A stretch of 64,000 nt of DNA from Nitrospirota bacterium (lineage in GTDB: Bacteria > Nitrospirota > UBA9217). Shown one piece after another: positions 1 through 64,000 of this stretch (position 1 is its first letter; every line of letters starts with the position of its first letter). The position numbers and the translations under genes were made by a program. The stretch lies in contig CAVVOB010000012.1 in NCBI GenBank assembly GCA_963749655.1, forward strand, positions 160,001 through 224,000, given 5' to 3'. Under the pieces are notes generated by a model. That model made no database searches. It was given only the letters and a program-made list of their open reading frames with translations, and was not told the origin of the DNA.

Positions 1-76
1 AAGCGTCGCCGCGCTGTTATTTTTTCCCGAAGTATGGTACTCTTCTTCCAGAGGTGAGGTGCGCCTCTATTCTTCC

Positions 77-1138
77 ATGGCAGACCCTCTCATTCCCATA
101 GAATACGACCGCCTCAGGACCGGGCACATCCTCCGGGCAACGGCGGCCAATGCCGTCATCAATACCCTGATAGCCGTTATCCTCTACGGGATCGGGTACC
201 GGGATTTTGTCTCCACCCTGATCTTTTCCCAGTGCATCGGCATGTCCATTTTTTTTGCCAACGTGGCAGTACTCCCCCTGTTCCGAAAGGTCGCCCGGCC
301 GGCATATCAGGTCCTGTTCGTCATAGCGGCTGTAGCAGCGGGGGCGAGTTTCGGCACCCTGCTGGGGGCGTTGGCAAACGGGATGAATCCTCTTGTCTTT
401 GTGAGGGAGAACTTCTCCTATTTTGCCCAGATCGTTTTCGTCGGCCTCTTTTTCGGATTCGTCATAAGCTATATCTTCATTTCTCTCGGCGTGATCTCCG
501 GGGAGAAGGTCAAGCGCCTTGAAGCGGAGAAGAACGGCGTGGAGGCCGAGCTTCGGCTGATCCAGTCCCAGATGGAGCCCCATTTCCTCTTCAATACGCT
601 CTCGAACGTCCTGAGCCTGATCGACACGGACCGCGAACAGGCGAAGCGCATGCTCGAGTCCTTTACGCTCTTTCTGCGCACGTCGCTCCTGACCGCGCGC
701 CGCAGGACCATCCCGCTGTCGCAGGAATGGGACATCGTACGGAACTACCTCCGGGTGTTTGAGGTCCGCATGGGGGACCGCCTGCGCTACCGGCTCGATC
801 TGCCCGACGATCTGCGCGATTTCCCGGTCCCGCCGCTGCTTGTTCAGCCGCTGGTCGAGAACGCGATCAAGCACGGGCTGGAACCTTCGCCCAAAGGCGG
901 GGAAATCACCGTCAGCGCCGTCCTCGACGGGGCGCTGGTCCGCATCATCGTCGTTGATTCAGGCATGGGCGTGAACGAAAGCGGCCCCGGAAACGGGATC
1001 AGCCTGGAAAACATCAGAAAGCGTCTGTCACTCGTGTATGGAGAACGGGCCCGGCTCCTCTTCGAGGAGAATGCGCCGAAGGGCATCCGGGTCGTCGTTG
1101 AGATACCCCATGAAACAGATACGAGCAATCATAGCTGA
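77..1138 (+). CDS. LytS/YehU-family sensor histidine kinase
   Basis: N-terminal TM helices; QMEPHFLFNTL and LVQPLVENAIKHG motifs; overlaps downstream LytTR regulator. Confidence 0.92.
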   Translation: MADPLIPIEYDRLRTGHILRATAANAVINTLIAVILYGIGYRDFVSTLIFSQCIGMSIFFANVAVLPLFRKVARPAYQVLFVIAAVAAGASFGTLLGALANGMNPLVFVRENFSYFAQIVFVGLFFGFVISYIFISLGVISGEKVKRLEAEKNGVEAELRLIQSQMEPHFLFNTLSNVLSLIDTDREQAKRMLESFTLFLRTSLLTARRRTIPLSQEWDIVRNYLRVFEVRMGDRLRYRLDLPDDLRDFPVPPLLVQPLVENAIKHGLEPSPKGGEITVSAVLDGALVRIIVVDSGMGVNESGPGNGISLENIRKRLSLVYGERARLLFEENAPKGIRVVVEIPHETDTSNHS

Positions 1139-1868
1139 CGATGAAGAGGCGCTCCGCGGTCATCTGAAGCGAAGACTAACGGCCCTCTGGCCCGGCGTCA
1201 GGATCGTCGGCGAGGCGCGGGACGGCGAAGAGGCGCTTAAGCTCATTGCGGATGCAAAACCCGACGTCGCCTTCCTGGACATCAGAATGCCGGGGCTTAC
1301 GGGAATCGAGGTTGCCCGGAAGACAGCCGGGTCCTGCCTGTTCGTTTTCGTGACCGCCTTCGACCGGTACGCTGTCGAGGCCTTTGAACAAGGGGCGCTC
1401 GATTATCTTCTGAAACCGGTGATCGACGAACGACTGAAGAAGACCATCGAACGCCTCGACGCCCGGCTGTCAACAGGATCAACGCCGCCCGACATCGCCG
1501 GCGTGCTCGATAAAGTGTCTCAGGCCCTCAAGCAGGCGCCGGCGCATTTGCAGTGGATCAAAGCCCAGCACAAGGACGGTGTGCGGCTCATCCCCATTGC
1601 CGATGTCCTGTTTTTCCGGGCAACGGACAAGTACACCACGGTCCGGTCCAAAGATGGCGAGTTCCTGATCCGGAAGAGCATCAAGGACCTCGAAGAGGAG
1701 CTCGATCCCGAGCAGTTCTGGCGCGTGCACCGGGCGGCCATCGTGAACGTCAAGGCGATCCAGACCGTCAGCCGCTCCGTGGCCGGGACGTTCGATATAA
1801 GGTTCAGGGACATACCTGACCGTCTCACCGTCAGCCGGGCCTATGCTCATCTTTTTAAACAGATGTAG
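1110..1868 (+). CDS. LytTR-family response regulator
   Basis: REC domain (IIADDE, FLDIRMPG, VTAFD, YLLKP) plus LytTR domain (FWRVHRAAIVN, VSR); ATG at 1110. Confidence 0.95.
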   Translation: MKQIRAIIADDEEALRGHLKRRLTALWPGVRIVGEARDGEEALKLIADAKPDVAFLDIRMPGLTGIEVARKTAGSCLFVFVTAFDRYAVEAFEQGALDYLLKPVIDERLKKTIERLDARLSTGSTPPDIAGVLDKVSQALKQAPAHLQWIKAQHKDGVRLIPIADVLFFRATDKYTTVRSKDGEFLIRKSIKDLEEELDPEQFWRVHRAAIVNVKAIQTVSRSVAGTFDIRFRDIPDRLTVSRAYAHLFKQM

Positions 1869-1974
1869 CGAGCCGCAGCCTTTACTTTGATATTTATTTC
1901 CGCGGCCTGATGAGGTAATTTAAGGCAGGCTTTAAATCCAGAAAGAAACGCGAATCCGCAAGCGGGAGATTGCC

Positions 1975-2811
1975 ATGACCGATGACCTGATGAAAAACGG
2001 CGCTGCTCCGACCTGAGCGCCCTCGGGCGGCGCTGGAAGCTGCCGCTTGGATTTTGCCAAACTATCACCTGCCCCGGTTCCTGATATCGTTGAGATCAGA
2101 ACAACCATCAGGAACAAATATTCCGAGGTGTCCGTATCAGCAGCAGGAAAGTTCCTCTATCCCACGGGCAGGGAAGGCGCAAAAGCATTGGGCTACGACG
2201 CCGCTGTCCTGGAACGAGCTCCGGAGGGATTTTTCGAATCCTTCTGCGGCGTCGGCAACCCGTTCACTCTGGGGCCGATTCGGTCCGGCGATTCGGTGCT
2301 CGATGTCGGCTGCGGAGCAGGCTTCGACCTTTTTGTCGCTAGCCGGCTGGTGGGGGAAAGCGGCCGCGTCGTGGGCATTGATCTGACTGACGAGATGGCG
2401 GCGCGAGCCAAAGAGAACCTCGCCTCCGCAGACGCCGCGAACGTTGAAATCAGAGTAGTCGATTCGGAAATCATTCCCTCTACTGACGGCTCTTTTGATG
2501 TCGTGATCTCGAACGGCGTCATCAATCTTTCCCCCCGCAAGGAAACGACCTTCGGTGAAATATTCCGCGTGCTGAAATCAGGGGGCAGGCTGCAATTCGC
2601 CGATGTGGTCGTGGAAAACGATCTGCCCGCGCATCTGGCCGGAAGCGCCGAAGCCTGGTCCCAATGAATAGGCGGCACGGTCCCGGTCCGGGACCAGATC
2701 AGGCTGATGGAAGGGGCCGGCTTCGTCAACGTCGAATTCGCCGGTCTGACCGGCTTCCGCACATCGCAGTACACGGTCGGCGCCCTGTTCCGGGCGCGCA
2801 GGCCGGGGTGA
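1975..2811 (+). CDS. ArsM-like SAM-dependent methyltransferase, predicted selenoprotein with two UGA (Sec) codons
   Basis: GGGAGA RBS then ATG 1975 in frame with ORF 2047-2667; in-frame TGA at 2014 and 2665; SFCGVGNP, VLDVGCGAG and DVVISNGVINL motifs; after 2665 the frame continues IGGTVPVRDQIRLMEGAGF... to TGA 2809-2811. Confidence 0.85.
2027..2046 (+). promoter_or_regulatory. Putative SECIS hairpin for UGA 2014
   Basis: GCGGC-GCT-GGA-AGC-T-GCCGC; stem starts 10 nt after the UGA, G-containing apical loop. Confidence 0.55.
2679..2695 (+). promoter_or_regulatory. Putative SECIS hairpin for UGA 2665
   Basis: GGTCCCGG-T-CCGGGACC; stem starts 11 nt after the UGA with a GGUC-type apex, as in E. 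coli fdhF SECIS geometry. Confidence 0.75.
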
Positions 2812-2882
2812 GGCGGGGAACAGGTTCTATGGATGATTTTATAATAGAACAGATGAGCCTGCTGTCATCGCAATGCAATTTC

Positions 2883-2961
2883 ACCACGGATGAACACGGA
2901 TGCACACGGATAAATAACAACTTCTTGGTTTGATCCGTGGCCATCAGTGTTAATCCGTGGT
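2883..2961. repeat. Intergenic element: 10-bp tandem units (CACGGAT core) and their inverted copies
   Basis: ACCACGGATG AACACGGATG CACACGGATA ... ATCCGTGGCC ATCAGTGTTA ATCCGTGGT. Confidence 0.85.
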
Positions 2962-3098
2962 AATAAATGCTTTAGATCTTGTTGCCATTTTGAGAAAATT
3001 TTATTCGTAACAGCCTAAAAGCCCGTTTTACCTGACGGGATTTCCGCGTGGGCGCCATGTAAGGTAATCAACCCCGAACCTCCTCTGAGCGTACCTGT

Positions 3099-3185
3099 CC
3101 GTTCATCCCCCATAATTACCGTTCATCCCATCATTCTGCCGTCTGTCGCAAACCGTTTGAAACCTTCATTCCTTCACGATATAGT
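3099..3185 (+). promoter_or_regulatory. LytTR-type direct repeats and sigma70 promoter
   Basis: CCGTTCATCCC at 3099 and 3119, degenerate CCGTCTGTCGC at 3139 (20-bp period); TTGAAA(3157)-N17-TATAGT(3180). Confidence 0.7.
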
Positions 3186-3233
3186 TCACTCAGAACATGA
3201 GAAGAGGCTTTGATCCGCACGATGGAGGTTGCC

Positions 3234-3908
3234 ATGAACATTCTCGAATTCCGGAAAGTTATAAAGGACTACCGTCTCGGAGAAACCGTGGTTCATGCCC
3301 TGCGGGGCGTTGACCTCGGAATCGAGCAGGGCGAGTTCATCGCCGTTCTTGGGGCCTCGGGCAGCGGCAAGACCACGCTGCTGAATCTCGCAGGCGCGGT
3401 GGACGATCCCACGGAAGGCAGCGTCCTGATCGCGGGCAAGGACATCGCGGGGCTGTCGGACAATCAGAAAGCGGACCTCAGGAACCGGACCGTCGGGTTC
3501 ATCTTCCAGACCTTCAACCTGATCCCCGTGCTGTCGGCCCTGGAGAACGTCATGTTCTCGCTCCAGATCCGGGGCGGCACGTGGTCGAGCATCAAAAAGG
3601 AAGCAGCGCAGCGGCTGGACGACGTGGGGCTTGCGGACTTCATGAATCACCGGCCGGACAAACTGTCAGGCGGACAGCGGCAGCGGGTGGCGATCGCCCG
3701 GGCATTGATCACGAAGCCCCAGCTGATCCTTGCCGACGAGCCCACGGCGAACCTGGACCATGAAACCGCGCAGTCCATCATCGACCTGATGAAGGACCTG
3801 AACGAACGGGAAAAGGTCACCTTTGTTTTCTCGACCCACGACCAGCGCCTGATCAACGAGGTGAAGCGCGTCGTGCGGATCGACGACGGAAAGATCGTGA
3901 ATGCTTGA
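3234..3908 (+). CDS. ABC transporter ATP-binding protein (LolD/MacB type)
   Basis: GASGSGKT Walker [19 protein letters not shown]; GGAGG RBS. Confidence 0.95.
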
Positions 3909-3930
3909 CTGCGGAAACAATGGCACCGCT

Positions 3931-4003
3931 TTTGACGGGATAACAGGATTTACAGGATCAAGTATGCTGCGGATTTTATCCGACGTTATCCTGTAATCCT
4001 GTC
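3931..4003. repeat. Intergenic inverted repeat of 9-bp units (ACAGGAT / ATCCTGT)
   Basis: GACGGGATAACAGGATTTACAGGAT ... ATCCTGTAATCCTGTC. Confidence 0.6.
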
Positions 4004-4040
4004 GAAGATTTGCCGGTTCGTTGTATACAAGGAGGCACTT

Positions 4041-5288
4041 ATGCTCATGTGGCTGACCATATCACTCAGGAACATCGTCAAGAACGGCAGGCGGAGCCTG
4101 ACCACGATCCTCGCGATCGGCCTGGGATATGCCGCGATCAATCTTTTTCAGGGTTACGTGCACAGCACATACCTCGGCCTGACCAATGCCGCGATCCACG
4201 GCGAAGGTCTGGGACATATCACCATATTCAAGAAGGGCTATCTCGACCAGGGAAAGCTGCACCCCGAGAAGTTCCAGTTCAGCCGCGACGAGGTGGAGCG
4301 CATCTCCGGGCTCATCAAACAGCGTCCCGACGTGGAGCTGGTCACCCCGAGGCTGTCCGTAGCAGGCATCATTTCGAACGGCAGGAACTCGACGATCTTC
4401 ATTTCCCAGGGCCTGGTGCCGTCCGATGATGTAAAGATCAGGGGGGACCTGACGAAATACACGTCCTTTACCGGGTCCTACCTGAAGGACGATGAACGGA
4501 CCGGGGTGGTGATCGGGTCCGAGCTGGCCGGGATGCTGAATCTCAAGGCGGGAAGCGACGCCGTGATCCTGAGCAACTCCTATACAGGCATGGCGAACGC
4601 CCTCGATGTCAAGGTCCTGGGCGTCTACAACACCGGGGCAACGGCCACGAACGATAAAATGGTGCTCATGACCTATCCCCACGCCCAGAACCTCGTTGAT
4701 TTTCCCGGCGCCGAACGTCTGGTAGTGCTGCTCAAGAACGGCGGAAACGGGACTGCAGCTTCCGTTGCCGCAGAGCAGATCAACCGGATGCTGACCGGGG
4801 CGGGGTTCGGCGTGGAGATCAAGACCTGGAACCAGCTGTCGGTGTTCTACAACCAGGTAAAGAACCTTTTTGACATGATCTTCCTGTTCATCTTCTCGAT
4901 CGTCCTGGTGATCGTGATCATGAGCGTGATCAACACCATGAGCGTGTCGGTCATGGAGCGGACGCGGGAGATCGGTACCATGCGGGCGCTGGGGCTCAAG
5001 CGCTACGGCGTCAAGTTCCTCTTCGCTACAGAAGGAGTGCTTCTCGGCATCCTGGGCAGCATCGTCGGCAGCGCCGTCTTCTTCACAGTTTATGCGATCA
5101 TCACGGCGACCCATCCGACGTACATCCCGCCGGCCTCGTCCAATCCGGTGCCGCTCCGGGTGGACCTCGTCTGGCCGCTCCTGGTGCGGAGCGTGTTCTT
5201 TATGTCGCTGTTGTCCCTTGTTTCAGCCTATGTTCCGGCGCGGCGTTCGGCCCGGATGGCGGTGGTTGATGCACTGGGGCATATTTGA
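4041..5288 (+). CDS. ABC transporter permease (LolC/E, FtsX-like)
   Basis: RNIVKNGRRS N-terminus, ERTREIGTMRALG motif, 4 TM layout. Confidence 0.93.
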   Translation: MLMWLTISLRNIVKNGRRSLTTILAIGLGYAAINLFQGYVHSTYLGLTNAAIHGEGLGHITIFKKGYLDQGKLHPEKFQFSRDEVERISGLIKQRPDVELVTPRLSVAGIISNGRNSTIFISQGLVPSDDVKIRGDLTKYTSFTGSYLKDDERTGVVIGSELAGMLNLKAGSDAVILSNSYTGMANALDVKVLGVYNTGATATNDKMVLMTYPHAQNLVDFPGAERLVVLLKNGGNGTAASVAAEQINRMLTGAGFGVEIKTWNQLSVFYNQVKNLFDMIFLFIFSIVLVIVIMSVINTMSVSVMERTREIGTMRALGLKRYGVKFLFATEGVLLGILGSIVGSAVFFTVYAIITATHPTYIPPASSNPVPLRVDLVWPLLVRSVFFMSLLSLVSAYVPARRSARMAVVDALGHI

Positions 5289-5304
5289 AACGAAGAAAGC
5301 AGGT

Positions 5305-5383
5305 AACCACAGATGAACACGGATAAACACGGATAACAGCGAAGTTCTTTCCCTTGTGGTCTCAACCGTGTTCATCCGTGGTT
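5305..5383. repeat. 10-bp-unit inverted repeat element (same family as 2883)
   Basis: AACCACAGATGAACACGGATAAACACGGAT ... CCGTGTTCATCCGTGGTT. Confidence 0.85.
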
Positions 5384-5413
5384 CCAACTGTTTTGAATCG
5401 GAGGTGATCGATC

Positions 5414-6247
5414 ATGAAAACGAGTATAAAAACAACGGAACCGAAAACGGTTCTTATTACCGGAGCATCATCAGGATTCGGCAAGGCAACGGCCGAAGTG
5501 CTGGTGCACGAGGGATATCGTGTGTTCGGAACGAGCAGGCAGGGCGGCATCGTTGCGGGTGGATATGAACTGCTGCCCCTCGACGTGAGGGATTCGGCAT
5601 CGGTGCAGGCCTGTGTCGAAGCCGTGCTTGCGAAAACAGGGCGTATCGACATCCTGATCAATAACGCGGGCTACGAGCTTTCCGGAGCACTGGAGGAAAC
5701 GGCCGTGGAAGAGGCGAAGGCTCAGTTCGAGACGAACTTCTTCGGCGTCCTGCGCATGACCAACGCTGTTCTGCCGGTGATGCGGGAGCAGCGCGAAGGC
5801 AGGATCATCAATATCGGCTCGCTCGCAGGACTGGTGGCGGTCCCGTTCCACGGGATGTACAGCGCGAGCAAATACGCTCTCGAAGGCTACAGCGAGGCGC
5901 TGCGGCAGGAAGTGAGGCCTTTCAATATCCACGTAAGTCTTATCGAACCGGGATTCTCCAGTACGAATCTGGCGCGGGCGGCCATGCAGAGCAGGCAGCT
6001 GATCGGAGAGTATGCGCCCATGCGCGAACGGATCTTCCCGGTTTTTAAAGAGTCGATCGCTTCAGGCCAGCCGCCGGAAGCTGTCGCGCGAATCGTTCTT
6101 TCCGCGATCAAGAAGCAGTCGCCGCGGCTGCGGTATCGCGTGGGCGGCGATTCCGTCTGGCTGCCGAGGCTCAAGATGGTAGCGAGCGAGGGGCAGTTCG
6201 AGGCCGGGGTGAGACGGAAGTTCCATCTGGATGGGCCGGTGGGTTGA
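5414..6247 (+). CDS. Short-chain dehydrogenase/reductase
   Basis: TGASSGFG, NNAG and YSASK motifs. Confidence 0.95.
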   Translation: MKTSIKTTEPKTVLITGASSGFGKATAEVLVHEGYRVFGTSRQGGIVAGGYELLPLDVRDSASVQACVEAVLAKTGRIDILINNAGYELSGALEETAVEEAKAQFETNFFGVLRMTNAVLPVMREQREGRIINIGSLAGLVAVPFHGMYSASKYALEGYSEALRQEVRPFNIHVSLIEPGFSSTNLARAAMQSRQLIGEYAPMRERIFPVFKESIASGQPPEAVARIVLSAIKKQSPRLRYRVGGDSVWLPRLKMVASEGQFEAGVRRKFHLDGPVG

Positions 6248-6267
6248 GACCTCAGTAATGTCTCATG

Positions 6268-6346
6268 CCGTCATTCCGGACTTGATCCGGAATCCAGAGA
6301 TTTTTAAAAAAGATTCCCTGGATTCCTGCTTTCGCAGGAATGACGG
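6268..6346. repeat. REP-like palindrome doublet (GTCATTCC family)
   Basis: CCGTCATTCCGGACTTGATCCGGAATCC ... GGATTCCTGCTTTCGCAGGAATGACGG; second copy near 62878. Confidence 0.8.
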
Positions 6347-6394
6347 ATCAGGAGGCTTCACTTTCGTACGGTTCCACCATTTTCAGGAGGGCAT

Positions 6395-6910
6395 ATGAAA
6401 TACAGTATTTTGATCGTAATGGCCTTTCTTCTGCCTGTTTTAGCGGAAAGCGGGACAGTGGTAAATGCCAAAGCACCCGGCTTCTCCCTGCCGGACCAGC
6501 GCGATAATCAGATCACCCTGAGCAAGCTCGAGGGAAGAGTCGTTGTCCTGGTGGCAAGCGATAAGGAAGGTATGAAGCTGAATCCTGCGTGGCGGAAGGC
6601 CATCGCCGACCGCTACGGGGACCGGGTTTTGAGGCAGGGGGTCGCAGACGTCAGAAAGGTCCCTTTCTTTCTGAAAGGATCGTACAAACGGGATTTTCAA
6701 AAGGACCCTGAAAGCATCATTCTCGACTGGAAGGGTGAGCTATTCACGGCCTTTGGTCTCAGGGAAAATGTGTCCAATATCGTTCTCATCGACAAAAAAG
6801 GATATGTGCGGTATCTGCATTCCGGAGGCGCCGAGCAAGGCGCTGTCGATGATCTGTTCAAAGAAATCGACCTGTCTCTTGCATCGCGGGAGACCGGGTC
6901 CGGGAGGTGA
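6395..6910 (+). CDS. Exported redoxin-fold / YtfJ-like protein lacking Cys
   Basis: Signal peptide, APGFSLPDQ, IILDWKG, IVLIDKKG. Confidence 0.7.
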   Translation: MKYSILIVMAFLLPVLAESGTVVNAKAPGFSLPDQRDNQITLSKLEGRVVVLVASDKEGMKLNPAWRKAIADRYGDRVLRQGVADVRKVPFFLKGSYKRDFQKDPESIILDWKGELFTAFGLRENVSNIVLIDKKGYVRYLHSGGAEQGAVDDLFKEIDLSLASRETGSGR

Positions 6911-6915
6911 TGACC

Positions 6916-7668
6916 ATGAAACGCGCAGTCGAAATACTGTTCGGTTTTATGCTTCTGCTGTACCTCGTGACCAGGTTCGCTTACGGAGAGGAGCCCGCGG
7001 CAAAGGATATCCTTCAGCACGCGGACCGCGCCCGGGGCAATATCGGCGGGATCATCTGGGATATAGCGATCATGACCGACGAGGACGGAACGAAAGAAAC
7101 GCGGGGGTTGACCGTGAAGGTGAAGGGAAACAATACGCTCGCACGGTATACAGCGCCTGCGAACATGAACGACCGGATGGTCCTGATGGCCGACCGGAAC
7201 ATGTGGTTCATCCGGTCGGGCCTCAAGAAGCCGGTGTCCATTTCGCCGCGCCAGAAGCTCATGGGAGACGCTGCGAACGGCGATATCGCTTCCACGAACT
7301 ACGCGGGAGATTATCGCGCCAGGGTAACGGACGAGGAGGTCGTACAGGGAGAGGACTGTTATGTGCTTGACCTGACCGCAGCTGGGAAGAATGTCACCTA
7401 TGACCGGATCAAATATTGGGTATCGAAAACGCGGCTTGTGGGAGTGAAGGCTGAATTTTATACCTTGTCCGGCAAGCTCTTCAAAACCGCAGACTTCAAG
7501 TACGACAATCGCGTTAAAGCAGAGGGGGGTGAGGAGATTCCCTTTGTCTCCAGGCTTGTAATCAGGGACGCGATCCAGAAGGACCGGACAACAACGATGA
7601 CCTATTCCAACATCAAGACCGAGCCGATCCCTGATTCCACGTTCAACCTGAATGTACTGGTACGGTAA
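6916..7668 (+). CDS. Outer membrane lipoprotein-sorting (LolA-like) protein
   Basis: Signal peptide, ISPRQKLMG, YDRIKYWV, EFYTLSGKLFKT; context with LolCDE-like ABC. Confidence 0.85.
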   Translation: MKRAVEILFGFMLLLYLVTRFAYGEEPAAKDILQHADRARGNIGGIIWDIAIMTDEDGTKETRGLTVKVKGNNTLARYTAPANMNDRMVLMADRNMWFIRSGLKKPVSISPRQKLMGDAANGDIASTNYAGDYRARVTDEEVVQGEDCYVLDLTAAGKNVTYDRIKYWVSKTRLVGVKAEFYTLSGKLFKTADFKYDNRVKAEGGEEIPFVSRLVIRDAIQKDRTTTMTYSNIKTEPIPDSTFNLNVLVR

Positions 7669-7701
7669 GAAACGTCAGCCATAACGAGAAAGGATGAACT
7701 G

Positions 7702-8211
7702 ATGAAGATATTGTGCGACCGCCTGCTCCTTCTGTACATCGCAGTGGCGGGAATTGTCTTGTTACCGCTATACGCAATGGCGGATGACGGAGATGTACTG
7801 GTCCGGCCGCATTTCGGGATCGGATTCGCGGATCTCGGCAGGGGAGAGAGCGGCACGAGTTTTCTTGCCGGGGCGCGCCTTCTCCAGGGTGCGAATGATT
7901 ACAAAAAGGCCGGTCTGGAAGCAACCTATATTGAAATGCATATAAGCAGGAACAGTAAAGAGGTCCGCTATATGGCGGCAGGCATCGTACTGGAGCAGAA
8001 GCTCCGGCACTGGTTCAATATGTCTATCGGAACGATCGGCTACTTCGGACTGAGTGACGGCGCGGCGAATACGCCCGGCATCGTTACGAACCTGGGATGG
8101 GAGCCGGACAGGACAGGCAAGTTCAAGCCCTTCGTCACCTATCGCGTAGATGCGATTTTTACGTCGCCGGTACGGCAGATCAGTTCACTGAGCATCGGCG
8201 CAAGCTGGTGA
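7702..8211 (+). CDS. Exported protein, probable small beta-barrel
   Basis: Signal peptide, alternating beta-strand pattern, C-terminal W. Confidence 0.65.
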   Translation: MKILCDRLLLLYIAVAGIVLLPLYAMADDGDVLVRPHFGIGFADLGRGESGTSFLAGARLLQGANDYKKAGLEATYIEMHISRNSKEVRYMAAGIVLEQKLRHWFNMSIGTIGYFGLSDGAANTPGIVTNLGWEPDRTGKFKPFVTYRVDAIFTSPVRQISSLSIGASW

Positions 8212-8310
8212 TGTCGTTCGGCTCGGACAAGTCGGAACTATACCGCGGAATCACCAGGCACAAGAGGAGCGAACAAGAATCCATTTAAAAGAGTTCGGAG
8301 GAATACTTCT

Positions 8311-8628
8311 ATGAAACAAGCGCATTCCTACAGGGTTCTCTGCTTCGCCGGCATCATAATACCGTGGTTTTTCCTCCTTCGATTCCTGAGCCGGCCTGAC
8401 GCTTCCGTCATGCTGTTCGTTACTTCCATTTTCACGAATTCGGTGGATACGGCCGTGGCTGCTGATCTTGTCGTCTCCGCAGGCGCATTTTTCGTCTATG
8501 CATTTTATGAAGGCAGGCGCCTCGGCATGAAGTATCTCTGGGTGTATATTCCCGCAACGCTCTTTGTGGGACTTTCATTCGGCCTGCCGTTGTTTCTTGC
8601 TATGCGCGCAAAGAAGATGGGAAGGTGA
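8311..8628 (+). CDS. DUF2834-like small membrane protein
   Basis: 3 TM helices; VGLSFGLPLFL motif; GGAGG RBS. Confidence 0.75.
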   Translation: MKQAHSYRVLCFAGIIIPWFFLLRFLSRPDASVMLFVTSIFTNSVDTAVAADLVVSAGAFFVYAFYEGRRLGMKYLWVYIPATLFVGLSFGLPLFLAMRAKKMGR

Positions 8629-8634
8629 GGCATT

Positions 8635-9936
8635 ATGAAGCAGGTCTTAGGAGCTTTTCTTCTCATGGCACTCTTCGGAACGCCGGTGCAGGCAGCGGAT
8701 GAGCAGGCGAAGAGATCGGACGGCCCTTTTTCCTATACGATCAACACGCTGTTTTTCGGCACAATGCAGGACCCCGCGCACTCGACCCAGAACCCGGACA
8801 ACGCTTTTCTGGACCTCTCCCGTTATTCCGGCGAGATCGACGTGAGGCCCGATTTCTACTATGACGGAGCGAACGTCAGCGCTCTGTTCAAACCGAGATT
8901 CACCTCAGCGCAGGAATTGTGGCAGGACGGCATTTCGAGGTGGAAAACCGATGCCCCGTCAAGGGCCTTTGTGAACGAATGGCGCATCCAGGCTTCGCCG
9001 GCATCTTCGCTCTTCATTTCCTTTGGCAAGGAAAAGCTGCTCTGGGGTCCGTCCTTTCTGGCAAGCCCCTCCAACATCCTGTTCAAGGACACGGAGAAGG
9101 TCAATCCCAAGGCCGAGGTCGAAGGCAAGTACCTGGCAAAGGCGATCTATGCGCCGGGTACAGCCCTGACGATCAACGTGATCGCAGAGACTCAAAACGA
9201 CGAGAACGATCGAGGCGAAACGCTCAAACCGGCCCAGGCAGTCAAGGCTGACCTCATGGGAGGCAATTATCTCGTGAGCCTCATCGGATATCATCGTCAG
9301 GACGACCGCTTCCGGATGGGCAGCTTCGGTCAGTGGACCGCATCGGATGCACTGGTCCTCTACTACGACGGGATCGTCACAAAGGGATCGGATGCGCTGT
9401 ATCCCGTCGAGGACCCATCCCAGCCGGTGGGCGGAACTTTCTCCGCAAAATATGACGATGCCTCAAGGCTGTTTCCCACGGTGACAGCGGGGGGCTCGTA
9501 TACCTTTCTGGGGGGATCGACCCTCAGCATGGAGTTTCTGTACAACGGACCGGGGTATGACGACGCTGAAGCTGCTGCATATTACAAGCTCAGACAGAGC
9601 GCCAGGGACCATTTTTTCGATGCAGGGCCATTGTCGGGCCTGTCGAAGCAGACCCTCGGCGAGTCATTCGGCACGGGGCTGGCCTTTTTGCGCAGGTACT
9701 ATCTCATGGGCCAATATCATGTTCCTGAGATCGGCAACGTACTGGATGTCATCGTGAGATATACCCGCGGCCTCGAAGAAGGGGCAGGGCAGGTGTCCTC
9801 CATCATCGAATGGCGGGTGTCGGACCGCGTCAGCCTGTTCAACGTCAACATGGCGGGTCTTGACCGGGGTAAAGAAAAAGAATTCAATTCACTTCTGAAC
9901 GACAGTTTCCAGGTGGGGGTCGAGGTGCATTTCTAG
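8635..9936 (+). CDS. Outer membrane beta-barrel protein
   Basis: Signal peptide, FGKEKLLWG, C-terminal GVEVHF. Confidence 0.75.
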   Translation: MKQVLGAFLLMALFGTPVQAADEQAKRSDGPFSYTINTLFFGTMQDPAHSTQNPDNAFLDLSRYSGEIDVRPDFYYDGANVSALFKPRFTSAQELWQDGISRWKTDAPSRAFVNEWRIQASPASSLFISFGKEKLLWGPSFLASPSNILFKDTEKVNPKAEVEGKYLAKAIYAPGTALTINVIAETQNDENDRGETLKPAQAVKADLMGGNYLVSLIGYHRQDDRFRMGSFGQWTASDALVLYYDGIVTKGSDALYPVEDPSQPVGGTFSAKYDDASRLFPTVTAGGSYTFLGGSTLSMEFLYNGPGYDDAEAAAYYKLRQSARDHFFDAGPLSGLSKQTLGESFGTGLAFLRRYYLMGQYHVPEIGNVLDVIVRYTRGLEEGAGQVSSIIEWRVSDRVSLFNVNMAGLDRGKEKEFNSLLNDSFQVGVEVHF

Positions 9937-9963
9937 GAGACTGGATCAAAACCGGAGTTTCTC

Positions 9964-10034
9964 GCAGGCTAAAGCCTGCGGCTGCCAATTCGGATTCTAT
10001 CAATGCATTCTGTAGCCGCACCCTTCAGGGTGCG
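9964..10034. repeat. GTAG-family REP-like palindrome pair
   Basis: GCAGGCTAAAGCCTGCGGCT ... GTAGCCGCACCCTTCAGGGTGCG. Confidence 0.65.
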
Positions 10035-10153
10035 CTGTAGCTGATCGACCTCTTTTGCGTTCCTTTTCTCTGTATCGCAATTCTTCTTGACCATTATCGT
10101 CGGCGTGGTATCATGGGGACTCTGGCGGTCTGAAAATCAGCAGGAGGAACATC

Positions 10154-10787
10154 ATGAAACCCGAGAGCCGTACCGATTTCGACAAGCTGGCGGCGCAGTG
10201 GGACCAGAACCCGGTGCCGGTCAGGATCGCGCGCAGCGTGGGCGATGCGATCGTCCGCGAAGTCAACCCCGCTTCGCGCCTATGGACGCCGTCGACTTCG
10301 GCTGCGGCACAGGCCTTGTCACGATGCGGATCCAACCGCTGGTCAGGACGATCACCGGCGTGGACAGTTCGCAGGGAATGCTCGACAAGCTTCAGGACAA
10401 GTTCAAGCAGGCCGCTGTCACGAACGGCCGCACCCAACTCGTGGATTTCGAAAAAGGCCAGCGGGTGCAGGGCGCCTACGACCTCGTGGTAAGCAGCATG
10501 ACGCTGCATCACGTCCGGGACACGGAAGCGGTGATCCGGCACTGGTACGAACTGATCCGTCCGACGGGCACTCTTGCCTTTGCCGACCTCGACAGCGAGG
10601 ACGGGTCGTTCCACAGCGATAATACCGGCGTGTTCCACAGCGGTTTCGATCGGAAGACGCTTATAGAAGTTCTCGCACAGATCGGGTTCCGCGATGTTCG
10701 CGATGCGACCGCTGCCTCAATCACGAAAGATGTCGAGGGCCGGGGGACGCGTGAATACACCGTGTTCCTGATCACGGCGGAAAATAA
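10154..10787 (+). CDS. Class I SAM-dependent methyltransferase (frameshifted near 10280 and at the 3' end)
   Basis: AGGAGG RBS, ATG 10154; FDKLAAQWD then other frame DFGCGTG, SSMTLHHV, EDGSFH; likely stop TAA 10785. Confidence 0.8.
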
Positions 10788-10797
10788 TCTCCTCTTT

Positions 10798-11894
10798 ATG
10801 ACGGATATATCCGCAACTCCCGAAACCATCATTTCCCAATTCACTATCCCTGGCACGCTCGTCAAAACCGGACGCTACGGTTCCGGTCTGATCAACGACA
10901 CCTATCTCTGCGAGTTCAATGACAACCCTGCGCGCAGATACATCCTTCAGCGCATCAATACTTCGGTGTTCAAACATCCCGAAGAGGTCATGGAAAACGT
11001 GCAGATCGTGACGTCTCATATCATCGACCGATTGCGGAGCGAGGGAGTCGCCGATCCTTTTGCTGTAACACCCGCGCTCATCACCACGCGGGCCGCCGGT
11101 CGTACTTTCGCGACAAGGACGGGTCCTACTGGCGGATGTATCATTACCTCGAGAACGGCATGGTCCGCGACACGGTCCTTGATGAGCGCCACGCCTCCGA
11201 AGTGGGAAGAGGGCTCGGCAGGTTTCAGGCTCTTGTTGCCGACCTTTCACCCGAACGGCTGCACGATACGCTGCCGGGGTTCCACCACACGCAGCGATAT
11301 CTCGCTGAGTATGACGAGGCGCTGAAGGCCGATGCGCTGCATCGCGCGGGCTCAGTGATTGCGGAGCGTGAGTTCGTGGAAGAGCGGCGGCCGCTGGCAG
11401 CGGCGTTAACCGCAGTCATGGAATCGGGCGTGGTTCCCATCCGGATCGTGCATAACGACCCGAAGGTGAACAACATCATGGTGCGCATCGACACGGGCGA
11501 AGCACTATGCATGCTTGACCTCGATACGGTAAAGCCCGGGATCGTGCACTTCGATTTCGGCGACTGCGTCCGCTCCGCCGCGAACCCCGCGGGCGAGGAC
11601 GCTCCCGATCTTGACCGCGTTGTGTTCGACCTTTCGCTTTTTAAGGCCATCACGCGCGGTTATCTGAGGGAGGCGGCTGCTTTTCTTACCAAGAAGGAGA
11701 TCGAGCTGCTTCCGCTCTCCGTGAAGGTGATTACCTTCGAGCTGGGAATCCGCTTTCTTGCCGATTATCTGCGGGGTGACACCTACTTCAAAACGCGCTA
11801 TCCCGAGCACAACCTGCACCGCAGCCGGGTTCAGTTCAAGCTCCTCGCGGGCATTGAACGATCCGTCGACACCGCCGCTTCCTCCATTCCTTAA
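10798..11894 (+). CDS. Aminoglycoside phosphotransferase / N-acetylhexosamine 1-kinase-like (frameshift near 11095)
   Basis: GSGLINDT, YILQRIN, HNDPKVNN and LDLDTV motifs across two frames. Confidence 0.85.
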
Positions 11895-11961
11895 TGCATA
11901 TCCGCATTCTTTGTGCTATAGTTGATCCATTGAAAATCAACTTTCCTGCAAGGAGGCTGTC

Positions 11962-12258
11962 ATGAAAAAAGTGAAATTGTTCGTTGCAGTGTTGATCACG
12001 ATGGTGCTGGTGAGCGGGTGTCTCTATACTCATGTACTGACGCCCTACGACACGAATCTCGACAAGACCGTAATGGGGCAGAAAACCGGGCGGTCCACCA
12101 TGCGTTCGATTCTCTGGCTTGTTGCGTGGGGTGATGCCAGCTCCGAGGCGGCGGCAAAACAAGCGGGAATCACTACCATGAACCATATGGACCTTGAAAT
12201 CCTGAATGTCGTGTTCGGCATTTACACCGAGACGACCACGATTGTGTACGGCGACTGA
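11962..12258 (+). CDS. TRL-like family lipoprotein
   Basis: Lipobox VSGC, VAWGDAS, C-terminal TIVYGD. Confidence 0.8.
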   Translation: MKKVKLFVAVLITMVLVSGCLYTHVLTPYDTNLDKTVMGQKTGRSTMRSILWLVAWGDASSEAAAKQAGITTMNHMDLEILNVVFGIYTETTTIVYGD

Positions 12259-12270
12259 GGGAGGCGATCC

Positions 12271-12588
12271 ATGAGAACGAAAAGCCTGGCGCTGGCTGTG
12301 CTCGCGGCGATGCTCGTCGCGGGATGCAGCCAGGGCATCATCTACACCCACACGTTCCAGCCCCTGACCAAGGACTTTCACCGGACCCCTGTTTCCGCGG
12401 TCGGCCAGGAGGGAGACATCAAGCACCTCCAGATCCCGTTCACTCCAATCGGCATTGCGTGGGACAGCGCGGCGATCGGGGACATTGCAAAGAAGCATGG
12501 GATGAGCGAGGTCTATTTCGCCGATCTCGAAATAAAAAGAATCCTTATGGTATGGAACCGCTACACGGTCCACGTGTACGGGAAGTAA
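12271..12588 (+). CDS. TRL-like family lipoprotein (paralog)
   Basis: Lipobox VAGC, C-terminal TVHVYGK; own GGAGG RBS. Confidence 0.75.
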   Translation: MRTKSLALAVLAAMLVAGCSQGIIYTHTFQPLTKDFHRTPVSAVGQEGDIKHLQIPFTPIGIAWDSAAIGDIAKKHGMSEVYFADLEIKRILMVWNRYTVHVYGK

Positions 12589-12595
12589 ACCGAAC

Positions 12596-13084
12596 CTATT
12601 TTACAGCTTTGATCATGACGTAGTCATCCATGACAAAGCCGCCGCCGATGTCCTGGACCACAGGGCCTGCGATCGTGAAGCCGAACCGTTCGTAGGCCCT
12701 GATGGAGTTCCTGTTGTTTTTGTTCACGGTCAGCCTGATCCTGCCCAGCCCCTGTTCTCTTGCCAGGGCTTCGGCGAACTGGAGTGCTCTTCTGCCGTAG
12801 CCTTTCCCCCGCAGAGACAATCGTACATAGATCTTGCTCAGGAACAGCTCGCCTCCCTTTGGCTGGACAGCCAGATAACCGATATCAGCGTCAGCTTTTC
12901 GGACCAGGAAGTAGAGAACACCGGTCCTGATCTGCTCTGCGATGGCCTGGCGTGACTGGAACCGGTCGAGCATATACTCCACCTGCGCTTTGCCGATCAG
13001 GGGAGTGTAATACTCGGACCAGATCTCCCGTGCCAGCGTCTCCACCCGCCCGATTTCATCGTCCTTTACAACAGGAATAAACAT
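12596..13084 (-). CDS. GNAT acetyltransferase
   Basis: LSKIYV..RGKGYG, NRNSIRAYERFGF, GGGFVMDDYVM. Confidence 0.92.
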   Translation of the reverse strand: MFIPVVKDDEIGRVETLAREIWSEYYTPLIGKAQVEYMLDRFQSRQAIAEQIRTGVLYFLVRKADADIGYLAVQPKGGELFLSKIYVRLSLRGKGYGRRALQFAEALAREQGLGRIRLTVNKNNRNSIRAYERFGFTIAGPVVQDIGGGFVMDDYVMIKAVK

Positions 13085-13131
13085 TGTGTCGCTTCCCCGC
13101 TCTTACTGACAGTCGTCACTAAGAAACAGGT

Positions 13132-13257
13132 AACCACGGATTAACACGGATAAACACGGATTTGGAAAAGTATGTTTGATTTTTATCTGTGTCCATCTGT
13201 GTTCATCAGTGGTTACTATGGATTTGTATTTAGTTTTGAACCATGTTCATCCGTGGT
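13132..13257. repeat. 10-bp-unit inverted repeat element
   Basis: AACCACGGATTAACACGGATAAACACGGAT ... ATCTGTGTCCATCTGTGTTCATCAGTGGTT plus an extra partial arm. Confidence 0.85.
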
Positions 13258-13266
13258 CACAATGCC

Positions 13267-14064
13267 TTAGTGCTCTTTTTTGAAATACCATGCCCCTACG
13301 GTCAGCTCTCGGGACAGGAATGTCCTGCCCTCTTTGTCCGGCGCGATGTTCCAGGTCCAGGAAGTATCGGGCTCCGGAAGGCGCAGGCTGTAAACGGTTG
13401 ATCCGCTGCTGACGACCGCACCCTCACGGTCACGTTTCGCAAAGGCGTGATCAGCCACGAGACAGACCGCGCAGGGCAGCGAGCTCAGGAACGCATAATG
13501 CGATTCCACGATCTGTGCGCACCAGGAGTCGACCTGCTCCTCGTCGAGGCCGGCGATATTCCTGAGCGCAAAGGCCCGCGGCATGACCCAGAGCTGGGAA
13601 AGGAGATTCAGGGACACAACCATGCTCATTGCATCGCTCTCGGGATTTCGGGGCGAGGCCTGCGGAAGAACGCGGACTCCTGCGCGGACACCGGCATACA
13701 GTTTTTCCGACATGCCGGTTGCGTCATGCTGGAGAAGTCTTACGTTGCTGAAGCGCTTTGTCCTGCGCCGGACCTCGGGAAGGAATACGATGTCTGCAAG
13801 AACCACTTCCTTGAACAGAGCGGCAAGTTCCTCGAGCGGCACGTCCAGGAGGAGGCCCGCGCCAAGGACGACGACCCTGTGCCGCTCCGGGCATTGTTCA
13901 GCGCAGGACAGAATGAACCGGCGCGATTGTTCGAGATGGGATTGCCAGGCCGCGCTGTTGAGGCGGTATCTGCCTTTCATGGCGACTGCTTCCCGGAGAT
14001 AGTCCATGTGCCGGACGTACTGCGGTATCGGTGTGATCAAAGAAGTGAGCAGCTCCTGAAGCAT
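13267..14064 (-). CDS. Hypothetical protein, Rossmann/methyltransferase-like
   Basis: VVVLGAGLLLDVP, VLADI, VVSLNLLSQL. Confidence 0.7.
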   Translation of the reverse strand: MLQELLTSLITPIPQYVRHMDYLREAVAMKGRYRLNSAAWQSHLEQSRRFILSCAEQCPERHRVVVLGAGLLLDVPLEELAALFKEVVLADIVFLPEVRRRTKRFSNVRLLQHDATGMSEKLYAGVRAGVRVLPQASPRNPESDAMSMVVSLNLLSQLWVMPRAFALRNIAGLDEEQVDSWCAQIVESHYAFLSSLPCAVCLVADHAFAKRDREGAVVSSGSTVYSLRLPEPDTSWTWNIAPDKEGRTFLSRELTVGAWYFKKEH

Positions 14065-14242
14065 GGGAAATGATAGAATTTTTTAAATAATTATGCAACG
14101 GAAATTCAAGGGAGCAATGAAGAGCATGGAGTGGACAAGCGGGCAGGATGCGGAGGTTCGAACTAAAAAGAAAGCCCCCGACAAATATATGCGGGGGCAC
14201 TCAGGCCCGCGGAGCATATGAGGTCTTTTCCGGCAGATACGT

Positions 14243-14686
14243 TCACTCCGGGTCGGCAGGCGCTCTTTCTTGCCTTGATTGGGCGTAGAGAGCGCCGATC
14301 ATGGCGACCAGCATGGACAGGGGGATGAAGACCACGAAGGAAGCGAGAACGCCGCCGAAGGCCGCAAGACCCAAACCATCGGGTTTGAACACATAGTTGA
14401 GCAGAAAAATGCCGCCTTTCAGGACCACGTGATCGATGAAATAAAGAAAAACTCCGACCGCCGCGGCATACCATCTGTTGCCGAGCCGCTTTTTCGCTAC
14501 CAGCCACCCGCCGTAGAAGATGATGCCGATCCTGCCGAGGTTGTAGAAGGTGTTGCCTATGGTGTGGGGCAGGAACACGAAGATCGAGTTCACGAGAAAG
14601 AAGTTGACCACGATGAAGAAGGCCGGTTTGCGGATTACGGCCCAGAGTTTTTTCCAGGGGATACTGTTCGGATTTTCCGGTGTCAT
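14243..14686 (-). CDS. Hypothetical membrane protein
   Basis: 4 hydrophobic segments; GGAGG upstream. Confidence 0.7.
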   Translation of the reverse strand: MTPENPNSIPWKKLWAVIRKPAFFIVVNFFLVNSIFVFLPHTIGNTFYNLGRIGIIFYGGWLVAKKRLGNRWYAAAVGVFLYFIDHVVLKGGIFLLNYVFKPDGLGLAAFGGVLASFVVFIPLSMLVAMIGALYAQSRQERAPADPE

Positions 14687-14901
14687 AATGGGATGTGTTC
14701 CTCCCTTCGCCTTGGCTGTTTTTTACGCATGTGTCCGTCTGTATTGATCATGCCGGTTCTTGACCTGAGTAGTATACTTAAAGTAGAAGTACGGTATTCG
14801 TATTTCGACGCTGTGGTACTTTTGAAGTATATTGAGCATCACTGAAATGTCCGTGCGGTCGTAGGATCTTCCCGCAGTCGGCTGCACGCAGAAGGAGCAT
14901 T

Positions 14902-15411
14902 ATGAAGCTGAAATCTTTCTGGTCCCCCTATGCAGCGGGAATCGTTCTCGGCCTGACCCTGCTGGCGGTTTTCTTCGTAATGGGCCGGGGACTCGGCGCA
15001 TCAGGCGCCTTTTCCCTCATGACCGGCGTCGGGTTGCACGCTGTTGCGCCGGGCTATGCAGGCAGTCTGAAATATTTTTCCCAGTACCTTGATTCTCCTT
15101 CGCCGCTTCTGAACTGGAACCTCTTCCTGCTCGGCGGCGTTTTCCTCGGCGCGCTGTCCGGCGCCCTTCTTTCGCGGAACTTCGGCCTGAAATTCGACCG
15201 GGGCGCTTCGATGAGCATCGGCAAGCGTTTCCTGACGGCGCTCTCGGGCGGCCTCATAATGGGATTCGCCGCGCGGCTGGCGCGGGGCTGCACGAGCGGA
15301 ATCGCCCTGACCGGCGGCGCCCAGCTGGCCTTGTCGGGATGGATCTTCGTCATCGCGATGTTCGCGGCGGGCTTTTTGTTCGCCGCGCTGTTCAGGAGGC
15401 TCTGGTCATGA
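14902..15411 (+). CDS. YeeE/YedE-family sulfur transporter, half-protein 1
   Basis: WSPYAAG, GLGASG, ARLARGCTSG. Confidence 0.9.
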   Translation: MKLKSFWSPYAAGIVLGLTLLAVFFVMGRGLGASGAFSLMTGVGLHAVAPGYAGSLKYFSQYLDSPSPLLNWNLFLLGGVFLGALSGALLSRNFGLKFDRGASMSIGKRFLTALSGGLIMGFAARLARGCTSGIALTGGAQLALSGWIFVIAMFAAGFLFAALFRRLWS

Positions 15412-15983
15412 CTGCTCCCTTTGAATTCAGCGACACGGCCGCACTTGCGCTCGCCGTTCTGTTCGGCTTCTTCTTCGGCCTCTCCCTCGAACGGGGCGGG
15501 CTCGGAAATCCCCATATCCTGACCGGGGTGTTTTACTTCAGGGATTTCACGGTCCCCAAGGTGATGTTCACGGCGATCCTCGTCGCCGCCGTCGGCCTCT
15601 ATCTGCTTTCCGATATCGGCCTGCTGGACATTGCCAGGGTCTGGATCATTCCGACCTTTTTCTGGCCGCAGCTCGCGGGCGGGGCTTTGTTCGGGCTCGG
15701 CTACCTCATCAGCGGCTACTGTCCGGGCACGGGAGTGGCTGGGCTTGCTTCGGGCAGGCTCGACGCGCTCGTTATGATGATCGGCCTTGCAGCCGGTTCA
15801 CTGCTCTTTGCAGTGCTCTTTCCCGCGCTCGAAAGCTTTTATCTCTCCTCAAATATGGGGTCGACGACGCTCGCAAAGCTCGTTGGGCTCAATCACTGGG
15901 TCATTCTCGCCGTCATCGCTGCGCTGGCCGGAGGAATGTTCGTTCTGTTGAACCGGTACGAGAACAAACATCTCAAGTCCTGA
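15408..15983 (+). CDS. YeeE/YedE-family sulfur transporter, half-protein 2
   Basis: FGLSLERGG, DFTVPKVMFTA, GYCPGT; ATGA overlap with upstream gene. Confidence 0.9.
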   Translation: MTAPFEFSDTAALALAVLFGFFFGLSLERGGLGNPHILTGVFYFRDFTVPKVMFTAILVAAVGLYLLSDIGLLDIARVWIIPTFFWPQLAGGALFGLGYLISGYCPGTGVAGLASGRLDALVMMIGLAAGSLLFAVLFPALESFYLSSNMGSTTLAKLVGLNHWVILAVIAALAGGMFVLLNRYENKHLKS

Positions 15984-15989
15984 CAGCGT

Positions 15990-17447
15990 TCATCGGGTCG
16001 CGGACAGGGGCTTCGTGTTTCTGTTGAAGAGCCCGGACCTGAGCACCAGCCAGAAGAGGCTTCTCGCGCTTTTGAGTGCGACCTTCACATCGCTTATCGA
16101 GTGGAGGTCCAGCAGTTTTCTGACCATGAAGGACGGCCGGAGATAGAATTTCCGGAAGGCGATCTGGCGAAGCTTCTGGATGTCTTCCCGGGTCATTGTC
16201 CTGGGGATGAAGGCGGCGCCCTGATAGGTGTAATCAGAAAGGTCGCTGGAAATTGTGCCGTAGCGCTCCAGGTTGTCGTAGAGATAGGTCCCGGGAAAGG
16301 GCGTAATGGCGTGAAAATTCGCCATGTCCGGGTTCAACCGGACGGCGAATTCTATCGTTTCGAGGCCTTCCTCGAAGGTTTCTCCCGGAATGCCGAACAT
16401 GAAGGGCGTGCTTACCTTGAGGCCCACACTCTGGGCCGCCCGCACAGCAGACCTGATCTGCTCCGGCGTCGTTCCTTTTCTGATCGTGTCCAGGTTCTTC
16501 TGGACTCCGCTTTCGGCACCGAAAAGAACAGCCCAGCATCCGGCATCCCGAAAAGCCTGGAGCAGCGGCCGGTCTACCTGATTGACGCAGGCCGAGGCGA
16601 ACCAGGTGATCGGAAGGCGGCGTTTTTTCATCTCGCCTGCGATCTGCATGGCCCTGTTGTAATCCGCCGCAAAGGTGTCGTCCAGGAATTTTATCTCACG
16701 GTAGCCCTGCCGGACCAGGAGTTCCACTTCCTGCATTACGTTTTCCACGCTCCGGTAGCGGATCCCGCTCTTTCGGTCCTTGTCCATCTGGAAACAGTAG
16801 ATGCAATGCCGGTTGCAGCCCCGCGACGTGATCATCACGGCCACCGGCTTTTGCCGGTACGTGCCCGGGGGAGGGACGTACCGTTCGGCATCGCCCAGCA
16901 GGTCCCGCGCTGGAAAGGGAAGGGAGTCGAGATCGGTGATCAGCGGTCGCGGCGGGTTGGCAATGATCCGCGCTCCCTGCCGGAACACGACGCCGGGAAC
17001 GCCGTGAAGATCTCCTCCCGATTCAAGCCGGCTGATCATCTCGAGCGCCGTCTGCTCGCCCTCGCCCGTAACAACGGCGTCGACGGCAAGGCCTGCCTCC
17101 AGGAGGCTGCGCTCCCGGACCGCTATGGGATAAGGACCGCCTGCGCAGATGAAGCATTCGGAAATCAGCTTCTTGAGGTCCGCTGCCGTCCTTTTCGCCT
17201 TGTTCCAGCCGAAGGTGGTTGAATAGATGCCGATGAAGCGCGGGCCGAATTCCACGATCCTCGCGAGGACCTGCTCGTGGGTCAGAAATGCGCCGTTGAT
17301 GAACCGGACGTCGTGTCCGGCGTTTCTGAGAAAGGCGGCCACGGACAGGGTGCCGACAGGCTGCCAGTAGTTGATCTGTGAGCTTGCGGTCTTCGAGGAA
17401 AAAATTTCTTCAGGGACCCAGGAGGGTATGACGAGTAGGCATTTCAT
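15990..17447 (-). CDS. B12-binding domain radical SAM enzyme
   Basis: GGPYP, VTGEGE, TSRGCNRHCIYC (CxxxCxxC), GAESG, PFPGT. Confidence 0.93.
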   Translation of the reverse strand: MKCLLVIPSWVPEEIFSSKTASSQINYWQPVGTLSVAAFLRNAGHDVRFINGAFLTHEQVLARIVEFGPRFIGIYSTTFGWNKAKRTAADLKKLISECFICAGGPYPIAVRERSLLEAGLAVDAVVTGEGEQTALEMISRLESGGDLHGVPGVVFRQGARIIANPPRPLITDLDSLPFPARDLLGDAERYVPPPGTYRQKPVAVMITSRGCNRHCIYCFQMDKDRKSGIRYRSVENVMQEVELLVRQGYREIKFLDDTFAADYNRAMQIAGEMKKRRLPITWFASACVNQVDRPLLQAFRDAGCWAVLFGAESGVQKNLDTIRKGTTPEQIRSAVRAAQSVGLKVSTPFMFGIPGETFEEGLETIEFAVRLNPDMANFHAITPFPGTYLYDNLERYGTISSDLSDYTYQGAAFIPRTMTREDIQKLRQIAFRKFYLRPSFMVRKLLDLHSISDVKVALKSARSLFWLVLRSGLFNRNTKPLSATR

Positions 17448-17451
17448 AGGC

Positions 17452-18864
17452 TCAATCGGCGTTTGCGAAGGCCAGGTCATCAACGGTCAAGGCCGCGGCA
17501 CGCCTCTTTTCAATGAGCCGTTCCGCTGTTTCGATGCCCGACCGGATCGCGACGTCCATGTTGTAGTAACGGAACATCCCGCTTCTGCCCGCGATGTGGA
17601 GGTTGCGGAATTGTCGGAGATAGTCCTGGAGCACCTCGACATGCTTCAGATATCCGATCTCGAACAGCGGATAGGCCTTGGGGACCCGTACGACCACGGC
17701 GTCCAGCACTTCCTGCGGCTTGATGAAGCCGAGGGCAGCGAGGTTGTCTACGGTGATCCTGGTCAATCGGTCGTCGTGCATGTTCCAGATCGGGTCCCCC
17801 CTGAAGCTGAAGTATTCCGCGACCACCAGCGTTTTGCCCGGCGGCGCCATGGCAGGGCTCCAGTTCGTCGGCTCGTGGATCCTTCCAAAGGGGATTTTTT
17901 TTTCCGGGATATAGATCCAGGTCTGGTCCGTGACCCGTTCCCGGTCCACCATGACGGCGACGACGATGAGGTCCCGGAACTTGAGCCGGGCCGCAGCCTC
18001 GAGAACGGAGCGGGGTGGAACAGGATCGAGCATGGAAACGAGCCTCGTGATCGGAATGCTGGAAACGAACTCTTCCGCCTGCGCTGTATGCAAGCGGCCC
18101 CCGATGCGGGCCGTAATGCCGTCGATTTTGAAGTCCCTGTGGTTGACGCTCACGACCGCCGCATCGGTCAGAACGTCATTGGACTTTTCAATGTTTTCGC
18201 GGAGGACATCGGACAGCCGGCCGATCCCGAGGGACGGATAATCAAAGCTGTCCGTCAACGTGGCGAGTTTTCTGCCGCTGCTGCGGGAAAAGGCGTTCTT
18301 TACCGCTTTTGCCAGGGACAACCCGTTGATACGCTGCGCAACCCAGGATGCGCTGATCCTGCTGCAGTCTATGCCCCAGACCTTTTCGCTGTATTCCTTG
18401 AAGTAGATATTGAACATGGTCCTGCCGAACCGGGAGACCACCCAGTCCTCAAGCGAAAGGGTCGTTTGTTTGCGGACCAGTCGTTTGATCGTTTCCTGCG
18501 CGTAGTCGGCCACGATCGCTGTCGTGGTCAGAAGGCCGAGGCCGAACATGGCATTCAGGGGTTTGAGGGGATAATTGAAGTACTTGCCGCGCATGTAGAT
18601 TTTGCTGCTGCGCGGGACGGTCACGAGTTCGCTGCCCATCAGGCAGCGCACGAAGGAGTTTATCTTTTCGTCCTCCGTGAAGAACCGGTGACCGCCGAGA
18701 TCGAAGCGGAAGCCGTTTTTTTCGATGGTCCGGGACAGGCCTCCGACGAGGGAGTCGCGTTCGAACACGGTGAGCGAGAGCCCGGCCTTTGTCAAAACAT
18801 GGCCCGACGACAGGCCCGAGAGGCCGCCGCCCAGAATAATGGCATCTTTTGTTGAACTCTTCAC
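17452..18864 (-). CDS. FAD-dependent oxidoreductase (HemY / UDP-galactopyranose mutase-like fold)
   Basis: GGGLSG, FDLGGHRF, GRSGMFRYYNMD. Confidence 0.88.
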   Translation of the reverse strand: MKSSTKDAIILGGGLSGLSSGHVLTKAGLSLTVFERDSLVGGLSRTIEKNGFRFDLGGHRFFTEDEKINSFVRCLMGSELVTVPRSSKIYMRGKYFNYPLKPLNAMFGLGLLTTTAIVADYAQETIKRLVRKQTTLSLEDWVVSRFGRTMFNIYFKEYSEKVWGIDCSRISASWVAQRINGLSLAKAVKNAFSRSSGRKLATLTDSFDYPSLGIGRLSDVLRENIEKSNDVLTDAAVVSVNHRDFKIDGITARIGGRLHTAQAEEFVSSIPITRLVSMLDPVPPRSVLEAAARLKFRDLIVVAVMVDRERVTDQTWIYIPEKKIPFGRIHEPTNWSPAMAPPGKTLVVAEYFSFRGDPIWNMHDDRLTRITVDNLAALGFIKPQEVLDAVVVRVPKAYPLFEIGYLKHVEVLQDYLRQFRNLHIAGRSGMFRYYNMDVAIRSGIETAERLIEKRRAAALTVDDLAFANAD

Positions 18865-19135
18865 GGCGTCACCTGACAGGAACTTCCATAATAGATGAAG
18901 GAGATGATTTCGTGTCCCGTTTCAATTATGCTATGCGAAAAATGCGGCGAAGATCGAGCAACGGACTTCAGATGCAGGAGGATGTTCCTATCATGTTGTT
19001 GTTCATAATTGTTCCCGGGCATCCGGAGTTGTTTTGTCTGATCCGAATGCCCGGGAGTAAGCGCTGCCTGATATGGTACCGATTTCTTGTGGATCATTTC
19101 CCCGGCGACTTGTGCAGCAGCCGGGAAGCGCGAGC

Positions 19136-19462
19136 TTATTTCCCGTAGCCGCCCGCTGCCGGGGCGCCATACCCGCCTGCCTTCGGGGCCGCAGGAGCCC
19201 CGTACCCGCCTGCTGCCGGGGCTGCCGGAGCGCCGTACCCGCCGGCCGCCGGAGCTGCGCCGGAACCGTACCCGCCGGCCGCCGGAGCTGCGCCGGAACC
19301 ATATCCACCTGCCGCCGGAGCTGCACCGGAACCGTATCCACCGCCAGCTGCCTGGCCCTGAATGGCCTTGGCCGTTGTCGTTTCCTGTTGCTGACTATAC
19401 ACCACGAGAAAACCGATAATTGACGCAACGATCGCGATGAGAACTACCAGGGGTGTCTTCAT
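19136..19462 (-). CDS. Membrane-anchored or exported Gly/Ala/Pro-rich protein with seven GGYG repeats
   Basis: AGGAGGAG RBS; N-terminal hydrophobic helix; ~33-bp repeat unit (AAPAAGGYGSG/AP). Confidence 0.85.
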   Translation of the reverse strand: MKTPLVVLIAIVASIIGFLVVYSQQQETTTAKAIQGQAAGGGYGSGAAPAAGGYGSGAAPAAGGYGSGAAPAAGGYGAPAAPAAGGYGAPAAPKAGGYGAPAAGGYGK

Positions 19463-19498
19463 AACTCCTCCTGTATTCGTATGGGTTGAAGGCCCGTT

Positions 19499-19750
19499 CT
19501 AGGCCTTTTGGATTTTAAAGATGATCTTGCCGCCTTCGTTCTTCTTTTCCACCAGGTCGTGTCCGGCCTGGTCGATCATCTGCACGATCGTTTCCGCGGA
19601 AGAGGGGTTGTCGAAGATCATTTCGAGCGTCTCTCCGGAGTTGATTTTTTCGAGCGATTTCTTGCAGTAAATCTGGGGATGAGGGCATACATAGCCGCAC
19701 ACATCAAGCATGTAGGTTCCGTCGCTTTTTTTTTCAAATTTCATTGCCAT
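19499..19750 (-). CDS. tusA: Sulfurtransferase TusA family
   Basis: LDVCGYVCPHP (CPxP) motif, 83 aa. Confidence 0.92.
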   Translation of the reverse strand: MAMKFEKKSDGTYMLDVCGYVCPHPQIYCKKSLEKINSGETLEMIFDNPSSAETIVQMIDQAGHDLVEKKNEGGKIIFKIQKA

Positions 19751-19786
19751 GGTAAAGTTCCTCCTTTGATATTGAGTGCCGGATTG

Positions 19787-21205
19787 TTAAAAATCTGCCA
19801 TTTCCGCAGCCATCTTTCTTTCGGACCACCAGTTGAAGAACTTGACGCCGGCAAAGGCGCCGGTCACCATGCCGATCCCGTACAGCCAGCCGCTGGGGTC
19901 GCCGCCTGCGACGCGGATGAAGAAAGCGCCAATGTTGCATCCCAGCGCCGGGCGCGATCCGAGGCCCATCAGCGTGCCGCCCAGGAGACCCCAAACGATC
20001 AGCTCGCCCTTCGGGAGCTTGAACTTGAATTCCTTGCTCATGAGCGACATGATCATGGCGCCGAAGATGATGCCGAGGGACATCCAGAGCGCCGGGTTTC
20101 TCCACAGCTCAGGGAGGCCGTTGTTCACGCCGAAGAACACGTTGTCACGCATGTTCCAGCCGAGCTTGCTCAGGACCCAGGCCCCGAACTGGCCTTCCTG
20201 GCTCGTGATGTACCAGTAGCCGGGGTCGAACACGGTGCCCCGGATGCTGGTGTCCGCTGCATGTCCCATCTTGGTCAGGAGCTGCCCGAAGTTTGAAACG
20301 CCGAACTTGATCTGCATGCCTTTCATGACGAAAATATGGAGTCCCGCCGTGATGCCGATGATGACGCCCATGATAGTGGTTCGCTTGGACGCGGTCAGCA
20401 TGCTCCAGATTCCGGAAAATTCGTCCGCGAACGTAGCCGGTTTGCCCGTCTTTTTCGCGAGTTTTTTCAGGAACCCTTTACGGATGTAGAAAGCATAGAT
20501 AACCACGATAAGTATAAGCGCGGGGATGATCGCGCTGATGAGCGCGTCAGCGACAAAATATTTCGATGCGCCTGGAAGGACGCTGGCAAAGGTTTCGGTA
20601 TGCGAGAGCTGGATCGAAGGTTTGTCCCAGACATAGCCGGTAAGGTAGTAGTCGAACCAGGAAGTGACCTTGTCAGCCGGAAGGTTCTTCGCTGCGGAGG
20701 ATGCTACCCAGGAATCAGGGACCAGTTTCAGGAATGGCCCGCCGACATCGACAAAGATGGCCTGGCCGAAGGATATGCCGAGAATCGAGAGGATCGAGGT
20801 GCCGTTGCCCTCACCGATCTTATACAGCGAGCCCGACGCGCACCCGCCGGCAAGGACCATGCCGACACCGAAGATCATCCCCGAGATGAGTGTATGAATG
20901 CCGAACGGAGCCGGGTGGAAGGTGCTCATGTTCGTGGCCGCCAGGGTAGCCTGGATGATGCTGAAAAAGATAAGTGCCACCAGGATGCCCACGGCCATTC
21001 TGGGAACGCCCGCGGCAAACAGGTCCCTCGATGCCGACGCAAAGCAGAACCTGCCGTACTGCAGCATCATGCCGTAAGCAATTCCGAACCAAATATATAC
21101 TACGAGATACATGTAGTATACATTCGCCTTGTAGTAGAGCAGGCTGATGAAGATCATCACGCCTGTCACGATAAAGGCCCAGATCTGATTTTTTTTCTCA
21201 TCCAT
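19787..21205 (-). CDS. YeeE/YedE-family thiosulfate/sulfur transporter (full length)
   Basis: GRFCFASA, AGGCASG and LGCNIGAF (three conserved Cys motifs); adjacent tusA. Confidence 0.92.
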   Translation of the reverse strand: MDEKKNQIWAFIVTGVMIFISLLYYKANVYYMYLVVYIWFGIAYGMMLQYGRFCFASASRDLFAAGVPRMAVGILVALIFFSIIQATLAATNMSTFHPAPFGIHTLISGMIFGVGMVLAGGCASGSLYKIGEGNGTSILSILGISFGQAIFVDVGGPFLKLVPDSWVASSAAKNLPADKVTSWFDYYLTGYVWDKPSIQLSHTETFASVLPGASKYFVADALISAIIPALILIVVIYAFYIRKGFLKKLAKKTGKPATFADEFSGIWSMLTASKRTTIMGVIIGITAGLHIFVMKGMQIKFGVSNFGQLLTKMGHAADTSIRGTVFDPGYWYITSQEGQFGAWVLSKLGWNMRDNVFFGVNNGLPELWRNPALWMSLGIIFGAMIMSLMSKEFKFKLPKGELIVWGLLGGTLMGLGSRPALGCNIGAFFIRVAGGDPSGWLYGIGMVTGAFAGVKFFNWWSERKMAAEMADF

Positions 21206-21489
21206 AAGACTATTTCCCCCTTAAAAAATAGTTTAAAAGAAGCAAAAGGATGGTGAACCGATAATTGTGCTCGACTATCGTCCCCCCTTTCCCCGGTGGA
21301 GTCCGCTGATTGATTATAGCAAGTAGCTGGGGCGTTCGTAGGTGAAGGTAAATTTGTGGAGTGCACATCATCTACAGGTGTATATATAAATAACACAAAA
21401 TGCCCACCGAAAACAAGACTTTTTTTCGGGTTTGCGCTGCGTAATTATTTGATTTTAAAATATAAAATTGTAATTTTAGCCTGGATGCA

Positions 21490-21510
21490 TTATGCAACAT
21501 ATATGCATAA
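21490..21510. promoter_or_regulatory. Palindromic operator candidate upstream of the yeeE-tusA operon
   Basis: TTATGCA-N7-TGCATAA in an AT-rich intergenic region. Confidence 0.45.
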
Positions 21511-21556
21511 ACATGGCGTGAAATAAGGGTGGAATTGAGGTGGAAATGTGGGCAGG

Positions 21557-23269
21557 TCAGCGGTCCCGGGCGGCCGGAGCCCCCTGGGCCGCGGAATAGA
21601 CGCAGATGGCGGTCTGCAAACGGAAGATCGCCTCGCTTTTGTCGAACGTTGCGGACAGCCGGCGGCCCCCCAGTCTCTGTATCAGGGCTTTCGGAAGAGC
21701 GGTGGAGGTCATATCCGAGATGACGACGAGTGCGGCGGTCTCCCGGTTTGCGGGCAACGGCGCTTCGTAGTATGGAGGATTTCGGTACTCCCAGGTGAAC
21801 CGGAGTGAGGATTGCATTCTCTCATCGTCGGGGGGGAAAGATTCGGGGGAGTAGCGGAACACCAGGCGTTTGTCGGTGAACAGGTCAAGCAGGGGCACTG
21901 CAGTTGCCGGATTTGCCATGGGGTCCGCAGGAGGGATCGTGATGACCTCGACTTGGTCCTCCTTCAGCGTATTCAGGTATCGACCGGCCCTCTGCAGGTT
22001 TGCAGCGCTCATGGTCTCCGCAAGCGGCAAATAGGCGAAGACCGCAACCACGATCGATGACGTGACGATGCCGTAGGAAATGAAGCGTCGAAGATCATCG
22101 CGTCTGACCATCTGCAGCCCGTATCCGGCCATCAGCGCGAGCATAGGGAAGACCGGAAGCGTGTACCTGATCCGTTTGACGCTGAAGGCAAAGATGAAGA
22201 GAAGGGGCCAGGCCGCAATGAGAAACTTCGCGTCCCGCCGTCGGATTGCAGCAACGGCAGCAACCAGCGCTGCCGCGATTATGAAGGGGTGGGTCTGGAA
22301 CAGGAAGGTAGACAGGAAGCTTTCACCCCACCGGCCGAGTCCGGGTTTCTGATACTCGTGCAGGAGCCGGAGCTGTGCTGCAATCACATCATATTTCAAG
22401 AACAAGACGGTCCCTGCAAGGAGCGCCCCGGCAGCGAGAACGGCAGCGCTGCGGACCACGGTGTTTCTGGCTCCGGGTCCTTTCGTGCTGAAGGCGTAAA
22501 TTACGGCGGCGATGCCGAGCGTGGACAGCATGATCCAGGAGGAGTACTTTGCCATCACGGCCAGCGCCAAAGCGCCTGCGGCACCCAGGATCCGCAAAGC
22601 GCCCCCTTCATGCAAAACCTGGATGAAAGCGTAGAGCGCCAGTGTCAGGAAGAACATGGTCGGTACGTCCACGAGCAGAAGGGGGACCTGGGTCAGCAGG
22701 TACGGGATGCCGATGAGCAGAAGGCCGGCGATGAAGCCCGTTTCGCGGTTCCAGAGCTTTTTCCCGATCCGGCAGGTAAGAACCGAAGTGAGCGCGAACA
22801 GGGCGGTATTGAACAACTGGACGGCGATTCTGCTCTCGCCCGATATTTTAAAGATCAGGCCGTACAGGAACGGCAACAGCGGCAGGTCCGTCCAGGCGAC
22901 GATCGATCGGCCCCATTCCCTGAAAAAGTATCCTGCGCCGTACAGCTCGAGATGTTTGGCCTGGGTGAAGTACCGCGAGGCGTCGACGATGAGCTCGGAT
23001 TCCCGCCAGAAGGGCAGGCATGCCGCAAAGGAGACCGCGGCAAGGAAGGGCTGCTCGAATCGTTCAGGGATTGCGGGCCTCGACAGAATAAAAGCTAGAA
23101 CGAGGCCTGCGACCAGAAGAAGGTAGATCCGCGAGGCGTCGATCCCGGCAAAGGCCCAGGCCCAGCTGAAAAGGGTGTTGTTATCCGCTGTGCGTCCCAG
23201 ATAGGAGCAGACGAAGACCAGAAGAAAAAGAGCGCTGACAGCGAGGACGGGTGCAAGCCTGTACCGCAT
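21557..23269 (-). CDS. GT-C (ArnT/PMT, family 39-like) glycosyltransferase
   Basis: Multi-TM protein; VDASRY, DLPLLP, VDVPTMF, AKYS. Confidence 0.8.
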   Translation of the reverse strand: MRYRLAPVLAVSALFLLVFVCSYLGRTADNNTLFSWAWAFAGIDASRIYLLLVAGLVLAFILSRPAIPERFEQPFLAAVSFAACLPFWRESELIVDASRYFTQAKHLELYGAGYFFREWGRSIVAWTDLPLLPFLYGLIFKISGESRIAVQLFNTALFALTSVLTCRIGKKLWNRETGFIAGLLLIGIPYLLTQVPLLLVDVPTMFFLTLALYAFIQVLHEGGALRILGAAGALALAVMAKYSSWIMLSTLGIAAVIYAFSTKGPGARNTVVRSAAVLAAGALLAGTVLFLKYDVIAAQLRLLHEYQKPGLGRWGESFLSTFLFQTHPFIIAAALVAAVAAIRRRDAKFLIAAWPLLFIFAFSVKRIRYTLPVFPMLALMAGYGLQMVRRDDLRRFISYGIVTSSIVVAVFAYLPLAETMSAANLQRAGRYLNTLKEDQVEVITIPPADPMANPATAVPLLDLFTDKRLVFRYSPESFPPDDERMQSSLRFTWEYRNPPYYEAPLPANRETAALVVISDMTSTALPKALIQRLGGRRLSATFDKSEAIFRLQTAICVYSAAQGAPAARDR

Positions 23270-23397
23270 GGCGGGATTATAGCATTATCATTGGTGACGC
23301 ACCATGTTTTTCCGGCCGACAGCCGTGCACGGGCAGACTAACAGCATCGAACAATCCGTGTGCATCTCCGGGGTCTCATCCGCATCCGGAGAGGCGT

Positions 23398-24591
23398 TTA
23401 TTCCTTCTTGATCGCTGCCAGGGGTTCCAGGCTCTTGAGCCGCCAAATGGGTGAAAGCGCGCCGACAGCGCATATTACCACTCCCGTAACAAGACCCGCC
23501 GCCGCGATGGAAAGCCGGTCCGACCCCGTGATTCCGTTGGAAAGGGTTTTCAGAATGACGTAGTTTTTTTCAAGAAGCAGCGAAAGCGCTGATCCCGAGA
23601 GAACGCCGACAACGCTGCCGGCAGCTCCGACGGCGAATACCTCGGTCAGAAACAGCAGAACGATATGCGATTTCCGCGCTCCCATAGCCCTCATGATGCC
23701 GACTTCCCGTGATCGTTCCCCTGCAATGGCCGAAAAAATCGACCACGCCAGGAACAGGGACATGAGCGATGTCATGACGATCAGAACGACAAACAATTGC
23801 CTGAGATCCTTCAAGGTCCCGATGATGCTCTTCCCGATATCCTTTCGTGCAATGACGTCCACGTCCACGATCTCACCTTCTACCGCCCGCCCTACGACGT
23901 ATGGATCATAGCCTTTCTTGACCCTGGTCAGGATAATGGATATCTGACCGGCCTTCAATGCGGATTTTCCTTCCCGGAGTATGTCGGTCACGCTTTCCTC
24001 GCCGATGAAGATCGCGTTGTCCAGACCGGTCCCGGTTTTTTCCAGGCTTCCCAGGATGGTGAAGCGGGTGCCGAAGAGGTTGGCATCGACCTCCATGAGT
24101 CCGCGGCCGATGTTGAGAAACGATTCGTACCCGACAATCGCCTCCCCTCTGTTCAGTCTCCTTCCGATCGCTTTGTGCAGCCAGGGCTTGATGATGAAAT
24201 CCGAATCCTGATTGAACGCGACAATTTTTGCCTCGGGGATATCGCAGCAAAGACCGGGAATGGTGGTGAGATAGGTCTGGTACGTGATCTGTTCTATCCC
24301 TTCTATCTTTTCCAGACGGGCGATGACCGATTTGTCCATGTAGAACGATCGCGCCTCGGTCTCGAGCAGCACTTCTTCGGCAATTCGGGACGCTCCGACA
24401 GGGATGACCAGGAGATCGGCTCCAAGCCGGTCGGAGGAACGTTTGATGCCCGAGGTCACGCTCACCACGAAGGACAGACCGAATACCAGCAAACAGGCGA
24501 CGAGGCTTATCGAAAAAGCGAGCACGCCCGTTCTGAAAGGTCTCCTTCGAAGATTCTTTATCCCAAAGGTTAAGAGGCTGAGTTTTTTCAT
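23398..24591 (-). CDS. ABC transporter permease (MacB/FtsX-like) with CC motif
   Basis: KNLRRRPFRT, RLGADLLV, GLCCDIP, ERSREVGIMRAMG. Confidence 0.9.
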   Translation of the reverse strand: MKKLSLLTFGIKNLRRRPFRTGVLAFSISLVACLLVFGLSFVVSVTSGIKRSSDRLGADLLVIPVGASRIAEEVLLETEARSFYMDKSVIARLEKIEGIEQITYQTYLTTIPGLCCDIPEAKIVAFNQDSDFIIKPWLHKAIGRRLNRGEAIVGYESFLNIGRGLMEVDANLFGTRFTILGSLEKTGTGLDNAIFIGEESVTDILREGKSALKAGQISIILTRVKKGYDPYVVGRAVEGEIVDVDVIARKDIGKSIIGTLKDLRQLFVVLIVMTSLMSLFLAWSIFSAIAGERSREVGIMRAMGARKSHIVLLFLTEVFAVGAAGSVVGVLSGSALSLLLEKNYVILKTLSNGITGSDRLSIAAAGLVTGVVICAVGALSPIWRLKSLEPLAAIKKE

Positions 24592-24690
24592 AATGGGGTT
24601 GTCGCCGGGGAAAACGAGCGGGCATTCCGGAAACATCACGGAATACCCGCTTTCTATCCTGTCAGTGAACGGGCTGCATCGTGCAGGGAG

Positions 24691-25788
24691 CTATTTTTTC
24701 CAATTGCCGTCTATGCCGCACAGAATAGCACTTCCCGTTATGCCCGCTCCGTCATGGCAGGCCTTGCATGTCGATACCGGCTTGCCCACGAGTTTTTTTG
24801 CGGTCATATCGTACAGCTGTATGGTACCGTCCATGATATCCTTGTTGTCGGCGGTTTTCCCGACGTTTTCACGGAGTGTCAGAACGGCATATTTTCCGTC
24901 GGGAGTAGGCATCACGTCGTGGTTCTCTCCGCTCACCATCTCTTCGTCAAGCACCTTGAGCGTTTTTGCATCCATCAGGACCATCCTGTCCCTGCCCGAC
25001 TGCAACAGATATTTCCCGTCGGTGGTGAAATACTGTCTGAAGGTGATGGTTTTTCCGGGATCTCCCGTGATGGTGGCTTTTTTAGTCACCTTTGCCTTGC
25101 CTTGCTCGAGTGATTTCATATCGAGCATGAGAATATCGATCTTCCCGTTGGGTTTTCCGCCGTCCGCCAGGTTCACCGCCACGACGAAGCTCTTCATGTC
25201 CGGAGTATTCGTGCCGTGATAAAATTTCGTCTCGCCCGGCTTGTAATCAAGGAACACCCGGTGTTTCAGCTTGAGCGTTTTTTTGTCGAATACGTCGATA
25301 TAGGCCTCATCGGTCATGGTAACGGGCATGAAGGAATTATTGGACTGGCCCGAGCCGCAATAGAGCGCACCGGTCCACTTTGCACGATCGTCGAGTTTCA
25401 ACGCCTCGTCCTTTATCACTTTCCCGGTCGTCAGGTCCGAAACGCCGACGTGGACCATGCCGTTTGGGTCCAGTTTGTAGGTTGACCAATACATCTTGGT
25501 CCTGTCCTTGGCGTCGATCCTCGGGTCGTGGGTCGGATGGGTCGTTTTCGATCCGATATCGATTTTGTCCAGACTCGAGATTTTAATGGGATTTTCCGCG
25601 TTGCTCGGGTCGATGACCGCATCAGCCACGGCGAAATGACCGCCCATGGCCGATACATAGAGCTTGCCCGAATAAGTTTTTACCGAAGCCACAGCGGTCC
25701 CTGCTTTGACGTCCGCCGTGCTGAACCCGAGATAAGCCAGCAAAGCAAAAGCTGCGGCAACAATTGTGAGTATCGAGTATCTTTTCAT
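24691..25788 (-). CDS. Exported beta-propeller-like protein with C-terminal CxxCH
   Basis: Signal peptide; TPDMK/TTDGKY/TPDGKY blade-like repeats; CKACH. Confidence 0.75.
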   Translation of the reverse strand: MKRYSILTIVAAAFALLAYLGFSTADVKAGTAVASVKTYSGKLYVSAMGGHFAVADAVIDPSNAENPIKISSLDKIDIGSKTTHPTHDPRIDAKDRTKMYWSTYKLDPNGMVHVGVSDLTTGKVIKDEALKLDDRAKWTGALYCGSGQSNNSFMPVTMTDEAYIDVFDKKTLKLKHRVFLDYKPGETKFYHGTNTPDMKSFVVAVNLADGGKPNGKIDILMLDMKSLEQGKAKVTKKATITGDPGKTITFRQYFTTDGKYLLQSGRDRMVLMDAKTLKVLDEEMVSGENHDVMPTPDGKYAVLTLRENVGKTADNKDIMDGTIQLYDMTAKKLVGKPVSTCKACHDGAGITGSAILCGIDGNWKK

Positions 25789-26087
25789 TTTTCTCCCCCG
25801 TTTAGTATATTTCGTATTGTGCACATGCGAATTGCTGAGAGTAACGGATACCGTATTCAGGACAAAATGCAGGCCCTTGCTTCAGGTTATCACCTCCTTT
25901 TCTGGCGCCGAACCGGATCTTCTTCCCTGGCAATGCCCCGGCGAGGGAGAAAAACGGACGGCGTCATTCGGGATTCGTGAGATGATTCTGTATTGCTGCC
26001 CGTCGGAATGTATTGACTGCGTGCGAAAGGAAGGAAAAGCTCCCTCACGATGACATGCCGGCGCCGACAGGCCGAAACGGAGCGCAG

Positions 26088-26384
26088 CTAAGCTGTGACA
26101 GAATATTTGGGAGGATGTTCGTTTTGTACGGCGATAAGGAGTTGCGGGAACAGGGGTGCTGCGGGTCGATTGCATCGAAAGGAGGGGAACGACAACGGTG
26201 CTCCGTACTTGTCAGCCGCTATCGGAGCATCGTCGTGATCGATTGACTCGGTAAAGGACAACGGACATTCATTGAGCGTATCGACGGCTGATGAGCCGGC
26301 GGCGGGTGTGCTGGACGAGGTTGTACAGGGGACGAAGACGTTATACAGCAGCGTGATTGCTATGAGAATGGTGATCCATCTCAC
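26088..26384 (-). CDS. Small exported leader-type protein (98 aa) ending NEHPPKYSVTA, probably leaderless
   Basis: GTG 26384 lies 6 nt downstream of the -10 box; hydrophobic N-terminus; three Cys. Confidence 0.6.
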   Translation of the reverse strand: MRWITILIAITLLYNVFVPCTTSSSTPAAGSSAVDTLNECPLSFTESIDHDDAPIAADKYGAPLSFPSFRCNRPAAPLFPQLLIAVQNEHPPKYSVTA

Positions 26385-26390
26385 GGGAGC

Positions 26391-26419
26391 ACTATAGTGC
26401 AAAACAAAAATGCTGTCAA
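26391..26419 (-). promoter_or_regulatory. sigma70 promoter
   Basis: TTGACA-N17-TATAGT on the minus strand. Confidence 0.75.
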
Positions 26420-26561
26420 TGCAAAAGCCAGGGCTGCAGAGAGGCGAAACTTCGTGATTGCGAAACTCGATAAACCGCAAAGGCCTCTTCATCGGGGCAC
26501 CGGTGAAGGGAACGGCATCGGAACAAGGGCAGCATGTCGCAGGGGCTTGAGGGAAGGAGGC

Positions 26562-26592
26562 AAAACCGGGAGGCATCAATGATGCCTCCCGG
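26562..26592 (-). terminator. Intrinsic terminator after the rhodanese gene
   Basis: CCGGGAGGCATC-N3-GATGCCTCCCGG 12-bp stem followed by TTTT on the minus strand. Confidence 0.8.
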
Positions 26593-26600
26593 AAGAGGAT

Positions 26601-27101
26601 TTACTTCTGCACGGGATAGTTCTTGGCCCCGGCATTCTTGATGGCCTCCTGCATCAGCTGGCCGCCGCGATAGCCCTTCGCCCACGCGGCATATCCGAAG
26701 GACATGGTATAGGCGTCATAGCCGAGCGCCCGCAGGCCGACGATGGGCAGGTTTTGCGTCTGGCCGGTAACACATGCCAGGATTATCTTCTTTCCCTTCG
26801 GGAGTTTACTCAGGTTTTCCGGCTTGAAAATGTCCTGCACCAAGATCTGGATGGAGCCCGGGATGTGACCTCCTCCGTACTCCGCAGGATTCGGCCGCAC
26901 ATCAACGATGACAAAGTCGGTTTTCTTTGCGCTGATCATAGCCGACACATCGTCGGCGCTGACCTGCCAGAACTTGGCTCCCGCGGCCTGCGAGAGAACG
27001 GTATTCAGTTTTGCGGCCATGTCATCCGCCGCAGAGGCCGTCGGAGCGGCTATGGTTACAGCACAGAGGGCAAGCACCAGTACGATCAGTATCTTTTTCA
27101 T
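26601..27101 (-). CDS. Exported rhodanese-domain protein
   Basis: Signal peptide, IVDVR, GHIPGS, active-loop CVTGQT. Confidence 0.92.
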   Translation of the reverse strand: MKKILIVLVLALCAVTIAAPTASAADDMAAKLNTVLSQAAGAKFWQVSADDVSAMISAKKTDFVIVDVRPNPAEYGGGHIPGSIQILVQDIFKPENLSKLPKGKKIILACVTGQTQNLPIVGLRALGYDAYTMSFGYAAWAKGYRGGQLMQEAIKNAGAKNYPVQK

Positions 27102-27285
27102 GGTTTTCTCCTTTTTGATGAAGTCGCTATGTCAAAACATTTCACACCACGCGAGGACGAGAAGGCACCGAGGTCATTATAACAAATATATTTGACCTGC
27201 GTTGGAGTCCACCCTGCCCTTAGGACAGGCCCTTCATTTCGCCATGACGGCGGGGAATATCCGGACGCTCACCAACCGTTCTATT

Positions 27286-27594
27286 TCAAAGGACGATCAC
27301 GCGGTCCGCTTCGTGCAGCATGGTTGCGTTGTTGTACTGGCTTCCGCAGACGATTTCCTTCGAGAGCCCTTCCGATGAAACACCCATGTGCTTTGCGCTG
27401 TGGTCGCAAAAGCTCATGGATACGCCGGGCGTCTTGCACAGCTCTGCATAGATCGCCGAGTGGACTACCTTGGTGCCGTCATCCATGTTGAAGAGGGTGA
27501 CCGTATGGCCTTTTGCAAGCGAGGCCATGGTGATCCCTTTTACGGCGTCGAGATTTTTATCGGTATTCACGAAAATGCCGAGTTTCATGAGCAT
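27286..27594 (-). CDS. DsrE-family protein
   Basis: LFNMDDG, FCDHSA, GSQYNNA..ADRVIVL. Confidence 0.88.
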   Translation of the reverse strand: MLMKLGIFVNTDKNLDAVKGITMASLAKGHTVTLFNMDDGTKVVHSAIYAELCKTPGVSMSFCDHSAKHMGVSSEGLSKEIVCGSQYNNATMLHEADRVIVL

Positions 27595-27614
27595 GTCTCC
27601 TTTCCGAATCCTCT

Positions 27615-27782
27615 TTACCAGGACACGACCTTGTCGCTGGAGAATATGAGGTCTACAAGCTTTCCATAATCCTTGTCCTTCCGAATGTCTACGAGAGTTA
27701 CGGTATTTCCCTTTTTGTGGATATCAAGAATAGTTTTTGCAGTGGCGTCGAGATCGCTCTTCTGTATATGGAGAACTTTCAT
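27615..27782 (-). CDS. Small DsrH/TusB-like conserved protein
   Basis: MKVLHI...DYGKLVDLIFSSDKVVSW; GAGGTG RBS; paralog at 29796. Confidence 0.75.
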   Translation of the reverse strand: MKVLHIQKSDLDATAKTILDIHKKGNTVTLVDIRKDKDYGKLVDLIFSSDKVVSW

Positions 27783-27810
27783 TATCATCACCTCTTTAGG
27801 AAAATTAGTT

Positions 27811-28083
27811 TTAGTAGGGCACAATGTGGTCGTACTCAAGGAGCTTCTTTGCTAAATCTTCGGTTGACAGAAAATCCATGCCGTCATTCGCTTTCGTATT
27901 TGTGCAAAGCTTCATGCCCATGTCTTTGATCGTCTCGAGGTTCAGGTCGTTGTCGTCGTTTTTTTCGACCTTCCTGTCGAGCACATAGACATCGATCGTA
28001 TCGTCCATGAGCGTGACGCCGACGGACATCCGGAGGGCCTCACCCTGCCGGTCTCTGACGAGTACTGCGACTTTCTTTGCCAT
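27811..28083 (-). CDS. DsrF/TusC-like conserved protein
   Basis: KKVAVLVRDRQGEALR...LLEYDHIVPY; paralog at 29495. Confidence 0.8.
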   Translation of the reverse strand: MAKKVAVLVRDRQGEALRMSVGVTLMDDTIDVYVLDRKVEKNDDNDLNLETIKDMGMKLCTNTKANDGMDFLSTEDLAKKLLEYDHIVPY

Positions 28084-28493
28084 GCGTTCCTCCTTATTAT
28101 TCGTATTATAGAAATTCTGGTTCATGTGCCGGGACTGATCCTGTCGTCATCGGATTTTGAACGACACCACCTCCTCGATCAACTGGTGACAACGGCGCAG
28201 TGGAAAAAAATTCGTGTTGAGAGAAATGATTGCGCTCCGACGGTTGTGTGATCCGGGGAGCCTTAGTTGCAGGATAAAGAATGTTAGCAGTTTCTAAACA
28301 GAATTAATTTGTTTCAGCAGGAATATGGTGTTCGGATGCGCGTACCATAATACAAAAAAATCCAAATTGCAAGCAGAGACCGGTTGTCTGTTCCATAAAG
28401 TCTCATTATGCGGTAATGAAAGATTTTTATACGACTGCACCGGCCGTCCAGCCGGACGGTTCGGCAGGTTTTCTTTCCTTCTGAAAACGAGTA

Positions 28494-28522
28494 TTGACAG
28501 GCGGGATGGTTTTTGTTAAGGT
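28494..28522 (+). promoter_or_regulatory. sigma70 promoter upstream of tusA
   Basis: TTGACA-N17-TAAGGT with extended -10 TG. Confidence 0.55.
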
Positions 28523-28722
28523 ACTGTGTCCTGCCCGTTCGGAATCGCATCCATCATCGACAATCATCGAACTATTGACGGGACGCTGTGCAGCCGGCAG
28601 CGCTGGCCGTTTTTTTTTCGGCCCGAGCACAATGCGGGAGCGGATTTCTTCAAGCTCATGGGGTGGGTAACGGGCTGCGGAAAGGCCCTAATTTGATACT
28701 TATCAATTGAGGAGGAACGATC

Positions 28723-28971
28723 ATGGCACTGAAAGACGAAGCACCGAAAGAAACGCTGGATACGCTCGGAAGAGTATGCCCCTATCCGCTTCTGCTGACC
28801 AAAAAAGCGCTGGAGAAGCTCGGCAGCGGCCAGATGCTGAAGGTTCTTTGCGATGCGCCCGCATCGGCCGAGGACAGCATCCCCCGGTATGCAGAGAAGC
28901 AGGGCTATACGTTCGAGTCCGTAAAGCTGGAAGACAAAGGCATGTGGGAGCTGTACATCAAGAAGTCCTAA
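28723..28971 (+). CDS. tusA: Sulfurtransferase TusA family
   Basis: LDTLGRVCPYP; GAGGAGG RBS. Confidence 0.93.
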   Translation: MALKDEAPKETLDTLGRVCPYPLLLTKKALEKLGSGQMLKVLCDAPASAEDSIPRYAEKQGYTFESVKLEDKGMWELYIKKS

Positions 28972-28993
28972 TTCGAGCACGAGTCAGTACCGT

Positions 28994-29027
28994 AGCCGGG
29001 CAGAAGCAATCTGCCCGGCTTTTTTTT
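28994..29027 (+). terminator. Intrinsic terminator after tusA
   Basis: AGCCGGGCAGA-N5-TCTGCCCGGCT followed by a T-run. Confidence 0.85.
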
Positions 29028-29163
29028 AGTATCGAGACCAGGCAGGCGACGGACTTCCTTCTTGCGGGCGATGCACCTGTCCGTGGGCGGAGGAAGGCAA
29101 CTTTGTCGTGGTTTTCTTCAGAGCGAAGTGGGATAATTGCCGCTGGCGAGAGGAGGTGAGACA

Positions 29164-29469
29164 ATGGCGAAAGGGACACTGGGCATCATGATAACGAAGT
29201 ATGAGAACCTGGAGCATGTTTCCGGCGTGGTAAAAGCCGCGAGCGCCGCAGGGCATGGGGTCATGGTTTTCATGACCGATGAAGGCGTCAGGTTCACGAA
29301 GGACCCGAAGTTCCTCGAACTGCTCAAGGTCGGCGGTGTGGAAATTTCATGCTGCGACCACAGCTGCGAGGGGGTGGGGCTCCATGACAAGACCGACGGC
29401 ATATCGTACGGCAGCCAGTACAACAACGCGATGATGCTGCATGATTGCGCGCGGGTACTGGTGTTCTGA
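29164..29469 (+). CDS. DsrE-family protein
   Basis: VFMTDEGV, SCCDHSC, GSQYNNA; AGGAGGT RBS. Confidence 0.9.
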   Translation: MAKGTLGIMITKYENLEHVSGVVKAASAAGHGVMVFMTDEGVRFTKDPKFLELLKVGGVEISCCDHSCEGVGLHDKTDGISYGSQYNNAMMLHDCARVLVF

Positions 29470-29494
29470 CAAATCGACAAAAGGGAGTCTGCGA

Positions 29495-29773
29495 ATGGGA
29501 GACACGAAAAAAATAGCGGTCATCGTCAGAGACCGGCCGGCAGAGGCGCTCCGCGTTGCGGGCGGACTCACGCTGGCTGACGACACCATCGAGGTCTTTG
29601 TCCTCGACGGAAAGCTTGAGAAGGAGAAGGCCGAGGTCGCGATGCCGCTCGAACTGGTGACGGATCTCGACCTGAAAGTGTATTCCAATAATGCGGCGAA
29701 CGGCTATGCGACAATCACCCTGGAGGAGATGGCAAAAAAGCTCCTTGAGTACGATGTCGTGGTCCCGTATTGA
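29495..29773 (+). CDS. DsrF/TusC-like conserved protein
   Basis: KKIAVIVRDRPAEALR...LLEYDVVVPY. Confidence 0.8.
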   Translation: MGDTKKIAVIVRDRPAEALRVAGGLTLADDTIEVFVLDGKLEKEKAEVAMPLELVTDLDLKVYSNNAANGYATITLEEMAKKLLEYDVVVPY

Positions 29774-29795
29774 GCGTGACGAAGGAGATGAGACG

Positions 29796-29966
29796 GTGAA
29801 AATACTTCACATCCTGAAAAAAGCGCCGGACGCGAGCACCCGGAAGATCATTGAGCTCCAGTCGGCCGGCAATGAAGTCAAAACGATCGAGCTGTACAAG
29901 GGCGGCGTGGCCTACGACAAGCTGGTGGCCGACGCGTTCGCCTTTGACAAGGTTTTCTGCTGGTAA
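29796..29966 (+). CDS. Small DsrH/TusB-like conserved protein
   Basis: GTG start, KILHI...YDKLVADAFAFDKVFCW; AAGGAG RBS. Confidence 0.75.
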   Translation: MKILHILKKAPDASTRKIIELQSAGNEVKTIELYKGGVAYDKLVADAFAFDKVFCW

Positions 29967-30250
29967 GGTACATCGTCAGTGCGATCCCGGGGGCGTGAGC
30001 GTTGCTGAGGGGAACAGAGGTGTGATCTGCGCACAGGCGGGAAGCCGGCGCGGTCCTGATTTACGCTTACCGGAGATTATGGTTTACCTGCATCAATCCT
30101 GTTGTACTCTCACCTGAAAGCCGGGAACCGGAATTTTTTTCCTTTCCTGATAATAATGTATGACAGCAGCCGTGCCGGTGGCGCCGATACAGGCAGGAGA
30201 AGGTGCGACCTGTCTTTCGGTTCCGCGGGATTGCTTTTTTTCCTTTCATC

Positions 30251-30335
30251 GCTGTATCAAATGCCACAGCCGGACCATCCTCAATTCAACAACGCGTTGA
30301 TTTTTAAGCGCTCTAAGAATGGCAATCCTATTGCA
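30251..30335 (+). promoter_or_regulatory. sigma54 promoter with upstream activator-like palindrome
   Basis: TGGCAATCCTATTGCA at 30320 (GG-N10-GC); GCTGT-N10-ACAGC at 30251-30270. Confidence 0.6.
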
Positions 30336-30483
30336 ATATCACGGCGAGATGTTTAACCACGGATAAGCGCGGATGTGCTTGACCTTGTTACCCTGTGGTT
30401 TCAAATGCCGCTTTCAGGATTGTTTTATTCTGGAAGACCGGGTGAGCCCTTGTCGCGGGCGAGTTTGTCCTTGGAGGTCATCA

Positions 30484-31410
30484 ATGCAGTGCAGAACCTG
30501 CAGCACCATGAATGATGCCGACGCCGTTTACTGTATTGAATGCGGCAGTCCGCTTGCCGGCAAACAGCAGAACGGGCTTCGGAAGCAGCGAGGGCCCTAC
30601 TGGTACGCCCTGCTCTTTGTGCCGGTCATTCTGATCGCCGTTGCCGTGGGATATTACAAGTTCTTCCTGCCCGACGGCGTGGCCGCGGAAGTGAACAGCG
30701 AATCGATCAGGATGTCGGAACTTAATGCGGCTGTTGCCCGCATGCAACAGGGGAGTTCGGGATCTCCGTGGCTCCGGTACCAGGCCCTGAACGAGTTGAT
30801 CACCGAGCGGCTCGTGATGCAGGAGGCTGAGAAGGCGGGGATCAGGGCATCCCGGGACGAGGTTTCCGCGGCAGTTGACGAAGCCCGCCGGCAGTCAGGG
30901 TTCGACCAGGGGACGTTCGGCAGGGAAATCACCTCCCGCTACGGCAGCATGCATGAATACGAGCGTTTCCTGGAGCGACGCATCACGATCAACCGTATGA
31001 TCGCAGAAAAGGTAATTCCCCGCGGGGCTGATGCTCAGACTTCCCGCAAGGCAGTGAGCCAATGGCTGCAGAAGCTTTCCGGAAGTGCTTCGATAAGGAT
31101 CGCCCTTGCCGAACAGATGCCGAGTACTGGCTGCGGCTGTAGTTCCGGGCCAGGGGACAAAACCGGACAGGGGCACGGCATGCCGTCCCGCGGTTGCGCC
31201 ATGTCGGCCAAGGCGCAGGATTCCGCAGTCTCCGACTCCCTTATGCCGGCAAAGGAAGCAGGTCTTCGCTACTGGCATGAGAAGCACGGGCCCGGGGAAA
31301 TTTCGGCGCGGGCAGCGGACTTCGGCTGTCACATCCAGGTCGACATCGTAGAAAACGGGAAAATCATCGCTTCCCTCCGGTATCAGGACGGGAACATATC
31401 TGGACTGTGA
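30484..31410 (+). CDS. Zinc-ribbon, TM and SurA-N-like protein with Cys-rich C-terminus
   Basis: CRTC..CIECG; AAEVN/ALNELI SurA-like segment; GCGC, GC and DFGCH motifs. Confidence 0.75.
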   Translation: MQCRTCSTMNDADAVYCIECGSPLAGKQQNGLRKQRGPYWYALLFVPVILIAVAVGYYKFFLPDGVAAEVNSESIRMSELNAAVARMQQGSSGSPWLRYQALNELITERLVMQEAEKAGIRASRDEVSAAVDEARRQSGFDQGTFGREITSRYGSMHEYERFLERRITINRMIAEKVIPRGADAQTSRKAVSQWLQKLSGSASIRIALAEQMPSTGCGCSSGPGDKTGQGHGMPSRGCAMSAKAQDSAVSDSLMPAKEAGLRYWHEKHGPGEISARAADFGCHIQVDIVENGKIIASLRYQDGNISGL

Positions 31411-31631
31411 CACCACAGAGAGCACCGAGGAATGGCCGGGAAGACATAAAACGCCAAGGGATGAATTCGTTAAATAGGGTGTTCTCCTCTCACGACCAAA
31501 GGCCGAGCGAAAAGGACTATTGGGATGAGGACTCAGGGGATATGATTTCAGTTTTTCATCAACTCAGAAATTTCTCAGTGAACTCTGTGGTTTGATTTTG
31601 ATACTGCGAAATTGTAGAAAAGGAGATTGTT

Positions 31632-32259
31632 ATGAGCAAATGCAGCAAGTGTGGAGCGGACATGAAGGAGCAGGCAAAGTTCTGCAAAGCCTGCGGTACG
31701 GGTACGGACCTGGACAAGAAGAAGGCCCGCATTATGGCCGAAGAGAACCGGTGGAAGAAACCCCTTTTGATCGCAGCAGCACTGGTTCTTGTGTTAGGGG
31801 GCGCCTGGATTGCGAAGGGCGCTTATATGGCGAATAAGATGGGAGGCCGTCCCATGTTTGCGCCGCACCGCGACGCGTCCCTCAGATTGTCGAATGCCAT
31901 GGTGGTCAAGGATGAGAACGGAAACATCGCGATTCCTCTTACGGCTCTCGATGACGGCAAGGCCCACTTTTTATGCTTTGGCCGCAGGCGGCAAGACGAT
32001 CACCTTTTTCGCTATGAAAGCTTCGGACGGCAGCATTCGGACCGCCTTTGATGCCTGCACGGCCTGCAACCACGCAAAGCTCGGCTACCGTCAGGAAGGC
32101 GGGGTGGTCGTATGCAATAACTGCGGCATGGGCTTCGAGCCCGCGGATGTCGGTAAAGTGACCGGCGGATGCAGCCCGATCCCGGTCAACAAGACTATGG
32201 ACGGCAAGATGCTGGTGCTCAGGACCAGCGACCTCGAAGCAGGGGCGCAGTATTTTTAA
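31632..32259 (+). CDS. Zinc-ribbon plus DUF2318 (membrane Fe-S) protein (frameshift in T-run near 31970)
   Basis: CSKC..CKAC; FDACTAC, VCNNCG and GGCSP motifs. Confidence 0.8.
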
Positions 32260-32414
32260 TGCGGAATGCGGAGTTCGGAATGCGGAATGCGAAATGAAAC
32301 CATCCGAAACCCAGTAGATTGAACCGCGAAGGCGCAAAGGTCGCAAGGAAGGCAAAACATTGTTCAGGTAATGAGGGATTTTCGTTTTCCTCGCGTCCCT
32401 CGCGACTTTGCGGT
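32258..32414. repeat. Heptamer tandem repeat (AATGCGG x5) followed by a 9-bp-unit inverted repeat element
   Basis: AATGCGG AATGCGG AGTTCGG AATGCGG AATGCGA; ACCGCGAAGGCGCAAAGGTCGC ... CGCGACTTTGCGGT. Confidence 0.7.
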
Positions 32415-32442
32415 AAAAATTTTTCATTTGTTTGAGGTCCCT

Positions 32443-33607
32443 ATGAAGCTTCTCGATATTTCTCTGAACAACCTGCTCCGGAAAAAAGGGCGGACCTTCT
32501 TCCTGGTGTCCGGCCTTGCCATCGGCATCGGCGCAGCGGTGGCCATGACCTCGGTGGGCGATGCCATGAACAAGGAGGTCATGCACGCTCTCGACGAGTT
32601 CGGGGCCAACATCCTGGTGCTTCCCGCTTCTGAGGGGCTTCCTCTTTCTTACGGCGGGCTGACGGTGTCTGCGGTGAACACCGGCGGCCGCGAGCTTACG
32701 ATGCGCGACGTGGAGGCCATTGGGACCATAAAGAACAGGCAGAACATAAGCACGATCGCGCCGAAGCTGCTCGTGCAGACCGAGGTGAAGGGAACGAAGG
32801 TGCTGTTGGCCGGCGTGAACTTCACGGCTGAGCAGCGATTGAAAAAATGGTGGCGTGTTGCCGCGGGAATGACGCCGCGTGTGCCGGGAGAGGCATTGAT
32901 CGGCAAGGATGCCGCAGCCCGGCTGCATCTCGCGCCCGGAGACAGCGTCGCGATCCCGGGAGGAAGTCTGCGGATCTCGGGCGTGCTCGACACCACAGGG
33001 TCACAGGACGACGGCCTGTTGTTTGCCGACCTTGCCTGGGTTCAGCAGCACTTCGGGAAGGGAAACGCCGTGAGCCTGATCGAGCTGTCGGCCCTCTGCA
33101 GCGGCTGTCCGATCGAGGACATGGTCGGGCAGGTGAACAGCGCGCTTCCCGGCGTCGCGTGCGGTCGCGGTCAAGGAGACCGTGGAGCTCAAGATGCAGG
33201 CCATGCACTACTTTCACAAATTTTCGCTCGGCATCTCGGCGCTTCTTTTGATCGTGGCGGGAATGATCATCTTCTTCGCCATGACCGCATCGGTGAAGGA
33301 GCGCGTCCAGGAGATCGGCCTGTTCCGCGCCATCGGCTTCAGGACCGGACATATTATCCAGGTGCTCCTGACCGAAGCGTTCATCGTGAGCCTGCTCGCG
33401 GGCCTTGTGGGGTACGGGATCGGCGTGGTCAGCCCGCGCTTCGTCGCGCCTTATCTCATGAGGGCTTACCGTCTCACGTTCGAGTTCGATCCGGTCCTTG
33501 CCGCCGGTTCTCTTGCCGCGTCAGTCGCCGTGGGGCTCCTCGCAAGCATCTACCCCGCGGTCCGCGCGGGGCGGCTCGATCCGGTCGAGGCGCTGAAAGC
33601 TCTGTAA
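32443..33607 (+). CDS. ABC transporter permease (frameshift near 33160)
   Basis: NNLLRKKGRT, FGANILV, LCSGCP, ERVQEIGLFRAIG, LDPVEAL. Confidence 0.88.
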
Positions 33608-33638
33608 AAAAGGCAGAGAGCAGAGAGACCAAGGGCAG

Positions 33639-33733
33639 TTATGAGTGCTTAGTTTTGAGTTTGTAGTTTTTAGTTTCGAGTCGGAAGATAACAGCGGAAT
33701 AACTAAAAACTCACGACTCACGACTAAAAACTG
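33639..33733. repeat. Heptamer-based inverted repeat (AGTTTTT/AAAAACT type)
   Basis: TTAGTTTTGAGTTTGTAGTTTTTAGTT ... AACTAAAAACTCACGACTCACGACTAAAAACT. Confidence 0.6.
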
Positions 33734-33785
33734 AATTTTATCATGCTATGCTCTATGCACTATGCAGATTTCAGGGAGTGACGAG

Positions 33786-34451
33786 ATGTCCTTTATAGAA
33801 TTGCAGAATGTCGTAAAAAAATTTCATGCCGGAGACGAGGAGTACGCTGCGCTCAAAGGCGTTTCGCTCGGCATCGACTCCGGCGAGTTCGTCGCTGTCA
33901 TGGGCCCGTCGGGCTCCGGGAAGAGCACCCTGCTGTCTCTGATCGGCGGTTTGAGCCGGGCATCGGCAGGCATTGTGGCGATCGACGGCATCGATCTCGG
34001 CAGCCTCGGCCCGAACAAGCTTTCCGATTTCCGGCGCGAGTACCTCGGGTTCGTGTTCCAGTCCTTTTATCTCGTGCCCTATCTCACCGCTGTCGAGAAC
34101 GTCATGCTCCCTCTCGCGATCCAGCCCGGGGTGAACGGAACAGCCCGGGGAAGGGCGTTGGAGGCCCTGGCCCGTGTGGGGCTGGAGGCCAAGGCAGGAC
34201 GTTTGCCGTCCCAGCTTTCCGGCGGGGAACAGGAGCGCGTCGCGATCGCGCGCGCCATCGTGAACGGCCCGGCCTTGATCCTTGCCGACGAGCCCACGGG
34301 GAACCTCGACACGAAGACGGGCAACAAGGTGCTCGATATGCTCGAGTCTCTTCATGCGGAAGGCAGGACGATCGTGATGGTAACGCACAGCGAGGAGAAT
34401 GCGAAGCGCGCAGGCAGGACTGTCGAGATCAGGGATGGAGAAGTCGTGTAA
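33786..34451 (+). CDS. ABC transporter ATP-binding protein
   Basis: [26 protein letters not shown]. Confidence 0.95.
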
Positions 34452-34848
34452 CGGTCATCAACGACGACAGCGCCGTTGCCTCACGTTTCTCCCCGCCTTT
34501 CCTTCCGCTTTCCTCCAACACGCCTGCGACCAGGTTGAATAGGTCCTGGTCCATTCCTCCCGCACGCATTTCGAACTGTCTGATGAGGTCGCTGAAGGGC
34601 GCTGCTCCGTCCGGCACAAGGATCGGGCTGCGGTTCTCGAGCGGCATTGTCTCGCCGCTGTCGATCCGGTGGTGTTCTGCTCCCGTTTCCCTGCGCCAGG
34701 TCAGCGCGTGTTCGTTCCTTCCCCGGTCATAGCAAAGCTGGAATCCGCTGATCCGCTCCGCGTCGTCATACCAGACGATCAAGTCGAAGTAGTCGTCGCC
34801 GAACCACCGCCGCTTTTTGTCTTTCCCGCCGCGATATTCTCTGAGCAT
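34429..34848 (-). CDS. Conserved hypothetical protein
   Basis: RRWFGDDYFDLIVW..GFQLCYD..EHALTW globular sequence; GGAG absent, start uncertain. Confidence 0.65.
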   Translation of the reverse strand: MLREYRGGKDKKRRWFGDDYFDLIVWYDDAERISGFQLCYDRGRNEHALTWRRETGAEHHRIDSGETMPLENRSPILVPDGAAPFSDLIRQFEMRAGGMDQDLFNLVAGVLEESGRKGGEKREATALSSLMTVTRLLHP

Positions 34849-34923
34849 TGTTTTGGGAGTTTTGCTGATAAGGAAGAAGGGTCGCGTCGCAGGAATCATG
34901 GATGTTCTGCGGCGCAGGGGCTG

Positions 34924-35571
34924 TCAGAATTCGAAGAGGAGTCCGCCTACGATGGTCGTGCCGCCGAGATCGACTTTGCCGGCGTCGGTCATGACCGTTG
35001 CCTTGATGTACTCCGATTCGATGAAGAGATAGGTATGGTAGACGCCGTAGTCCCGGTACATGTTGTTCGCTGCGTCCATGTCCAGGTTGTCGAGCAGCAG
35101 CTGTACGCCGCCCCGCAGATTGTAACCGTCCGCCTTGCCGTTCACCGTGCCTTGCGCTTCCACTTTTTGCGTGTAGTAGATCCGGGTGAGTCCGCCTCCG
35201 ATGTAGGGGACCAGGAACTGTGATTCATCGAACACGCCGCGCAGGAGCACAAAGAGGTCGAGGGGATAGGCCGTATACTTCACGTTCCCTGACAAGCTCC
35301 CGTGTAAAGGCGCAGTTGCCTGGCCGCTTGCCTCCATCATGCCGCCTGAGACGCCTGCTTCGACCATGCGGTGGAGCTTGTAGGCCAGGGAGATCCCGTA
35401 GACCGGCATTTCTTTCTTGCCGTAGTATTTCTCCCAGTTGTCAAGGGAGGGAGTGAATTGGCCGCCCTTCAGTTCGAGGGACCATTTGGGTTCTCCGAGA
35501 AGAGATTCATCGGCGGCAAAGGCCGCGGCCGGTATGAGGATCAGCGCCAACAGCAGAATAAGATTTTTCAC
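34924..35571 (-). CDS. Outer membrane beta-barrel (MXAN_2562-like)
   Basis: Signal peptide, LVPYIGGG, LLLDNLD..YGVYHTY, C-terminal FEF; follows a CFI-box protein. Confidence 0.8.
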   Translation of the reverse strand: MKNLILLLALILIPAAAFAADESLLGEPKWSLELKGGQFTPSLDNWEKYYGKKEMPVYGISLAYKLHRMVEAGVSGGMMEASGQATAPLHGSLSGNVKYTAYPLDLFVLLRGVFDESQFLVPYIGGGLTRIYYTQKVEAQGTVNGKADGYNLRGGVQLLLDNLDMDAANNMYRDYGVYHTYLFIESEYIKATVMTDAGKVDLGGTTIVGGLLFEF

Positions 35572-35651
35572 CGAGAACCTCCGGGGCTGCGAAGTGTCTT
35601 TTGAAAATAGAACGATTCCCTGTTGACCATGCGACCGTCGAACAGAAGCGT

Positions 35652-37465
35652 TTACTCAGGTCTGACCGGATGTGCGGCAGACATCCGTTTTCTGCTGATC
35701 ACGATTCCCGCAAGCAGAAGGAGCATTACGAATACAACGGTCTTGATCAGGAGCGATGTCCGCGTCATGAAAGAGCGCGGCGCCGACAAGAGGCATCAGC
35801 CCGGCCCGGACCGCTGGTTTGAGCCCGGGATGGGCGTTCAGCCATGCTGCGGCGTCGGGGCTATATTTATAATAGAAGTTTACGAACGCCCTGCCGATGC
35901 TGTTGGTGGCCAGGTATCGGTCGCGGAATGCTCGTAAAGCCTGCACCTGTGGTGCGGAGTAGAAGCCATAGGCCGCTGTTGCAATGAAGCAGCCCTGGCC
36001 CGTGCTCGGCAGGTTTGGGTAGGCTACAAGCGCTTCGGGAAAATCTTCCCACTGATTCGATGCCGGGCTCCATTCGGTGGTCTCCGAGCTGTGCGACTAA
36101 TTCACCGGAATATGAGCTTTCATGTTCGATGCCGGGCGTGAAAGTCGGACCGTATTTGTCAATTGCGGTTACCGCGATATAATAGTTGGCTTGAGAGTAG
36201 GCGTAGACGAGCATTTTGTATTTCACGCCATTTGTCAGACCTGTGATGGGATAGGAGGTATCAGTAGTTGTGGCATAGCTGGCAGTGGCTGTTGTGATCA
36301 GGTCGGTAGTAAAATCAGAGACCTGCCAGAGAACAAGGTAGCCTGTCGCACCCGAAACAGCATCCCAGGAAAGGACAAGACTTCCGTTCAGGACTTGCGA
36401 TGTTGTGATCGTAGGTCCAGTGGAAAGCGGCGTTGCGGTTGCAGTGAGGCCGCTCAGGACTGCGCTTGTTCCCGTCACGGTGATGGGGGAGGCGCCTTCG
36501 GCAGCATCCGTTCCAGTGTACACTCCTGAAGAGGTCCCGTAGTAAACGTGGTAGCCGCCCAGGCGATAGTCAGTGTTTGCGGTCCATGTCAACGAAACGG
36601 AATTGGTGGTTTCTACTGAACCGGTCAGACCCGAGACTAGAATCATGATCGTGTCCGCATCCCCTCCGCCGTATGCGCCGATGTCGCTCGTTGTATTGTC
36701 GAATGAATTTGGGTATTGTGAAAAGTTCCCCGTGGCAATGCACGGAGACCCGGTTGTCAGATGAAAGTCCCCGCCCGTTTGGCTGACGACAGAGGGATTG
36801 GTATTAATGTTGTGATAGGTAGTGTCAGGGGTTGAAAACGTAAAGCCGTTCGTCCCGTTGCCGTAAAAGTCGTTATAGGTCACCTTGGTGAGCGAGACAC
36901 TTGGCGCAATCGCCGTGGTGTTGGACAGGAATATATTATTGATAATATCGATGTCGACGCTGGTGCTGATCGCGGTCGTGTTGTTGTAAAAAACATTGTT
37001 CACGATGCGGGAACCGGTGCTTGCAATCTGTATTGCCGTAGTCAGCGAGTCGAAAATATTGCTCGTAACGTCCAGGCTTGCCCCGCTCTGGATATCGATC
37101 ACGGACGAGCTTGTCAAAAAGAACCTCGAAAAGGTGGACGAGCCGGAGGCCGCGGTGACGGTCCCGGACAGGAATGTCCTGGCAGCTTCGCGGCCCCGCA
37201 CGCTGATTCCCTGAAGGTTGAGCGATTCGGTATACGAACCCGGCTCCACCAGCACGGACAAGCTGGACGTGGAATTAGTGACTGCCGTGTCAATGGCTGC
37301 TTGAATGTTACAGTACGTCGACGTGGTCGTTGACGCTGCAGAGATGCAGTTAGCAGTATCCGCCTGGTTGACGATGATATCGGCCGCCCGCGCCGTGCTC
37401 GATAGGAATGCAGAAAGGAGTGTAATAGCCACTACTGACAGGAACAGGATCCGAAATGGTTTCAT
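35652..37465 (-). CDS. Exported beta-helix / FN3 protein with CFI-box-CTERM domain (frameshifts near 36070 and 35770)
   Basis: Signal peptide, IVNNVF/IINNIF repeats, DFHL..SPCI..DIGAYGG, FN3-like W/Y pattern; GCFIATAAYG..LRAFRD in the shifted frame. Confidence 0.8.
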
Positions 37466-37768
37466 CTTTTTATCCCCCGCATGGTCAGCTAAAAATACAT
37501 GAATATCTCTGGAATGTCAATGAGAAAGCTCCTCCAAACCCTCAGTGCAGTGATGTTCCGCAACAGTTCTTTATCTCCATTCACCGGAACCGTTGGACAA
37601 GCAGCAGCGTACGATCGGTCGTTCGTGGAATCACCAGGTACGCAAAGAATAGCAGCAGCGAAAATCAGTTTAGAGGCAGTCTTATGCTGCAAATCTCTTG
37701 TATAAGCGTTGGATATTTTTTGTTAAACAGTTAAAGAGGCGCCGCCTTATACCGATAAGATATGTACT

Positions 37769-37802
37769 CCCCTTCACTCGGCCCTCTCCCTTGGGGAGAG
37801 GG
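37769..37802. repeat. REP-like palindrome (CCCTCTCCC..GGGAGAGGG)
   Basis: CCCCTTCACTCGGCCCTCTCCCTTGGGGAGAGGG. Confidence 0.6.
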
Positions 37803-38122
37803 AGTTTTTTTGTTTCCCCTCTTTAATTACAGGTGAGTGGATTAAGATGAGCGGGTGGTTTAAGGATTATGCTGAATGTGCATGCTTCCCATGATTAAAA
37901 GATGCGAAGTCCTGCAACGACAAGAAAAAAAATAAAATGCATTTTTTAGTTGTTGGGGGTACTTCGTAAGTGCTATAATTTTCGTCGTACGGTTGCTTGC
38001 CTTCGGTCCGGGCCAGCGATTCCCCGGCAACGGGCGGACCATCCTCCTTCGATGGCCCCATAAGCACAATCCGTCCCACCCTGGGACGGGCGAAGCAAGT
38101 CCCAGTCTTTCCGGAGGTTCCT

Positions 38123-41100
38123 ATGTTTCGGCATTTCCTTTCTTTATCTTATCTGGTAATTTCACTCCTCGTGGTTGCTTCGAGCGCCCCGGCGTTCCAG
38201 CAGGTAGAGCTTGTGCGGGAGCTGGGAGGCAAAACCGCTGCCGCAGACCAGTGCCGCCTGAGCGGACCGCGCGGGATCGCCGTCGCCGGAGACAAGTATT
38301 ATGTCGCCGACACGGAAGCGCATCGTGTCGTTGTTCTCGACCGATCAGGGAAGGCGATCCGGACCTGGGGAGAGAAGGGGAGCAAGCCGGGACAGTTCAA
38401 GGAGCCCGCCGGGATCTCCGTTGACGAGCAGGGCAGGGTCTATGTCTCCGATACGGGCAACGACCGGATCCAGGTTTTTGACGCCGACGGCGCGTGGCTG
38501 CGCAGCTTCGGCGCCAGGGGCGAAGGCCCCCGGGAGTTCAATGCTCCTCTCGGCATACGGGCGTCGAGAGGCCTTCTCTATGTCGCCGACTCGGGCAACG
38601 GCCGCGTGGTCGTACTCACCAGCGGCGGTATCGCGCTCCAGAGGATCGCGGTCAAGGGCGAGAAGGACGCGATGAAGACGCCCGTCGACGTTGCGGTGGA
38701 CATCCGGAACCGGATCTATGTCCTTGATGCCGGAAGCAGCAATGTACGCATCTTCGAACCCTCGGGCGCGCAGGCCGGAGTTTTCGGCGCAAAGGGAAAA
38801 GGCGTTGAAGGATTTTCCGGGCCCGGCGGCATTGCTGTCGACGACCGCGGAAATATCTATATCGCAGACACCGGCAACTATAAGCTGAAAAAGTTTGACC
38901 AGAAGGGCACGCTGCTCGGTTGCCTCGGCAACGAAGGCCCGGGCCCGGGCCAGTTCCTCTCAAACAGCGGGCTCGCCGTGGACCAGGACCAGCGGGTCGT
39001 TGTGCTGGATGCGGCTAAGAACTCGATCCAGCTTTTCTCCTGGGAACGCGGCGACGCACAGCCACTTCAGGCGGCCTCACCCCTGCCCACAGTCGAGGTG
39101 CTTAAGGAAGTTCCCGGTGAAGTGAACGCCCTGGCCCCTGCAGGCCAGCGAGTCTGGACGATCGCAGGCGACTCCCTGGCGGCCCTCGGCATCACCGGCG
39201 GCAGACGGATCGGGAGCCGGGGGAGCGAACCGGGGAACATCAAGAGCGCCCGGGGCATTGCCGTTGACGCGCAGGGCGCCTTCTGGATCGCCGACACGGG
39301 CAATGACCGCGTGCAGAAGTTCGACCGCGAGGGAAACGGAGTGCTGATCGTCGGCAAGTCGGGCTCGGACGAAGGAGAATTCAAGTCGCCGTCGGGCATC
39401 TCCATCGGTCCGCGCGGCAGGCTCTACGTGGCCGACGCGAAGAACAAACGCATCCAGGTTTTCAATTCCCAGGGGATCTTTATCATCGCTTTCGGCAAGG
39501 CGGGCAAACTTGCCGGACAGTTCGGCGAGCCCGTGGACGTGGCCCTGGACAATGCGGGCGGCGTCTATATCGCGGATCGGGGCAATGACCGCATCGCGAA
39601 GTACGACGGCAACGGCGTCATGGTCTGGGAAAGCGGATCGACGGGAGTGCTCGACGGCCAGTTCAAGGGCCCTGAGAATATTCTCGTTGCGCCTGACGGC
39701 GAAATATATGTGCTCGATTCGGGCAACTCGCGGGTCCAGGTGTTCGACGACCGCGGAAAATATCTGAGGCAGTTCGGAAACGAAGGCCGTGAGGCCGGCG
39801 AATTCAGCTCGCCCCTCGGCATGTCGCTCCAGGACGGATACCGCCTCACGATCGGCGACCGGGGCAACAGGCGGGTGCAGGTCTTCGCGATCAGGAATAC
39901 GCCGGCGATCCCTTCGGACATTGCCGCCCAGGCACGGATGAACGAGGTGCAGGTGCGCTGGAAGCCGAACAGCGAGACCTTCTTCGAGAAGTACAACGTC
40001 TTCCGCGCCGACTCCGCAGAAGGCGAGTACAAACTGATCGGCTCGACCACGGACCCCTACTTTGTCGACAAGGGGCTTCCGAGCAACCGGACCTTCCATT
40101 ACCGCGTGAGCAGCAAGGCCCGCGAGGGACGGGAGAGCGCCCCTTCGGCGATCATCACGGCCGTCACGCCCAAGCTCATCCCCGCGCCGCCGAAGGCGGT
40201 CAGAGTCGCGGCGTCGGTGAAACAGATCACGTTGTCCTGGGTCCCGAACACCGAACCGTTCTTCAGCAACTATCATATCTATTGGTCCAAAAAGGACGAC
40301 GCCGGTTTCGAGTTCCTGGCGAGAGTGGACAAGACCATTTTCACGGACAGCCGGCTCGACGATGAGACGCAGTATTTCTACAGGATCACGGCCGTCGGGA
40401 AGGAGGGAGATGAAAGCGCACCCGGCGGCATTGTGTCCGAGACGACGCCGAAAGCTCCGCAGCTGACCCCTCCGTCGAGATCACGGGAGCGGCCATGGAG
40501 GAGATCTACGCATCCTCCTATAAATACTACGAGTCCCATCCCCTGGGCAAGGTCGCCATCATCGACGATACGGACATGCCGCTTACGCCGGTCAAGCTCA
40601 GCTTCTCGATCAAGAACTACATGGATTTCCCGACGGAGCAGGTCATCGATATGCCCGCGAAGCAGCAGCTGGACGTTCCGATCAAGGCGGTGTTCAACAA
40701 CATGATCCTCGACGTGACGGAAAACACCGCGCTGCAGACCGAGATCGCCATCACCTACTACCTCGACGGCGAGCCGAAGACCGTGACGCGCAGCTTCCCG
40801 ATGATGCTCTTCGAGCGGCACGCCATGGTGTGGGACAAGAAAACCAAGCTGGGCGCTTTCGTGACCCCGAAGGACCCGCCGGTGGTGGAGTTTGCGAGGG
40901 CCGCGATCCTCCCCTACGTGGACACGAACACCAGTCTCCCTCAGTCTATCGTTTATGGGCGTAGCATCTACGGAGGGCTCGGGGCCTACGGCCTCGCCTA
41001 CGTCGTGGACCCGTCGAGTCCCTTTGCGCAATTTTCGGAACGGACCGGGGCCGTTGATTACCTGGAGTATCTCCCCCGCGACACGCTCGCGCGGAAGGGC

Positions 41101-41929
41101 GGGGACTGCGACGACCTTTCGACGCTCTTCGCGGCCTGCATGGAGAGCGTCGGGATCCCAACGGCGTTCATCGATGTTCCGGGCCACGTGTTCGTCATGT
41201 TCAATACCGGCATTTCGGACAAGGACCGCTCGACGGTGGGCTTCCCCGATGACTTGCTCATCGCCTACGAGGGGTCTCTCTGGATCCCGCTGGAGATGAC
41301 GATGGTGGGGTCGTCCTTCACCCGGGCCTGGCAGAAGGGGGCCGAGGAGTACCGCGACTGGTCTGCCAAGGGCCGCGCCGAGATCATCGTCGTCCAGCAG
41401 GCATGGGAGCAGTTCAAGCCCGTCACCCTTCCGTCATCGAACAACGGAACGGCAAAGGTGACCAGGGAGGAGATCGAGGCGAAGTTCAAGGACGAGCTCG
41501 ACACTCTCGCGGCACAGCGGCTGACAAACCTGTCGGCGGGATACCTTGAGATCCTGAAAAAGTCCCCGAACGACACGACGGTCCTGGGCAGGCTCGGCAT
41601 TCTGTACGGTGAGAACGGTTACTACGCAGAGGCCATGGAGCAGTTTCGGAAGAGTACTGAACCAGGACAAGAACAGTGCGCTGGCCTGGAACAATATCGG
41701 GAACCTGAACTTCCTGCAGGGCAAACTGGACGAAGCAAGGCAAGCCTATGAGTCCGCGCTTGCAGCGGAACCGGGAGAGCCGGGCATCATGGCGAACCTT
41801 GCCCGGACGCTTTTCAAAGCCGGGAAAAAGGATGAGGCGAGGAAGGTGCTGACGGACGCCGCGTCACGGGACCCGCGGGTACTCCGGCAATACGACGATC
41901 TCGCGGCAAGCCTGGGGATCGTGAAGTAG
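38123..41929 (+). CDS. Large exported NHL-repeat, FN3, transglutaminase-like and TPR protein (frameshifts near 40470 and 41650)
   Basis: Many P.GIAVD..G..YVAD.GN.RIQ.F repeats; two FN3; GDCDDLS and PGHVF; C-terminal TPRs. Confidence 0.85.
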
Positions 41930-42011
41930 CAGCCGAGAGTTGGGAACGTCAAAGACTGTTTAACCGCGGAGGACGCAGAGAAAGCGGATGAGAAAAAACA
42001 GGAGGCATGCC

Positions 42012-42467
42012 ATGATTAAAAAGGTATTTGTAATTCTGGCTTTGACCGGCTTCAGCATTGCAATAGCTTTTGCACAGGAGAGCGGACAGGAGAAACAGGG
42101 GCCGCGGATCTCGGAGTGGCTCAAGTCGATACAGCACAAGATCGCCCAGCTCGTGCCGAAAAAGTCCGTTCAGACGTCCACGAGCGTCGCCGGCGTGCGC
42201 GGCGCCAAGGAAAGCTCCCAGACCAGGCTTTACTGGAAAGGGAAGGCGGGTGAGGAACCGGTGACCGAAGAGGAGCTTGTGCAGTTCAAGAAAAGCGTCG
42301 ACTTGGCCGCAAAGGGCGATGCGGCAGGCGCCGTTGCCGAGCTGCAGGAGTTCATGAAGCAGCACCCCGACAGCGCGCTGATTCCCGACGCCAAGAAGAC
42401 GCTCGATCTGGTCAAGGCGGAGCCGCCGAAGATTGAGGAAAAGAAGGAAATGCAACCGGAAAAATAG
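42012..42467 (+). CDS. Exported hypothetical protein with TPR-like C-terminus
   Basis: Signal peptide, AGVRG, LYWKG, FMKQHPDS; GGAGG RBS. Confidence 0.75.
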   Translation: MIKKVFVILALTGFSIAIAFAQESGQEKQGPRISEWLKSIQHKIAQLVPKKSVQTSTSVAGVRGAKESSQTRLYWKGKAGEEPVTEEELVQFKKSVDLAAKGDAAGAVAELQEFMKQHPDSALIPDAKKTLDLVKAEPPKIEEKKEMQPEK

Positions 42468-42497
42468 CGCCGCAATTCATAAGGAAACGGACACCAG

Positions 42498-42529
42498 AAG
42501 GCAGGGAGCGATCCCCTGCCTTATTTTTT
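42498..42529 (+). terminator. Intrinsic terminator
   Basis: AAGGCAGGG-N7-CCCTGCCTT followed by a T-rich tail. Confidence 0.7.
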
Positions 42530-43289
42530 CTGATATCTTTTTTTTCTTTCGCAGTTGACGTATTCGTACAATTCAAAATTCACCGCCGAGACGCTGAGGC
42601 GCAGAGAAAATCGGTTTTTTACGAGATCCTCAAAGGGTTGTGATCGCGAAAAGATTTCAGGTGCAATCCCGCGCCTTGGCATCCCCCGGCTCCCGCCGGG
42701 GGTGGAAAGCGCTTTCTCGCGACGTGAACGAACAGGTCGCGAGTAAGCAGTTCCGGGAGGTCGCGTTGTTCGAGGGAGCCTCCGGCTCCTGCCGGAGGGG
42801 GCTCCACTCCGTGCGGCCTGCTCCTTTTCTTGGCTGACTGTCGCCCGATCGTGACGCACAGCGGATTCCCTCCCTCGGAGGATGTTCGGGGTATTGACAT
42901 ATTGCGATGAATATGCAATAACAGTCGCACGCATCACCGGGGGGGGAACGTACATATCAGAAAACCGCAGGACTCACAGCCATGCCGATCTTCTTCAGTC
43001 TACTCTACTCCCGCCCCGATTATATTCTTTGCTTGCAGATCGAACCGACCGGATTGAACCTCTGCCGCCGGCGTATGTAATATCAATCCGCGAAGAGGTT
43101 TTCTGTGGGTATGCCAGGCTTGCTTCCCGGGCAGCCGCGGAACGATCCAGCGCGGCTCATTAGCGACCGATCAGCGCAGACCCGGCCCACGCCGATATCC
43201 GGGGGAACATCTCAATTCATCGCGGGGAGATTGTGCACGGGCACGAGATTTACAGGGAATGGGTCCGATTTTTCTAAGGAGAGCAGGCC

Positions 43290-44249
43290 ATGTTGAAACG
43301 CGGTGAGAAGATATCCGTGATCGTTCCTTGCTACAACGAGGAGTCCGTAATAGTTGAATCGTACCAGCGCATAAATAGTGTTTTGACGAAGAATGATTTC
43401 GATCGCTACGAGATTCTATTTATAGATGACGGCAGTACGGATCGAACACCTGACCTGTTATGGGAATTATCAGGAGACAATAAATCCGTCAAGGTGATCA
43501 GGTTTTCCCGTAATTTCGGCCATCAAGCAGCGGTGACGGCCGGTATTCAATATTCTTCCGGCGACCTGGCTGTTATTCTCGATGCGGATTTACAGGACCC
43601 GCCGGAACTCATCCCTGACATGGTACGCATGGCAGTGAGTGAGAAAGCAAATGTTGTTTACGGCGTTCGCAAAGAACGGGACGGCGAGGGCTTTCTTAAG
43701 TTACTTACCGCTAAACTGTATTATCGTATTATGAATCATCTTTCCGAGGTGCCGCTTCCCCTGGATACCGGTGATTTCAGGCTGATCGACAAAAAAGTCA
43801 TTAAGGAATTCAAAAAACTGAAGGAGAAACGCAAGTATGTCCGTGGCTTGATCAGCTGGATCGGTTTCCGGCAGATACCCCTGTATTATTCACGCGCCCC
43901 GCGCTTCGCCGGCAAAACAAAGTATTCCGCAAAAAAAATGATAGGCTTCGCAGCCACCGGCCTTCTTTACTTCACAAAAAAACCGCTCAGACTCGCCCTG
44001 TCCCTCGGTTTTTTCAGCGTCTTAGTGGGAGTTTTACTGACTATCTATGTTTTCGTGTCCAAGTATTTGAATGCAAACGCAGCGGTACCCGGCTGGGCTT
44101 CGACCTTGATCGTCATAATATTTTTCGGGGGAGTTCAGCTTGTCACGGTCGGGGTTATGGGAGAATACATAGGCGGCATTTTCGATGAGGTAAAGGAAAG
44201 GCCGGAATTTATTATCGATGAAAAGGTTAATTTAGATGAAGAACCGTAG
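43290..44249 (+). CDS. GT2 polyprenol-phosphate glycosyltransferase (GtrB/YkoT-like)
   Basis: VIVPCYNEE, IDDGSTD, FSRNFGHQ, DADLQDPP, two C-terminal TM. Confidence 0.93.
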   Translation: MLKRGEKISVIVPCYNEESVIVESYQRINSVLTKNDFDRYEILFIDDGSTDRTPDLLWELSGDNKSVKVIRFSRNFGHQAAVTAGIQYSSGDLAVILDADLQDPPELIPDMVRMAVSEKANVVYGVRKERDGEGFLKLLTAKLYYRIMNHLSEVPLPLDTGDFRLIDKKVIKEFKKLKEKRKYVRGLISWIGFRQIPLYYSRAPRFAGKTKYSAKKMIGFAATGLLYFTKKPLRLALSLGFFSVLVGVLLTIYVFVSKYLNANAAVPGWASTLIVIIFFGGVQLVTVGVMGEYIGGIFDEVKERPEFIIDEKVNLDEEP

Positions 44250-45714
44250 GTTGAAGAGCATAGTCTTATTCATTGCCAGGCATAAACGTGCATTATTCAT
44301 GGCGCTTTTTATATTCACGTCGCTTCCGCTGGTTCTTCGATTTTTTGAGTTTGAGGGGAAGACCGGCGCATACGATCTGGGAATCCAGGCGGGAACGGCA
44401 AGAAACATTGTTTTTAAGCATTCATTTTTTGATCCTGTAATGAATATGAATCTGCTTGGGGATCATTTTGAGCCGGCTTTGGCACTGCCCGGGTTGCTTT
44501 TTTACCTTTGGGACAGTGCGGCCGTCACCATCCTCTTTCAGAATGTTTGCGTTTTTTTGTCAATCTATCTTGGCTACGTTTTGGCAAAAAAAATCCTGCA
44601 CGGCGAACTTCGAGCGCTTTTCATAACAATCCTCTTTGTCTTCAACAGTCATTTGCGCGATGCCAACTTGTTTCCATTTCATATTGAGATACTGGCAATG
44701 CCGCTTTTTTTTCTTCTCCTCGTGTTTATCGAGCAGGAAAAAAGCACGGTCAACAAACTGTATATTCTCATCATCTCGCTGCTGATGTGCACCATCAAGG
44801 AGGACGTGCCGTTAACGCTTGCCGTTTTCGGGCTTTGGGTCCTGCTGTTTAAAAAAGAGAAGAGGCCGGAGGGTGCCATGATGCTGTTCGTCGGCATGTC
44901 GGCATTCTTGATTATTTCCGCGGTTCTCATGCCCTATTTCTCAGGAGGCGGCTACACCCATCTCGGCAGATACGATAATTTAGGCGCTTCTCGCGGAGAA
45001 ATAATCCGGACAATTCTGTTCAGGCCCGACAAAGTGTTGTTGAATCTTGTCTCCCCGCCTGAAAAGGTGCTGTTTTTTTCCCGACTCTTTAAGCAGTTCG
45101 CTTTTTTGCCGTTTCTGGCGCCTACCTATATTTTTGCCGGATTTTCTCCGCTCTTCTATAATATGGTTTCAAACTGTGAACTGCAATATCAATTTGGTTT
45201 TCAATACTCGATCACGCTTTTGCCTTTTCTATTTTACTCTTCACTATACGGATTGAAAAATCTGCGGCGAGTCAGTGCCAGATTCGGCAGTCACGCCGCA
45301 ATGAAAATGATGAACAGGGTTTTCGCGCTGTTCTGCATCCTGCTGGTGATCACCCTGGGGTATCGCTATTTCGGCAAATACACGGATCCGTTCAGAGACA
45401 AAAATATTCAAAAATTATCCTACAATTCCATTCTTGAAAAGACGATTAAACCCAAAATACCTCTTTCGAGCAAAATATACGCTGTCAGCCACATTCAGCC
45501 CCATTTTATCGAATATAACTACGCAGGGATGTTTTCGCCTGATCTCGACTTCCGTCAACAACCGGACAATACCTTTGTGATATTGACCAAAGACGAACCT
45601 TGGTTCCCCTCGCTAGAACAAGCGGGAAAATATAATCAAGCCATAATCGATTTGAAAAAAAATCTGTCTCCCGTATATGAAGACGGATACTTTATCGTGG
45701 TAAAAAAGCCGTGA
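44236..45714 (+). CDS. DUF2079-like membrane protein (GT-C type)
   Basis: YDLGI, LLGDHFEP, FH, KEDV and QY motifs; multi-TM; AT-rich. Confidence 0.8.
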   Translation: MKNRRLKSIVLFIARHKRALFMALFIFTSLPLVLRFFEFEGKTGAYDLGIQAGTARNIVFKHSFFDPVMNMNLLGDHFEPALALPGLLFYLWDSAAVTILFQNVCVFLSIYLGYVLAKKILHGELRALFITILFVFNSHLRDANLFPFHIEILAMPLFFLLLVFIEQEKSTVNKLYILIISLLMCTIKEDVPLTLAVFGLWVLLFKKEKRPEGAMMLFVGMSAFLIISAVLMPYFSGGGYTHLGRYDNLGASRGEIIRTILFRPDKVLLNLVSPPEKVLFFSRLFKQFAFLPFLAPTYIFAGFSPLFYNMVSNCELQYQFGFQYSITLLPFLFYSSLYGLKNLRRVSARFGSHAAMKMMNRVFALFCILLVITLGYRYFGKYTDPFRDKNIQKLSYNSILEKTIKPKIPLSSKIYAVSHIQPHFIEYNYAGMFSPDLDFRQQPDNTFVILTKDEPWFPSLEQAGKYNQAIIDLKKNLSPVYEDGYFIVVKKP

Positions 45715-45793
45715 CTCCCTTCGCCGTGGACCGATCTGACGGGAATGCTCTTTTTTCTGGATGTTTCCCCGTCAATTTGTTACTCTACCGTCC

Positions 45794-47062
45794 ATGGCAA
45801 ACCAACCTGTCTCCCGCAACCCCTGGTCTTTTCTTCCCACGCTCTATTTCGCCGAGGGTCTCCCCTACGTCCTGATCAACACCGTTTCGGTGATCCTGTA
45901 CAAGCGAATGGGCATCGACAACGCCCACATCGCTTTCTGGACGAGCTGGCTCTATCTGCCCTGGGTCATCAAGATGTTCTGGGGCCCTTTCGTGGACGTG
46001 TACTCGACCAAGCGGAAATGGATCCTCGCCACCCAGGCAACGATGAGCTTCTGCATGTTCCTCGTCGCATTCTCGCTCAGGACGGACTCGTTCTTCGCCC
46101 TGTCGCTTGCGGCCTTTTTCGCGGGAGCCTTCGTCTCCGCGACCTATGACATCGCCACGGACGGCTTCTACATGCTGGCGCTCACGGAAAAGGACCAGGC
46201 GCTTTTCGTGGGGCTTCGCGCAGGCTTCTACCGGCTGGCGATGATCTTCGGGTCGGGCGCCCTGGTCTATCTTGCCGGCATGCTCGAGACATCGAGCGGG
46301 GACATCGCCTGGAGCTGGTCGACGGCAATGATCGTCTCAGGCCTCATCTTCGCGAGCGCGTGGCTGTACCATAAATTTATGCTTCCGTTCCCGCCAGCGG
46401 ACCGGGGAAACCCGGCACGGGAACGAACAGCAGGAGCTTCCTTCGGCGAGGTCATCAATGCCTATTTCAGGCAGGACAAGATCGGCGTGACGCTCGCCTT
46501 CATTCTCCTCTACCGCCTGGGCGAGGCCATGCTGCTCAAGCTGGTTACCCCCTTTCTTCTCGACAAGGCCGAAGCGGGCGGGCTGGGGCTGTCAACACAG
46601 GATGTGGGGATCGTTTACGGAACAATCGGTGTGATCTGTCTGGTGGCGGGGGGGATCCTGGGCGGATGGCTCATCTCGCGGTTCGGATTCAGGCGCTGCG
46701 TCTGGCCCATGGTGATCGCCATGCACCTGCCCGACCTGTTTTTCGTGTATATGGCTTATGCGCAGCCGGGCATCGGCTTTGTGTACCCGCTCGTCGCCCT
46801 TGAGCAGTTCGGCTACGGGCTGGGCTTTACCGTGTTCACGGTCTACCTCATGTACTCCGTGGACAGCCGGTACAAGACGTCGCACTACGCCATTTCAACG
46901 GGCATCATGGCCCTCGGCATGATGCTTCCGGGTTTTGCCAGCGGATGGATCCAGCAGCAGGCGGGCTACAGGATGTTCTTCATCATCGTGTGCCTGATGA
47001 CCATCCCGGGAATGCTGACTATTCCTTTTCTCGCAAAGGAGCGGATGGACCGGCAGGGGTGA
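45794..47062 (+). CDS. ampG: AmpG-like MFS transporter
   Basis: YFAEGLP, LPWVIK, SATYDIATDGFY. Confidence 0.8.
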   Translation: MANQPVSRNPWSFLPTLYFAEGLPYVLINTVSVILYKRMGIDNAHIAFWTSWLYLPWVIKMFWGPFVDVYSTKRKWILATQATMSFCMFLVAFSLRTDSFFALSLAAFFAGAFVSATYDIATDGFYMLALTEKDQALFVGLRAGFYRLAMIFGSGALVYLAGMLETSSGDIAWSWSTAMIVSGLIFASAWLYHKFMLPFPPADRGNPARERTAGASFGEVINAYFRQDKIGVTLAFILLYRLGEAMLLKLVTPFLLDKAEAGGLGLSTQDVGIVYGTIGVICLVAGGILGGWLISRFGFRRCVWPMVIAMHLPDLFFVYMAYAQPGIGFVYPLVALEQFGYGLGFTVFTVYLMYSVDSRYKTSHYAISTGIMALGMMLPGFASGWIQQQAGYRMFFIIVCLMTIPGMLTIPFLAKERMDRQG

Positions 47063-47125
47063 AGCAGCCGCGGCCATTGGATGCTCCGCGGCGTTCCCGA
47101 CAATCTGCGGTTTTGCCGGGCGGAT

Positions 47126-47371
47126 CTAGTCCTTCCACCCTCCGGCCAGAACATATCCGATTATCACGCCGATGATCGGGCCGATGGTCTCGCGGCCGAG
47201 AACGCCGATCGCGCCGAGCGCCAGCATGAGAGGCAGGACGAGTACGATCGAAACCAGCTGCAGCGTCTTGCCCCCGATCGTTGCGTTCTGCTTGACGATG
47301 AGCGAGTAAACGCCCCACAAACCTGCCCCCATGACGATCATCGCGACCACTGCGATCACTGTATTCCACAC
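47126..47371 (-). CDS. Small membrane protein
   Basis: Three hydrophobic segments, IIGYVLAG. Confidence 0.55.
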   Translation of the reverse strand: MWNTVIAVVAMIVMGAGLWGVYSLIVKQNATIGGKTLQLVSIVLVLPLMLALGAIGVLGRETIGPIIGVIIGYVLAGGWKD

Positions 47372-47582
47372 ATTATTAATCCAGACGACCTCCCGGTAAA
47401 ATAATGGCTTTGCCGCAGACTGCGGCCAATGAACGAGGCACCATTATAAGGGAACCGGCAGTGCGTTGTCAAAGAGTAAAAACAACTGCGGTCCTGGACA
47501 ACAAGGGATGGCAATGTTCCGGGAAAGCAGGTACAATTGAAGCATCGACGGCTTTTATCGGGGCGTCAACAGGGAGGCGACT

Positions 47583-48512
47583 ATCGAAAAGGTTCTCTAT
47601 GAATTCGGTCTCATCATCGCGGCGGGATACGGCTGGCGGTGGTTCAATCCCGGCGGGCTCGACCGGCACCGCGCGCGCCATGCGCTGAGCGTGACGGTAC
47701 TGCACGTTTTTCTTCCGGCGCTGGCTTTCGGGCTTGTTGCATCGACGAAGGTAGACCGGAGCTTCGTCGCTGTTCCGCTCACGGCCGCTGCTGTTGTTCT
47801 TGTTTCGCTCGCAGCCGGTTTTGTTGCATACAAACTGCTTCCCTGGTTCCGGGACATCCCGCCACGCGCCTTCGGCGTCATGATGCTGTCCGCCGCCTTC
47901 GGCAACGTCACCTATCTCGGGCTGCCGGTCATTACGGAAATGCTCGGCCCCGGCTACGGCTATGTCGCGGTCCTGTACGATCTGCTGGCCTCGACGCCGA
48001 TTCTGCTCACGGTCGGGGTGTTCATCGCGGCGCGCTACGGCAGCGGCAGGGCGCTGTCCGTCGCCGCATCGTTGAAGCGGGTCGTGCTTCTTCCGCCGCT
48101 CTGGGGCGTGGTCGCGGGCATTGCGGTCCGGCTGGCCCACCTCCCGGTGCCTCAGCTGGTGCTGGATACAGCGACGCTCATGGGCAAGGCGGTGATTCCA
48201 ATCATGATCTTCACGGTCGGCCTCGCCCTCGATTTCCGGGACGTCAAGCGGCTGCCCATTGCGATCCCCGCGCTTGCGATCAAGCTGCTGGCCGCGCCGG
48301 TCCTGGCATGGTGGGCCGGATCGCGGCTCGGACTGGCCGGTCCGGTGCTCGAAGCATCGGTCGTCGAAGGCGCCATGCCGGTCATGGTGCTGTCGCTTGT
48401 GATCGCCGACGAGTTCGAGCTTGATGTGCCCCTGGCCGCGGCGTGCATCGCGGCATCGACCGTTCTCTTGTTCTTTACCATGCCGCTCATGATGAAGGCG
48501 GTGCAGGTATGA
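47583..48512 (+). CDS. AEC (auxin efflux carrier) family transporter; start codon non-canonical or mis-sequenced
   Basis: FGNVTYLGLP, IKLLAAP, EGAMP; the frame extends upstream of 47691 to ATC 47583 after GGAGG. Confidence 0.85.
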   Translation: MEKVLYEFGLIIAAGYGWRWFNPGGLDRHRARHALSVTVLHVFLPALAFGLVASTKVDRSFVAVPLTAAAVVLVSLAAGFVAYKLLPWFRDIPPRAFGVMMLSAAFGNVTYLGLPVITEMLGPGYGYVAVLYDLLASTPILLTVGVFIAARYGSGRALSVAASLKRVVLLPPLWGVVAGIAVRLAHLPVPQLVLDTATLMGKAVIPIMIFTVGLALDFRDVKRLPIAIPALAIKLLAAPVLAWWAGSRLGLAGPVLEASVVEGAMPVMVLSLVIADEFELDVPLAAACIAASTVLLFFTMPLMMKAVQV

Positions 48513-49895
48513 AAACAACAAAGGAGTACGACGTCATCATCATCGGGTCCGGGCCCGGCGGGCATTTTCGCCGCCCTCGAACTCGTCCGGAAGCCCGGGC
48601 TCAGGATCCTCATGGTCGAGAAGGGCAGCGACATCAACGAGCGCTCGTGCCCCATGGTCGAGTCCGACATCGCCTGTGTTCAGTGCAGCCTCTGCAGCAT
48701 CCTCTGCGGATGGGGAGGAGCGGGGGCGTACAGCGACGGCAAGCTGACCCTCACGCCCGACTTCGGCGGCTGGCTCAAAGACTATATTTCCCAGGACGAC
48801 CTCCTGTCGTTCATCGATTACGCTGATTCCGTGTACCAGTCCTTCGGCGCCGGCGGCGAAGTCCACGGCGGCGACACCGAAGCGGTGTCTCGTCTCAGGA
48901 AAAAGGCCGCAGGCTACAACCTGGAGCTCATCCCCGCGCGGATCAGGCATATCGGCACGGACCTCTGCCGCGAGGTATTGAGAAAGATCAGGGAGCATTT
49001 GAACGGAAAGGTGGACATCCTGTTCGACGTGCCGGTGGAGCAGATCAGGACGAGGGACGGCCAGGTGTCGGGAATCGTAACGACGAAGGGGGACGCCTAC
49101 GACGCCCGTTTTGTCGTCGCGGCAGCAGGCAGGGAAGGCTCGTCCTGGCTTTCGGGAGAGGCGAAACGGCTGGGGCTTCCGGTCCAGAAGAACCCGGTCG
49201 ACATCGGCGTGCGCGTCGAGCTTCCGGCGCACATCATGAAGGACATCACCGACATCGCCTACGAGGGCAAGTTCATCTACTTCTCCCGCCGGTTTCGCGA
49301 CCGCGTGCGGACGTTCTGCATGAACCCTTACGGTGAGGTGGTGAAGGAGTACAGCGAGGGCATCTGCAGCGCGAACGGCCACAGCTACAAGAACCGCAAG
49401 ACCGGCAACACGAATTTCGCCCTGCTCGTGAGCACCGACTTTACCCGGCCCTTCAACGATCCCATCGCCTACGGCAGGTATATTGCCGGGCTCGCGAACC
49501 TGCTGGGAGGCGGGGTGATCGTTCAGCGGCTCGGCGACCTCAAGATGGGAAGGCGTTCCACGGCCGAGCGCATCGCCGAAGGATCGGTCCGGCCGACGCT
49601 CGATGACGCGGCGCCGGGCGACCTCAGCTTCGTATTGCCCTACCGCCACCTGCACAATATCACCGAAATGCTCGAGGCGCTCGACAACGTGGCGCCGGGA
49701 GTGAACTCCGGTGACACGCTGCTCTACGGCGTGGAAGTGAAGTTCTACTCCATGAAGCTCAAGCTTTCCTCGTGCCTCGAAACGGAAGTGAGGAATCTCT
49801 TTGCCGCGGGCGACGGCGCGGGGGTGACCCGCGGCCTGATCCAGGCGTCCATCTCCGGGATCGTTGCGGCGCGGGAAGTGCTGAAAAGGGTGTGA
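48509..49895 (+). CDS. NAD(P)/FAD-dependent oxidoreductase (frameshift near 48555)
   Basis: YDVIIIGSGP, GWGGAGAYSDGK, DIGVRVE, RTFCMNP, GDGAGVTRG. Confidence 0.88.
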
Positions 49896-50280
49896 CAGGC
49901 AAGCCGGAAGCAAAACATTTGTCACCATGAAGGCCACGAAGAACAGGCGCCGGTTCAATCTTGCAGATTGAACCGGAATTTTAACGCATGGTTCAGGCTT
50001 CAAGCCTGAACCAGTTCCTTTTGTGTACGGCCGTATCTTCATCGTGAATATTCTTCCCATAATGGGCGGAACGTTACTTTTTCGTAAAGTCATCACGTTT
50101 CTCCTCAAGTCTCCGAATTTACCCCGTCGTCCTGTAATGTGTGGCAACCGGTTACGCTCCTCCTCATTTTTCCCTTCCCATCTATTGGCTTGATTTTTCA
50201 GGTATATGGTGTTATTTTATGCCATTCATGACCGGCTGTGTGCAGAAAGGTTACATGCAGGGCACAAGAAAGGACAAGTC

Positions 50281-50456
50281 ATGAGAAGAGACATCTGGAT
50301 TTTCCTGTTTTTCGTCGGCATCCTGTTCTTCGGCTGGCCGATCCTCAGCATCTTCAACAACGGCCTGGCTTCTATCTTTTCATTGTCTGGCTGCTCTTCA
50401 TCGTGTTCATCTTCATTGCCGTAACATTCCCGCGAAGAGAGGACAATAACGGATAA
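50281..50456 (+). CDS. Small two-TM protein directly upstream of the kinase (frameshift near 50370)
   Basis: MRRDIWIFLFFVGILFFGWPILSIFN + YLFIVWLLFIVFIF; stop abuts the kinase GTG. Confidence 0.7.
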
Positions 50457-53416
50457 GTGTTTTCTCCCTGGGTCCTGCTTGCTGTAATACTTTCCTATCT
50501 CCTGCTCCTCTTTTCGGTCGCCTATTTCGCCGAACGCAAGGAGGCGCAGGGCAGGAGCCTCGTCTCCAATCCCTACATCTATTCGCTCTCCCTTGCCGTA
50601 TACTGCACCTCCTGGACGTTCTACGGCAGCGTGGGCAAGGCCGCCAATTCGGGCCTGAGCTTTCTCACGATCTATATCGGACCGACGCTCATGGCGGCGC
50701 TCTGGTGGGTCGTCCTGCGCAAGATCGTCCTATCGCGAAGGAGAACCGGATCACCACGATCTCGGACTTCATCTCGTCGCGCTACGGAAAGTCCCTCGGC
50801 CTGTCGGTCCTGGTCACGATCGTGGCGGTCGTCGGCATCACGCCCTATCTCGGGCTCCAGCTCAAGGCCATCATGACCGCCTTTGCCCTGCTCTCGGGGA
50901 GGTCCCAGGGCAGCCACCTGGCAGGCTGGTTCACGGGCTGGTTCATCTCGCTGCTGCTCGGGCATCTTCGCCGTCATCTTCGGAGCGCGAAGGCTCGATG
51001 CGTCGGAGCGCCACGGCGGCCTGGTCTTTGCCGTGGCCTTCGAGTCGGCGATCAAGCTGGTCGCGTTTCTGCTCGTCGGGGTCTTCGTGACCTACGGGCT
51101 CTTCAACGGGTTCGGCGACATCTTCGGAGGATCGCCGCGGGGCCCTACGCCCCGCTCATGAAGATCGGCGACGGGTCTCCGGTCAGCTTTCTGGAATGGA
51201 CCTCGCTCACCTTTCTGTCCATGATGGCCATCCTGTTCCTGCCCCGCCAGTTCCATGTGGCGGTCGTGGAAAACTATTCGGTGGACCACATCAAGAAGGC
51301 CATGTGGCTGTTTCCGCTGTATCTGTTCCTGATCAACATCTTCGTGCTTCCCATCGCCTACGGCGGGCTGCTGCTGGGCGACATCCCGTCCACGGCCGAC
51401 TATTTCGTGCTGACCATCCCCATGCACCACGGCCACCCGCTCCTGGCGCTCATCGTGTTCATCGGCGGGTTCTCGGCGGCAACGGCCATGATCATCGTGG
51501 AATCGGTCGCGCTTAGCACCATGGTGATGAACAGCTTCGTCATGCCGACGTTCTGGGACCTTCCGCCGTTCAAGAATTTTCATGCCGTGATGCTGAACAT
51601 CAAGCGGATGGTCATCCTGGGGTGCGTGTTCCTGGGCTATATTTTCGCCGTGTACATCGGCGATTATTACAGCCTCGTGGACATCGGGCTCAAGTCCTTC
51701 GAAGCGGTCACGATCTTCGCGCCGTCCATCCTGCTCGGCCTCTACTGGAAGGGCGGCAACAAGAAGGGGGCCATCGCCGGCATCGTCGCCGGGTTCAGCG
51801 TCTGGATCTATACGCTGCTGATCCCGGCGCTCATGCGCGCCGGCATCATCCAGCAGGGCGATCTCCTGGAGGCGATCGTCAGGTCAACGCTGCTGAATCC
51901 CACGGCGCTCTTCGGACTCGAAGGCCTCGACCGCTGGAGCCATTCCCTGTTCTGGGGGCTGTTGCTGAACCTGCTCTTCTATGTGGGCGTGTCGCTCTTC
52001 ACGAGGCAGTCCGATGCCGAGACGCACCAGGCCATCATTTTCGTCGATTCCTTTTCACCGCTCCAGTTCTCCGCAGACCCAGCGGCCGCTGGACATCGGC
52101 GAGATCGAGACATGCTCGGCCAGTATATCGGGCCCGGCGAAGCGCGCGAGCGTGGACGAGTTTTCTCAGATACAACGGACTGGAGCGCACAGAGCCTGTC
52201 CGGCGAGTGGCTGCTGAAGCTCCGGCAGGAGGCGGAGCGGATCCTTTCGGGCGCGCTGGGGCCGTCGATCAGCACGCTGGTGTTCCAGGACAAGACGGTC
52301 CTGACGCATGAAGAGGCGCTGCGGGTCTCGAAATCGATCCGGCAGATCTCGCGGAGCCTGCAGATTGTCGCGGCAGGAGCTTGCCGAGGCGAACCGGCAG
52401 CTCGCCATGCTCAAGGAGTTCAGCGAGAACATCATCGAAAGCCTTCCCCTCGGCGTGGCGACGCTCGATGAATCGCTGCGCGTCAAGTACTGGAACAGCG
52501 GCATGGAGCTGATCACGGGCGTGGAAAAGTCGGATGCCATGAACCGGGACGCCGCCAGCTGCTCACCTGCCTCGAGCCGCGCCTCTTCAGCCCCACGGTG
52601 CATGAGGGCGAGATCACCTGCCGAAGGAACTTCGATCCCCAGATCATCCTGAAGGGGAACCTGAGCAAGCTCACCGGCGCCCACAAAGGGTATGTGCTCG
52701 TGCTCGAGGACATCACCGAGAAGAAGAAGATCGAGGAGGAGCTGTTCCGGGCGACCAAGCACGCCAGCGTGGGCCGGCTCGCCGCGGGCGTGGCCCACGA
52801 GATCGGCAACCCCCTTGCCTCCATCTCGTCGCTGGTGCAGGAGCTCCAGACCGAGGAGCTGACGTCCTTTGTCCGGGAGTCGCTCACCACGATCAACGAG
52901 CATGTGCACCGCATCGCGCGGATCGTGCGGAACCTCGGCGATTTCGCCCGGCTCTATCCGCGCCAGAAAATGCCGACGAGCCTCCGGGACATCCTGGAGA
53001 ACACGCTGAACCTGGTGCGGTACGACAGGAAGTTCAAAAAGATCGAGATCCGCACGGACGTGCAGGATACGCCGCCGCTCAAGATCGATCCCGGACCAGA
53101 TCCAGCAGGTGTTCCTGAACCTGATCCTGAACGCCCGCGACGCCATGCCCGACGGCGGAAGCCTCGACATCGTCCATCGGGCAGACCGACGGCCAGGTGC
53201 CGGATGGTCTTCGCCGACACCGGGACCGGCATCGAGACGGAGGTGAAGGACAAGGTCTTCGACCCCTTCTTCAGCACCAAGGGGCCGACCAAGGGCACGG
53301 GCCTGGGCCTCTCGATCTGCTACAGCATCATCAAGGACCACGGCGGCACGATCGAGATCGATTCGGAAAAGGACAAGGGGACGAAGTTCATTATCACGAT
53401 TCCGGTGGAAGCGTAG
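50457..53416 (+). CDS. Na+/solute symporter-fused PAS histidine kinase (CbrA/CrbS-like); several frameshifts
   Basis: [56 protein letters not shown]. Confidence 0.85.
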
Positions 53417-53420
53417 ACGC

Positions 53421-53880
53421 TATCCGCAGATTACGCAGATTTCCAGATAGCTGACAAATATGCAGGAGCTGGCAAAAGAAATGGTCGAGGCGACAAAAAA
53501 TGATCCGAGGACTTATGCGGTCATTGGGGCCGCCATGGAAGTCCATCAACAACTAGGATGCGGGTTCCTGGAAGGTGTATATCAAGAGGCGTTTGCACTG
53601 GAGTTGGCGGCAAAAGGCATCCCTTTTCAATCCGAAATGGAATTGCCGATTTCTTATAAGAGTAAGAGGCTTCGTACATCCTATCGTGTCGACTTTATCT
53701 GCTATGATTCTGTCATCGTCGAGCTTAAGGCTTTAGCAAAACTGTCCAAAACGGAAGAGGCTCAAATAATTAATTACTTGAAAGCGACTGGCTTTCCAAT
53801 AGGCCTTCTCATAAATTTTGGTTCCACATCGCTTGAATACCGTCGTTTTGCGTTTTCTCACTCTGCGGAATCTGCGGATA
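53421..53880. mobile_element. Putative GxxExxY mini-element bounded by 19-bp inverted repeats
   Basis: TATCCGCAGATTACGCAGA (53421) and TCTGCGGAATCTGCGGATA (53862), 18/19 match; AT-richer than the flanks. Confidence 0.55.
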
Positions 53881-53894
53881 AATATATACAATAG
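53460..53894 (+). CDS. GxxExxY protein (PD-(D/E)xK-like)
   Basis: VHQQLGCGFLEGVYQEA, RVDF, IVELKA, QIINYLK, GLLINFG. Confidence 0.93.
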   Translation: MQELAKEMVEATKNDPRTYAVIGAAMEVHQQLGCGFLEGVYQEAFALELAAKGIPFQSEMELPISYKSKRLRTSYRVDFICYDSVIVELKALAKLSKTEEAQIINYLKATGFPIGLLINFGSTSLEYRRFAFSHSAESADKYIQ

Positions 53895-53902
53895 AGGTTT
53901 CA

Positions 53903-55264
53903 ATGTCCAAAAGCATCTTGATCGTGGAAGACGAAGAGACGCTGCGGGAGTCCATCAAGCGGATCTTCACCAAGGAAGGCTACGCCGTGGAAGGGGCGGA
54001 GTCGGCGGAGAAGGGCTGGAGCTGCTGGGCACGAACAGTCTACGACGTGATCATCTCGGACATCATCCTGCCGGGCATGGACGGCATCGAGATGCTCACC
54101 AAGGTGCGGGAGCAGATCCCGGACCAGATCGTCATCGTCGTCACCGCCTATGCGTCGCTCGATACGTCGGTCAAGGCGCTCCGGGCCGGCGCCTACGACT
54201 ACATCATGAAGCCGATCATCCACGAGGAGATCAAGCAGATCGTCCGGAACGCGCTCCGCCAGAAGAGCCTCCAGACCGAGAACGTGCTGCTCAAGCGGGA
54301 GATCGGGAAGGACTACGATTTCAGCAGCATCATCGGCGAGAGCGCCGGCGCTCAAGACCATCTCGACGAGGTCAAGAAGGTCACGGACACCAAGAGCAGC
54401 GTGCTGCTCCTCGGCGAGACCGGCACGGGCAAGGAGCTCTTTGCGCGGGTCATCCACCACAACAGCTCCCGGCGCGACATGCCCTTTGTCCCGATCAACT
54501 GCTCCGCGATCCCCGAGAACCTGCTCGAGACCGAGCTCTTCGGCCACGTGCGCGGCGCCTTTACCGGCGCCGTGGCGACCAAGAAGGGCATCCTCGAGGA
54601 CGCCGAGGGCGGCACCGTGTTCCTCGACGAGATCGGCGACATGAGCCTGGCGCTCCAGGCCAAGCTGCTCCGCGTGATCGAGGACCAGGTGATCCGGCCC
54701 GTGGGCAGCACCAAGGGCACCAAGGTGGACATCCGGTTCATCACGGCGACGAACAAGGACCTGAAGTCCGCGGTCAAGACGGAGCGCGTTCCGCGAGGAC
54801 CTCTACTACCGCATCAATGTCATCTCGCTCCAGATCCCGCCGCTCCGGGAACGGAAGGAAGACATCCGCGTCGCTGGTGCAGCACTACCTGGCAGATATG
54901 CCCAGGAGATGGGCAGGCAGGTCAAGGAGCTCTCCCCCGAAGCCATGGATCTCATGATGAACTACGAGTGGGCCGGGAACGTGCGCGAGCTCCAGAACGT
55001 CATCGAGCGGGCCATCCTCATTTCCGACGGCGACGTCATCAGGCCGGAGCATCTGCCCGGCGGCGTGACGGCCGGGATCGACGTTCGAGCTCGAGTCCTT
55101 CGACCAGAAGCTTTCGATCGAGGACTACACCAAGGCCTTCATCCTGCGCTACCAGGCCGAGTTCAACGAACAGCAGCTCGCCGATCATGCTCGGGATCAC
55201 CCGGAAATCGCTCTGGGAGAAGCGGAAGAAATGGGGGATCCCGAAAGAGCGGCAGGTCACATAG
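53903..55264 (+). CDS. sigma54-dependent (NtrC-family) response regulator; several frameshifts
   Basis: REC domain; GETGTGKE, GAFTGA, FLDEIG, WAGNVREL; HTH LGITRKSLWEK. Confidence 0.9.
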   Translation: MSKSILIVEDEETLRESIKRIFTKEGYAVEGAESAEKGWSCWARTVYDVIISDIILPGMDGIEMLTKVREQIPDQIVIVVTAYASLDTSVKALRAGAYDYIMKPIIHEEIKQIVRNALRQKSLQTENVLLKREIGKDYDFSSIIGESAGAQDHLDEVKKVTDTKSSVLLLGETGTGKELFARVIHHNSSRRDMPFVPINCSAIPENLLETELFGHVRGAFTGAVATKKGILEDAEGGTVFLDEIGDMSLALQAKLLRVIEDQVIRPVGSTKGTKVDIRFITATNKDLKSAVKTERVPRGPLLPHQCHLAPDPAAPGTEGRHPRRWCSTTWQICPGDGQAGQGALPRSHGSHDELRVGRERARAPERHRAGHPHFRRRRHQAGASARRRDGRDRRSSSSPSTRSFRSRTTPRPSSCATRPSSTNSSSPIMLGITRKSLWEKRKKWGIPKERQVT

Positions 55265-55342
55265 CTTCAGCCATCCGCTCTGTCCCTGATACAGAAAACC
55301 ACAGAACTTGTGTTTCTCTTTGCGCGACATATCCTTTCCCTT

Positions 55343-55619
55343 AAACCTGGAAGGGCAGTTGGAACCACAGATAAACACGGATGAACGCAGATGAAAAAAG
55401 GTATACGAGTGCTTCAAGGATTTGCATTAACGCTCTGACTTATCTGTGTCTATCAGTGTTCATCCATGGTTAATTGTTCTTCAGTCCATCAAAAACCTGG
55501 AAGGGCAGATGGAACCACAGATAAACACGGATGAACGCAGATGAAAAAATGCATACGAGTATTAACGCGCTTATTTATCCGTGTCTATCAGTGTTCATCC
55601 GTGGTTAATTGTTCTTCAG
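55343..55619. repeat. Tandem duplication (~150-bp period) of a 10-bp-unit inverted repeat element with flanks
   Basis: AAACCTGGAAGGGCAG.TGGAACCACAGATAAACACGGATGAACGCAGATG...GGTTAATTGTTCTTCAG occurs twice. Confidence 0.85.
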
Positions 55620-55662
55620 ACGAATTCAGTTCATACCCTTCTCCCCACGCTATAATATCCCT

Positions 55663-58600
55663 ATGAAGCTCTCCGATCTGCTCGATATCCGGGTCATAGC
55701 CGTCAATCTCCGGGCACGAGACAAGAAGGCCGCGCTCGAGGAGATGGCCGGCATCCTCAAGAAGGCCGGGACGGATAGACGATTCGCGGGAAGCTGCAAG
55801 GCCCTGCTGGACAGGGAGGCCGCGGGCAGCACGGCTCTCGGCCGGGGAATCGCGTTCCCCCATGCACGGCTCGACCGCCTCAGGGAACCGGTCGCCCTGC
55901 TCGCCCTGTCGCAGAGAGGGCATTGATTTCGGCGCAGGCGACGGGCATCCCGTTCACCTGTTCTTTCTGTTCCTTTCTCCGAGCGAGGCGACGGAGATCC
56001 ATCTCCGGATCCTTTCCCGCGCAGCGGCAATCTTTTCCGACGCCAACCTCTATCACACCATACGGAGGGCCAGGACAAGCCAGACGGTCCTGAGTCTTCT
56101 GCTCCACCACGAAAAGGGCCCGAAGGAAGCCTTTTTCCCCCTCGCCATCGAGGACATCTACCAGGAGCTGGGAACGGACAGCCGCGGGCTTGCGGAAAGC
56201 GAGGCTGCGAAACGGCTCGGCCGCTACGGTCCGAACCTCCTGAAAGAGGTGAGGGGGAAGCCCCTCGTTCTCCGGTTCGTCGAAAATCTTACGAGCTTCT
56301 TCGCGCTCCTGCTCTGGGTAGGCGGCATTCTTTCCTTTGTCGCGGACATGGCCGAGCTCGGCTGGGCGATCTTCAGCGTCATCATCATCAACGCGGTCTT
56401 CAGTTTCTGGCAGGAGTACAAGGCCGAGCGGGCGCTCGAGGCGCTTAAGAAACTGCTCCCCCAAAACGCCCGGGTGCTGCGCGACGGGGCAAAGAAGGAA
56501 GTGCCGGCTACCGATCTCGTGCCGGGCGATATCATCCTTCTGGAGGAGGGCGACGCGGTCTCCGCAGACGCGCGTCTCATCGAAGCCTTCGACATGCGGG
56601 TCGACAACTCCACTCTGACCGGAGAGTCGAAGCCCATCCACAAGACCGCCGAGGCCGTTGCCGACGGCAGTGAGTTTCTCTGGACCGAGCTCCCGAACCT
56701 GGTCTTTGCCGGGACTTCGGTCTCGTCGGGAAACGGAAAGGCGGCGGTCATCGCAACGGGAATGCATACCGAGATCGGCAGGATCGCTTCGCTGACCCAG
56801 GAGCTTGCAGATCGAGAAAAGCCCGCTTCAGCTCGAGATCGAAAAGGTCACGAAGATCGTGACCCTGCTCGCCGTGTCCATGGGCGTCCTCTTTTTCGTC
56901 GTCGGCACCTCCCTCGGCAAGCTGAGCCTTGCCGCTGCCTTCCTTTTTGCCATCGGGATCATCGTGGCCAACGTTCCGGAAGGCCTCCTCCCGACGGTCA
57001 GCCTGTCGCTCGCCATGGCGGTCCAGCGAATGGTCAAACGGCATGTGCTCGTAAAGAGGCTTTCGTCCGTCGAGACCCTGGGATGCACGAGCGTCATCTG
57101 CACGGACAAGACCGGCACCCTCACGACCAACAAGATGACGGCGACGAAGGTCTGGGTAAACGGAAAAACGGTGGACATCAGCGGAGCGCACTACGAGCCT
57201 TCGGGAAGCTTCTACGAACAGGGAGTTTCCCTTTCCCACGAGGAGATGAAGAGCAACGGGCTCTACCAGCTCTTTGACGCGGCGCTTCTGTGCAACAACT
57301 CATCGTTGATCGCGCCGAAGAGGCCGGGAGAGGAGTGGACGATCCTGGGCGATCCCACCGAAGCCGCCCTCCTCGTCATGGCTGCCAAGGGCGGAATAGA
57401 CGTGAGCGCCCGGGCGGCAGCACTTCCCCGGATCGGCCATCTTCCCTTCGAGTCCCTGCGAAAGCGCATGACCAGCGTCAACCTTGTGGAGGGAAAACCC
57501 GTAGCCCATGTCAAAGGAGCGCCCGCGGAAATGCTCGAGCTCTGCACGCGCGTACTTCTGAACAACTGCAGCGAGCCGCTGACCGAGGAGCTGCGGCGTC
57601 AGATCGGCTCGCAGAATGATGCCCTGGCAAAGGACGGTCTGCGCGTGATCGGTGTAGCGGCAAGGCCCCTTGAATCGACCGGGAAGTTCACGGTGGAGAA
57701 TACGGAGCGCGACCTGGTGTTCCTCGGTCTCGTCGGGATGATGGACCCGCCGCGGCCCGAGGTGCCCGGCGCCATGGAACTTTGCCGCAGGGCCGGCATC
57801 CGGACCATCATGATCACCGGCGACTACGGTCTCACCGCCCTCGCCATAGCGCGAAAGATCGGGCTCGCGCGAACGGAAACGCCGCGCGTCGTGACCGGGC
57901 TCGAACTCGACGGAAGCGACGACAACGGTCTTACGCAGCTTCTGAAGGGCGAAGTGATCTTCGCCCGCGTCACGCCGGAGCACAAGATGAGGATCGTTTC
58001 GAGCCTGCAGCAGTCGGGGGAAGTCGTGGCGGTGACGGGCGACGGGGTGAACGACGCGCCTGCCCTGAAGAAGGCGGACATCGGCGTCGCCATGGGCATG
58101 CGGGGCTCGGATGTGGCCAAGGAGGCCGCGGCCATGATCCTGACGGACGACAACTTCGCCTCCATCGTGTCCGCCATCGAGGAAGGCCGGGCGGTCTATA
58201 CCAATATCAAGAAGTTCATTGCCTACATATTCGCGAGCAATATTCCCGAGGTCGTTCCGTTCATCGCCTTCGCGCTCTTCAGAATACCGCTTCCGCTTAC
58301 GGTCATGCAGATCCTGGCGGTGGACCTCGGCACCGACCTCGTGCCCGCGCTGGGCTTGGGAACGGAACCTCCCGAGCCCGGAACCATGGACCAGCCGCCG
58401 CGGCCGAGAAACAAGCGGCTTCTCGATCTCCCGCTTCTCCTTCGCGCGTACTGTTTTCTCGGACCGATCGAGGCAGCGGCCAGTATGGCCGGGTTCTTCC
58501 TTATCTACTGGCAGAGCGGATGGCGGCCGGGAATGTCCATGGCGGATTCGGGAGCATTGTACGTAGCGGCCACCACGATGTCGCTGGCCGGCATTGTGGC

Positions 58601-58862
58601 CTCCCAAATGGGAAACGTGTTTGCCTGCAGGACCGAACGGGAATCGATCTTCCGCGTAGGATTTTTCTCGAACAAACTAGTTCTTTGGGGTCTTGCGACA
58701 GAAGTCGCCATTTTGACAGCGCTCGTGTATACGCCTGTCATGCAGGAGATCTTCGGTCTCGCGCCGCTCGTCTTCCGGGACTGGGCCCTGCTGCTCGTCT
58801 TTCCCCCGGTTCTCCTCCTGCTGGAGGAAGCGCGAAAATGGATTGTAAGAAGGGCACGATGA
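55663..58862 (+). CDS. PTS EIIA(Ntr/Fru)-like domain fused to a type II cation P-type ATPase (frameshifts near 55915 and 56810)
   Basis: DREAAGSTALGRGIAFPHAR; LTGES, NVPEGLLPTV, DKTGT, MITGD, GDGVND. Confidence 0.88.
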
Positions 58863-58994
58863 ACGATCCGCCGTACCTGCGCGATTTCCCGGTTTTTTCC
58901 CTGTTGTGAAACCGACCCGCCGTGGTTCAGCTTTGTTGATTTGCCGCTGCGTGGTATACTATTTTATAATTCACCGAACGGAAGACATCTGACA

Positions 58995-59972
58995 ATGAAA
59001 CAGATTACCATCCATGAAGCGATCCTGGACAGCATGAGCGACTCGGTCTACGTCGTGGACCGGCGCATGCGGATCCAGTACGCGAATCCCGCTGCTGAAA
59101 AATTGACCGGGTACTCCTGCGATGCCTCCATAGGGAAGTATTGCCATGCTATCTTTTGTGAGCAGTCGGACCGGTGCGAGAAAGGGTGTCCGCCGAAACA
59201 AGCCATGCTGGAGGAGGCGCCGATCCTCCACCGCGACGCGGAAACGAGGGCGCTGGACGGCACAGTGCGCCGGACGCAGATATCGATCTCACCGTTCTTC
59301 GACGACGGCCGGTGCATCGGGGCGGTCATCGTGATCAAGGATATTACGGATCTCAAGCAGGCGGAGGAAAGGATCAAGCACCAGAACACGTTCCTGACCG
59401 CGGTTATCGATGCTCTGCCTCATCCGTTCTCCGTTATCGACGCCCGGGACTACCAGTTGAGGCTTGCGAATTACGCGGCATACCGCGGCGACATGCCGGA
59501 GCGCATCACCTGTTATCAGCTCTCACACAGCCGTCAGTCGCCGTGCAGCGGCGAGGGCCATCCCTGCCCCATCGAGACGGTGAAGGAAACGGGCCGGCCG
59601 GTGACGGTGGAGCACAGGCACTGCGACGCGGCGGGAACGTGCAGGGACGTGGAGGTCCACGGATATCCGATCTTCGACGACAAGGGCACGGTCGTCCAGA
59701 TGATCGAATACTGCGTCGATATCTCCGAGCGGAAGCAGGCGGCAAAGGAGCGGGAAGCGCTCATTACCGACCTGCAGAAGGCGTTGAACGAAGTCAAGGC
59801 TCTGAGCGGCCTGCTCCCCATCTGCTCATCGTGCAAGAAGATCAGGGACGACAGGGGATACTGGAGCAACGTGGAGACTTACATCAGCGAGCATTCCGGC
59901 GCTGAGTTCAGCCACGGCATCTGCCCCGACTGCATGGAACGGCTGTATCCGGAATTCGTCAAGAAACGCTGA
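58995..59972 (+). CDS. Tandem PAS protein with C-terminal Cys-rich (CxxC...HGxCxxC) domain
   Basis: Two PAS domains; LLPICSSCKKIRDD.GYW..FSHGICPDC. Confidence 0.85.
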   Translation: MKQITIHEAILDSMSDSVYVVDRRMRIQYANPAAEKLTGYSCDASIGKYCHAIFCEQSDRCEKGCPPKQAMLEEAPILHRDAETRALDGTVRRTQISISPFFDDGRCIGAVIVIKDITDLKQAEERIKHQNTFLTAVIDALPHPFSVIDARDYQLRLANYAAYRGDMPERITCYQLSHSRQSPCSGEGHPCPIETVKETGRPVTVEHRHCDAAGTCRDVEVHGYPIFDDKGTVVQMIEYCVDISERKQAAKEREALITDLQKALNEVKALSGLLPICSSCKKIRDDRGYWSNVETYISEHSGAEFSHGICPDCMERLYPEFVKKR

Positions 59973-60069
59973 AGCCGGCAACGGTCGTTTCTCCTATTCT
60001 TTTTTCCCATTTTCCCCTTTTTCTGCGTTCATCTGCGTCATCTTCGGACAATATGATGAACGGTTTTCC

Positions 60070-60687
60070 TCAGAGCATGACCATCAGGCTCATCATCGCC
60101 ACGGACCAGATGATGTCGGTGGGCAGCTGAAGATCGCAGGTCGAATCGAAGAGCAGGTCCGCCTTGGCCGGGAATTCCTCGTCTTCCAGCCAGAGCGTCA
60201 CGATAACCGGTATGCGCGGAAGAGGGGCGAGTTGGATCGAGACGTCTCCCAGCCGCACCCGGGGCAGCTCCGCGCCGAGCCGCTTTCCCCTGGCGAGAAA
60301 AGCCTCCCGGTCCTTCCCGTAGGCAGCCGCTATCCTGTCGAGGGGAAGAATGTGAGAGCCCTTCGTGAAGATCTCCCCTCCGCGGATATATTCGAGCTTC
60401 ACCAGCCGGTCGGTGCAGGCGATGTCCCGTGCGCTTACGAGGTACCACAGGACGGACAGCCGAAAGAAATAGCCGAGCTTTTTGAGCAGCAACTCGCTTC
60501 CCTCCGCCGTGCTCGTGATCGTCTTGTCCCTGACCGAAACAGTGAAATCCATGCCAAAGGACGTGAGGGTGTATGATGTTGTTTCTGGATCGTAGGTCAC
60601 GGCTGCGGCCCTGCAGACGAACGCGGGGTCGAGCGATGCCAGTATCTCCCACGCCTTGTTCTCTCCGGGAATGTTCTGTTCAGCCAT
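60070..60687 (-). CDS. DUF3786-like protein
   Basis: VLWYL, GGEIF, LPRIPV..W..DEEFPA..LFD. Confidence 0.8.
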   Translation of the reverse strand: MAEQNIPGENKAWEILASLDPAFVCRAAAVTYDPETTSYTLTSFGMDFTVSVRDKTITSTAEGSELLLKKLGYFFRLSVLWYLVSARDIACTDRLVKLEYIRGGEIFTKGSHILPLDRIAAAYGKDREAFLARGKRLGAELPRVRLGDVSIQLAPLPRIPVIVTLWLEDEEFPAKADLLFDSTCDLQLPTDIIWSVAMMSLMVML

Positions 60688-60951
60688 GGCGTCCTTTCAA
60701 TACGACATACGGCATGCCGTTTCTTTAATAGTATCAGATTGAGATCCTTTCCTGCAACAGACGACAGCGAATCAGAAGAGGTATAATGTATTAGCGGTAG
60801 GGGCAAACGACCGTTCGCTCTGAGATTTCCTTTAATAGATGACCCATGTGTTCAGACCCTGCCCCCCGGGGACCTTAGCAGGGCAGGGTGATTTTTCCCT
60901 TTATCTTTCCGGGCAACTTTACTATACTTTTGCGCATCAAAGGAGGTAACG

Positions 60952-61803
60952 ATGAACAGAAAAAAAATATTGCGATCGTTGTTCGGAGTCATTGCTTTCG
61001 GAGCAATTGTTTTGCAATCCGCCGCGCCGATACAGGCCCAGGAGATGCAGCCTCCGCCACCGCCTCCTCCGGGGTACGAGCAGCAGGCTCCACCACCCCT
61101 GCCGCCCCCGCCTCCTCCGCCGTCGCCGTATCAGCGGCAGGTGCTTCCTCCGCAGCTTCAGCTGCAGGCTCCGCCCCCGCCCCGTCCGCCGATCGACACG
61201 ACAGGCAAAATGCGGCTCTCTTTGTCGGCTGCGGTCGGATTCGGCTTTGATCCCGTTGACGTCGGACGAACAAATGACGGAGACAAGGTCACGATCAGCG
61301 GCGGCGGCGGTTTCGGCATCGACCTGGGACTGGGATTTGCCCTTACGCCGATTATCGATCTGGACTTTGATCTCGGTGGTCAGCAATCCACGCTGACGCC
61401 CAGCGTGACGAATGCCGATGGAACATTCGACCGGTCCTTTCTGCTGGCAACGGTCAAGTTCAAAGTTCCGACGTCGGAGACCGGACAATTCAAATGGGGC
61501 TTCGGGCTCGGATCGTACAACAACGGAAAGCTCGACATAGACACCACAGGCGCAATAAACGGAGCACATACGATCGTCAAGTACGACGATGCGCTCGGAG
61601 TTCATCTGACCGGCGAGTTCGAGCGGTTCATCGGTCCCGCGACATCGGTCAATTTCGGGGCCAAGATGTATTTCGTGAAGTACAAGGCAAAGTCGGTGAC
61701 GAATAACGGCGCGACCGTACCGGTCAGCGGCCTGGGCAGCGATGTAAAGGACTTCGACGGCAGCGGCATGGACTTCATGATCGGGATCAACCAGTATTTC
61801 TAG
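60952..61803 (+). CDS. Outer membrane beta-barrel with proline-rich N-terminus
   Basis: AAGGAGGT RBS, signal peptide, poly-Pro tracts, C-terminal QYF. Confidence 0.8.
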   Translation: MNRKKILRSLFGVIAFGAIVLQSAAPIQAQEMQPPPPPPPGYEQQAPPPLPPPPPPPSPYQRQVLPPQLQLQAPPPPRPPIDTTGKMRLSLSAAVGFGFDPVDVGRTNDGDKVTISGGGGFGIDLGLGFALTPIIDLDFDLGGQQSTLTPSVTNADGTFDRSFLLATVKFKVPTSETGQFKWGFGLGSYNNGKLDIDTTGAINGAHTIVKYDDALGVHLTGEFERFIGPATSVNFGAKMYFVKYKAKSVTNNGATVPVSGLGSDVKDFDGSGMDFMIGINQYF

Positions 61804-61966
61804 AACTATGTACAAGATAGCTTGAAACAGGGTGATGTCTGTAATACCCTTCACGCCGGCTCAGAGACAGCGATGCTCTGAGCCGGTTTTTTCTGCGGCA
61901 AGCTTCAACTCCGCACCCGCGGTTTGTAGAGCGAAATCTGTTATAGTAAGAATCAGGAGGGCCTCA

Positions 61967-62830
61967 ATGAATGTCTGGCTGAGACTGGCACTCGCGATAA
62001 CCATTTTTTTCGGCGCAGCGTTCGGCGCAGCGATCTGGGTCGGCACCATACGCTGGAACGGGACGACGCACCGGATGATTGAAGAGATTTCGGGTGCCGG
62101 GCCCCGGGATGGAGCGAAGACAGTTTCCTTTCGGGACCTCGACAAGCTTCCCGCGCCTGTGGTCCGTTACTTCCGCATGACGCTCCGGGACGGACAGCAG
62201 GTCATCCGCTCCGCACGCATCGCGCATCAGGGGGAATTCCTCACCAGCCCCGCAACGAACGGCTGGAGCCCGTTCACGTCCCTACAGAATTTTTCCGCAA
62301 ATCCTCCCGGGTTCGTCTGGGACGCAAGCATTCGCTTTGCCCCGCTGATGGAGGTGCGGGTTCGGGACGCATACCTGGCCGGGAAAGGCGCGATGGAAGC
62401 GAGGACCTTTGCAGTTTTACCCGTCATGGACCAGCGCGACAAGACCGAGCTGGACCAGGGCGCCCTGCAGCGCTATCTCGCGGAAGCTGTTTGGTTCCCG
62501 ACGGCGCTGCTGCCGGAAGCGGGCGTTGTCTGGAGCGCGATCGACAACTCCCGCGCCAGGGCGACGCTCGTCGATTGGGGCGTCAAGGTTACCCTCGATT
62601 TCACCTTCAACGAAAAGGGAGAGATCACGCGCATTTATTCACCAAGCAGATATCGCGAAGCAGGCGGGAAGTACGAGCTCACGCCGTGGGTGGTCAGGGT
62701 CTGGAATTATGAGGAACGGGGGGGCATGCGGATTCCGCTCGAAGGGGAAGTCGCGTGGCAGCTGCCCGGCGGCCTGCAGCCGTACTGGAAGGGCAGGATC
62801 GTGGATGCGCAGTATGATTTCGTGAAGTGA
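61967..62830 (+). CDS. DUF6544/DUF6920-like protein
   Basis: LPAPVVRY, PPGFVWDA, RYLAEAVWFP, PW; AGGAGG RBS. Confidence 0.8.
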   Translation: MNVWLRLALAITIFFGAAFGAAIWVGTIRWNGTTHRMIEEISGAGPRDGAKTVSFRDLDKLPAPVVRYFRMTLRDGQQVIRSARIAHQGEFLTSPATNGWSPFTSLQNFSANPPGFVWDASIRFAPLMEVRVRDAYLAGKGAMEARTFAVLPVMDQRDKTELDQGALQRYLAEAVWFPTALLPEAGVVWSAIDNSRARATLVDWGVKVTLDFTFNEKGEITRIYSPSRYREAGGKYELTPWVVRVWNYEERGGMRIPLEGEVAWQLPGGLQPYWKGRIVDAQYDFVK

Positions 62831-62877
62831 ATATTATGTCCAGCAAAGGCATCACGTATTTTGTGCCCGGTGTTTTA

Positions 62878-62947
62878 CCGTCATGCCGGACTCGATCCGG
62901 CATCCAGATGTTTGATGGAGACTGGATTCCCGCCTTCGCGGGAATGA
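62878..62947. repeat. REP-like palindrome doublet (GTCAT family)
   Basis: CCGTCATGCCGGACTCGATCCGGCATCC ... GGATTCCCGCCTTCGCGGGAATGA. Confidence 0.75.
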
Positions 62948-63102
62948 GGAGCTTAGGGGTAGGATCGTGGTTAAGTCTTGCCTCGACGGCCCGATATCTC
63001 CATATATTGTTTAACTGAGTTATTCCCCGGTTCTCATGTGAAATTTTCTCTCCCTTGCTTTTTCCCCTTTCCTGAATTATCTTTTAAACAGAAGGCAAAA
63101 CA

Positions 63103-64000
63103 ATGTCAGAATCGAACCTTTCATTATTCCATCCCCTCATCAGACAGTGGTTCAGGGAGAAGGTCGGCGCTCCCACCGAGGTCCAGGAGAAGTCCTGGCC
63201 CGCGATTGCCCGGGGCAGCCACGTGCTCGTGACCGCGCCCACGGGCTGCGGCAAGACGCTGGCCGCTTTTCTCTGGGCCGATCAACCAGCTCATTACGGG
63301 AACCTGGACCGACGGCAAAGTCCGCGTCCTCTATATCTCTCCGCTCAAAGCACTGAACAACGACGTGCAGCGAAACCTGCTTGAAGCCGCTTCAGGAGCT
63401 TGCGGGAATCATTTCGCCAGCGCGGGAGAAGCCTTCCCGGAACATCAACGTCATGACCCGGAGCGGGGACACGCCCGGCGAAGAACGCAGAAGAATGGTC
63501 CGCAGGCCGCCGGAGATCCTGATCACCACGCCCGAGTCCCTGAACCTGCTCCTGACCTCCCGGAGCGGGCGCTCGATGCTGACCGGCATTGCGACGGTGA
63601 TCCTCGACGAGATCCATGCAGTCGTCGGAACCAAGCGCGGCACGCACCTGATCACCGCCGTCGACCGGCTCGTTCCTCTTAGCGGCGACTTCCAGCGCAT
63701 CGCGCTTTCCGCAACGGTCAATCCCGTGGAGCGGGTCGCTGAGTTCGTGGGAGGCTTCCGGAAGATCGGGAAGGGCAGGGACAGTCATTTCGAAAAGCGC
63801 CCTGTTTCCGTGATCCAGTCCCGCCAGGCAAAGGCCTACGAGATCGTCGTCTCCTTCCCGCCTGATGCGCGGGAGAAGATGGTGGATGGCTCCTGGTGGC
63901 CTGCGCTCATCGATGCGTTCAAGGAGATCATCAACCAGCACCGCTCGACCCTGTTCTTCGCGAACAGCAGGAGGACCACGGAAAAGGTGACGCGGCTGAT
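63103..64000 (+). CDS. lhr: Lhr-family DEAD/DEAH helicase, 5' part (frameshifted; runs off the window)
   Basis: FHPLIRQWF, APTGCGKTLAAF, YISPLKALNND, RSGDTP, ITTPESL, DEIH, LSAT, FANSRR. Confidence 0.88.

Follow-up and report, generated by a model that had tools for sequence, protein, structure and literature searches.

The question raised by this locus is whether positions 1975 to 2811 of the window (the whole stretch of 64,000 nucleotides of Nitrospirota DNA that was analysed) hold a short methyltransferase gene ended by a UGA, or one longer gene in which two UGA codons are read as selenocysteine (Sec). Under translation table 11, the ORF runs from TTG 2047 to TGA 2665–2667, encodes 206 aa and ends in ...AWSQ. 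Past this TGA, the frame runs on as IGGTVPVRDQIRLMEGAGF... to TGA 2809–2811, giving a C-terminus of ...FRARRPG and 278 residues in total. All elements of the read-through frame in the original prediction (GGGAGA and ATG 1975, a UGA at codon 14, the UGA at 2665, the end at 2811 and a length of 278 aa) were seen in the sequence. The code is not reassigned, since TGA serves as the terminator of 29 of the 38 long ORFs in the window. Gene callers routinely truncate selenoprotein genes, and here the public call (P0004; 99% identity) comprises 179 of the 278 residues, or 64% of the read-through product. Automatic gene calling therefore misses both ends, as had been anticipated, and other database relatives are mostly truncations of 193–216 residues.

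TGA 2809 was also considered as a third Sec codon and was ruled out, despite a 3' hairpin: at this place 13 of 24 orthologues have TAA or TAG as their stop, and conservation ceases past it. The orthologue stop lies 45–49 residues past the second Sec in 23/24 loci. From these comparisons, positions 1975–2811 are predicted to form one 278-codon gene that is read through two UGAs as Sec and is stopped by the third TGA. Its features are as follows.

1964–1969, + strand: Shine-Dalgarno-like GGGAGA, read directly, 5 nt ahead of ATG 1975
1975–2811, + strand: predicted coding sequence, 278 codons plus stop (translation with UGA14 and UGA231 as Sec; orthologue alignment; Pfam; ArsM fold)
1975–2070, + strand: region encoding the N-terminal arm, residues 1–32, predicted to be disordered (AlphaFold2 pLDDT)
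2014–2016, + strand: predicted first Sec codon, TGA (U14), motif P-x-U-x-P-x-G-G, in the N-terminal arm (24/24 orthologous loci)
2027–2046, + strand: SECIS-like hairpin 1 (GCGGCGC, loop UGGAA, GC-U-GCCGC), 10 nt after UGA14; the loop has GG and the stem is formed by the G-G-A-G-S-C-R codons
2245–2247, + strand: Cys91 codon (F-C-G-V-G-N-P), invariant in the family, 2 residues before the canonical Cys72 position (Val93 here)
2515–2517, + strand: Gly181 codon (S-N-G-V-I-N-L), where canonical ArsM has Cys174 (alignment; the canonical paralogue of the same genome reads SNCVINL)
2665–2667, + strand: predicted second Sec codon, TGA (U231), motif W-S-Q-U-I-G-G, at the ArsM Cys224 position (alignment to 5evj and 5eg5; TGA in 24/24)
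2679–2695, + strand: SECIS-like hairpin 2 (GGUCCC/GGGACC, a perfect 6 bp, loop GGUCC), 11 nt after UGA231
2809–2811, + strand: predicted true stop, TGA (orthologues stop here with TAA/TAG; conservation ends)
2824–2850, + strand: hairpin GTTCTAT/ATAGAAC directly past the stop, a possible terminator or stabiliser (z = −2.95 for 2809–2865; no U-run after it)

Conservation of both UGAs was assessed by a six-frame search, with TGA read as U, of 64 genomes of the window's order (one family, 19 genera). Orthologues were found in 23 other genomes from 9 genera, and residues 1–278 align at 56–75% identity. An in-frame TGA is present at both positions in all 24 loci, the window's own genome included. 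At the second site the orthologues read A-E-A-W-S-Q-U-I-G-G, and their N-terminal plan is M, 10–13 residues, then P/S-x-U-x-P-x-G/S-G-x-G. A start codon lies 11–14 codons upstream of the first TGA in 22/24 loci (exactly 13 in 17), usually preceded by a purine-rich stretch; the two loci that deviate are L030, a fused form, and L039 (in genome G037), a copy that looks degraded: it lacks a start codon, has a 6-nt gap in hairpin 1 and stops early. In 12 of the 24 loci, no ATG, GTG or TTG follows the first TGA in frame until the conserved domain has begun; in eight of these, the nearest one is 56–96 codons downstream. With no usable start between UGA1 and the domain, those 12 proteins therefore need UGA1 read-through. 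The spacing between the two Sec residues varies from 206 to 230 residues, yet the frame between UGA1 and the domain is open in 24/24 loci.

The homologue comparison named in the original prediction (TGA or Cys at each site) thus returned TGA at both sites throughout, and Cys at the second site in ArsM structures. Homologues starting at 2047 or ending at 2667 had been named there as evidence against read-through; instead, conservation spans both UGAs. Likewise, reads with TGC or TGG had been named, and at 2665–2667 contigs from two runs (X1 and X4), derived from relatives ~96% identical, keep the codon unchanged. The four DNA runs examined contain only small shares of the gene (0.09–0.13 of the sampled words); none of their contigs covers 2014, and no RNA run containing the gene is listed. 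Of the full-length metagenome homologues, 13 of 13 have W in the two Sec columns, from which we infer that their TGAs were translated with a TGA=W code. The original prediction had held the C-terminal Sec to be well supported and the N-terminal one less so. The former judgement stands; as to the latter, conservation of the N-terminal codon equals that of the C-terminal codon.

A perfect hairpin 11 nt after the second UGA and another at a similar offset (10 nt) after the first had been predicted, and both gained comparative support. The single-sequence folds of 56–57 nt around the two hairpins are not above chance (z = −0.52 and −0.36 versus shuffles). As neither hairpin folds better than shuffled sequence, the case rests on comparison with relatives. 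For hairpin 2, 99.3% of cells are paired across 23 distinct sequences, compared with at most 74.6% in slid controls. Four cells show double changes (GC to AU in three, CG to UA in one), 0/500 shuffles reach the covariation score, and the loop across orthologues is GGUCN. For hairpin 1, the core C-G-G-C/G-C-C-G is kept in 21–24 of 24 sequences, GG is always in the loop and the spacer is 10–11 nt; 82% of cells are paired, versus at most 64% or at most 74% when slid (two analyses). Its covariation is weak (25–27 of 500 shuffles are as high), and its upper part changes register between subgroups. A scan of the whole window at Rfam gathering thresholds gave no match; a bacterial SECIS match is not to be expected from such a scan. 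Each UGA thus appears to have its own SECIS-like hairpin 10–11 nt downstream, within the coding sequence.

The machinery for Sec insertion, which the original prediction had listed for checking, was found in the genome: selA, selB, selD and tRNA-Sec score 611, 367.5, 355.5 and 62.8 bits, each above its cut-off. selA and selB are adjacent, and selD itself has an in-frame TGA (Sec-type).

The protein encoded by the read-through frame is a class-I SAM methyltransferase by Pfam (Methyltransf_31 at 2.4e-32, also Methyltransf_25 and _11). Its nearest solved structures by sequence are As(III) methyltransferases, and the top 12 Foldseek matches of its AlphaFold2 model are all ArsM or AS3MT. Sec231 aligns on the Cys of G-E-C-L-x-G, which is Cys224 of CmArsM, and one relative (L061) has the Cys form at this column. 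The remaining canonical positions differ. Cys174 (S-N-C-V) is replaced by Gly181, and Gly at this position is common to every Sec-type relative seen; Cys72 (G-C-G-x-P) corresponds to Val93, with the invariant Cys91 two residues earlier; and no Cys of the window protein aligns in the Cys44 region. According to PMC5552862, ArsM is accepted only with at least three of the four conserved cysteines (44, 72, 174 and 224 of CmArsM). The window protein keeps one of the four, position 224, as Sec, and its NF008823 score of 200.4 bits lies below the cut-off of 263 bits. The same genome encodes a canonical ArsM paralogue (SSCGCS, GCGNP, SNCVINL, RCVGG; 314.3 bits against NF008823) that is 43% identical to the window protein.

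Gene context was compared for the window, the loci of 20 relatives (flanks of up to 6 kb per side, as far as the contig reached) and four loci from other phyla, with the gene itself and antisense shadow ORFs discounted. No ars genes are present in the window, where the neighbours are a LytS/LytTR two-component pair, a MacB-type ABC exporter, an SDR, a peroxiredoxin-like protein and a LolA-like protein. No conserved neighbour gene was found across 24 loci, the largest shared cluster being a generic ABC ATPase in six. With one of four cysteines, no ars context and a canonical paralogue, the protein therefore has an ArsM scaffold and is not a canonical ArsM. The description 'ArsM-like', with a catalytic Cys position at the second UGA, was borne out for the position and the fold, while the tests for canonical ArsM came out negative. 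The enzyme is probably a specialised paralogue rather than the cell's ordinary ArsM, and its assignment to arsenic is weak. Surveys of arsenic cycling count such genes as 'arsM' on the basis of homology, though three of the four cysteines that define the enzyme are absent or shifted.

In the AlphaFold2 model (mean pLDDT 86.2), the core exceeds 90 and residues 1–32 fall below 50, which predicts a flexible N-terminal arm. The P-x-U-x-P core of the arm lies 5' of the hairpin stem. Its conservation holds across the order and extends to four loci of other groups (the 'delta proteobacterium' MAGs L052, L057 and L058, and the Desulfotalea MAG L063). The G-G-x-G-x-C-R peptide after Sec14 is encoded by the bases of hairpin 1. 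Because this peptide doubles as the SECIS stem, part of the 'arm motif' may reflect an RNA constraint. Of the N-terminal U-x8-C arm proposed earlier, Sec14 held up and the Cys partner became doubtful: its UGC codon belongs to the 3' arm of the hairpin, and the Cys is absent in 4/24 orthologues (Arg in L036, Val in L043 and Ser in L044, with the stem kept, and the degraded L039). L030 and L031 carry a TsoC-like domain that precedes the arm as an in-frame fusion and brings the number of Sec residues to three; against NF045708 (NEPxGxxU selenoprotein), this domain scores 40–41 bits, below the cut-off of 45.

A Cys form of the arm was sought in two ways. A search with the arm alone (residues 1–40) returned two candidates, none of which was scored, and no Cys form was found. 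A profile search of 1.84 billion representative proteins gave 98,354 matches at E ≤ 0.001, and among the best 150 (8 read) there was no Cys form of the arm. Among these 150, only P0143 has an alignment that starts at profile position 1; it shows Leu in the Sec14 column and reads like a frameshifted fragment. With no homologue carrying Cys for Sec in the arm, a Cys/Sec pair was therefore found for Sec231 only. Sec231 would accordingly be described as a candidate Sec with a conserved UGA, Cys homologues and a 3' stem-loop, the criteria of a bacterial selenoprotein gene, and Sec14 as a candidate with a conserved UGA, an upstream start and a 3' stem-loop, but without the Cys homologue. That no Cys counterpart of this Sec has yet turned up is unusual for a selenoprotein family. 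The site itself is absent from the selenoprotein catalogues examined: no N-terminal Sec in ArsM-like proteins was found in the literature covered, including Table 1 of PMC13188914, PMC9312934 and term searches of PMC13326102 and PMC12013277, while the full text of Haft & Tolstoy 2025 lies outside this scope and may mention one.

We propose, with a probability of roughly 0.7, that the locus encodes a two-Sec methyltransferase of the ArsM fold whose arm serves as a mobile second selenol. Sec231, probably with Cys91, would hold a soft substrate beside SAM, and the arm would swing Sec14 into the active site, a movement that we infer, as the AlphaFold2 model places the arm in no position. There, Sec14 could help to hold an As(III)-like soft metalloid together with Sec231 and Cys91. 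Alternatively, it could form and resolve an Se-Se or Se-S bond with Sec231 or Cys91 during turnover. The metalloid-binding or redox-shuttle role suggested for the arm in the original prediction is likewise a hypothesis. The N-terminal cysteines of canonical ArsM do the job of coordination or bond resolution that is proposed here for Sec14.

Several other explanations have to be weighed against this two-Sec reading, and two of them deny the first Sec or both. If the TGAs were mutations or assembly mistakes in a pseudogene, degraded copies would be consistent with it, and L039 looks like one; yet 23 other genomes show the same pair of TGAs, flanked on either side by sequence under purifying conservation, and TGA 2665 is unchanged in contigs from two further runs, so that we give this explanation almost no weight. 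Alternatively, only the second UGA might encode Sec, with UGA 2014 ending a 13-codon leader ORF whose hairpin regulates a gene that starts at TTG 2047. That TTG is indeed present, the related NCBIfam profiles begin near residue 29, and hairpin 1 shows little covariation. However, half of the orthologues (12/24) have no in-frame start ahead of the conserved domain, and a leader would not account for a frame that stays open from UGA1 to the domain in every locus despite varying spacing. In addition, the arm of L030 is internal to a longer ORF, behind the TsoC-like domain, and TTG 2047 itself lies within the stem of hairpin 1. A leader ORF is therefore regarded as very improbable.

Two further explanations accept both Sec residues and differ over what they do. 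Sec14 may be inserted and yet be non-catalytic, with the early UGA and its hairpin acting as a selenium-dependent translation gate, or with the arm acting as a metal-sensing or docking tail. This is consistent with the near coincidence of the peptide after Sec14 with the hairpin, with a Cys partner that is dispensable in 4/24 loci, with the lack of any Cys form of the arm among the matches, and with the disorder of the arm in the model. P-x-U-x-P, however, lies 5' of the stem and is still conserved, in other phyla too, and a sibling family carries a similar U-x-P selenol at the opposite terminus, where translation gating is impossible. Arm-less single-Sec relatives also exist, and the arm is therefore an added feature that is maintained; on balance, we find a non-catalytic Sec14 unlikely. 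Better placed, though still doubtful, is the view that both Sec residues are real and that the substrate is another soft nucleophile or metalloid (selenium, tellurium, antimony or a sulfur compound) rather than arsenite, with 'ArsM-like' describing the fold only. The score below the NF008823 cut-off, the single canonical Cys position kept, the four-Cys ArsM in the same genome, the lack of ars context or a conserved neighbour and the Gly at the Cys174 position in every Sec-type relative seen would all fit such a substrate. On the other hand, selenols bind As(III) strongly, and each of the closest structures, whether ranked by sequence or by fold, is an As(III) methyltransferase. Table 1 of PMC13188914 also lists a Sec-containing ArsM as experimentally verified, which again speaks for arsenite.

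The two-Sec methyltransferase with a mobile arm may, more tentatively, be one case of a wider design. Possibly, the ArsM-like selenoenzymes of anaerobes work with a selenol on a swinging terminus, which bonds to the active-site Sec as a diselenide or selenenylsulfide, the arm having been invented or relocated at either end. Their chemistry, and probably their substrate, would then be distinct from four-Cys arsenite methylation, and the fused TsoC-like domain could be a dedicated reductant or substrate carrier. We regard this wider scheme as speculative.

Double selenoproteins on this core are already known. NCBIfam holds three 'exception' models for them, plus MduS, and Table 1 of PMC13188914 lists double-selenoprotein variants from Haft & Tolstoy 2025, with an AhpD-type example that has three Sec residues. 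The comparison with selenoprotein methyltransferase HMMs that the original prediction called for matched the core and missed every cut-off: the window protein scores 293.9 bits against NF041537 (cut-off 510), 280.6 against NF047649 (460) and 268 against NF041536 (575). These profiles begin at about residue 29 of the window protein, the best matches cover residues 37–277, and the matches to NF041537 and NF041536 end at about position 249 of 345 and 459, respectively. MduS (NF045649; cut-off 380) is not among the best 25 families for the window protein, and the relative P0123 scores 36.4 bits against it. The ArsM/AhpD (NF041537) and ArsM/DUF2284 (NF041536) families have a similar core, but the window protein has neither an AhpD nor a DUF2284 domain. 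True ArsM/AhpD members above the cut-off were found in 0/301 genomes of the window's phylum and in 4/401 genomes of another phylum, and these four start at the core, without an N-terminal arm, unlike the window protein.

In the Fomenko-type Sec-containing arsenite methyltransferase ('UxxG', Fomenko et al. 2007; NF008823/PRK11873), which is experimentally verified according to Table 1 of PMC13188914, Sec occupies the same C-terminal catalytic Cys position, with one Sec listed there versus two here. Sec at the ArsM Cys224 position is an already known kind of selenoprotein; the N-terminal Sec arm is the part that appears new relative to the catalogues examined. Canonical ArsM and AS3MT (CmArsM 4fr0/4fs8, CrArsM 5evj, human AS3MT 8xt7) share the fold and the SAM motifs, whereas Cys72, Cys174 and the Cys44 equivalent are not kept in the window protein.

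A maximum-likelihood tree was built from 42 cores; L030, L031 and L058 are not among them, having been lost to a motif filter, and the likely pseudogene L039 had been excluded beforehand. All 24 arm-bearing rows fall together to one side of a branch (85/91, not starred), beside three arm-less single-Sec Nitrospirota sequences, and are split from the AhpD/UXPK-star group at 97/94; L063 sits on a very long branch.

Among known selenoproteins, thioredoxin reductase has a flexible Sec peptide, the C-terminal G-C-U-G arm, that moves back and forth from a buried centre to the exterior. Its fold and chemistry are unrelated to those of the window enzyme, and the likeness is one of analogy, not homology. 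The nearer comparison is with UXPK-star (NF047649), whose members L175 and L178 (544 and 503.8 bits, above the cut-off, and likewise from another phylum) share F-C-G-V-G-N-P-F, S-N-G and W-x-Q-U-I-G-G with the window family. UXPK-star begins at the core, and its second Sec lies ~35 residues past the core in a C-terminal C-x-P-G-G-x-U-x-P-K-stop. The window family has the opposite plan, with an N-terminal extension (M-x12-U-x-P-x-G-G) and a plain C-terminus. Both families have a U-x-P selenol near G-G and Cys, which is therefore placed on a terminal extension in both, at opposite ends. The C-terminal C-x-P-G-G-x-U-x-P-K tail of UXPK-star would presumably have the same job as the arm. We read the window family as a probable sibling of UXPK-star in which the mobile selenol has moved to the N-terminus, and the likeness to the sibling's C-terminal U-x-P tail provides a concrete, testable idea on how two-selenium methyltransferases may work.

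In the maximum-likelihood tree of 42 methyltransferase cores, the arm-bearing sequences from genomes of the window's own genus form two subclades that stand well apart (split support 99/100), a pattern that suggests transfer between members of the group or an old paralogy among them. Degraded-looking or partial copies of the methyltransferase were found in two relatives, genomes G037 and G050:

G037:C1:578117-578881, locus L039, a copy that looks degraded, lacking a start codon and having a 6-nt gap in hairpin 1 (the SECIS-like stem-loop 3' of the first UGA) and an early stop
G037:C9:150684-150869, on a separate contig from L039, a 62-residue fragment holding a TGA and a TAG
G050:C3:655966-656382 (-), a second, partial copy matching residues 140-278 at 59% identity, with one TGA

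The G050 partial copy lies ~2 kb from that genome's full gene.

The window's own genome also encodes a canonical paralogue at contig C16 (locus L151), and ~660 bp from it, on the same strand, a C-GCAxxG-C-C family protein:

L151:5866-6699 (-), canonical four-Cys ArsM (NF008823, 314.3 bits)
L151:4739-5203 (-), C-GCAxxG-C-C family protein (TIGR01909, 72 bits)

Three further features were recorded within the window:

10087-11325 (+), ORF of 412 codons, the first half of it a SAM-methyltransferase domain
6395-6907 (+), peroxiredoxin-like ORF with partial AhpC-TSA and Redoxin matches
2885-2965 and about 5290-5400, the short motif CACGGAT/ATCCGTG, clustered between genes and present in both orientations

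The second half of the 412-codon ORF, which overlaps another ORF at 11136-11894, seems to pass into an unrelated reading, and the whole may represent a frameshift or a fusion. In the peroxiredoxin-like ORF, AhpC-TSA matches only residues 23-72 and Redoxin only residues 107-153, leaving a middle matched by neither. The motif clusters look like a dispersed repeat element.

Elsewhere in this genome, selD contains an in-frame TGA and is therefore a Sec-type SelD; a weak TsoC-like ORF is located ~3 kb away:

C21:1685-2611 (-), selD
C21:5663-5866 (-), TsoC-like ORF with one TGA (28 bits, under the cut-off)

In two related genomes, a TsoC-like domain of ~85 residues with an NDPxGxRU motif precedes the same methyltransferase, N-terminally and in frame:

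L030:683-1756 (-), TsoC-like domain and methyltransferase fusion
L031:1495-2586 (-), TsoC-like domain and methyltransferase fusion

Against NF045708, these domains score 40-41 bits, below the cut-off of 45, and each fusion product would contain three predicted Sec residues.
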